Made by a program: the position numbers and the translations under genes
In this document: one piece after another, positions 1 to 64,000 of the stretch
Layout of the letters: every line of letters starts with the position of its first letter
How positions within the stretch are numbered: the first letter of the stretch is position 1
The notes under the pieces: model-generated
What the model was told of the DNA's origin: nothing
What the model saw: the letters and a program-made list of their open reading frames with translations, nothing else
Databases searched by the model: none
Assembly (NCBI RefSeq): GCF_964204645.1
Contig: NC_134035.1
Coordinates: forward strand, 6,014,001-6,078,000
Direction of reading: 5' to 3'
Source: Tubulanus polymorphus
Taxonomy: Eukaryota; Animalia; Nemertea
DNA: 64,000 nucleotides

Positions 1-929
1 ATTCCATGGATATCGACACCTATGTGTATTTTGTAACCTCAATCAATTGCAAATAGCTCACGCCGAATTCTATCATTGCAAGATCATTGGTTTCTGTATA
101 TGTTCACCAGGGGGCATTGGATATGTCAGATTGTCAAGCATTTCACACCAAGCGTACTGGGTGTCCCTGGACCCCTAGTTGCATATATCTACCCGATAGG
201 CCTCGTAGCATAGAAGATATCTGAGTAATTGAGATCGCTCCATTTTTTTAGGCAAACACAGTTCCTGACGATGAGTGACGTTAGCTTTTAGACTATGATA
301 ATACTCATGCAGTCTATCTTGAGAGTTCGCGTTGTTGAAAATGCATTAAAACGAAGACGGCGAAAATCTCATTTTCAAACGAGAAAAAATAAATCTATTG
401 CCGCAAATGTTTGCTGAAGCTACATTTCCCCCTCTTCAGGCATATCCTCTCTTATACAGTTTACACTGACACAACGAAACTACTCCCACTGACGACTGGT
501 ATTATTAGGATCGCATGGTTTATTGTCATCTTACCAGTCGGAATATAGATCAGACCATGACTGGCGACGGTTTTGATGACGATTGAAAAACAGCCGGTTT
601 TTATTCGGTCGTTTAGAACGTCGAATGTGTCCGATTGGCTTCGAACGTCGAATCTCGTGCGGTCCCGGTCTCTTCCCGGAGGAAGTAAATGTGTTGATTC
701 GTCGTGGTTTCTCCTAATTTGCGGCACGCGTGATCGATTACATAACGCCGCCGCTGCCCTTCATCCTGTCTCTATAGCTCACTTGTAGGAATAGAATTCT
801 AGTAATTGGTCGTCGTCTCGCGGGGGGTGCGAGAGGTTGAACACATGTGATATGGCTATCAATGACGTGCTACTGGTGCGACACATCGTGCGACCAACCC
901 CTGAGACTCACTTCAATCTAACCCTCAAT

Positions 930-1320
930 CCGTCCCTCCCTTCCTCCCCTATTTCCATTCCCTCCCACCTCCCCTCCATCCCTCCCTACTTCGCTCCATC
1001 ACTCCCACCTTCCCTCCTTCCTTCCCTCCCTGTGTCCCTCCCTTCATTTCCCTCCCTCCCTATTACCCCTGTCCCCTCCATCCCTCCCCGTTTCCCCTGT
1101 CCCTTCCACCCCTCCCTATTCTCTTCCATTCCCCCTCCCCCATCCCTCCATCCGTCCCTCCCTCTATCCCTCCCTCCCTCTATCCCTCCCTCCTTACTAT
1201 TCCCCCTGTCCCCTCCATCCCTCCCTCCACCCTTCCCTATTCCCCACCATTCCTCCCTCCCCTGTCCTTCCATCTGTTCCTCCATCCCTCCCTCCGTACC
1301 TCCATCCCTCCCTCCCACTT
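930..1320. repeat. (CCCT/CCAT)n polypyrimidine low-complexity tract
   Basis: About 390 bp dominated by C/T on the + strand. Confidence 0.9.
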
Positions 1321-2560
1321 CAATGTGACCTTACACATCTTAAACCCCCGACTGATGTCTGACATTATGAATGTAACTTTCAAATCCGAAATAGTTAAAA
1401 ACAACTTTGAAAAGACGAGGTTTTTTTTTCTTCAATTTTGACGCAATCGGCCGCTGGTTTCCAGTTAAGGGATGATCGATCATCAGATAATTGCCTAACA
1501 CGGAGGTACAACAGCATTAATTTAATATCCCCTGACGTCATACACACAGCGACGGTGTACACGAACCCCGTGGGGGTTTAAATATACGAGCCCCACGCGG
1601 GGCTTTAACGCTGCTTCACGAGTCGATTTCAACACTGATGAATTATTATACTTCTTATCTCATCGTTTCTTAACACCAAACATTCCGATGCCCCCTCGCC
1701 TAAATCCGGCAATCATATTTCATTCGCAGATCTTCGTTCCTCTTCGCGCGCGCGACTAATGTTTGTCTATGGAACGGTTCTGAGAGTAACTTTCTGTTCT
1801 CTCGGTGCACAAATTGTAACCACTGAATATACACAGCTGATATTTTGTCATAAGGAGGGAAATAGGTGTCGGAATTGATATGGAGAGTTTCAGGCATCAG
1901 CTCTAAGCTGGCAGGAAGTGCTGGGAGAAAATGTGCAAAAATTTCAATGAATTTTTCCCCTACTATTCGATGCTTGACCTTGTTTCTTGATGATGACATC
2001 ACAGGGAAGCCCTTCAGCAGGGTATCACTAAGAAAGCCCTCTAAAAGGGCTTTCCCAGTTTCATTATCATCAAGAACTGTTGTGCCATGTACTTATGACT
2101 CATAGGAAAACCCATTACCATCTATTTCAAAGTTGAACGCGCTTTACACTTTGCACCATGATTTCTTTCTTTATCAGCTGTTCATACGTCGTTGCAAATC
2201 CGTGTTCGAAACTAAAATTCACACAGTTGATCCTACTGGACCCGACGATGAAGGGTTAAACTACCGAGCGACGTCGAAAAACGATTTTTAAAGTCGTCGG
2301 TAAAAACGGACGAAAAACCGACGCGAGAAACGACAACGAGACGTGATTCGATGCAATTTTAATCAACAATTCAATGACTTCAAACGTATTTGATTTTCAA
2401 TTCATTTTCGTCACGCGAACGAACGACGACGTCTTTAAACCGATCAGCAGCTTCTAGCGAATGCGAACATATCATATACGTCGAAGTCTGAGCGAGTGTT
2501 AAGTTTTCCGTCAACTCTATACAGTCGATGCGTTATGATCCATGTTATGACGATAAAATG

Positions 2561-3192
2561 TAGGGAAGCCCACAATTCTTATCTTAAAAAAATGATAGGA
2601 AGTCTGAAAATGTTTCCTCGAGCCAGTAGTTTTTAGCTCTGCGGTGACCGATGGGTTAGGGGGATTATCCATCATTGTCTGTCCGTCAACTTTTGCTTCA
2701 ATTTGCTACTAGTGCTGCAGTTCTTTTCTGATCTTGATGAAACTGGCTACGTAGATACTATGGGCCAAGGGCTTAAAAGGTATAGAGCCATTTTTCATAT
2801 TTAATCTCTAGGGGGCGCTTTACTGGTGGCGCTTGTAATATCGTTAAATCGCTACTCATCCTACAATTGTAATCCGATCTTGACGAAATTTGGCATGAAG
2901 ATACTATGGGCCAAGGGCTAAAAAGTTTTAGGGCCGTTTTCCAGATTAAGACACTAGGGCGCGCTGTGCAGGTGGTCCTTGTAAAATCTTATCATAAAAC
3001 AGCGGAGCTGTATCAGCCGACAGGCTGCTTGTTACAACGTTTCGACTATAACCTATTAGTCATCTTCAGGAATACTGGTAGTCAGTATTCCTGAAGTTGA
3101 CTAATAGGTTATAGTGGAAATGTTGTACTACTTGCTCAAAGAAACATTTTTGGACTTAACATTTTTTTTTGTTATTACTGTGGGATTCTCTA
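2561..3192. mobile_element. Hammerhead fold-back element interrupted by a Helentron-type insertion
   Basis: Ends TAGGGAAGCCCACA / TGTGGGATTCTCTA. Inverted cores at 3036-3069 (-) and 3091-3124 (+, degenerate). Confidence 0.6.
2631..3033 (+). mobile_element. Non-autonomous Helentron/DINE-like element
   Basis: TTTTAGCTC start, subterminal inverted repeat AGCTCTGCGG/CAGCGGAGCT, GTCTGTCCGTC tract, two ~146-bp core repeats, 3' hairpin CAGCC-gaca-GGCTG then CTTGTT, inserted in a T run. Confidence 0.65.
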
Positions 3193-3269
3193 TAGATTAG
3201 TTTCAATATTCGTTACATGATAATCAGGCTATGTATCAGTTCTTGAATGTCAAATAATGTCACTCTGAC

Positions 3270-3650
3270 GTGACATATAAATGTTTAGATAACTCTGCAC
3301 CATCTTATCAGTCTGAACTTTTTATCACCATATACTCCTAGTCGTCATCTGGTCTTGATGTTTTACGTAAACTGCCTCCTATCCCAAAGAGGAATATTGG
3401 TAGCCGATCTTTTTGTTTTATCTCACCAACACTATGGAACTTGCTTCCGAAACATATTTCGGGAGAGTGAATCGATCCATATCTTTAAGAAGTGACTTAG
3501 AGCACATATCTTTAATGAAACTTACAACTGAAATGTTGTAGCTCAAGGGAATATTATTGTATTTTAAACTGTATTGTTGAACATTTTTCTGTAAAGCGCT
3601 CTGCTGAGTCATTATAAGATTTAGCGCTACATAAAAATTTTTATAAAGAA

Positions 3651-3685
<35 letters not shown>
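3270..3685 (+). mobile_element. 3' end of an L2/CR1-group LINE
   Basis: GSRSFCFISPTLWNLLP remnant, TGTAAAGCGC...AGCGCTACATAAA tail and (ATT)n terminus. Confidence 0.6.
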
Positions 3686-6600
3686 GTTTTTTATTTAGGA
3701 AATTTTTTGGTTGATTTTTTTTGGGTATTCGGAATCATTATATCTGCTTCTATACGTATCTGCTTATCATTTAACTGACATAAAACGCGACGTCGTAACT
3801 CTGATTAGACCGCGCCCCTTTTCTCGCCTTATGACTCTGTTATTAATTTGCGCGGCAATCCCACTTCCTCGAATAATAACTTACAAGTGAATATTGTCTC
3901 TGGGCCAAATAAAGAAAAAACGCTTTCCCTTTCGATCTATCGTTCGTGACATCGTTTGACATTCAGCGTTGACGCGTGTAAACATTAATCAGATGATGAC
4001 AGTAGGATTTAAATTCATACCACGGTGTCTGCCTGTATGCATCGACTTCATTGTTTATGAAATGCCATCTGACCTAAAGCAAGAGAGAGAGACAGAGTCT
4101 GAGAGAGACTACTGTTTCTTCTGTGTCTCAATAAATAACTCGTCTTTGAGATATGCCCGTAAACTTGTGAATGAGAGATGCTCGTAAACTCGAGAATAAT
4201 GGATGCCCGTAAACTTGAGAATGATAGGATGACCGCCCGCGTTGCTGTCCAATATGTTCAATACGCAGTAGCGAAACACCCACGAAACCACCGGTGCTTT
4301 TTAGCCCAGGGTCTACAGAGCTGCTAACTGTACACGGTATTACTATCTTGAAACAAGAATACTGATATGATTTGTTTGATACGTACAGGAATATGAAAGA
4401 TGTTACTGAGGGTCTTCCTGTTGATTACTGATTAATTTTGTATTTCAACAAAGTATTACTGAAAAATATTCAATTTGGTACTGATAGCACTTTTCAAAGG
4501 TCAGCAGCCCTGGAACTCAAAATTTTTCGATTCAATATGTTTTTGTGGTTTATTGGGGGGGGGGGGGATGTACGTAGTTGTTTTTGACTGTATAGAGAAC
4601 ATATAATCTGTTCTTAAACCGGAGTGCATGTATTGCCTTTATTTTCCTACATCACAGATGGGTAGAATATAAATGGCCCCCTCTTATTGCGTAGACTTCG
4701 ATCTTACAAACAGATGCCAGAAAGTGATATCAATGTATTTTTCTATGGAACATGGTTCTGATGATGGTCTATCCGTAAACGTATAATATCTCTTCCCGAA
4801 GGAGGGAATATCGGTACGAAATGTTTAGTTTACATTATATTCTAATCTCGTTCAGATTTTTAAAGATGTTTACCTTCAATTCAACACTCAATTATTACAG
4901 AATCTATAAATCACACGTCTCGATTACCTCGGGGTAGACTAGAGCGCGTTTACACGGATACCCCATATGTCTGGCTTCTACAGGCAATTCTGCCATTACC
5001 AACACGCCATTTTTTAGCCAGACCAATTATAGAATTTCGCCTCATTTGTTTCATGTTTCAAGGGACGTTTACAGATGAACTTATCGTTATGTTACTGTTT
5101 TCTTTTTGTCATTGCAAAAGTAGCTCTTGGGAAATCATGAGAAGTTAGGCGCGTGTTGAATATATACGATCACACTGTTTGCTGTTGTAGACGCGTGTGG
5201 TGTGTCTGTGATTAATGATTGCAGTCACTGTGGGCGTGATGACATAAGTTAACTTCTTTCTATTCGTACTTACGTTTTGTTTATTGGGTCCATCCATATT
5301 GGCGGTGCCCATGTCGGTGATGTCTTGATATGGGTGTCCGTGCTGAGTGTGTCCATGTGGGAGGTGTCCTTGTTGGTGATCTCCGGGACGTTGGAAGTGT
5401 CCACTTTGGGGTAATCAATGTTGGTGATGTCTACGCTGTGTGTACCCTAAGTTGGGGTCTCCACAATATTGGGGGTGTCCTCATGTCTGCATAGGTCCAT
5501 CTGGATTGAATAAATGAAAACTGCCCATTGGAATATAGATTTTTTTTGCGCAGTGATATAATCATCCGTGGGTCAACATTTGCATACGCGTTTGTCACAG
5601 CTCCTATGTACGTACGTGTGCATGCATTCTAGTTTTTGGCAGATGTGGAAAGTACTTGAAATTAGACTCAGTTGCAGCCAGCAGGTCGATATTAAAGCTA
5701 CACACAAACACACACACACATGTTTTCTTTGAATTCTGTCGATCGCTGATCAATGTCTACAGGTGTTATGAATATGACAAAATCTTAACATTGCTTGACG
5801 CTTGCAGCGTAGCTGCTAACTGTCCCGTATTTTGCGGGATAGTCACTGAATTTTATAGTTTGTCCCGGTTTCTCGGGAAACAATAAAAATGTCATAGATT
5901 TTTAAGCAATTTCATCACGCGAAAATGTCACAGTTTTTATTAATTTCAATATTTTCGACGGAAGTTGGCAAGCGGCAAGGGAATAGATGATCGATATAGG
6001 TGGCGGTAGTGATATATTATTACAAGTGAACACTAAGGCGCTAGTTAGATTTCCTGATAATTTCTGTGAATTTTACAAAATTTTTATCCAGAAGATGCAG
6101 CTCTCTTCACCCGGGCACAAGATGAGTGCTTGAATTAAGTTTACAAAACTTACACGCTGAAATCTTCACTGAGGATGAGAATCGCTGAGGATGTCCCTGA
6201 AAATTGTGACTGTCGTGGAAAGTGGCGATCTCTGTCCATCGAAACAATTTTCAGGGGTTGGCAGATCTGTTGTAGTTGGAGTCCGGTATTTTCTTCATTT
6301 TCCGAGGACCTTGTGGTGAATCTAAAAAGAATATTTGATTTCATCAACGCCGTCTCCGGGTCTTGTTTTCTTCGAATCGAAAGATTCATCATACTTCGAG
6401 ATTTGTTGTTGATATGTTTAATTTCGCGATGTCAATCGATGCGCGTTAGTTTTTTTGTTTCGATATTTTATCGAATAAACGTCGTGTTATTGTCGCGATA
6501 TCAATAGTTTTAATCAGAACATCCGACGATTCATCGACGGTCCATGTCGAAGTGCAGCGAACTGTGGTTCACACGTCGCGAGACGCTGCGCGTTGAACTG

Positions 6601-8432
6601 CGGTAACCCTAACCCCTAACGGTAACACGCATCCCGCTCTTAGAGAATGAATCAAATCTAAAGGATCATCTTTTCTCTGAAGTCACTTTTCCGGGACAGG
6701 CTATGCAGCTGTACGATACTAGGATACCTTATGCAGGAGCGGTTTGTTACATGATTTACTTGCGTTCTCCAAAACAGTTTTTAGAGGGGGCGGTCACCCC
6801 TTTCACTTTTATTGACGCCCCTCTGAAAATCAACCATCCCTTATAGAATATCTTCCACCCCTACCAGAGTGGATGACATTGCTTTATATATTCAGCTTAT
6901 ATGAAAGATAAGAGATTAAACTGAAGTTAACCGTGAATTTTTGGTTTTTTTTGGGGGATCGAAAACCTCACTACTTCAGCAGCCGCAATGTCATACACTG
7001 AACAATGAATGCAGCCCCTTTATTATAATCCAGCATATGGGAGAACACTGTTTACTGGTAAAGCTCATCTCCTTATCGCCATCTATGAACATTAGTGAAA
7101 ACTAATCGCCGAGCGCTTGCTCGTGTCTGGTGCTGCCCCGCTTTCAGTCGGTGCATGCACTGTGAGTCACCTGGTTATATCGACGGATAAAACTGACTCA
7201 TCTTTGTGACGTTTATTACTCGAGTTCGTCGTATGACATGTTTTCGGGCGGTGTCTCGTATTTCGGGTGTTGTTGTCGGGCGGGGTCTGGTATTACGAGT
7301 GTTTGTTGTAGTTGCCTCGGGACGCTTACGCAACGGTGCCTGTTAACAAAATACTGCGGCATAAGTTCTGCCAGGTTTACAGTTATACACGACTTTTTTC
7401 TCGATGATCAATGAAAACTACACCGAGCAGAACGGTTCATCTTATTTGATAATATTTTTTGAAGTATTTGAATTCCGGGCCCCGGTCGTACAATCTACTG
7501 CCCTAACAATGGCCCGATCCGAATAGAGACGTCGTTCACCGATATCGGTGCACTTCTAGCACGTCGCAAGTTTTAATGTTAAATTTTTACGGACACTTCG
7601 ATCAATTGTGACGAGGTTTGGTATCTAGTACATGACCTCATGCGTTTTTATTTTTATGTAAAATGCTTACCCTAATCCTAGAAATTTTTTTAGAATCGGG
7701 GCAATTAGGGCAAGATGGCTAATGACAATATGGATTATTTTGCCACAAATGGCATTTTAGGGCCGGCTTGCGACCTTGTTTGTGCCAGCCTAGGTATCTG
7801 AGGGCCGGATTATGACCTTTTTGCCAATAAATGGCATTTTTGGGCTTGTGACCTTTTTTGCGCCGAATGTTGTTATTTTAGGTCTCCCTATAATCCTCCC
7901 CCCTGCTGTCTGGCTTGCTCCCTCTCTCTCATTGTCTGCAGTTTCCTGATAAGACGATCAGATCGTTATATAAAGGTTAAACGGGGATTTACCATTAGCG
8001 ATAATAAAAAACCAATCCGCAGAATGATCCATAAAATCAATGCCCCGGTAATAAACCTCCTTCGCTCAATACGCATTACATCGATACAGCGCAATTATCA
8101 TATAATCTATTCATTCTTTCATATCCACTTTATAATAATTGGTTTTCTTACCAATCGTTAACTAAAAACGCTGCTTGGCATATTTGGTAGCGTTGGGACT
8201 GCTGTAATTATTTCTAGGAGTTGATAGTCAGGGAACTCAGTAGCGTTGAAATTGAGAATCATGAAACTCGGTAGCATTGGGACTATTGTAAGTATTTCAC
8301 TGAGTTGAGAATCGGGGGAACTCCGTAGCTTTGGAGTTGAGAATCAGGGAACTCAGTAGCGTTGGAACTGCTGTAATTTTTTCACCAAGCTGAATATTGG
8401 AGAACTCAAAGGTTTTTAGAAAAATCCCCAAC

Positions 8433-8738
8433 TTAACCAGTAGCTTGTAATGAGTTGAAAATGGTCAGCCAAGTTGACTAGTAGCTAGTAAGGAGTTGAA
8501 AAACGGGTTGCCGAGTTGACCAATAGCTAGTAAGGAGTTGAAAACGGTTTGCCGAGTTGACCAGTAGCTAGTAAGGAGTTGAAAACGGTTAGCCGAGTTG
8601 ACCAGTAGCTAGTAAGGAGTTGAAAACGGTTAGCTGAGTTGACCAGTAGCTAGTAAGGAGTTGAAAACGGTTAGCTGAGTTGACCAGTAGCTAGTAAGGA
8701 GTTGAAAACGGTTTGCCGAGTTGACCAGTAGCTAGTAA
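8433..8738. repeat. 41-bp minisatellite, ~7 copies
   Basis: Unit AGTTGACCAGTAGCTAGTAAGGAGTTGAAAACGGTTAGCCG. Confidence 0.9.
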
Positions 8739-9069
8739 AAGGAGTAACGAGAACAAGTCTACTGTACATGTTGTATCTACAACAAGAGTTGTATGGGGCT
8801 CTTGAGGGACAAACAAATTGATCTATGACATCAAAGCCATATCTGGGGATATTCTATTTCCTCGTATAAACAAGTGGTTATTAAGCTTGACCGTTGAATT
8901 ATCTCTCAGGGCTTAAACCGGCCACACACTTCCCTGATTTCACTGGATTGCCCGGCAAAGCCGATTCATTAGTTGATCCGATAAAATTGGGAGTGTGCGC
9001 TCGAAAGTCTGCCTCGTATGGTATATCCATCAAACATATATGATATTTCCGTGGCTTGAATCTGTTTCG

Positions 9070-9335
9070 ATGTACTGGTAATCACTGGTCCAACGGTCTG
9101 ACTAAGATGTACCGGTCATCATTGGTTCAGTGGTCTGGTTAAAATGTACCGGTCATCACTGGTCCAGCGGGCTTACCGGTCATCACTGGTCCAGCAGTCT
9201 GTTTAAAATGTACCGGTCATAACTGGTCCAGCACTCTGACCTGTCATCACTGGTCCAGCAGTCTGTTTAAAATTACCGGTCATCACTGGTCCAGCACTCT
9301 GACCTGTCATCACTGGTCCAGCGGTCTGGTTGAAA
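9070..9335. repeat. Degenerate minisatellite
   Basis: Recurring ACCGGTCATCACTGGTCCAGC. Confidence 0.8.
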
Positions 9336-11562
9336 TGAGAGTGCGCAGTACCACTTGAATGAACAAACTCATCAAGTTCCAAAGAAGCCCTTTTCTGGCC
9401 TTGTGTTAGATATTATAAAAAAGATCTTTCATTCCTGGCTGCGTTTGTGATGTTCTGAAGGTACAAAAGATCGATCTAATGCGGCGATCGCTTTTTCTGT
9501 AAAGTCACTAGATTAATTGAAAAAAGTTGTTTATTCATAAAAGACGCATGGACGAGCGTGTACTGATTCGGCGTCTGTTTACGCGAGCTCGTCGTCTTCG
9601 CGTTTACGGTAAAAATGTTGCATCGGTACACGCATAACGATGACATCACGACGACGACAACGACGGTGTATGCTCGGTATGCGCGTACTCTTCAGCTGTT
9701 TCCTCTGAACCGATGCAGCTGCAGCAGCCTCGCGCAGACTCGGTGATGCTGTATTTATTTGCCGTCGAGATGTCGTAATACGACGTCTGATTTTTGCGTT
9801 CGACTTTAAAACGTCGATTGGTTAATCGTCCCGAAGGATTACGGCGAGATCGAAGCTCGCGACTCTTTTAACTCGAAACTCGAAACCGATCAATTGAGAA
9901 AGCAACTATCCGAGTCTTAAACCAGTCGTGGACGGTTCGAGGTCTTAGGCCGACGAATTATTTTGGGATATAGGGCACGCGTTCTCGCGGCTGGTTTGAC
10001 CTATTTTGTCGTCGCACGGATCAATTGTTTTTACATTTAACGAAGGATTTCTAATCGCTTGAAGAAGTTCTCATTACGCTCTGTGTCGGATAGAAAAATG
10101 TGTTCGATCTAATATCGCGACGACGACGGTCTGTCGTTTCTACAGCCCCCGTTATGAGTCATCGACGTTCAGCGGTTCGAGAAATGTTTAGTATCCATTG
10201 ACGACGCGATTCTCTCGAGTTGTGTCCGCGCGCGTGCGCCGCAGAGCGCGGAGACGACTGAAAACATTGTTGTCGTCGTCGTCGTCCACGGTAACGATCA
10301 GCTGATTCAGCGGGGTAGACGAACACGCTTCATTGATCTGTATCGGGGATAGAACTCCGGATACCGGGGATTCCTCCCACGCCGGTTACTCGCACGTCGT
10401 GAACTGTGTTTCGCACCGAAACGAACATATTATAAACGGCTGCATCAAAACAGCTGAAACACTGTCATGTGCAGTGACTGATTTGGATTTAAACATTTGT
10501 TTATGACGAACGGGGAAAGTATTTATACGATGTAACGTTTCGATATGATTAAAACGTCGTACCGATCAGATTTCGTGTTTTTTTTTTTATCGGATTCCGA
10601 TCGGATTCGTGATTCATCCCTAACGAGACTCATTCATGCAAATTATTATTATATACGATTTATAATCGAGAGTAGTAACGTATATGGCTGCCAGCTGCAG
10701 GTGTAGCTATTACCGTCGTCGTTTTATAGGACATACACGTATTAAACTAGTGTCATTATGACATAATATCAACGGGTATTTCAGCAGTGCGAGGAGCGAG
10801 CGACACTTTCAACGACCGATGTCAAACTGAATGCCGTTGATTTCAGATATCTTCGGACAAATCTTCAAAAATTCAGTTGTTTATTATTTACGTAACTGTT
10901 CACATTTCGTTGTCGGGACTAAAGCGCAAGACGGAAGTTAATTCGTCGATTCTGATTCCGTAGTCGGGTCGTGGTCCGTCTGAACGTTTCGTTTTAGAAA
11001 TCGAGGGACTCTATGTAAATCTATGTATATATTGTACCGCCGGGGCTGCAGTCGGTGAAAATCCTAATGGAATATCTGTGCGCCGACGGTTCTAGTTCTG
11101 TTTAAGTTGAAGTAGAAAAGGAAGGAAATATCGGAATATATCGAGTTGAGAGTCGAATATATCGAGAGAGTTGAATATATGTACATATACATATATTGAC
11201 TGTAGTGGTTTATGTAGCAGTGTTCTCTGGGTTTTAAGTTAACAGCAGCAGCAGCAGCAATAGCGCGGCGTGGTATGTTACAAGTTTCTCTCAGATTTAT
11301 CAAATCGCAGTTAAGCGTAAAAACAGTATAAACCAACATCGCGCTGCGTTGCGGCCGGTAATTACAGCGCGCCGTTTGTTATTCCGGTTATAACGAAGTT
11401 AACCTTCTCAAACAGTCAGACGTTGTTTCGTAAATGTCAAACTAATGTTTTTTTTTCTGCTTTCGGGCGAAAAAATTTAATTGAAAGGCAGGAGAACGAG
11501 ACTTTGCCGGGATAAATTAACGAGGATATGTTTTTATCGTTAGGCGAGGGCCGTCTAGAAAT

Positions 11563-11741
11563 ATGGTGGAAAATATAACGTACGGTAATAACAAAGAGGT
11601 TGTTAATACGGTGATCGGCGGCCGATCGGCGACCGCGACGATGAAGACGCCTCGTTTCGTGCGACGTTACCAGAGTTTTCGTAGCTATTTCGGTAAAGTC
11701 GGTAAACGAGATTGGAAGGGTATACAAGACGATATGCACGT
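11563..11741 (+). CDS. Candidate (alternative) first coding exon of LNX
   Basis: ATG-initiated ORF MVENITY...DDMH ends at GT|GTAAGT (phase 2) and joins the 12870 exon in frame, giving a 568-aa RING-less product. CpG-rich promoter-like DNA lies upstream. Confidence 0.55.
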
Positions 11742-12869
11742 GTAAGTGTCCGCACTTCGTGGAGAAAAAGTTCGAAAAAAATATCAACAAATGTTGGATC
11801 GGTGATGATAAAAATTTGATAGGGTACCGGGTACTGTGGCGCGTGCGATAAGCCGTTAGGTGTTGCGCTAGTGGTTGCTGGGTCACTGCGCTTCAATTGC
11901 CTTCTTCATTTCGATTAAATTCTAATCTGTTTTTCTCATTAGTAATTTAATTTTCAGTGAAATCTGTTCCTGATACACTCATTGAGAAAGTCGATATTTT
12001 ATCTGTTCAAGACTCATTTGATAGATTTCGGATTTGTAAACCTAAAGATCAAGTTCAAATATCATCGAAAACGAACTAATTTTTACTTCAAATGACCCAG
12101 CGTATTGATGCGCCATCTGGTGTGTGCCACCGGTACCTGATTTTTGGAAAGAGTATTTGAACCCAGTGTTTAACTGGAGCTGCACTATGTTTCTGATAAT
12201 ATTGTCTAGTGAGTCATATTCATTAATTAATCACAAACTCTGACAGCTTCAATTTATAAGATCTATTCGACTGAACCACGGCGCATGAGCGGAGGGCGCA
12301 TATTTCAGCTTCATCTTTATTATTTTCTTACGTATTCAACTTGGTCTCTACGGTAACAATACAATTACCGACGAGGGATGTGATGATTAGTACCGTAATG
12401 TGTGTACAGATGGCAGCACTTGTTTCTTTGTCGTGTTTCTGTGTAGCCGTGTCCCCGAGTCAGACGCGGTACACGACTCCATCCAGTATCACTCCACCCA
12501 CAACATCTAGAACTAACAATAAATATCGTATTGGTTTCCAGAGACAAGTGACTATAATACAATTGACGAAAATGCCAACAGTATTGAGACAGACCTGACT
12601 TCAACTACTCTATGTGAAAGTAGTTTCTGCGAAGTTTCAAAATACTCGTAGAAATTAGAATAATTTCTAGTTCATTTCCAATCAAAATGCTATTTTGATA
12701 TCAAATCACTCACTGAAAACTATTACGACATGAGATATCTGATAGTCTGCTCTGTATTGAAGTAAAACTAAGCGAGTGGTTTGATGCCATCATTTTCAAA
12801 ACTGAAAAATATACATCTAACGTAGCATGTTTTCTAATGTCAGTTGTTTTTCTCTCGTTTATTTTTTAG

Positions 12870-15800
12870 GTTGTTGGATAAATTATTAGTCGTCTGTCCG
12901 AACGTCGATTATTGCGAAGAGGTTTTACCGCGTAGCGATTTAGAAGCGCATTTACAACATAGGTAAACATGATATCAGCTCATTTCAGTGTTGCCAGAAA
13001 ATTTCCAGATATCCGGAAATCGAAACTTTCAACAAAAAAATTCGCGGAAATTTTCTGCCATTCTACTTCGTCTAATAAACGATTTTCACTGAAGTTGTTT
13101 TTGTTTTTATTCATGAGCGATAGTTTAGTCGGCATAATCCCGTAATCCTGCAAAAAACCGCTCCGTTCTAAGACGTTGCTATGTTGTCATCATCTATTCA
13201 TAAGCATTACAAAACAATGTAGGTGGCGCCACCTTGCGGACTGAAAAAGCCGTTTTTATGCATTACGGAATGGGGAACGACGATCTTGAATTTGATTTCC
13301 GGAAATATTATGGCTAGCTGCTGGCAACACTGTCTTTTAAACCGCGACAATTCTCTTTCTAATCTTACGCGCGGTAGTCTGAAAAGAAAGTGGAAGAACG
13401 TCTACTAGAAATTCAAAATTCGATCCTAAAAGTTAAATCTACCGGTATGCGCAAGATGATTTGATGTATGATTTATGTTTATTATTTATTTACAGGTGTC
13501 GAGGTGCTGTAATAGAATGCGTGAAGTCGCATTTAGGTTGTACATTCCAAGGACCACGCAGTGCCTTACAAAGCCATCTATGGGAATGTCCGTTCAAAGA
13601 TGAAAAAACTGGTGAGTGCCTAATAATCCCGACTGGCGGTACGAAGAAAGAATAGATCTATTCGTTTGAAATATATACGATGGATTGAATAATGAGGCAG
13701 GGCCCTGTAGGCATCGGGGCGAATTTATAGCCGCGATCACACGGAAACGAATTGGCCCGGGCCAAATTGGCACTAATCAGAGAGCGCACTCACTCACAAA
13801 CCATTCACTCGATACTGAACAATACTCAAACAAAGCGAAGTGGACCATTTCCGGTGACAGTTGCAATTCAAACGCAATCATTTGTCTCATGCTAAAATTG
13901 GGCTCGGGGCCTGGCCTGGCGTTTTTGGTCGGGCCTAACGGGCTCGGGCCCATTTGGCACCTGTGTGAACAGTTCTTCCGGACCAAAAATGCTTGTGTGA
14001 TCGCGGCTTATCATTAAACTGTAAAACGTTCTTCGGTGGAGTTATATTCTCGTAGATATTTGCCGCACATCCTCTCATTTGACTCAATAATATACGACCG
14101 GCAGCTGTTGGGTCTCATGTGTTTGATGAACTCCATGCCTGCCCTAACATCGAAGTATCAAACATCCTGGGCGAACTTCGGTTATCAGAGTTAGTCGACT
14201 ACAGTCGAACTAAACGAACTAACCGAATGTCAGTTAGTCGGGACTAGAGTCCGGAAATGGATAGAGTGCAGTCGCTGTAGTTCGGACTTAGTTTCAACAT
14301 GGCCGACGCAGTCAAATGTGCTACGACTGAACTATAGCGCGTTCGTTTATTAGTTCGAAAAACCGAAGTTCGCCCTGAGTACTCGTTGAGTACTCATATA
14401 CCTGTGAGTCAAATACACTAACTCTTGATTCCTCGGTTCCGATGAAGCTCAAATTATACACAATGTAATTTCGTAATGCGCTTCACAAGTGAATGGATAG
14501 TAACTGTAATGATCGTGATAATTAGGTACTTTTCACGTTTTATCGTAAAATAGTGTCGTGTTTTTGTTGTGTTATTAAGGGGGGGGGCAATTAATGAAAT
14601 GATTGATGGAATATATATGAATGACTGGTCTCGATAAAACCTCGCTTCAAAACGAAACGATTTTTATCTGGATTCGTCAACAATTTCGAATTATTTAGGT
14701 CATCGAAATGTGGAATATCATTAATTTCCTAAATGGTATTCCTAGTTGTATAAATCATTACCGGTAAATGATGCTGGAAAGTGATGTAATATCGGTATCC
14801 ACAAACTATACTCGACACTCCAGACAGAACCTGTTTTTGGGGACATTAGCTCAGCCCCTTGTTATATGCACCACCTGTATAACGTAAGAACCATAGTTTT
14901 GAGATCAGCAATGCAGCCCCTAGCATTCCCACACTCCAAATGTTTTGGACCCGAAGTTTGATTACTTTCATCCAGCTCCCAGACTGATAACGATAAACAT
15001 CCCTAAGATTAGATATTACTTTCAATAAATTTAGCTCTTCTCTCTCTGTCTCTACTGAAGCTACTTGATTCTATAGATGCTGCTGCTGTTGCGTAAAGTA
15101 ATATATTTCTAATGGCCTATTTCTCCACCTTTTAGTCTCGAAGTGCTATGAAATAATCCTAAAATTTCAAAATGTCCTGGGACTGGTTGCATAGTCACGG
15201 CTTAGACTTAAGACCGGTCTAAGAGCAACTTACTTCTATAGCCGATCTCAACATTAGACCAGTCTTAAGATTCAAAAGCGCTTTTGGACGTAACTCACGA
15301 CTGTGCAACTGGGCACTGGGGTTGATCCCCCAGACTTCTGTATTGGCCTCATGTTTGCTGTGTTTGATACAGGAAGAGCCCTTGTTTCACGAAAGTGCCC
15401 TTAAGCGTCGAGCCCTAACCCTAGATGAGCGCGCCTGCTAATCTGTATGCAGCGGCTAGTTTTCACTCTATAACCTAACGTTAGTAAAACGTATACAAGA
15501 AGGCAGCGGCGGCAGCTTCTATAAAATCATTCTTCATCTAGGCATCATTCAAACTCAATAGTATTGATCTGGCAAACACAATACGTGAACTGTTTACTGT
15601 GAGCTGAGGGGCTCGTCGTGTACGTGTGAGCGTGTGTCGTATGCCTGCGTTGTGAGTCCGTGTCTGTGTGTGTACGCACTGAGAGCGAGTGAGCTAGCGA
15701 GCGCGATACTCACATCTCACTGTTATATAGCATAGGAATTACTCGTATCACTCTCACCGTGTGAAAAAGGTAAGATTTCTATCCTTTCTTCGAATTCCTG

Positions 15801-18800
15801 AAAACTATTTCGATCGATTTCATTCAAGATTAACTGAATAAAGTCGGCTGGTGACAATAGTAAATTGTCGCGGACGTATTTTTGAAAATGCCGAGATAAA
15901 CGTATACTTTAACTCAGTTATATGTACGCATTCACTTGAGTCTCGTTCTGCAGGGATTCCAACCTTATTATCTCCCCTTCAATCCTTGTATATTAATTGA
16001 CTCTTCTAATCTCTAGGGGATTCCAACGAACAGCCCCTGGTGGTACGGATTGGAATATAACGTTTCTATAAAATATTAACTCATATTTCTCAAGCTCTTA
16101 TCTTGATTTCGTTTAATCAGATTATAACCCTGAGCCCAGTTTTACAGACTTGCATTACCTTTAACCCAAGGGTTAACTCAATTCGTTATCAATTGAAAGG
16201 TAACGTCAGTCTGTAAAACTGGGCCAAGGGTTGTATATCGAGGCGTATTCGGAATGATGAAGAATTATATCTTGTAGGTGATAGTGATCATCATTATCGC
16301 TTTTTTTTGCGGTATCGATTAGATTTTGTCATGGGTTCAGTTTCACTAACACCAGCCACTGTCGATTTACGATAAACTGAACTAATGAAGAAATTGAATC
16401 GATTTAACAGTTAAACCTGCGAACCTGAATTATTTCCAACTGTTTTTTTATTCGATATTCAAATGTTGATCTCACGAATATGACGCCAACACTCTCAAGC
16501 CCCGAATCGAGTTTCGATTTTGACCCGGCCCGCGAGTTATTCGTTCCGTTTATATATGTTTGAACTAACAATGAAAGTTGAGTTTGACAAAAGAGATTTT
16601 AAAGATTCATACGCGGCGTCTGTTTTCTAAGATACGTTGTTTATTGTGTGGTTATTGAATACGACCATGTGGTCTATTATTGAATGTCTAGGGATATATT
16701 TCCTCACCTCACAGGAATTAATATCTGATTACGGCCCCCCCCCCCCCCCCCGGCCGCTACAAGAATGCTAAACCTTTGAACTATGTTATTACGAGATAGA
16801 TTAGCGGAAGATGTAGCTTTGATTAGATTAGGTTTAATTCTCAGCTTGATTCGATTCATAGAAGTTGCACCGGTTAAGATTTTAAGGAGTCTTTATTGAC
16901 CATTGAATGAATGAGGGGTTTGAGCTATGGCCACAGAATTATCAGCTTTAAGGTATCAAGGGATTATATAATAATACATATATGAATTTGTGTTAGAGCA
17001 GTAAACATTGAATAGCTCTAACAAGTAAAACCCGCAGATGATATTAAAACTTAGATAAACTCCGAAACTGCCAGATAATGAATGCTTGAATATTGACTGT
17101 GGGTTTTTAATTGTTAATTCTAAATACTGAGATTAATATCAGCCTTCAAGTCATTAAGTAGTTAAGTAGCGCTAACCATAGCACGCCACACAACTATAAC
17201 TCTCAACTCCGGTTCAGGTCACCGGTGACATCACTGGTTACCATTGCCGACCCTAACCCTAGGTCGAGGGACCAGTGACATCACTGGTACTCGGTACTAG
17301 AAGCCAACACTTACCCTAGGTAAGGTGACCAGTGATATCATAGCTACTCAGTACTAGTAGCTAACCCTAACCCTAGGTCAGGTGACTGTTGGAGGGTGCC
17401 ATATTAATAGGCAAGCCAAATCTTAGCTTACACGTAAAAAGAAGTGGCCTTGATATCCTTTTGTAAACAAACTCGGTTTTGTTACTGAACAGACGAACTA
17501 CTAGCAGTTTCACTGGATCAGATGAAACTTATCACAACAATTGATGAGAAAAGCAGGATTGAAATAGATAGAATTGTTGTTATTATCATGAATACCTCGT
17601 GTGCGTTATGTTTATCACCGTTTCATGTGGATTTCTAGTGGAAATAAACTCAGTTTCAGCCTCCACCACCTCCACCCTCCCTTTCCCGTCTCGTTGAGCC
17701 AGGTATGATATTAAGTGCTTCAGGTTGATTACATTATTTACTCCGGTTCGTTCCGAGTCGAGTTTGAACGGAAACATAACGCGAGCAGACGACCGCATAC
17801 AAAAAACCTCCCGACTCAAATACGCGTTGCTATGGCGACTGGAGGAGATATTTACTAAGCGTCATCGCCATAGCGATTGTTAATTGTATATTATCGTTAG
17901 CGTAGCGTTTACTCGATTACTGCATGTTTTTCCGATATTCAACGGCGGCAATTAATTTTCAATCGGAGTATCGCGTTTTTCAATTTATCTCTTCATTAAA
18001 TTTTCAATTCTCTCATGCGTCGCACGAGAACTGATTAAATATGAATCTAGTTTGTAACATTGCTCGAGACCCAGCGTGCGTGCGCAAAGCGAGATCCGAA
18101 ACACGATTGAAACAGAAACATGGTATCGGTGGATTTCGTAACTGTGCGCACCGCTCCGAAACAGGATACATGAAACATGGTTTCACTGGACACGATAGAA
18201 ACATCGAAACGCTTAAACGCGAGCGCAATTAGCGCGATCAAATTTTGCATACAAACCCTGGTATGTTAATTTAAAATAACCTACAAACTTTTCTGAAAAA
18301 GTTTAGCTATTGCTCTGATAGATATTGGGCTGTGAAGGTTGGAATATAGTAATATTTGAATCACTCAATCCTGTCAGCGCTGAAAGGGTTAATATTACAC
18401 CACACCGTATGAAGCAGAGCTGGGCTGGGCTGCTGTGTTGGGCTGGGCTGGGCTGGGCTGGGCGGGGCCAGTCAATATCATTTCATCAATAACAGCGATT
18501 AGGATCGACTGTAGTTTGACTTCGTGTACGTATTTATCTATCGAAGATAGTTTTTTCCGGATAAAGCGTGTTTTATGCATGCGCTGTATTACTGTATATG
18601 ATGGAGGTGACAGCTGGCTGATGGGTATACAAACACATGTACAGATCATGGTGATTATTAATGTACGTTTTTATTTCTACTCCGTATAAAGAAAAACAAC
18701 TATTGTAGACGATTGTTGTTGCGCTCTGTCGATACTATTCATAAATACTACAACGAAATTACTATTTACGAACACATCTGATATTTGCCGATTTTTTACT

Positions 18801-21800
18801 ACGCGTCAACTGCAGGTAAATGATATAGTCCCACAATAGATTTTTATGCGATAAAATTTCATAGATCATCATCGGATGCAATCTTCGGATGCATTGACAT
18901 GAATTGGAATTCTATATTTTGTGCTGTGGTAAATTTGAACAGAATTGACGCGAGACAGTGGGTTTACGTCTAATCAGTCGGGTCTACGTCTCTAAGCGTC
19001 GTTGTGATATCAGTATTCTCGTTGTGATATCAGTATTCTGCCGTGTTGAGTTTCTATCTTATATCGATGTCAACCATCATCATCACCATCGCTCACTGAC
19101 TCGCCGCTGAGGCAATCTACTCAACTACAAACGATTATATTATTCGCGTCACTAGGTCATCAGAGCATGGCTCTATCAGCGGAGCTCTACCAGCGGAGCT
19201 CTACCAGTGCATCTCTACTGCTCCAACATCTCTTACCGCTCTGAGATCTCGTTCCAATTAATCAATGAATATTCTAAACTGACATCATCCTGATAGCATG
19301 TTCCCTGTAGTTCTGTGATACTGTATGCATTCCTGTCACACTGACAGGTCACTGACAGTGCATTACCCATATTCCTGTCACACTGACAGCCCATCCCCAG
19401 TATTCCTGTCACATTGACAGCTGTATTCCTGTCACTGAAAGCGCATTCCATGTATACATGTCTTACTGACAGCGCATTCCCTGTATTTCTGTCATACTGA
19501 CAGCGTGTTCCCTGTATTCATGTTACACTGACAGCATGTGAGTTCCCTGTTTTCCTGTCTCACTGGCAGCACAATTGCTATATTTGTGTTGATATTATTT
19601 GTATCACATAGGCGACTTACTGGTGCCTCATGTTTTTAGACCTCTCTGTCTCTGATTGATGACATTAGTGCGTATCTAGATATATTGTCTTGTCAGTGAA
19701 TGATTGAGAAATGTCACCGGTAATCACAGTTTGATGTTGTTCGGTGTTAACGTTCGATGTGATAGGACGAGGTAATCCTCGGGGTAAGCCTTACGGGATG
19801 AGGCAATCCTCGGGGTAAGCCTTTTGGGACGAGGCAATCCTCGGGGTAAGCCTTACGGAATGAGGCAATCCTCGGGTAAAGCCTTATGGGATGAGGCAAT
19901 CCTCGGGGTAAGCCGAACAAGACGAGGCAATCCTCGGGGTAAGCCGAACAGGACGAGGCAATCCTCGGGGTAAGCCGAACAGGACGAGGCAATCCTCAGG
20001 GTAAGCCGAACAGGACGAGGCAATCCTCGGGGTAAGCCTAACGAGATGAGGCAATCCTCGGGGTAAGCCTAATAGGACCAGACAATCTTCGGGGTAAGCC
20101 GAACGGGACCAAACAATCTTGGGGGTAAGTCGAACGGGATGAGGGTTTAGTGGAAGTTTGATTCGGGGGATCTCTACATAAGGTCGCTATTGTTGTCGTA
20201 AGATCCAACATCAAACATTGTCATAGGCTGTTCCCGTGGCTTTAGCAGATGGGAAAACAATGTTCATGCTGACTTCATACAGAGGACGTAAAAACGATAA
20301 AAGCTTGTCTTAGATTTTGAAATTCGATTTGTTTTAGAAAGAAAAAATTATATCGGGGCCAATTCAGTTCTCGGCTTAAACGAAAATTCCTTGCCAAAAG
20401 TGAGAGTGAAGAATTGAGTTTGAGTTAGGGATATGGATAAAGCGAAAGAGTTATATGAAGAAATAGAGATAATGATATGGATTAATTGAGATAGTGATAT
20501 GGATAGAGCGAGATAGTGATATAGAGAAATTGAGATGGTGATATGGATAAAGCGAGATAGTGATTATATGGAGAAATTGAGATATGGATATATAGCGATA
20601 TGGATAGTGTGAGATAGTGATATAGTAGGATAGATAGCAATAGTGAATTATGAAAGTGAGATGGTAATGATAGTGAGATAGTAATGATCGTAGTTAGGAA
20701 ATTGTGGTTCAAAACATCTCTGAAAATGCAGGCAATATTGATATGGAATAATTTCACGCATTTAAAAGTATTCGTCGACGAAAAGGAAATCTCTGTATTT
20801 TTGATTCGAAATTAATTCCGTTACCGTTCTCTGCTGCTGTTACCGGCCGCGCTACAAGTTTCATCGCTCAGATTGTAGCGTACTCGCTTGCCACAGATCA
20901 CTCGTCGATCAAGAGTAAAAGTCAACGATGAGATGAGTGCATTTTACGAATAAATAATTTCTATCGTCCGTGAATAGCGACTGCTGCTGCCGCTGGTGCT
21001 GTCCTCGTAGTTCGATACACTAGCTCTGTCTCTCTCTCTCTCATCTCAGACATGTTGACGTGTTGAAGATACCCGAGCTAGCGATCAAGCTCTTCATGCT
21101 TTTCTCTCTCTCTCTCTCTGTCGCGTTGTGCTCTGATTGGCGATAGAAAAAAAACCGTTCAAACTGGGAAAATTAAAGCAACTAGTCGCAATTATGGGTT
21201 TGAAGAAATTGTCGCCGAAGTCGAAATCGAAACCTAAAAAGGAGAACGGGGATTATACTAGATTGAAGGTATTGAGGAATCCACGAGATGGTGAGTATTC
21301 CAGCTGCTGCTGCTGCTGCTGCTATTCCAGGGCATTGACTGCATTGAGTTACAGACAGACCTGATTTCTATTTGACAATTACTATTTGAGAGTGTAGTTT
21401 CTATTCTCGTTAAGAGCTCAACTATACTGATATCGCTGTACTTTCAGAATCGGAATAATTTCTTGTCATTTTCAATTGAATCACTGATTCGTTGATGCGC
21501 AATCACAGAACTACGTAGAATTCCAGTTATCGGGTAGTCTTGTTCGGGTCCGAGCTGGGTAAACCTTAAGTCGACGGAGACTCAGAGGACAGTTTAACAA
21601 AAAAACGTTTAACTCTTAAATTCATTCAATTGAAATCAGTTATTTACTGATTGTCAGTAAAATAGATAGGAATTGTTTTCATTATGTTTGTAACTCATAA
21701 ACAAAATATATAAATCCATTGAAGATGATATACTGCAGGAGGGGCTCATGATTTCATCAGTTTTGTCAAAATAAAGATTTTTTTAGTGATTCCCTATTTT

Positions 21801-21916
21801 ATAGGTTAGTGTGAATGAAATAGCCATTGTATATAATCTGTTTATTTATTTATATTCTGGGGACCAATATGCCTGAAAGGGCGGGCATTGTCAAATTATG
21901 AGTCATCAGGCTTAGT

Positions 21917-21954
<38 letters not shown>

Positions 21955-24900
21955 GGGAACAATTCCTATTCTATTAAATTTACATGGAGATTTAAGTTTA
22001 ATTCGTCGGAGCATGTGATTAAGTTTTGAGACATTCCCTCGGAGAAGTGAAGCACAGAGATTTCAAGATTTAGTTTACCGGTTCAAGATTCAGTTTACCG
22101 GTGAAACTAACTAGATAAGGATTACTGTCATTCGTATTAAACCGATTGCAAATTAAATCATCGAGGATTATGGGATATTACGCTGGAAGTAAGACTCTTT
22201 AGTTTCGATGTACCGGTGGTGTTGTTTTTCTGAAGAGCTGGTGCCAGTCACGAGTGGCTTAGAACGGGACGGGACCACGAAATGCTTCGAAGAAACGCTA
22301 TCCAGTGTTGTAACGATAAAGTAGAGAATCCCACACTGATAAAACGAAAGATGAAGTCCGTAAAAATTCCTATGTAGCTGATGTTTTATTCATTTCTGAA
22401 GATGACTGTTAGGTTATAGTCGAAACGTCGAATGAATAAGAACATCAGCTTTATAGGAAGCTTTTCATCTTTCATTTTATCAGTGTGGGATTCTCTACTG
22501 CTTAGCTTTTAGTTGAGTTTTGATGAGTAGTTAAGCATTTCTCTGACCAGTTTCAAGCCGCCTTATATAGTGCCAGTCGTATAACGTATATTTTTTAAAA
22601 GAAATTAAGCTCGCCGGAACAGTAGATTTCGCTTTTACTGGTAACGTGTTTAACTGTTCGGCGATAATAGTTTTAGGGACGAAACAATGTGAATATTGAT
22701 GATAATGATGTGACAAGTTGGATTAGAAATTCTCTATGATTTTGTCGCTGATGCTGTTTGGTGGTGATAATGTATCTCGATATTTTTGCTAATGTTTGGT
22801 AGTGGTGATGATGTGATGATTGAATTATCATCCCACTCTACGTCCATTTACACATTAACACTGTCCCTCGATATGAAGGCGTCGTCAATATGAATTCGGT
22901 ATAATTGATTCGTACTGATTTTACCGGCATAAACTTCGATGAAATCGCTCTTTATCAAAAGCTCTGGCGTTAGTACTAGCCGATGTTCTGATAGATTTAT
23001 CTCATTGCCGTGCAGTTTATATCACGACAGTGCTCGGTACTGATCTTTATTTTGAGATCGATTTAACATTAGTTCAGTAAATCGATGCAGTTATTCCACT
23101 TGGCGATCAGGCTGATAAACTTGATGCTACTATATTTTAGGCTCCCAAACTCCAATTATTATGGTATGAGCCGCCAGAAGGATATATAACATTGATTAAT
23201 CGATGTTTGGTAAAGTTTTCATTGATGATCGATTTACATTGAAAAAAATCGACTCAATTTCAATTGAAAATGTAGAAATTATTGAACTGATGATGTCTCC
23301 GGACATCTACTGGCAAACCTGGTGGATCCTCACTTTGTGCAGTAGCGTAAACAAGCCCCATTACTGAAAGTTAAAACAGAATTAGGATTCAGTGTTGCTG
23401 AACTAGCGTTTTAGATAGCGTGGCGTAGGGTCCGTCGAAAACTACGGTGAAAATATGGTTATAAACAGCCTTCTGATAATAATAACAAATTGTTCGCTTC
23501 AATCTCTTCAATTGTGTCTAATGTTTTATATTCGCATCTGTTTCTAGTTCTTCCAAAAATGCCCGTAATGGAGGGCGAAGTAACGACTATTGAAATACCA
23601 CGCGGTTGTTATGACTTCGGAATGGCGATTGTCGGCGGAGTCGATACCCCTTTAGTGAGTCATCGTGAAATATTTAAAAAGTTTTTCCCAATGACGGATG
23701 CAATTTCGTGGATGAATTTAACTCATGTATCCCACGTTTCAAACCGGAGACGTTCACCCGGGTTCAGGTAGTTGTGTATTTCTCAATTCAGATGTGCGTT
23801 CTGATTCAGGAGATTTTTCCAGAAGGTGTGGCTGCTAAAGACGGCCGTTTGCGACCAGGTGACCAACTATTAGAGGTAATTATATCCTGACCCTTCTTTA
23901 AACGGTTCCTCAAGTATTTTCAGTATTTGTTATTATTTGTGAGTGTCAAGCACTATTATAATAACAGTGCATTTTAGAGATGTCATGTGTTGGTTTTTAG
24001 TTAATTATATGGTAAAATTAGTAATCATTTAGTATAGTATAGTTACTGTATGTTCAGTTTAGCTTGATTCACTTGAGCAAATGAGAACTGCCCCAAATGT
24101 TACTGATTTTCAGTATTTGTTTCTGTTTGTCCTGAGAAATGCTTGATATGTACAGAAATATGAATGGCGTAACCGAGGGTGTGACCCCCTTGATTACTGA
24201 TTAATGTATGAGTATTGATTTACATATCTCAATTAATGTTCCTGAAATCATTTAAAATGTTTCATATTTCTAGGTGAATGGAGTGGATTTGACTCAGGCG
24301 TCGCACGAAGACGCCAAGCGGTCACTATCACAGATGTACCCGATTTGTCGCCTGACAGTTTACAGGGAAAAGGCGGAAGAAAATCATCCAATAGAGAAAG
24401 AAGGTGAGCTATAGTACGACTGGGCCTGCTGAGCAGGCTGAGTAGACTGGACCTGATGAGTAGCTGGCTTGCCGGGGAGTTTTTGGATTATTTCAACTGC
24501 ATCTATCTTTCTTATTTGTAGAAATACTTCGTATAGGATTGACGAAGGTTCCCGGTCGACAACTAGGTATCAAATTAGTCGGCAAGAAGTAAGGAAATAC
24601 TGATAAATGTTAGAACCCACTCGATTCCGATCATTTGAGACCAATAACATTCATCCAGTTTGTGAGAAATCCGGTTTAAACTTCATATACTACATACCGG
24701 GTACATTTATGTGTAGGCGGACCTTTGATGATATGAGGATAAGATGAAAATGTGGTCTCAACTGATCTGAATAAAGCCTGTTAGACTGTTGTACTTGTAA
24801 CAATTGAAATGGAACGTGTTCAGATATTTCATTCTGTTTTCTAATTGTTTATAGAAATGGTCCCGGTGTTTACATACTGAGTTTAGTGAGTACTTTAATT

Positions 24901-27900
24901 CCGTTCTTCCTTTTCGATGCGACGTTTTGAATTAAATGAGATATTAATTGATTCATGAAATTTCAGATACCGGGTGGCCTAGCGTCGAGTGACGGCCGAC
25001 TGATAAAAGATGATCGAATTCTCGAAATAAATGGACAGGACGTTACGTACGGAACTCAGGAATTAGCCGCACAAATCATCCAGGTAAAACACCGCCCCTG
25101 GGCAAAAATACACTGTAATGTGGTTGGCATTTTGTGATTTTTAGAAAAGAAACTATGCGTCATAATTTACAACAATTAACTACCAGAGTGACTATTCAAT
25201 GCGTGGAATGGGTCTTTAAAAGAAGCTTAAGCGTGTTTGAAGCTGGGAGGGGGATCAGAATGGAGACGAAAGATTCAAAAAATTTAAATTTGAACATCTT
25301 TACCACCACCCAAATTGTAGCTGTTTTTAGCCACTTAATGCCTGAAGTCTCAGCTTTGTTTTGTTGCTCTGTCTGAATATTCAACTTCTAAATCGTAATC
25401 GGTGTCGATTTTGTTATGATTTTAGAGTAGTCCTGATAAAGTACAGTTCGTCGTATCGAGGAAAACACGACCTCAGACTCCTGATTTAATACGTTCTACC
25501 TCGACTGATTGTATCACTGATAGTATAGCTCTAGAACGTTCGTGTATTTACGATACAGCTCGACCGAGAGTCTGTAAAGAACGAACCGTGCAAATAAACA
25601 AAGTAAGTTTTTCAGCCTCGGCCGCTCTCAGCAGTGGGATAAATGTGTGAGTGGCAAGCTGGTTCGAGTCCTGCTAGCTGCTGCTTACAGCGTGTGGGCA
25701 ACACTTCAAAGGTAGTCGTCCCGTCGTGTGGTTATATGAATTATGTAAAACAAGATGAATGAAATGACGAAACAACATTTCGAGAGATCTTTTGGTAGCT
25801 TCTAATCACAATCAACAGTTTTTACGCCGAGCAAATTTCTAATCAGTTTCTGATAAAAGTCTGTGTATTCGTTCTCAAAGATCTCAGCTGTTAGAATTCA
25901 TAATTCATAACACACAAACTTAATGAAAACTGCCTCCAATGTGATAATTTCAAGATACCTTGATACTTTGATAATGGTATTTTCCTACACGAATAATGAT
26001 ATTTTGAAACAAATTGATATTTTTTTCTCGTTAAACAGGAGCCTTCTGAATCTCTGGGAATCAGTGTGGCCGGCGGTGTGGGCAGCGCTAGAGGTGATGT
26101 TCCAATATATATCACTAATATACAACCTCAAGGCTGCGTCGGACGATGTAAACAAATCAAGGTACGATACATTTATTCATCATTTTCATGAGATTAAGGA
26201 ATAATCTCTAGATGATCTGGGGGCGGTTTTATAGACTGGTATTACCTTTAACCCGGGGGCTAACTCAATTGATAATGAATTGAGTTAACCTCGGGTTAAA
26301 GGTAATACCAGTTTATTAAACCAGCCCTTGTATTGTATACATGGAAGGTGTTTGACTCACAATCGAGAGGTAGTGGGTTCAAACCCCAGTAAAACCAATC
26401 TATGCGGTAAGGACAGGACATAAATTACTCTGCTAAGATGAACTGAATTAATGAAGAAGGTAATATGATTTAAGAGTCAAACGTTAAACCAATTCTTGGA
26501 CGTATAGGATAGTTTAATAAATTACAGAGCATTAATCAGTTCTATTCTATTTTGTCGTTGTTTTCTATTCACAGAAAGGAGATATTTTACTATCGGTGAA
26601 TGGTTTAAATCTTGTTGGACTCACTCACACCGAGGCCGTTCGCGCTTTGAAATCTGGTGCAGATGCAAAATCTGTGATACTAAAAATAATCGAAGGTCCC
26701 GAAACGAATGATGGCATTTCTAACTTCACACCTTCCTGGACTTACTGGCTGATGTTACCCAAGTAAGTTGAATTTATTCAAATGACTGATACAGCACTTG
26801 CGCCAATAAGTAGATCTCATAAATCAGTAGATCTCATCAAGATCAACTTGTGGCTCAGGATCCAGTTCCACAGTTCTGAGTTTAATTTGACTCTAGAGTT
26901 AAAACATTGAAAATGAACTAACTTTAACTCGGGGTTAACTCTAACTCACAACTGTGGAACCGGGCCCAGGATATCTGTAGAGCTGCCTAACATTCATCAG
27001 TATTTTGTTACTATTTCTCCTGATAAATGCTGATCTTATTAGTTTGATGTGTACCTTAGGGTTTGACTGATAACTCTTTGAACTTGAACATTTTATTTCA
27101 TATTTTAATGAAAATGTTCCTGATTAAACCAAACTTGTTTCTGAGGTTTGCACTTTTCAGAGGATTGCAGCTTTGTATCTTGTGATTAACTGTATATCTC
27201 TATATCATTTTGGAATGTTTCATTTCATCCACTCAGTGCTTGTAAACATAGTAACAAGTTCATATCTAGATTTTAATTATGCAATTCTTTAAATTTGATT
27301 AATTATTTTGTAGACCGTGTCAGTTGGTAAAAACGATCGCTTTAACTCGTAATGTTGCCGGAAGTTTAGGATTCTCAATAGTCGGAGGAAATGATATGTG
27401 CTACGGAACTCAAGCGATACACGTTAAAACGATCGTACCGGGAACACCAGCTTGTTTGGACGGTCGATTGAGGTAGATATTCATCAGTTGGAATTATGAT
27501 TTAGGGGGGAGGGGCAGTCGCTGAGATAAGGGCTTTGGTTATCAAACCGAAATTGAGATTTCCTGTCACAGATTTGTGTAGTAGCTGTGTGATTAATTCT
27601 ATCTATGACTGGTCCGTCATTAATCCGGGGTTCATGGGTTTAAATATCGTCACAGAAGAATTATTATTTTAAGAATGGCTTTTCTTCGGTTTTTCATCAT
27701 GAGTGGGAAAAATTCTCGAACTCGCTAAAATAGTCCAGTCAGTGGGTTAAGGGATGAAAAAACCATAAGTCCTGGTTATTTAAAACTAGGGATGAGAACT
27801 CCCTGCTGATCCGCGTTTTTACGTGTTTACGGTCGTCAAGTATTATTAGGTTTTCCAATTCGCATAAATCGGGTGAGAAACTAATTAGGGGCAGCTGTAG

Positions 27901-28289
27901 TGAACCGAATTGCGACACAGACGATCTTGTCTTCTGGTACAGCATGTAGGCGCGCGTCAATTCTCCACTACTGATCGATATCGTTCTCAGACTAGAAAAA
28001 TTCATGAAATCTTTTCCAATTATGAGCATCGGCATCCACCAAATGACGCCTGTCCGAAATGACGGAAATCGTCGGCGCCTTTCGGATTTTAACCCGCCCC
28101 GTTCTCATCTCGCGTAAAACATCGATTTACATTTTTCGCCGTTTATTTTCTAGGTGCGGAGACATCATATTATCGGTGAACAACTATAGTTTAGGGGATA
28201 TAGCGCACACGCACGCCGTATCCCTACTGAAACACATCAAAGGAACCGTAGCGTTAAACGTCGTCTCGTGGCCGGGTACGCTCGTGTGA
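12870..28289 (+). CDS. LNX2: Ligand of Numb protein X (LNX1/2 orthologue): Zn fingers + 4 PDZ domains; 5' end (RING) not found in window
   Basis: Thirteen phase-consistent GT-AG exons: 12870-12962, 13496-13611, 23548-23654, 23792-23875, 24274-24403, 24522-24588, 24855-24885, 24967-25083, 25426-25602, 26039-26161, 26575-26762, 27314-27472, 28154-28289. Translation has [10 protein letters not shown]...[14 protein letters not shown], four PDZ carboxylate loops ([35 protein letters not shown]), the [12 protein letters not shown] linker and C-terminal VVSWPGTLV*, all typical of LNX1/LNX2. Confidence 0.92.
12986..13332. mobile_element. hAT-like MITE
   Basis: Perfect 12-bp inverted repeat CAGTGTTGCCAG/CTGGCAACACTG. 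Confidence 0.55.
13729..14008. mobile_element. MITE (shorter copy at 56352-56493 in the Ras 3' region)
   Basis: Inverted repeat AGCCGCGATCACA/TGTGATCGCGGCT. Internal TTGGCCCGGGCCAA and GGGCTCGGGCCCATTTGGCAC are shared by both copies. Confidence 0.6.
14170..14374. mobile_element. Harbinger-like MITE, CTG target duplication
   Basis: CTG|GGCGAACTTCGGTT...AACCGAAGTTCGCC|CTG. Confidence 0.65.
15180..15315. mobile_element. Harbinger-like MITE, CTG target duplication
   Basis: CTG|GGACTGGTTGCATAGTC...GACTGTGCAACTGGGCA|CTG. Confidence 0.55.
16133..16225. mobile_element. Harbinger-like MITE (related copy at 26220-26326)
   Basis: Inverted repeat GCCCAGTTTTACAGACT/AGTCTGTAAAACTGGGC. Shared internal ATTACCTTTAACCC...TAACTCAATT. 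Confidence 0.55.
19763..20142. repeat. 31-bp minisatellite, ~12 copies
   Basis: Unit GGACGAGGCAATCCTCGGGGTAAGCCGAACA. Confidence 0.92.
21194..21290 (+). CDS. Candidate alternative first exon of LNX (PDZ-only isoform)
   Basis: [32 protein letters not shown] + G|GTGAGT (phase 1) joins the 23548 exon in frame, giving 471 aa. Preceded by (TC)n-rich DNA. Confidence 0.6.
22396..22429 (+). ncRNA. Minimal type I hammerhead ribozyme motif at the apex of a fold-back element (22320-22499)
   Basis: CTGAAGA-T-GACTGT(taggtt)ATAGTC-GAAA-CGTC, closed by a long stem I (ATTCATTT/GAATGAAT and beyond). Confidence 0.7.
26859..26966. mobile_element. Harbinger-like MITE, CAG target duplication (copies at 48602-48699 and 52166-52270)
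   Basis: CAG|GATCCAGTTCCACAGTT...AACTGTGGAACCGGGCC|CAG. Confidence 0.65.
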
Positions 28290-29681
28290 TCTACCGGTTA
28301 CATCGTCATTAATCTCCGCGTCGAAGAAACTCAGTATGGAAAATTGTCTCGTGACATTCGACAGCTGCCTGGAACCAATTTACCGAATTACAGAAATATT
28401 TATTCCTTAAATCGCAAACTGAATCATGAAAAAGTCGTTGATCTAATTGGATCAATATGAATTTATTTTTTCGTCTCGAGACTCTCTTTAAATTGATATT
28501 TAAATTACAAATGATTATTCAAGGGAATCATTGAGACAATTGAACCGGTGAAGTTGCAATATTTACACAGTCATTTTGCTTGTGTAGTGCGTAAGGCGTT
28601 GTATATTAATAATTGATTGCGCTCAGTTTTTTGTGAGTATTTTGATAAAACTCGAATGATGAGAAATGATGTTTGATCGTTGTATTGTTGTATATAGTAT
28701 GTTTTTATCGGGAGGTTTTGTACAGTAGTGTACATTTTTATCCATAAGTACATGTATACGCTATGTACGGTATCTCGGATGTGTTCATGCCATTTTTCCG
28801 TATGAATGGATTGCAAATGATTTGCACAAGTTGCATTTTACAGTTTTTCAAAAACGCTATATACCGCGTGTCGCATGGTAAGCTGGGCTTGCGGTGAATA
28901 GTTCTGCTGTTGTAATGGAACTTAATTTATAATCAAAACTCAAAACTCTGGTTGGAAATTTTTGAAATACCTAAGACTGGTCTTGAATCTAAACCTGACT
29001 GTGTCAAATCTCAAAAGTGGTCTATTAATCATAAGACTTGTCTTTAGTTGTTAGACTGGCTATATCGAATCAAGATGGTCTTTAGTTGTATCTAGTGAAG
29101 ACTCTGGCTGTAAGAATATACTTCAAATATAAATAAGTCAGAACTGCAGTTATGGTTGAAGGGATTGGGTAGGTCTTGGGTGGTGTCGCTTGTGAATAGT
29201 GTAAGAGTTATGAACTAGTCGTAATCTGTGTGTGATTTGTAAAGTATTGAATGAATCTACGAACATGTGCATGATTCACATCAACTTTCTATCAGAAAAC
29301 CATTCCATGGAAAATCAAAACGATTCAGTCGATGTCTAGAAAGACCTCGTTATTCTGTGGAAAAATCCTCATTCACATCGATTCATCTGGTGGCGAGTTC
29401 TACAAATTGGAGTTGGAATCTTTCTGAATTTACTGCGTTAAGGTATCAATGTGTAGAAAGTTGCATTGTTGTAGAGTAGAGGTTGTACTGTATTCAATAA
29501 AAGCTGCCACAAAGAGTGAATGAATGAATCAAAGAGTCTTACATCGTCAAAATATCAAATGGTTTTTATTGATTGATTTACTAAGTTATTTATTTATTTA
29601 TTTTTACGTATATAAACGACATAAACAGTATCTCTCTATTTCATGATTATTTAAACGTAATTGAAAAATAATTGTGAGCAT

Positions 29682-29905
29682 ACTCTGTAGTGTTGATCCC
29701 ACTAGTGCTGATCACTCTGTAGTGTTGATCACTTTGTAGTGTTGATCACTCGGTAGTGCTGATCACTCTGTAGTGTTCATCGCACTGTAGTGCTGATCTA
29801 CCCATGGACGTATAATCTAGTTTATACGTCCATGATCTACCTGATCACACTGTTGATCACTGATCACTCTATAGTGCTGATCAGTCTGTGGTGTTGATCA
29901 GTAGC
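29682..29905. repeat. 17-bp minisatellite
   Basis: Unit GATCACTCTGTAGTGYT. Confidence 0.8.
29803..29834. mobile_element. 32-bp palindrome with 7-bp target duplication (P-like footprint)
   Basis: ATCTACC|CATGGACGTATAATCTAGTTTATACGTCCATG|ATCTACC. Confidence 0.7.
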
Positions 29906-29968
29906 GCTGATGAAGGTTGTGAGAATATTAGATGTAGTGAATTTTTATATCTGAATTCATCAATGATG

Positions 29969-30010
<42 letters not shown>

Positions 30011-30099
30011 CATGATTATATATTGTAAATAAGTTTTTACCTATGGATACTATTTTTGAATGTAGCGTATATTCTATTCTGAGATAGCTGATAGCTGTT

Positions 30100-31870
30100 C
30101 ATAAACTTAAAAGGCACAAATTTTGAAGAGATTATTGCGGTGACGACCTACGCTTACGAATTACATCTTCGATTAATAGAATTGCTTCGGTAATTAATGT
30201 CTGCATCGCTTTATTTCATCGGACGCCATTGTTTTATATTCTCGAATGCTGGAACGTAGATTCATATGAAGTGCCAACAATTTGTACAGAATTGAAATGA
30301 ATTGTATGCTTTGATTGGAGAAAGTAAAATTTATTTGTTTTCGTATTGATGATACGGCTGGATCCAGAGAGGTATTCCCCATTGTAACTGAACTTGAAGT
30401 CATCATTTCAAAAAGAATTGACCTACACAAGTACTGAACGGTGAAGCCCTGTGCCACAATGATGAAATGAATTCGCCAGAATATATTCTTGAAGCTGAAC
30501 TGAATATTAAAACACCTGTGGAACCAGGCAATGGATGATGTGCCGGGATTTTCCAAAATTTTATTTGAACTTATGAGAAAGATTAAAGAGCATTTAATGA
30601 GATGTGTGTTAAGAAAAAAACTCATTTGACAGATTTGAGTTCGTGCATAAAGTTCCTTGGATCCATGTCATTCTACATATTACTTCGAAATTTTATTTTT
30701 TGTCGACTAAGAAGTTTCACGATTATAATCAAAACTATTTACCACTGCCTCTTAGTCTTATGAGAAGATTGTTAGGGTTTTTTGTTGCTGTTGTGTTCCT
30801 CGACCCTTCCACGAGGGAATTGTAACGAGTCTTTTATATCAATATTGTCGCCAAGTTTGTTCCGCTATTTCTAAGATTATCAATGAATATTTTTGTAAAT
30901 CGTGTGGAAAAGTATTTAATGAAGGAAGGAAGGACGGATAGTCAATCTGTGGTGTTGGTAGTGAAATGTTCTGCTTGTGAACCACAGCAGCTTAAAAAGT
31001 TAAACTAGGTACCGGTGTGGAGGTTTGTCACAGAAGTCTGTTCCACCGTGCTGGTTAAGATCTGGCATAAATAGAATAAATAGGTTAGGAAGTCAGGAAA
31101 ATGTGTTGGTACGAGTAAGTCAAAAGTCTTGAGTTCGCCATGTCCCCCAAGTAAGGCGAGTTTTTACTGTACGATGTAGAGGCATTTTCAATTATTTCAA
31201 CTTCCGAGTCAAGTAAAATCACATTTTATCGAACTGACACGAGTGAGCTAATAATGTCTTAACATTTATATGAATTTCTATCTGTGAATAGTTTTAAACT
31301 ATATCAGTGCAGATTATTTTGTAATTTGCTTTTTCAATCAGTAGTAAACATCGTCAGACGTTCGAGATTCTTAAATCGAAGCTTCTCTTCTGTTCAACAG
31401 CCAATCACGTATATTTGTAACATTAATGTCAATAAATTCATCTGTTACATAAAAACTTGTTTATTATGTTGATTACATTGACAAACACGAAACAGCTTGT
31501 GGACTTAGTCACTGTGGGTGACATTCTAAATTCAATGAAATCCTATCTATCTTGTATTTGTTTCTGATCTCATTTCCACAAAGTAAACAGTCGTTCTTCC
31601 AACCTGCAGCACGAGTGTCAACTGATGATGTAGTTTCCTGCATGTCTTTTGTCTTTAATGAATATTTTACTACTCTAGATGAAAGTGGACACAAATCTGA
31701 TCAGGTCTGTACGTCTTGGTCCGACTTGAAGCAAAATTTGATGGGTGGTCCACATGCAACGTTTTTTGTCCAGATTGCATGGACAAAAAAGTCCCATCAG
31801 TCTCGAATGGCTACGATTCGGAGAATATTCTCAGACTTAAAAACAATTGCTGGAAACTACTCAACTTGAA
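30100..31870 (+). pseudogene. Possible decayed protein-coding remnant ending in a RING-like motif
   Basis: Protein-like fragments broken by stops and frameshifts. Near 31700-31840, shifting frames gives VCTS..D.....GPHATF-CPDC...PI.RMATIRRIF, resembling a C-terminal C3HC4 RING. Confidence 0.25.
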
Positions 31871-33041
31871 TTGTAGTAGAATTTGTTTCATAAGAGTAAA
31901 TTAGGGTATTTACATTTTAATTGGGGAGAGGACAATAGTAGTTTGTATTCTACATTGATTATTTACTCGTGAAATATATCACAGAAGGAAAGAAGTGCAA
32001 GTTTATTCAATGTTTCGGATGAATGATCATTAAAAAATGATAATGAATGATTTCATTCTATTTTAAATCGGTACAAAATAATTGAAAAGCAAGTTTTCTA
32101 AGATCGATAAGGGAGTTTTTTTGCTAAAACATATAAAGAATATCATAACCTATAAAAATATAGAAATAACATTCAAAATTGAATAAGGATTCATAGTTTA
32201 TTAGAATTAGGCACTATAATAGAGACATTTATAATCTGCACAAGTGTTACATATTCGCCATACTTATTGATGTCAAATAGATAGATATAATGAACCATCG
32301 GAATACAACCTTTTCTTTAGCGGCAGTTTGTTAGGTTATACCGCAGATGTGTATATATCATCAGCACTGTGATCCATCAATGGCATTTGAATCAAATCGA
32401 AAAAGAACAACCAATGACCATATCTTACTTGTCTTTTATTGAGCATTTTCTAAATCATTATTTCTTTTAACAGCTTATCGTAGCATAGATCAATTATTTA
32501 ATTCTCAAACTAGTTTAGAAATTTTATTAGAGAACATTAATTTCAAATATCTCGACTAATCATTACATAATCAATCTACATGATAATAAATACATGATGA
32601 ATAATGAACTGAAAGTTTGCCTCTTGCCCGCACTAGCGCCGAGGTGCCATCTTGGTAGAGATCGTGATAGAACAACCCCGGTACTAGAGTATCAAAATAA
32701 GTTCTAAATTTGATCGGTGAATTTTCAGTATCTCCTTATTCTAAGGGTTTTACAATTGTTTTAAGTGCTGACTAATAAATACCCTAAAGCGCGGTAAATA
32801 ATTAGAAATTTTTTGAAAAATTCCAGCCCATTTCATCAAATAACAGGCATCCACTTTCACGCATCCACACCGCGGTGCCGTGTATCGTTAGTAACTTATA
32901 TGTTACTGTATTTGACAGGTGCTACCATCTTTCATTAGAGATAAAAACTTATTTACGAATTACATCACTTGCGGTGCACTAGCGAAGTCAATCGCTGATT
33001 TATACACCGCACTGTGGTGTAGACACACTTAATCATCCACA

Positions 33042-36000
33042 TTAATCAACTACATCATCGAAATTCAAACTAGCATACTGTGTTTCTAAATCAGAATTCT
33101 GCATTTCTTCGGCCTGAGCGAACAGTTTATCGATAATATCCACCGGCAGTTCACCGGTCATCGGAAACAAATATGGCCGCTTACGAATTAAACGCTTGTT
33201 GAATAAGCATTGTTTCAAGTGTTCCCCAATCGGTTGATAGTCAGTGAACTTCCATTCGTCAACAGGAGTGAAAACCGTACTGAAAAACCACCTCTGAAAA
33301 TATAAAACATAGGCTACAGTTCAATCTATCTCTTTACCGAGATAAAACAAGATCATTTAACCCTTAAGTAACTGTTATACCCTTTCAGTGCATCTGCACT
33401 GTAGTGCAGTGTATAAATTGGTGATGGACTTAAGCTAGTATGCCGCATCGCAGTGTATAGATGTTATCAGTAGTTAGTTTTTAGCCCACTTGGGACTTAA
33501 GTCCCAGCGGCCTATTGCGCTCACCTGTCGTCCGTCGTCCATCTGTGCGTAGGCAGAATCCAGTTATTTTGGGAAGTTTTGAAGACGCTTCAATGAATCG
33601 TCTTTATATTTGGTTTGTACATGTTTCTACCCTAGATACACCTTCTGCCCGAAAACTGGCCCAGTCAGAATCAAGATGGCCCCCTGGCAGCCATTGTTGT
33701 TCGCCAAAACGAGCACTTTTTACATATTTGTTAAGTTTTCAAAGTAAATTTTGAAAACCCTTTGATCAACATCTTGATCTTCACATAAGTTTGTATCCTT
33801 CCATGGTGCATCAGCATGAGATAAATTGGGCCTGGCGTCCCTGGATCCCTAGCTATCTCGATTGAAAGATGGCAGCACCTGTCAGTGAGATATTAGCAAC
33901 TAACGATACAGCGGCGTAGCAGTATGCCTGTGTTATTCAACACACTGGGGTGGATATATTTTTTAAATTTTCTCCTGCACTTTCGGGTATTAATTAGTCA
34001 GCACTGAAAGGGTTTTAATCTATTCGCGAATCTATTCATCACCTTAAATGCAATTTTCCATACGATTTTATCATTAGGCGCTTGCTCTCTCTCCCAGTGC
34101 GGGATCACAATTCCTCGGTCTTCCAGAACTGAACAACAAACGTCTCGTAGTAAATGATTCGTCATCGCGAGATTATTCAGACTAAAACCGTCTAAATACC
34201 TGTCAGGAAATAAGAGTAAAATATGGTCATATATGAAAAATACCGATGAATGAAAAATAGAAATGCTTCCCTGAGCGAGTGGTTTGTTCAATGTTTCAAG
34301 GATGTAGGACTTAAATATTAGCTGAAGGAAACATGAAACTAAAAGTCTGGGTCCAGTAGCACAAGTCATGACTTCAATAACAGTCAGTCTTAAATTTTAA
34401 GACTTTCTTCCAAGATCTAGGGATCATTCATATATTGCGTACACATAAAATTTGAATTTTTCAACCCCCCATGCACACACAATCGGCCATTTTTTCATAA
34501 ACATTAAGCATTACAGTATGCAATTGCACTTACCCCTCCTCCCATTGCGTACGTACCAATGAATGACCCCCTACTTAAAGCCTTGACTTTGCAACTGATC
34601 AATTTTTTTCCACAATAAGAACCCACGATAATATATTCAGATGAAAGGCAGAACTTTATTTTGTAAGGAGCCGACATCGATTCTCCAGTGAAACTCGTAC
34701 CTGGTTAAGTATCTGAGCACCTCGAATGGAAGAGTCGTTAAGGTCGAGTCTCTGCCCGAAGTTTTAACAGGCGATTTACTGGGGCGATGTAAGTGTACGT
34801 TAGACGCGAAGTTATACGAAGTATAGATTTCCGGAGTCGACTCCTTTGAACGCGAAGGACTCCGCGATCGACTCCTCGACGGTCCGCGGGTCGATTTATA
34901 ATCGTCGCAGTAACCGTTACTTCGACCGCCGCCAGACGGCGCCGGCAGCGATTCAATCGAATCATCCGCGACGACCGAGGTTTTAATTCCGAAACTTTCC
35001 AACGTCTGGCTATAAACGACCGTCGAATCGTTGGGCGCGGGTTGAAACCGACGGAACGAATACGTACAGCCGTACTGAGCGAGGGGACATCTCTGTTCCA
35101 TCCAGCCGTTTATACCCGAGTGAACGTCGCAGTGAACGTTCTTAAAATGCCAGGCGTATTCGTCGCGTCTGAACTGTTGAGCGCACAGAAACGTATACAT
35201 CGAACACGGCTTCGCTTGATATCTCGTTATAGATTCGATATACAAATCTAAACCTAGTAACTCGTTCAGAATCATCTCCATATTAGGAGGAGGTTTCGGC
35301 ACCTCAACTTCGGACAGAGTTTCCTCAGTATTCGTATCCACAGCCGTCAGATCCCTAACATCATTTTTAAGATCCGGCGATAAATCGAATCTTCGATCGG
35401 TTTTTATTGTATCATCAGCACAAACAGCACCATTTTGAATTTCACAATTACGATTGTCTTTTATCATACCAGGCAAAGCAAGCTCGGTATCTCCGGGATC
35501 GGCATCTGCAGAACATTCTCCGGGACTCTCCGGCCCATCGTGGGAAGGATCTCCCAGACTCACCGGCCCACCATGGGAACATTCTCCAGGACACACCGGC
35601 CCGCCGTGGGAAGGTTCTCCCAGACTCACCGGCCCGCCGTGGGTAGGTTCTCCCGGACTCACTGGCTCCTCGTTCCCAGTCTGTTCATCATTCAAATTAT
35701 CACAGAAACTATAATCATTTAAACTTCCCGAGTTGCTATGTGCACTAGTCGCCTCATTCTCCGGTATATCCTCTAAAGCGGTATCGGGACTGGTCAAGGT
35801 CGCGTGGATCGCAGTATTGATGGCGACCGTCAAACTCTCCGTGGTCTGCATCGTCGCGCGGTATAATTTACTACAGATACTACGCTGTAACCCGGGCGGC
35901 ATTTTAGCGCGTTCCCACGGCGAGTCGCTCTCGTCCTCCGACACCGTACGCGACGTATCGTTCGACGCCGGGTCGGTGTCGCCCCCTAGCGAATCGTCTC

Positions 36001-36499
36001 GACTATACGACAAGTGTAGCGGAACGGCCGGGTATTTCCGAGTCAGCGTATTCTGCAAAACCCGTCGCGTTTTTCGCGGAGCTTTCATCGATTCGTTCAA
36101 CATGCGTTGATCTCTCATCGCCAAGGCGACGTCCATTTGTCCGAATCGAGCGTGTACGTTGTTCTGCGAGAATGGCACGCGTATCTGCCTCTCTTTCGAA
36201 TACAGCGGCCATCGATTCCATTCCATCGTACAATAAACGACGCTCGCCGGACAGCGTTCTAAATGAACGCCGAGTTCGCGACGTACGATCGCGACCGGAC
36301 ATCCGTTCTCGTGGTTGATGCAGCGCACTTTCTCGTTCGCGCAGAGTAAAGCGTGTTCGGTTTGTTTACACTCGTGAAATCGAGCTCCGCATTTACACAA
36401 ACAGTTGATAATCCGACAGCTCGCGTTCGACGCCGGTTTCTTACAGTTCAGATTAAAACATACGCGACAATGATCGTGTTTACACATATCCGATTCCAT
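33042..36499 (-). CDS. FBXO30: F-box only protein 30/40 (TRAF-type Zn finger + C-terminal F-box), 735 aa
   Basis: Exons 36499-34701, 34199-34043, 33293-33042, in frame. Motifs: CGARFHECKQTEH, CPASVVYCTMEWNRWP, YTFLCAQQFRRDEYAWHFKNVHCDVHSGINGWMEQRCPLAQYGC, F-box LTTLPFEVLRYLTRYLDGFSL and WFFSTVFTPVDEWKF. Likely single orthologue of vertebrate FBXO30/FBXO40. Confidence 0.92.
33380..34012. mobile_element. piggyBac-like MITE (second, inverted copy at ~32763-33030)
   Basis: Terminal inverted repeat CCCTTTCAGTGC/GCACTGAAAGGG with degenerate TTAA-like flanks. Internal sequence matches 32763-33030 in reverse. Confidence 0.5.
33478..33853 (+). mobile_element. Non-autonomous Helentron/DINE-like element nested in a MITE
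   Basis: TTTTTAGCCCAC start, GGGACTTAAGTCCC hairpin, GTCGTCCGTCGTCC tract. Its end GTCCCTGGATCCCTAG resembles 163-180. Confidence 0.5.
34420..34570. mobile_element. Harbinger-like MITE with 3-bp target duplication (copy at 61053-61190)
   Basis: CTA|GGGATCATTCAT...ATGAATGACCCC|CTA. The second copy is flanked by ATA/ATA. Confidence 0.6.
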
Positions 36500-37759
36500 T
36501 GTGATCGATGATGGTGACCGGCCGGCACGGCGACCCGCACGGCGTTAAAATAATTCACTGATTACTTCACCCATCGTCTCTTCTGAAATCGGAAATAAAG
36601 ATCAGTTTTATCAGGGGATCTTCAGTTATACTTCCATTTAGATTTCGATTTAGGCCTACGCCTAGAAGGGACAGCTGGATGGTTGTCCGAGTCGCCAGAA
36701 CCTGCCAACGTGACACAACACAAGGTAATAGGGCCTAACTTTTGTATGAAATGTAGTTAAGATCATCATCTTTCCAGTGGCTCTTTAGTGTTATTAAGGA
36801 TTAAGTAAGGATTATGCTTAGGTTCATCACAAGTCAGCAAGTTGTTGAGGGGCTCCCCTCCACCTCCCTCCCCTTCTCCCGAGTCCCAATCCTCTCCCTC
36901 CCACCACCACACGGGCTCATATTTGAAGTTTGGGGGTGAACTGTAGCTTAGATCATGCATCCAGTATCCCAGGTACTAGGCCTATATATATAAAAGAATT
37001 TATTTTTTTTTAATTTCAAGATTTCTTTTAACATATATATTACCAGAGGGATACTGGATGATCTAAGCTACACTAACAGTTCACCCCCGGCCCCAACAAA
37101 CTTCAAATACGAGCCCCTGTCTGTCTGTGGATTTGATATGAAAATGATCCACCACTCCTGGAATAGTAGACGTAGTGAGATCAATCCACTCACAATAGTG
37201 GCCAGCGATCAGTCAGTGATCGCGGATCCACTCGATCGCTGGACTAGGCGTACGAGAAGTCAAGTTCGCTCTCGAACCTTATATCGCAGTTCGTCAGTTT
37301 TCGACGTCCATTCTCTCAATTGATAGTTCATATGCTTATTGATAGATGGCGGTAGAGTCGCATATAACTATTGAATAGGAAAATGCGGACCTTGGATTTA
37401 CAGATGGATGACACGTGCATTTTTGCTATCAATCACTTGTTATTGGCGAAATAATAAACAAATGAATAACCTAATTTCTACTACACTTGAAAATACCAAC
37501 TATCATTATTACAGATATTGCCTTCTGTTGCTGTATGATAAAAAGGTCACAATAGGACGTGCACACACGTGGCCCGACTGATCCAGGTCATGTGCTGCGG
37601 GGATTTGAAACAATTTAGAATCATTACACTGAGCAACAAAAATTCGTTCGTTAGAATTTAAGAAGCCCGGATTTTAGTCAGATCTATAGAGCACCATCTG
37701 GATGATTGAACTACGACCATCGTAAGACGAGAAGATACACAATATACGTCATGATGATA

Positions 37760-38760
37760 AAAAATCCCACAATAAACGAAGCAAGATTGAAAATGTCTAT
37801 ATCAGAATGATTATATTTGAGATGCGACGTTTCAGCTAACAACTGTTTGTCATCATCAGGCGTACTGGGAACAAAATAAGATAACAGGATATTTATACAA
37901 GAATATGACAAATGATTAAGATTAAAGGATTAAGATTAAAGTATACACAACAAAAACCGGAACACTAAGGAAGAAAACAAAGAAGGCGAACGACAAACTA
38001 GGGGAAACAAGGGGATGTAGTGCGAGATTTGAGTAATCTAAAAACCAAGCCCGGGGGGTCAAAGGCAGACAAACTAAGGGGTAATCAGACAAAAACAAAA
38101 GGCAAGAACATCAAAGGGATAATCAAGGAATGAGTGAGGGAGAGAGTGAGTGGAAGTGTCAAACGGAGGAAAACAAGCTGGGTACAAGTGAAGCGAGAAA
38201 TTGAGAGATCAAAATATTGTGAGGAGAAAAACCGTTGTTCAAATTAACACATTTATCCATATTTTCAATAATAAGGCCAGATTCCATAATGTGACGTTTG
38301 GTTTTATCGGGACAGGGAAAAATTATAGCGGCATTATCAAAATCAAAATTGTGACTTGTTTCATAAACGTGATTAGCTACTCCACTCTCGGGTTTGAAAT
38401 TTTTGAAGTCATTTTTATGTTCTCTGAGGCGCTTGTTCAAATCACGCCCAGTTTCACCAGTATATATTTTATTACAGACTTAACAAGGGATTTTGTATAC
38501 ACCAATGTTCAAAGGTTTCGTTTTGCAGGAATTGTGAGTTGTGTTATGGCTAAGTTTATTATTGTAAGTGAAAACGGGCTGTTTGTTAAGGAGATGAAGG
38601 GGGTTTTTGATTTTTCCAAAAAAGGAACAAAAGGTACGACGATGGGCTGTTTCTGAGGGCGTGGAAACTCGAGAATTACAAAAATGGGTGCGACGGGCTC
38701 GTAAAAGACGATAGTCGTGTAGACCAGGGAAGTATAATACACTTCCTTGTGTAGACTAAG
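37760..38760 (-). mobile_element. 5'-truncated, decayed Penelope-like retroelement (GIY-YIG endonuclease + terminal region)
   Basis: GVYKIPC*VCNKIYTGETGRDLNKRLREHK...VANHVYETSHNFDFD...ESGLI...VNLNNG, with an in-frame stop and a frameshift. Hammerhead-like motif downstream at 37824-37861. Confidence 0.85.
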
Positions 38761-39740
38761 CAATTGTGGTCTCGCAAGACAGTCCACAGGTACACTGGTC
38801 CACAGCCCCCAATGAGGAAGCACTGTCCAGCGGTGACTTTCCCTAATGCGAAGAAATAACGGAAAGATCTAGTTTGTGCGATTCAGGAAAAATGCAAGAG
38901 TCGAACATAACACTAATCCGTGTAAACTGTAGTGAAGATCGAAAGCCCCACAATATGTTGAAATTTATCAAAATTATCCTATGCTTTGCTTTGTTACTTC
39001 TGTTCTGGTAGTCAACAGCCGAAACGATGTGGTTTTAATTTTGATAAATCTTATCGTATGAAATTCGAATTGTGGGACTTTATTCGACAACAATTTATTC
39101 ATTGGACTCCAAAACTCGCACCATCTTTAACATAGTAGAAAGAATTCTACTGTCCGTAACAAGAAAGGCCAATGACCTACACGGTAATGCCTTCGGAAAT
39201 CATTGAAGCTTATTTTGTTATTGGCGATGCAGCCAATCACCTGCTTCAAAGTCTAAGAGGTCATTTAAAAACTGGTGGGCGCTCGTATGAGCTATCATCA
39301 CACTAAATGCTAAGTCTGTGGCCGGATATAACACCAGGACACGTTTTTCAAAAAACGAACTTATTTGAGACAAACGCTTCTGAACTGATAAACTATTCAA
39401 AAACCTGTTTGTTTGAAATACAACTCGACTTTCAACTGTTGATACGGAATTTTAAAATGACTTCAATAACTCTAATCAAAGGATCGATTAAATAAACTTT
39501 TCAAATCGCTGGTTCATCGCGTTACAAGGTTGCTGTAAGGTAGGTGGAACATTTATCTATCATCAGCGGCTGAAATAGATTTAGGGGAAAATAGTTGAAC
39601 TAGGTTTTATAGGGGTTAGGTTAGGTTTACAGGCCCCTAGTGTCACAGCTACGTGGATTACAGCGATTACAGCACGGTCCGCAACACGAAGCAATGCAAA
39701 ACAAAGGTGGTCCGAAGTGGTCAGGTAAGTCATATTTCAG

Positions 39741-39774
39741 CATGGACTTATAAACTAGAGTTGATACGTCCATG
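39741..39774. mobile_element. 34-bp palindrome with 7-bp target duplication (P-like footprint)
   Basis: ATTTCAG|CATGGACTTATAAACTAGAGTTGATACGTCCATG|ATTTCAG. Confidence 0.7.
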
Positions 39775-40633
39775 ATTTCAGTGAGAAGAACAAGACCGAT
39801 GAGCCACAGAAGATCGAACCGGAATTTGAATGGTGATGACAGAGTGGCTTGAAAAATTGCGACCTGTGCGGCATATGTTTTCTAATTATAGTAGATTAAT
39901 AGAATAGAGATGTTGGTATAGTTAGTTACTTGACCATCGATTATCAGAACATAATTTCAATCGTTAATTTCTTAAAAATTTTGAATACATTCACAGATCC
40001 CCGCTAAAAACTTGATAGGTTAGGAAAGTTTAAAGGTTATTTCAAAAGTTTGTGGGTTAGGTGATTGACTATTCGTTTAGTAGTCCATGGTTAGGTGCGA
40101 TTTGGACTTGGACTCGACATTTTTTTTACAAAAGACGATCGACGTTACTTGAACTTGCAACTGGACACATGGAGAGTAGAGCTGTTTGGACTAAGAGGCC
40201 CAACATCGAATATAGCCGTGTGACCCCTCAAAAAACATCTCAACAAAATCCAAGAATAAAACAGATAAACTAAAAAACAGTAGACAGATATAATAACACA
40301 TTAGACCAAATTAATTCTGTTTTCACAGATAAAAACTAACACCGTGCACTAATCTAAGCCGCGGCAAATTTTGCGCGATTTTTGATGTTCTCGCGCTCTT
40401 TAAAAATATCGTGCCATCGTATTTTGAAGACATCCCACGAAATTTTGAAGTAATATCGCGCCGTTTTGAAGTCATCTAGCGTCGTTTTACCTAGAAATCT
40501 ACTCCTGCCGTTTTATTTTGAAGTCAACCTTTCGGCCTGTCTTTCCTTAACCTACCGAGATATCTCGGTTATTTTACAAGTTTGCGGGTTAGGTAATGGA
40601 CTATATTCGTTTTATAGTGATAGCTCATCTCGG

Positions 40634-40890
40634 CAGGGGCGGATCTAGGGGGATGTTGGGGTGTCCGGACCCCCCCCCCCCTCAACTTTGAAGTGCCCTC
40701 AAAAATGTCGCCCCATAATTATTTGACCAAGTCTTTCTACCTATAATATTTTTTCAACGCATGAAATGACTGAGAGCACCTACTTAAATGGTGTAGAAGT
40801 ATTCGGAGTACGTGGTATTTCGTAAAAGTGCCTTTTTGTCTCATTGGACACCGCCCCCCCCCCCCATGGAAAATCCTAGATCTGCCCCTG
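40634..40890. mobile_element. hAT-like MITE with 5-bp target duplication (related copy 50911-51296)
   Basis: CTCGG|CAGGGGCGGATCTAGG...CCTAGATCTGCCCCTG|CTCGG. Confidence 0.65.
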
Positions 40891-41432
40891 CTCGGTGAAA
40901 TTGTTCAGAATTCTAACTCACTCGATTCCAGCGATTTGGTTTTTCATTTCAGGATGATGAAACAAGCATTAATTCTAAATATCGAGCCATTTTGTTCTGA
41001 AGTCGTCTCGTGACGTTTTATTTTGATGTCATCTCGCGCAGTTTTATGTTGAAGTCATTTCGCGCCATTTTATTTTGAAGTCATCTCGCGGGGTTTTTGA
41101 GCTAATCTCGGTGAATTCTAACTGGCTCGATTCGAGCGATTTGTTTTTTAATTGCAGGATGATCAAATAAGCAGTAATTATGACCGCTACCAGAACTGAT
41201 TAAAAGACCGCTACCACAACTGACTAGAATACCAGAACTAAGACTGCACTTAGAAGCTGCTTGCATGAACGTTTATGCTTGGTAAGTTTAATTCGGCTTC
41301 AGTTGTACAGTAAAGGCTTAGCATTCGGAAGTTGAATCATTGACCACTCGGCACACAACATGGGAACTAAATCTAAATTTTTTTATCAATATCTGATAAG
41401 AATATTTTGTTTTATTTTATCCTCAGCTTCTT

Positions 41433-42128
41433 CATCCCGGACACATCGCAGATTACTGCATCTTCACTCCAACATCCCGGTCACATCACACGTGATTGTA
41501 TCTTCACTCCAGCATCCCCGACACATCACACGTGACTGCATCTTCACTCCAACATCCCGGACACATCACACGTGACTGCATCTTCACTCCAACATCCCCG
41601 ACACACCACACGTGACTGCATCTTCACTCCAAAATCCCGGACACATCACACGTGACTGCATCTTCACTCCAACATCCCGGACACATCACACGTGACTGCA
41701 TCTTCACTCCAACATCCCCGACACACCACACGTGACTGCATCTTCACTCCAACATCCCCGACACATCACACATGACTGCATCTTCACTCCAAAATCCCGG
41801 TACCATCACACGTGACTGTATCTTCACTCCAACATCCCCGACACACCACACGTGACTGCATCTTCACTCCAACATCCCGGTCTCATCACACGTGACTGCA
41901 TCCGGTCACATCACACATGACTGCATCTTTACTCCAACAATCCCGGACACATCGCACATGACTGCATCTTAACTCCAACATCCCGGACACATCACACGTG
42001 ACTGCATCTTTACTCCAACATCCCGGACACAACACACGTGACTGCATCTTTACTCCAACATCCCGGACACATCACACATGACTGCATCTTCAATCCAACA
42101 TCCCTGACACATCTGCATCTTCATTCCA
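41433..42128. repeat. 40-bp minisatellite, ~17 copies
   Basis: Unit ACACATCACACGTGACTGCATCTTCACTCCAACATCCCGG. Confidence 0.93.
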
Positions 42129-43838
42129 ATATTTTATTAACAAATTACATCGTGAGATACAATCAAACTTGCCACGCGTAGAAACACATTATGGGATGTA
42201 TGGACAACAATATTCACCATACAAAGTAGAAGTCATGATGGGAAATTAGAAGAAGAACCAAAATAAAAGGAAAAAATTTGAAAGGGAAAAGAAAAGAAAA
42301 AATAGATGAATGCATACATCATTCACATGAATCCATCCATCGATATACATTACATAGTCAAATATTGTCAAAAATAATTTTCACAAATGAATTGAGCCGT
42401 CTTTGATAAAAGTCTGATATATTGATAACTGAGGTGAAAGTATCAACATCGCCATACAGTAAAAATCGACACTTATTTCTCATAATTGTTAGTGGGGTGA
42501 AATAAGTAAGGTTTTCCGAAGCGTTTAGAAGATTACTGATACAAAGAAGCTGGGCAAGCTGGTTACTCTTAAGAAAGAAATGTGAGGTGGTGTTCATTCC
42601 AAAATCCCAGACACATCTGCACATCACAGTTGACTCTGTGGGATGTTGGATTGAAGGTTCACTATGAGATATTAGTATGCTGTGAAAAACCGAAGATTCA
42701 AACTCGAGCCCATTTCTATAAAATGAAAAACGAAAATTTAGGATTCGAATTCTTATGAGCCCATTTTCGACGCCGAGGAAAACAGAGGATTCAAAGCCCA
42801 CTTCGCTTGGACACAAGAGGAAATCCAGAAGATCCAAACACGCTGTGGAACCAGAGGATTCAATTTAAACACAAGCCCATTTCTCTTGGACACATAGGGA
42901 GATGGCAGAGGATTCAAACTAACTAACCCTCACAGCCTTTCCGAGACGAGGACTACTCGTGATTTGTGACAGACAAGCGAATACTTCAAGATTCGACATT
43001 TTGGAATAAGGTGTCGGGAATGATATTACATCTACTTCGGGGGTTTTCAATCCAAGATTTATATTCATTGTTTATAGGCCAGTACAGGTACAGTATACAA
43101 CGCATGGTAGTGAACCAACCTTGACGATAGTTTCATATGGTTAGTCAAAGTTTTCAGAGTAAAGTTTATTTCAGTGTCAATATGTACTGTACACTTCACA
43201 GCTAGGTTTATAAAAGTCTGACTATTCTAAAATAAAATCAGTTCTTCATATGTTAGCAACCGACGGAGTTGACTTCTGTCCGTCTTTCAGTGTGGGGGTG
43301 CCGCGTCTTCATCGCCACCCTAGGATTAGGAAGAGGCTTTCTAATGGCAACTAAATTTAATGTCAGTACCACGATCATTGTATAATATGAAATAAACGCC
43401 GATCGTGCATGGGTGTCTGAAGTTAGTTATTGCAGGGTGAAAACAGCACCTGCGGTTCTGGGTCGCGCGTCTTATCAATAAAATATAATTGCCATTGAAC
43501 AATAAACTAATTTAAAGTTGGATTAATCAATAAAATACTAAGTACCAACATTCACCCGAAACTTTGCGCGACATTCCCCTTCGTGGGGTACCGTACTGTG
43601 GCGTCATCTAGTTATAAACCGAGAAACGAACGGGTGATTATTGAGCTCGATTTCTGTAGTATTCAGTGTTAGTGTCGGAACTGGGTGCGATCGATAAAGC
43701 TCGTCGGTTCTCCAGTATTACTCGAGTCTGGGCGTTGTACACGGTCTCTTCAGTCAGTGTCTCTAATTCTGCCGTGTAATTTTACTGTTTAAACTGTGAT
43801 TATGAACTAAGTACGGACACTGTGTGCAGTATTTCACT

Positions 43839-53301
<9,463 letters not shown>

Positions 53302-56300
53302 CGTCGTAAAACTGTTCAAATGGTGCCACTCTTTTATTTTACTACAACAACTAGAAAGAAGAATAATCGCGATCGTCAGAAAAATGATTGTCTATCATCT
53401 GAAATGATTGTCTATCTGTCGTCTATCACAACGTCAGCAGCCACTGGACTCAAGAGTCACGCATGCACAGACCCCCGGCAGATCGCCTGCAGCCCGCCGA
53501 GGAGTCAACTCACTCTCATGCAGTTCTATCATTCATCATCATACGTAAATAAATGGAAAATCAAAATTCTAATTAACCATAGTGAAAAAATAGGAAAATA
53601 CCTGTCATACCTGGCACAGCGAGCTGAATCATCCCTGAATTACAGTATTTTGTTAGTATTTTATCCTGAGAAAAATACTGATTTGATTGGTGTAGACAGA
53701 AATGTGAAAGATGTAAATGAAGATCTTGAACGTCCATTGATAATTGATTAATTCAAACATTTTTCTGACGGAAAAAATTTAGTTTGTAACAGATTATCAG
53801 GCAGCCCGGGGTGTAAAGGGCAGTGGTCTCATCAATCCTGTAACTGTTTCTTTTATGCCATTAATTGAATTATTGTTGTCGTCTTATTAAGTTTTTTTTC
53901 TGTGTTTCAAACTGAAAATCACAGCAGTCCCTGGCATGTGAGGTTAGTTCCGGTGAATCCACATTTTTGAGATTATTCACTAAATTTCTGTGTTGATCGT
54001 TGTTTTTTTTTTTAATATCTTGACCCACCAGCAGCACCTGCCAAGAATGAACCAAGGGGTTTGATTTTGAAATCCGAAATCGACGTACAGATATAGTTGC
54101 GTGATCGGCAGTCGAATTTACAGGAATTTCTTTTTAAAGCGAAGAAATACGTAATCGAAAATTTCAGTTCTGGTTCATTCGCACAATCAGCTTTTTAAAC
54201 ATTCTCGGGGAAAGTGATTTGAGGGTCATTGCGTTCACGTTGGGGAGTATCCACCATTCAGAAACCTCTAAAGATCCTGTTTCGTAGTTTCGTCCATCGC
54301 ACAATTCGTAAAAATCAAGTGTCCTCCACTCTCTCGGTAAAACTCCACGTTTGTTTTCCGCATGTCTCAATACACGTTTTCCGGTTGCATGGATTGACGA
54401 GATTGACAATTTTGTCCGACTATTTAATCTTAATCCGCGTAAGGCGATTGCTAGGAATATGTATGAAGCCATCACACTTTTGAGCGGTTCTTTTCAAAGT
54501 AGCTCCAGTGACATTTTCACTTTTATATGAGAAAATGACTCTCAAAATAAGAAAATAATGCCGATATTATTGATATATCACCTAGTATCACTCTTATAGT
54601 GATATATCAATGATAGTATTGCTACATCATCAGTTATATCGATATATGATAGATCAATGGTATTATTGATATATCATTGTTTATATCGATGTTTGAATTG
54701 ATAGCTATGGTTCCTCGTCGATATACCGTGTAATGATAATACATGTCGAATCCATTCTAGAATTGTGTCTTTCATATAAGTTTTAAATAATTTTTCACGT
54801 GAATTCACGACAAAAGGATATTATTATTATTAATATTATTATTATTATTATTATTAATGTCATGTTCCTGTGAAGGTTTACGTAGGATTTTAAAACTCGT
54901 ATCGAACGTCGTATATCGTTAGAATTTGTCGTAGCTATTTTATTTTCCCGTAAATACCCGGTAATTTGTGAAGAACGTAACCGTTTTGGTTTAATCCCCG
55001 TGCTTTTTGAATAGTGATACAAGCTGTTATTGTCGGCTCATGTTAAACCTCTAAATACTCAAAAATTGCTGTAATATGTATGAAAAGTGAAGAACGTTTG
55101 TGCGCTCGTTTGTTTTTAGGGGTCAGTTTCGCAACCGATACGACCTGCGATGACGTACCTTCGTAGCCATTTGAAGATCTCTTTCCTCATTCGTCTGAAC
55201 ATTGTAATGACAAACAAACACCGAATCCATTTTATAACTGATAGTTCTAGTTAGTTTGAAGTTTGATGATAGATATTTTTGGTGGCAGTTGCGGTTTATA
55301 TTGACCCTCTCAGGATTTAGTTCATTTAAGAGTCAAATTTGAACATTGACTGTAAAACTGAATAACGACAGGCGACTGATTTGTTTGTGCCGTGGTTTCT
55401 CTGTATGACTACAGGCTCCTGGTTTGACTTGCTAAAATCTAATCATTTCACGACGACTTACGCGAAATAGTTTTGCGTATAAGTTGTATGTGGTTCAATT
55501 AAAAAAAAAAAACTTAAGAGTTAGAGTCACAAAATAAAACCTTCGTACTTTACTGTTAAGTACGACGAACTAGAATATAGAAGACGTGATTACAGAAAAT
55601 ACCTTTTGTCTATATTCTAATTCATAATTCGCTATACGTCGACTGCAAGGCGCAGAAAAATATCCTACAAGTTTCCGCAGGAATTTAACATATTTATCTA
55701 ATCTGGCAATTCTATGCGCTGAATGTCGACAAAGGTTACTGAGCATGTGGCTTATACAACTGTAAATCGATGAGGCATTTTCGAAGAAATTTTAAAATTA
55801 AATGACTCGTTAGGCGAGATGTCCTTAGGCGAATTGAACTGAATTGCGTTTTCATTTTTTTTTCGAACGAGAGCTGGTATAATTAATAAGATGGCACACG
55901 GTGCATTCAACAGACGCACCTCGCAGTAATTATTGATATTCGTGTTATTGATTATTATTATTATTTTGTAAAAAATGAAAAGTACAAAAAAGGAGCGAAT
56001 TATCAGAGATCGGTGATTCTCTCTTCTTGTATTAAAACCTGTACATGCATGTAACCAGCGCGCACATTTGTACATACTGGCTTTTTAAACTAATATCTGT
56101 AAACATTAGTTTAGTTATAATTTTGTCGGCGACGATTTCGACTTCGAAGTCCGTATCATGATTAGTGAGTCGGTGTAAGTTTTTCGACGGATGTCGTTGA
56201 AGGCGTTATGTGAAGACCGGGCCGTTACTCGATGAAAGCATTTCTTGAGAAGTGACTATTTTTCGGTAATCTCATTTTTGCAGAAATTATCATCATTGAA

Positions 56301-58019
56301 TCAATCGTTATCTGTACGTGCGACTGAGGGCTCCATATACGGTAAATGATTAGCCACGATCACGCGGAGACGATTTGGCCCGGGCCAAATTCGCACAGAT
56401 CAGGCCCGAGTCAAATTTTTGGTCGGGCTCGGGCCCATTTGGCACCCGTGTGAACAGTTGTTCCAGGCCATAAATGCTCGTGTGATCGCGGTTAGTGTAT
56501 CCATAATATAACAAATATGCCGGTATTACGTGGGGGTTCAACTCTATGGAATTACCGTTTATTAAACCAGACCCAGCGTACAATAGATTACATACTCACG
56601 CTGAATAACTATCTATGAATCTTGTTTCACAAATATCTTGAGATTTGAAGAAGAAATTTTCGCGTTCGTTTCGGTAAATCAAAAGTGAAGCGTACCGAAT
56701 TCGAATGCCGGTGTACAAACGTGATTACCGAGTTGAATGCACAATAGGAGTATTAATAGTCGGCTATCAGGATTTACTCGGCAAATTGCCGGATCGATTC
56801 CACGTAGAATAGTTTTAGTTTTATTAGAAAATTCCCGTCGACTGATGTTACTTTTTTTTTTTATACGAGAAAAAAACTTAGTTCGCTTCGTCGAGAATAA
56901 CAATAGCGATTTAGATATTGATGAATTAATGTTTTAGTTATGCTTGTGTCCACATGAAAAAAATGATGATTTCGAAAGATTAGAGAAAAAAAAATACGTA
57001 TTTTAAAGATTGTATATTTGATATAACGCGGTGTGCAGTGGCTTTTGTTAAAAAAAATATTTCAGTTTTTAAAAAAGAAAGATTATTTTCGTTACGCAAA
57101 TTAAATTGATATAATGCTATTATATATGTGTATATATTTATATATATATACGTGTACATGTACATGTATAATGTATCTACTCATGTACATGTATTTTATG
57201 TATATTATATATATATACATGTATATGTATATGATGTATATGAGACTATGAATTATGTTTTACTAGTGAAGTAAAAATTTAAAATACTGTAAATAGTTGA
57301 ATTATGTACGAAAAAACTTAAGGATATATTGAGCGAAGATGGAATTTTTTTCTAATTCCATCTTCGATTCACTTGTAAATTTTTCCATCTATAAGAAAAA
57401 CAAGTCGTAATTTCTCGGCCATTATATCGATTAATCAACACTACACGATGTTTAGCGCGTCTTTATATTGTTTGCCGTCTTCAAAATCAAAGGTTATTTT
57501 ATGTAGACGAGTATTTAATAGGATTTAGTCGGAAGTACTAAGTGTCTGTTCTGGTTTTTTACCGGTGTTAAGATGCAATGGGACCACGTTTAACAAGCCC
57601 ATCCAATGATGTATACTTACTAGGCATGTAATATTTGCACCAAACATCCGAATGTATTTAGTAATTAAGCATGATTTTCCGACTAGAAATTAAACCATTT
57701 TAAAAATGGTTTTCAATTTTCCCCAGAGGCAAGAAGCATAATAGTGTTTTTCTTCCGCAGACTATTTCATAGTTCTCCTTTTCAATGATAGGGGGCGACT
57801 AATATTCTCATATATACCTTGTATATTTTCTTATCACAAAAAAAAACAGATGGTGAATTAAACAATGAATAAATGTGTTTTTAAGTTTTAAGCTTAAACC
57901 AATTAGTTTAGTATTGAATTTAATGGGATTTTGTTCCGTTTTGGTGGTAGAATTCGTTCCTGGATGCTTTTCCAACGATCTCCTAACCCTAACAGTTAAC
58001 TCACAGGAAAAGTAAAAGA

Positions 58020-58437
58020 CAGGGTTTCCAGCGGTCCTTTCAAGTCCTTCTTTGTCCTTCTTTTGGAAAAAGTTTGGACAAACATCATCTTTGTCCTTCT
58101 TTTTGACACTTAAGTCCTTCCAATTTTGATTTTGATGTATTTTTCGTGCGCAATTTAGTTGCGAATTCGACTATTGAAGTAGGCCTGTTGATTCAATTTG
58201 TCAGTAAGATTGAATATACAGGAAAATGTTATGGAATTACCCTGGAATATATGACTGGTCAATATGGTTAGTATCCCGGTGAAGGCATTGCGAAAATGCT
58301 TCCTTATGGGTCCATGATCATATTGCTGGAAAGTACTTCTTTCTAAGTCAAAATATCCTTCCTTTTGGGTCTAAAATTGCCGGAAAAGTCCTTCTCAGTA
58401 CTTCTTTTTACCTGGCCTTACCACTGTGGAAACGCTG
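58020..58437. mobile_element. hAT-like MITE with 5-bp target duplication
   Basis: AAAGA|CAGGGTTTCCA...TGGAAACGCTG|AAAGA. Confidence 0.55.
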
Positions 58438-58741
58438 AAAGAGAACATGGCGATCAAAAAATTGTTTTGAAATTAGAACTTTGTATCATGCGTCCCTTTT
58501 GAAGACGCGTCTATTAATCATAACAACCTGAAATTGGCTTCACTCCATATCACAGTAAATATCACAGCACATTATTGCACGTTAGACAGGCAAACTGTAT
58601 CTTACGATTCGAGGTAAAGTGAACGATCGACTTATCATACGACACATGGTCGGTAAACCACGCGATAAGCTAATGCCAAGTTTTAAAAGCTTTTTCGCCG
58701 ATCACCTTATGCGACCTGACACGATCGCGAGTTGTAATCGC

Positions 58742-58748
58742 TATAAAA
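58742..58748 (+). promoter_or_regulatory. TATA box of the precursor gene
   Basis: TATAAAA about 140 bp upstream of ATG 58885, with an Inr-like TCAATT at 58781. Confidence 0.45.
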
Positions 58749-58884
58749 CCAGGAACGGTTTCGATCTAAAGTTTATTAGATCAATTTCATCGAGAGAGAG
58801 TCTCTAGCGAACTATCGAGAGAGCGAGCACGAATGAATAGAAACGAGAATATAGCAGTCATAACACGCCCAGTAGGAAATCAAG

Positions 58885-59791
58885 ATGTTACGACTCAGCT
58901 GGAGTATGTTATTGGTTTGTTTGATAGTAGCGGCGATTTCAGCCGCACCACTTCATCAAGATGAACATTCAGATCGTGATTTAAGTGGTAAGTAGGCAGC
59001 TCCTGGTCCTATAGAGGACACTTTGCTAAAATAGAATGATGCATGGCACGCCTAACCATATCTAGACTGGTCCACAGGGACCTGACGCAAATTAAGGATT
59101 TGCGAACCTGCATTGGACAGGTCCAATAACGGGCGGTCCTGATTTCTATATGGTTGTATGCGGTATATCGGAATAATGAAAAAGTCGTTAACTCTGCGTC
59201 CCGAACGTATGAAAGAATTTTCTGTTTTTAATTTGCTTGTGATGTGATGCATTCATGTGCCCAAGTTCAAATTTCATCACCAATATTCTCCTTAATATCT
59301 GGATTATTTCCTCCACCTTTCAAAATATATTACTCCATTTCTTTCTCTTTCTAATAGGGAAAAAGTCTCGCCGCAGCGAACATGGTGACAAACTACTCTT
59401 TAAAAAAAGAAATAAAGTATTGGTTGATATGATCAAAAAATGGGAACAACGGCACCCAACCGGTACTGGTTTTATTCGGACAGTTGACGGGGGCAGTTCG
59501 GGTATTTCTACTGACGAGGATAACAGTTTTAAACCCGTAAACAATCGTCATAAACTCTTGAATCCCGATGCCCTGATTCGAGGGGCACTGATTGGCGAAT
59601 CGGGGATCCGCAGAAATAGGCGTTCAACAGTTGCTGATCTAGATAAGTTAACCGCACATGAAATGAAAGACTTACTGAAGAAACTCGTCGATAAAGAGTC
59701 GTTAATGAGAAACAACTGGCTCGTCGAGCATAACGGCAAAATATACGATTTGAGCAAAATATCGTCCGTTTGTTGTGACCTTGGGAAATAA
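58885..59791 (+). CDS. Uncharacterised secreted prohormone/neuropeptide-like precursor, 178 aa
   Basis: Exon 1 58885-58987 (MLRLSWSMLLVCLIVAAISAAPLHQDEHSDRDLS, G|GTAAGT) and exon 2 59358-59791 (after a long pyrimidine tract + TAG) join in phase 1. Hydrophobic signal peptide; GKK, RR, KKR and RRNRR sites; C-terminal GK*. Confidence 0.75.
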
Positions 59792-61359
59792 CAAATCATC
59801 GTGCGTCAAGTGTTTATATACGATTAGTACTGTTGCTATCTTATCATGTGTGATATGCTATGTGTTAACCGTAAAATCATATGATCCGTTTATCAGACGA
59901 TCCACATTGGCAAGTTGTAAATATTCTGTACACTTTTGTTCATTTTTCTATTGTGTAAAATATATTCATCTTCTTATTTTTAGATTACTTTGTTAGTTTA
60001 TAGATCTTCTTTTGTACTGTGGGGTGTCGTTTCAAATTTTCTGGTAGCACAAGTGTCAAAGCGGGAGGTTCACTGCTTGCAAGAATTCGATTGAAGGGCA
60101 GTTCTTTCTCTGTAGCACTTTCTTGTGCCGAAAAAGTGGCGCTACTTTTTCCAGTATTCATATGGGGCACGAGATTTACTTTTTAAAGTCAAATTTCATT
60201 CATCGCTTAACACCAGTTCCTTTTAAATTCAAATGATTGAATCCATGCAAAACTTTTTAAAGGGAATTCGTTTTTGAAAACTTTTTTCAAGCTGCTTTTC
60301 ATAGAACTCTGCTCAGCGAATGTAGGCATACGATGAACCACAGGAATAATTTTCAAGTCAACAAGTAGCCTTTTTCATGAAAAGTAAGCACTTCTGGGCC
60401 TTGACAGATTTTGAGTAGCATTTAACCTTAGGAAACTTGCTTCAAACTAACTATATCTTTACAAAAAAGACAAAATATTTCTACCCAAAAACACGAATTA
60501 GGACACCTACATCAGCATCGTTGAAACATTTCACGGTCCTTAGATTTAGTACCAGTCTGAATTACAAGACGATGAAGCCTTCGGGTTACCCTACTTAGTC
60601 TTTTACCTAGCAATTGTTTCCTAAGTCTTAAGACTATCTTGCTTGATCGTGTAGGCCAAGCAATGCCCAAAAGCTGCAGGACAGAATCAAAGAAAAATAA
60701 AGAAAACAAAAACTGCTGTTTAAAGGCCTTATGCTTCAATCTATGTATAGACTGTTTTTAATAGAAGGTTGTTAAGGGGCACAATTGGTCTGCTGGTCCA
60801 AGCTGAACGACATCCATACTAGAAAATCAAAAGCAATTCTTCGAAATTCTAAAGACAACTTTATTAGATGATCATGTATCTAGTTAATTAATATATTAAA
60901 TTTCAACACAATTTCTCGTATATGATGAAGGTATGTTACAAATGATTCATAATCTGAACTCCGGATCATGATAAACTCATACTCCAAACAGCACATACAC
61001 AGTATTTACACAACAAAACTATTAAAAACATTATATACATGTACTGTACATAGGGATCATAAAATTTGAATTTTTCAACCCTCTTCCTCATGTCCGCACA
61101 ATCGGCCATTTTTTCATATACATTAAGCATTACAGTTAGCAATTGCACTGACCCCTCCCCGATTGCATATGTAATTAAATGAATGACCCCATAGCTAGTT
61201 TAATATTAGATGTTGTAATCTGATGTGATTTATCAGATTTTGTAAGGTTACGCGTCTAGTTTGGACAGGAATATTCTATTTTAATACTTATTACATTTGC
61301 GCAGAAATCTTTTTCGCGCGAATTTCATCTCATCATCACTTCCAAATTGGATCACTGAA

Positions 61360-64000
61360 TCACAACATATCGAACGCCGACATTTTCAGATCCTGTAAAT
61401 TGTTACGAGCTGAAAAGCAAAAGAAAAATAGGTAAAAACAGACAGTACAGGTTTTAAGGATGATTATCATCAGGATATGAACAATTTCTGCGACGAAGTT
61501 CAAAATCTCGAACTGACCCTCGAAATATGTTGTATCCGTGTCGTCATCGGGGACGGGGATAAACGGAGCATCCGATTCACACAGCATGTCCCAATTAATA
61601 CTCTCAAAAAATCTATAGTTCATCAGACCTGTAATAAGACGATAATAAATGGGTTTAATTCAACTGAAAAGGAAGATTTAGGTTTCAAGGAGATAGAGAT
61701 TACAAGTTGACTTGAACTTTGGAAAACTGTACTCTTTGAATTTACATACCACATTCAATAGGCCTACTAGTTACGTCAAAGAGCCAGAAAAAATTGACCT
61801 TAGTGAACTTACTGGATGCGTCTGGTCGTGAATTCGGTTCAATTTCCAGTAGATCATTGATCACAGAACACGCGCTATCGGACAGAGCTTCCTCCTCATC
61901 TTCGGGCCACGGAATATCTGAAAATGTTCATTCAAATTCAATAAGGTACAGTCCTTTGAATCCTCAGACTCGGTCTCGGTTGATCTGGAGTCAGGTTTTT
62001 ACCCTGCCGCACACGGCACAGAAAACACGTTTTTCCTCGTGAAAAACGTTTCCGATTGTTTTGTTATGCCGTGTGGAGGAGTCAAAACACAAAATGTCGG
62101 ACAAAAAACCTTTTTCACGAAACTGCTTGATTTGCGAAAAACGTTTTGTGTAGTCGAAAACGTTTTTTTGTCCCGTGTGCGGAGGATGTTTTGTGTTTTG
62201 CAAAACATCCATAGCTGAATAACCAATCAACGAGCAACAATACATCAGGTGGCATCGCAAAAATTGATGTGAATAACTGAGTTTACTGTCGTCTCCATGG
62301 ATTCTATGGTGCAAAAAATGTTTTCTGCACATTTTCGTTATGCAGTGTGCGTTGAACGTTTTTTCAAAACATTCACTCAAAATGTTTTGTGAAAAATTTT
62401 TGTTTTAGTAGAACAAATGTTATGCCGTGTGCGGTGGGCTTTATTGGTGAATCAGTCTTACCTCGGTTGAGAATATTCTGGAAGACGAGATTGGCTGTTT
62501 GATCGTTGAAAGGAGGGACGCCGGTGAGAAATTCAAACACGCAAACTCCCAGAGCCCACCAGTCAACTTCCGGTCCTACATATAGAAAAATATAGTTTAA
62601 GATATTGGAACGTCTGTGATCTCATCCACTTCAATTTTCTATAAACGACAGGGTTGATAATTTACCGTGTTTTTGTTGACGTAGTAGTTCCGGCGCTAGG
62701 TAATCCGGCGTACCCAGTATTCTATCCTCTTCCGTTTCTTCTCTCATCCCACGCCGGACGCTCTTCGGCGTTTTATACGGCGTCCGGATGCCCAGTTTTG
62801 GTCCCGGTGTTTTACTCACGATGATTTGATTATTCTGTATTCGGAATAGATAAAACGTCAAAACATCTTTTAAAATAATATTCGAAAGTGAAGTGAGAAG
62901 AAATCTGTATTTTTCAATAGTCAAAGTCAAATAAATCAAAATGATACATTGTTTCTCTGCAGCGGCCGGGTCATTTTAGTTAAATATAATAAAATTTTTT
63001 ATCAGTTCATTTCTCGAGCTGCTGGGTGTGTTAATGTAGGGGGTGGATAGGCGGCCAGCCGGGTCTAGTATTGAGTTCAGCAGAGCGGAGAAACAAGGTA
63101 TACATTTTTTTAATAGCCTTACAATCTATTTGAATTGATGGGAGGGTAAGAATAAACTTTGAACTGACCGCTTTAGACGCCGTGTTGTCTAGATAAACAG
63201 AACCGAATTGATATCGACCTCTACTGCCGAAACTACGTTCCGTAGCGATCAACGAATCGCGAAATTTCAGCAGTTTCGTTTTAGCGAGGTGCGTCTGTGG
63301 TTGTTGTTTACAATCAGGTGCTGGCGGCGTCGCAACCGAGGGCGACATACGACTTGAATCATCGTTTATACGTTTCCCATCACTGTCGTCTATAATCTGA
63401 CTGACCGGCGACAACTGATCGCTGCTGAAATGTAAAGAATCGATCGATTCCTCCGCCGCCGCCGAGTTTCCCGTTAAACTCGGTATTATCTGATTCTCCG
63501 GCGTGTGAAAATTCAAACTGTCTTCGTTACGAGACTGAAGCACGTGCAGACGCGATCGACTGGAGTCATCGAGGTGACTGAACGAACGCGCGTAACTCAT
63601 CTGCAGACTGTCGCGCGTGTTCCCCGAACGCATCAGTTCGAGGTCGTCGCTCGAACGGTCGCTGCCGTCGAAACTGAATTTGCGCCGTTCGATCGACGAC
63701 GCCGAATGACAGCGTTTAACGCGATGCTCGTCGCCGATTCGAAGAGCTCGGATCTCGGCCGTCATTCCGGTGTTCGCATTCACCGCGACGATCGATGATT
63801 TTCCCAACGGACTTTTCTCGACGAAATCGAAGCTGCGTTTTTGCCGACACGCAACGGCCCCGGCGCTACCGAACGACGGGTCGATGTTTTCGTCGATCGT
63901 AAAATCAGCGACGCTACTCGTGACGGCTCGCGTGAAATCGCGTTTAAAACTGTTAGTATTCGCCGGTTTCGCGAGTAACCGTTTGAAACTGGGCCTCGCG
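61360..64000 (-). CDS. MASTL: Serine/threonine kinase Greatwall (3' part; continues past window end)
   Basis: Exons >64000-63169, 62834-62666, 62575-62462, 61917-61813, 61628-61518, 61409-61360, in frame. Long low-complexity insert before [13 protein letters not shown]...[11 protein letters not shown], then [24 protein letters not shown], the AGC tail [19 protein letters not shown] and stop. Confidence 0.93.
61999..62441. mobile_element. MITE in a MASTL intron
   Basis: Inverted repeat CCGCACACGGCA/TGCCGTGTGCGG, with internal CCGTGTG.GG.G sub-repeats. Confidence 0.55.

What the first reader, a model, noticed from the sequence alone, without database searches (positions are those of the whole stretch)
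58885..59791. Orphan two-exon prohormone-like gene between Ras and Greatwall
Seen: a 103-nt exon absent from the ORF track encodes a clean signal peptide (MLRLSWSMLLVCLIVAAISA|AP) and splices in phase to the 59358 exon. A TATA box lies upstream. Established processing rules (convertase cleavage at basic pairs, PAM amidation at Gly-Lys) predict APLHQDEHSDRDLS-amide and a 53-aa C-terminal peptide after furin-type RNRR: STVADLDKLTAHEMKDLLKKLVDKESLMRNNWLVEHNGKIYDLSKISSVCCDL-amide. Inference, by eye only: LTAHEMKDLL...ESL...NGKIYDL echoes CRF (LTFHLLREVL...EQL...NRKLMEI), hinting at the CRF/DH44/egg-laying-hormone family. The added tail with vicinal Cys-Cys is not something I know from that family. 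It could be an undescribed hormone or secreted toxin.
Basis: partly seen in the sequence, partly recalled or inferred. Interest (0 to 1): 0.8.

Follow-up and report, generated by a model that had tools for sequence, protein, structure and literature searches.

The report
Ribbon-worm orphan amidated peptide precursor
A ribbon worm has a spliced two-exon gene for a protein with no relative found in large databases, predicted to be secreted and cut into a 53-residue amidated peptide that is likely a signalling molecule; its first ten residues resemble the worm's known DH44 (CRF-type) hormone, the rest does not.

Summary
The gene is real and exactly as described: exons 58885-58987 and 59358-59791 join across a 370-nt GT..AG intron, seen spliced in contigs of two studies. 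The 178-aa product is RefSeq XP_074660888.1, 'uncharacterized', of the ribbon worm Tubulanus polymorphus. Signal peptide, RNRR site and terminal Gly-Lys are present; the three processing marks co-occur in 0.09% of shuffles. No homologue, family or fold was found. It is not the DH44/ELH orthologue: the species already has one, and this peptide lacks the family's C-terminal motif, is longer and carries two cysteines. Best reading: orphan preprohormone-type precursor releasing an amidated signal peptide (0.40); rivals: gland or defence peptide (0.25), divergent DH44 paralogue (0.18). Processing, tissue, conservation and receptor are untested. The short N-terminal amide is doubtful.

The parts
58742..58747 (+). 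TATAAA, candidate TATA box (function untested)
   Evidence: transcription start not mapped; X5 contig begins at 58866
58833..58964 (+). Out-of-frame upstream ATG and 43-codon ORF overlapping the main start; weaker context than the main ATG
58885..58987 (+). Coding exon 1 (103 nt): predicted signal peptide, residues 1-20 (58885-58944), and N-terminal peptide, residues 21-34
   Evidence: covered by X4 and X5 contigs
58988..59357 (+). 370-nt phase-1 GT..AG intron splitting the Gly35 codon
   Evidence: joint in X4 and X5
59358..59791 (+). Coding exon 2 (434 nt with stop): pro-region with basic clusters KKSRR, KKR, KK, then RRNRR and the C-terminal peptide
59612..59623 (+). RNRR, residues 120-123, furin/convertase consensus R-x-[KR]-R
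   Evidence: cleavage predicted, not shown
59624..59782 (+). Predicted mature 53-aa peptide, residues 124-176 (net charge -1, about 6.06 kDa): DH44-like first ten residues, amphipathic helix, predicted beta-hairpin, vicinal Cys173-Cys174 (59771-59776)
59783..59791 (+). Gly-Lys-stop, amidation signal
   Evidence: 1.75% of shuffles end this way
59792..59894 (+). 3' untranslated region, at least this far; no AATAAA found to 60500
   Evidence: X5 contig 59455-59894

Best explanation
A spliced, single-copy gene of the ribbon worm Tubulanus polymorphus encodes a 178-residue protein that is predicted to enter the secretory pathway and be cut at RNRR and trimmed at its Gly-Lys end, which would release a 53-residue amidated peptide that likely acts as a cell-to-cell signal. 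Shown: gene structure, splicing, sequence marks, lack of detectable homologues. Inferred from established prohormone biochemistry (signal peptidase, furin or PC1/3-PC2, carboxypeptidase E, PAM; own knowledge): removal of residues 1-20, cleavage after Arg123, loss of Lys178, amidation of Leu176. Inferred with less support: the amphipathic helix (residues 134-145) and N-terminal decamer engage a receptor, most plausibly a secretin-type GPCR; the adjacent cysteines form a vicinal or inter-chain disulfide; a further single-Arg cut at Arg152 (Lys six residues upstream) could split the product into a 28-aa helical and a 24-aa amidated piece.
For: Splice joint in two studies; RefSeq model identical. 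Hydrophobic leader and no membrane anchor. C-terminal G[KR], furin site and internal G-basic-basic together in 0.09% of 100,000 shuffles, the terminal mark alone 1.75% (features chosen after seeing the sequence). Precursor predicted mostly disordered outside a few helices (pLDDT 42.7), while the mature piece alone gives a moderately confident compact model (pLDDT 72.4, pTM 0.51). Atlas feature neighbours are small secreted peptides and neuropeptide precursors, 7 of 10 rows shown named as peptide hormones or neuropeptides, all under the 0.9 bar, so a lead only. Neutral charge and one cysteine pair differ from described nemertean peptide toxins. No second copy in the window. First ten mature residues match the DH44 core.
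Against: No homologue at all, whereas the new nemertean neuropeptide groups I read (WWS, GxGH) have T. polymorphus members that are recognisably conserved across the phylum; fast-evolving orphans are more typical of gland, defence and reproductive secretions (own knowledge). Seven runs of two or more basic residues are not unusual for this composition (12.6% of shuffles), nor is the furin motif alone (16.8%). A helix-hairpin-helix mini-domain is not the usual shape of a class B GPCR ligand (own knowledge). The only coding allele seen, Ile169Met, lies in the mature peptide. No peptide, tissue or receptor data.
Confidence: 0.4

Rival explanations
1. Exocrine gland product: the same processing yields a skin, mucus, tube or proboscis peptide with a defensive, antimicrobial, toxic or cross-linking role, the cysteine pair serving for covalent dimers or networks.
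For: Orphan status; nemerteans secrete peptide toxins from skin and proboscis (passages); propeptide-furin site-mature peptide-Gly-Lys is also common in venom and antimicrobial precursors (own knowledge); compact predicted mini-domain.
Against: One cysteine pair against 3-4 disulfides in nemertide alpha, B-toxins, A-toxins and parborlysins, and net charge -1 against pI 10-10.4 for parborlysins; no tandem paralogue; not among the putative toxin sequences of Vlasenko 2022 as far as held (file cut when stored).
Confidence: 0.25
2. A divergent second member of the CRF/DH44/ELH family that kept the N-terminal core, lost the family's C-terminal motif and gained a hairpin and a cysteine-bearing tail; it would act on the worm's own or a prey's DH44-type receptor.
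For: Mature residues 1-10 match the T. polymorphus DH44 core at 6 of 10 positions, BLOSUM62 25; equal or better in 0.18% of 20,000 shuffles of the precursor body, 0.01% within the first six offsets of the shuffled mature peptide, and in 1 of 71,439 decamers of the window, itself. The match starts right behind the cleavage site. A single C-terminal peptide between RxRR and Gly-Lys-stop is the layout of vertebrate CRH precursors (recalled, no call).
Against: The decamer was picked by eye after seeing the match: times 31 possible windows gives about 0.05, before allowing for the about 70 families one could have compared. L-D-x-L-T is also part of a generic helix start (L7/L12 hits at E 0.2-1.1). 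The Leu-Ser-Ile start and the C-terminal RL-G[KR]R, present in 7 of 7 nemertean entries shown, are absent; 52 residues follow the motif Ser against 34 in DH44; hydrophobic register shifts after residue 10; species already has one DH44.
Confidence: 0.18
3. A reproductive or pheromone-like secreted protein, or a secreted protein that is not processed to an amide, whose basic clusters are incidental.
For: Orphan status; basic runs alone are not above chance; top Atlas row is the small secreted Frey family at 0.87, under the bar; contig depth differs greatly between X4 and X5, compatible with tissue- or stage-bound expression but not a measure of it.
Against: Joint occurrence of RNRR and terminal Gly-Lys around a self-contained foldable piece.
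Confidence: 0.12
4. Not a functional gene: a chance frame or annotation artefact.
For: No conservation evidence outside the species.
Against: Spliced in two studies, intact frame, length differences among alleles only in intron, upstream and 3' untranslated DNA (4 of 4 listed), coherent signal peptide plus processing marks.
Confidence: 0.02

Closest known systems
CRF / DH44 / egg-laying hormone family, in particular T. polymorphus DH44/ELH (Thiel et al. 2021, PMC8557429, supplement; De Oliveira et al. 2019, PMC6425005)
   Same: Signal peptide, long pro-region, one amidated peptide near the C-terminus; S-x-V-x-x-L-D-x-L-T at the start of the mature peptide (6 of 10 identical); helical tendency.
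   Different: No Leu-Ser-Ile start, no C-terminal RL-amide motif, 53 against 40 residues, predicted beta-hairpin, two adjacent cysteines, ends in Gly-Lys-stop rather than GKR plus tail; a different gene from the listed DH44.
Single-copy preprohormones in general, and lineage-restricted nemertean precursors (WWS, DMF, GxGH, AGEamide, ND, PSLamide; PMC8557429)
   Same: Secretory leader, basic cleavage clusters, amidation signal, no receptor known.
   Different: No sequence match to the groups read; no repeats; no mass-spectrometry support; no second species.
Nemertean peptide toxins: nemertide alpha, Cerebratulus B- and A-toxins, parborlysins (Goransson et al. 2019, PMC6410017)
   Same: Small secreted peptide of a ribbon worm, about 6 kDa like the 55-residue B-toxins, partly helical.
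   Different: One cysteine pair instead of 3-4 disulfides; neutral rather than strongly basic; no sequence or fold match.
Corazonin/GnRH/AKH-type precursors
   Same: Short peptide straight after the signal peptide followed by S-G-K-basic-S, and cysteines in a C-terminal piece (compare T. polymorphus corazonin).
   Different: No N-terminal Gln at the predicted cleavage, no Phe or Trp in the short peptide; the species has its own corazonin.

Membership tests
CRF/DH44/ELH | N-terminal core L-S-[IV]-x-x-S-L-D-A-L-[ST]-D (7 of 7 nemertean entries shown) | tested here: inconclusive
   Strict pattern absent, but 6 of 10 identities to the T. polymorphus core at the very start of the mature peptide; Thr replaces Ile, the leading Leu and trailing Asp are missing.
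CRF/DH44/ELH | C-terminal motif ending RL-amide before G[KR]R (7 of 7 nemertean entries shown), with Asn or equivalent eight residues from the end | tested here: not met
   peptide ends in ...VCCDL-G-K
CRF/DH44/ELH | About 40 residues, cysteine-free, 34 residues from motif Ser to the end in the species' DH44 | tested here: not met
   53 residues, 52 after the Ser, two Cys
CRF/DH44/ELH | Continuous helix | tested here: inconclusive
   Single-sequence model has helix 11-22, hairpin 33-42, helix 43-53; moderate confidence only
CRF/DH44/ELH | Match to Pfam CRF or ELH profiles or to solved CRF-family chains | tested here: inconclusive
   No such hit, but filters drop E above about 0.1 and the true nemertean DH44 was not run as a positive control
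CRF/DH44/ELH | Activates a CRF/DH44-type class B GPCR | not testable with these tools
   needs a receptor assay
Preprohormone-type precursor (general) | N-terminal signal peptide, no membrane anchor | tested here: met
   hydropathy, (not SignalP)
Preprohormone-type precursor (general) | Convertase site before and amidation signal after the peptide | tested here: met
   RNRR 120-123, Gly-Lys-stop; sequence marks only
Preprohormone-type precursor (general) | Conservation concentrated in the mature peptide among relatives | tested here: inconclusive
   no relative found to compare
Preprohormone-type precursor (general) | Mature peptide detected; neuronal or endocrine expression | not testable with these tools
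   no peptidomics or tissue data
Nemertean peptide toxins (nemertide alpha, B-toxin, A-toxin/parborlysin) | Three or four disulfides | tested here: not met
   two cysteines in the mature region
Nemertean cytolysins (A-toxin/parborlysin) | About 10 kDa, strongly basic | tested here: not met
   6.06 kDa, net charge -1
Insulin-like peptides | Six-cysteine pattern (two in the B chain, CC plus two in the A chain) | tested here: not met
   cysteines only at 12, 173, 174; pattern from own knowledge
Corazonin/GnRH/AKH | pGlu-initiated peptide with Phe/Tyr-Ser and Trp right after the signal peptide | tested here: not met
   residues 21-34 hold no aromatic Phe, Tyr or Trp against entries

The most novel reading that the evidence does not exclude
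A second, highly remodelled CRF/DH44-like peptide: the receptor-activating N-terminal core is kept, and the family's C-terminal helix is replaced by a hairpin and an amidated vicinal-cysteine tail, serving either as the ligand of an orphan secretin-type receptor in early-branching ribbon worms or as a hormone-mimicking secretion aimed at prey.
Probability: 0.18. Interest if true: 0.68.

Novelty: new member of a known kind. Interest (0 to 1): 0.36.

Why it matters
Palaeonemerteans are an early branch of a toxin-secreting phylum whose peptide complement was catalogued by homology and repeat searches, which miss single-copy orphans. This gene is a clean, spliced, synthesisable candidate (53 aa) missing from those catalogues. 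If it is a hormone it adds a lineage-restricted family; if it is a remodelled DH44 it would be an unusual architecture for an otherwise rigid 40-residue helical family and testable on known receptors; if it is a gland product it would be a new scaffold among ribbon-worm secretions. As it stands it is one of many orphan secreted proteins in an invertebrate genome, already modelled by RefSeq, with no conservation or function data.

Tried and rejected
Homologue searches: only itself among 30 candidates, 1 candidate, none among shorter proteins; exhaustive HMMER over 1.84 billion representatives gave 3 hits, itself and two repetitive proteins matching short stretches, judged chance; lengths over 312 aa were covered only. 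Metagenome scan: 2 loci of 108 pattern matches, 33% over residues 6-52; L001 is a shadow frame opposite a larger ORF, rejected; L002 has the same match coordinates and was not opened. Pfam: only DUF6967 and DUF1127 far under cut-off; PHROGs none; PDB sequences only E above 0.2. Fold: Foldseek best E 3.7, VIA best Z 3.6, Atlas TM under 0.5, winged-helix-like rows: no fold assigned, which does not show the fold is new. A cytochrome b5-like look of the WLVEHNGKIYDL stretch (recalled motif) found no support in these scans. Homodimer prediction: no answer, score 0.04 against mark 0.32. Sequencing runs: no RNA holder listed. No whole genome was held, so paralogues outside the window and synteny in other ribbon worms were not examined; expression relative to neighbouring genes was not measured. 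A full profile comparison with the nemertean DH44 set was not run. Literature: locus name in 0 papers; six exact motifs of the protein not found as this protein in the Thiel 2021 supplement or the held part of the Vlasenko 2022 supplement; the Cephalothrix proteome supplement (PMC12846013) could not be read and may bear on the toxin reading. Earlier scan notes: nothing near, by sequence, by words or in relatives; six unrelated notes in the genome.

Full report
Observation. An ATG at 58885 in a good context (A at -3) opens a 103-nt exon that ends at a G|GTAAGT donor; a 370-nt intron ends in a pyrimidine tract and AG at 59357; the second exon runs 434 nt to TAA at 59791; the joined frame is 178 codons. 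The search of 5.8 billion proteins returned this exact protein as RefSeq XP_074660888.1, 'uncharacterized protein LOC141913294' of Tubulanus polymorphus, a palaeonemertean ribbon worm, a cluster of one. Ras exons lie upstream and a Greatwall kinase lies on the minus strand downstream (best hit E 1e-16 to human Greatwall).

Transcription. Six runs were listed, none on record as RNA. Four were laid. X2 and X3 read through the intron. X4 and X5, from two studies, lack the intron and carry the exact 370-nt GT..AG joint; X5 has 121 and 33 letters on the two sides, X4 28 on the shorter side at depth 1243. X5 also runs through the stop codon to 59894. These are contigs, so strand, start and level are not shown. 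Among alleles, all 4 listed length differences fall in non-coding DNA; of 4 listed substitutions one is coding, Ile169Met. The numbers are too small to measure selection.

Anatomy. Residues 4-17 are a hydrophobic core (peak 3.35), followed by I-S-A|A-P; nothing else could span a membrane. Basic clusters lie at 36-40 (KKSRR), 50-52 (KKR), 61-62, 119-123 (RRNRR) and 142-143; the chain ends in Gly-Lys. In 100,000 shuffles of residues 21-178 a terminal G[KR] arose in 1.75%, a furin motif in 16.8%, an internal G-basic-basic in 37.5%, all three in 0.09%, and seven basic runs in 12.6%; the features were chosen after seeing the sequence. By established rules (own knowledge) the best-supported product is residues 124-176 as an amide: 53 aa, net charge -1, 6.06 kDa, with a strongly amphipathic helix at 134-146 and the only two mature cysteines side by side. 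The inner Lys-Lys before Leu is unlikely to be cut (Veenstra, PMC6585902, passages). Arg152 has a Lys six residues upstream, the kind of single-Arg site seen by mass spectrometry in Lineus (Thiel et al., PMC8557429, section 6), so a split product is possible. The short N-terminal amide is doubtful: it needs a Lys-Lys cut, and its Gly codon is made by the splice junction. AlphaFold2 without alignment gives the mature piece a helix-helix-hairpin-helix model (pLDDT 72.4, pTM 0.51) and the whole precursor a mostly disordered one with the same hairpin (pLDDT 42.7).

Relatives. None was found by word-indexed searches, by HMMER over 1.84 billion representatives (3 hits: itself and two repetitive proteins), in metagenome contigs, in the window, in Pfam, PHROGs or PDB sequences or by fold. 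These searches would miss a short peptide at about 35% identity, and how many nemertean proteomes they hold was not checked. Atlas feature neighbours are mostly neuropeptide precursors, all under the tool's bar.

The CRF/DH44 question. T. polymorphus already has one canonical DH44/ELH precursor (Thiel supplement parts 10 and 61; De Oliveira et al., PMC6425005, passages). All 7 nemertean entries shown share L-S-[IV]-x-x-S-L-D-A-L-[ST]-D and end in RL-G[KR]R; the T. polymorphus peptide is 40 residues without cysteine. The present peptide has neither strict motif, is 53 residues and has two cysteines, so it is not filed in the family. Against my own first reading, a different register does match: the first ten mature residues equal the T. 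polymorphus DH44 core at 6 of 10 positions. That score was reached in 0.18% of 20,000 shuffles of the precursor body, 0.01% near the start of the shuffled mature peptide, and by 1 of 71,439 stop-free decamers in the window, the peptide itself. I chose the decamer after seeing the match, so the corrected value is about 0.05 or weaker, and the likeness ends after residue 10. It is a lead, which I put at 0.18.

Toxin reading. Described nemertean peptide toxins have three or four disulfides, and parborlysins have pI 10-10.4 (Goransson et al., PMC6410017, passages). This peptide fits none. It is not in the held part of the Vlasenko 2022 toxin tables (PMC9415933, passages and supplement search). An undescribed gland peptide stays possible because orphan status suits it.

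Mechanism and verdict. Most likely a preprohormone-type precursor releasing an amidated 53-aa signal peptide (0.40), then exocrine or defence peptide (0.25), remodelled DH44 paralogue (0.18), reproductive or unprocessed secreted protein (0.12), artefact (0.02). Gene and splicing are shown; processing, site of expression and target are inferred. It is a new member of a known kind, not in print under its locus name (further searches), and not noted earlier by the scan. Papers seen: PMC8557429 (passages, sections 5 and 6, supplement searches and parts 10, 29, 61 of 387); PMC6425005, PMC6410017, PMC6585902, PMC9415933 (passages); PMC9070308 (abstract and outline, not relied on); PMC12846013 (listing only; supplement unreadable, may bear on the toxin reading). 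Interest 0.36.

Noticed in passing
window 58435-58527: An X4 contig (depth 282) running from exon 1 upstream skips 93 nt with CT..AC ends, i.e. GT..AG on the minus strand with a good acceptor (pyrimidine tract plus CAG) and a weak donor: a possible spliced divergent or antisense RNA from the same promoter region, or a deletion between two 6-nt direct repeats.
   Followed up: partly
window 59745-59751: Contigs of sample S2 (X2, X3, X4) all break here inside the coding exon, and one X2 contig goes on with 25 foreign letters not found in the window; X5 reads straight through. Could be an insertion allele, a chimeric join or a filter gap.
   Followed up: partly
window 59761: A>G allele in X2 and X5 changes Ile169 to Met in the predicted mature peptide.
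   Followed up: yes
window 58340-58430 and 60186-60218: Many contigs with loose ends pile up here: edges of dispersed repeats flanking the gene on both sides; short direct repeats at 58042-58408.
   Followed up: no
window 58833-58964: Out-of-frame upstream ATG gives a 43-codon ORF overlapping the main start; could damp translation if it lies in the mRNA.
   Followed up: no
window 34640-36544 (minus): 635-codon open exon with a TRAF-like zinc finger (PF15965), with a low-complexity 'GEPSHGGPV' repeat; probably an F-box protein 30/40-type gene (name recalled).
   Followed up: no
window 63034-63999 (minus): Long serine-rich open exon of Greatwall, the non-conserved insert within the kinase domain (assignment of the insert from own knowledge).
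   Followed up: no
L001 1689-2171 (minus): The metagenome hit lies opposite a 160-aa ORF that looks like a phage terminase small subunit (by eye, untested); the match to the query is a shadow frame.
   Followed up: no
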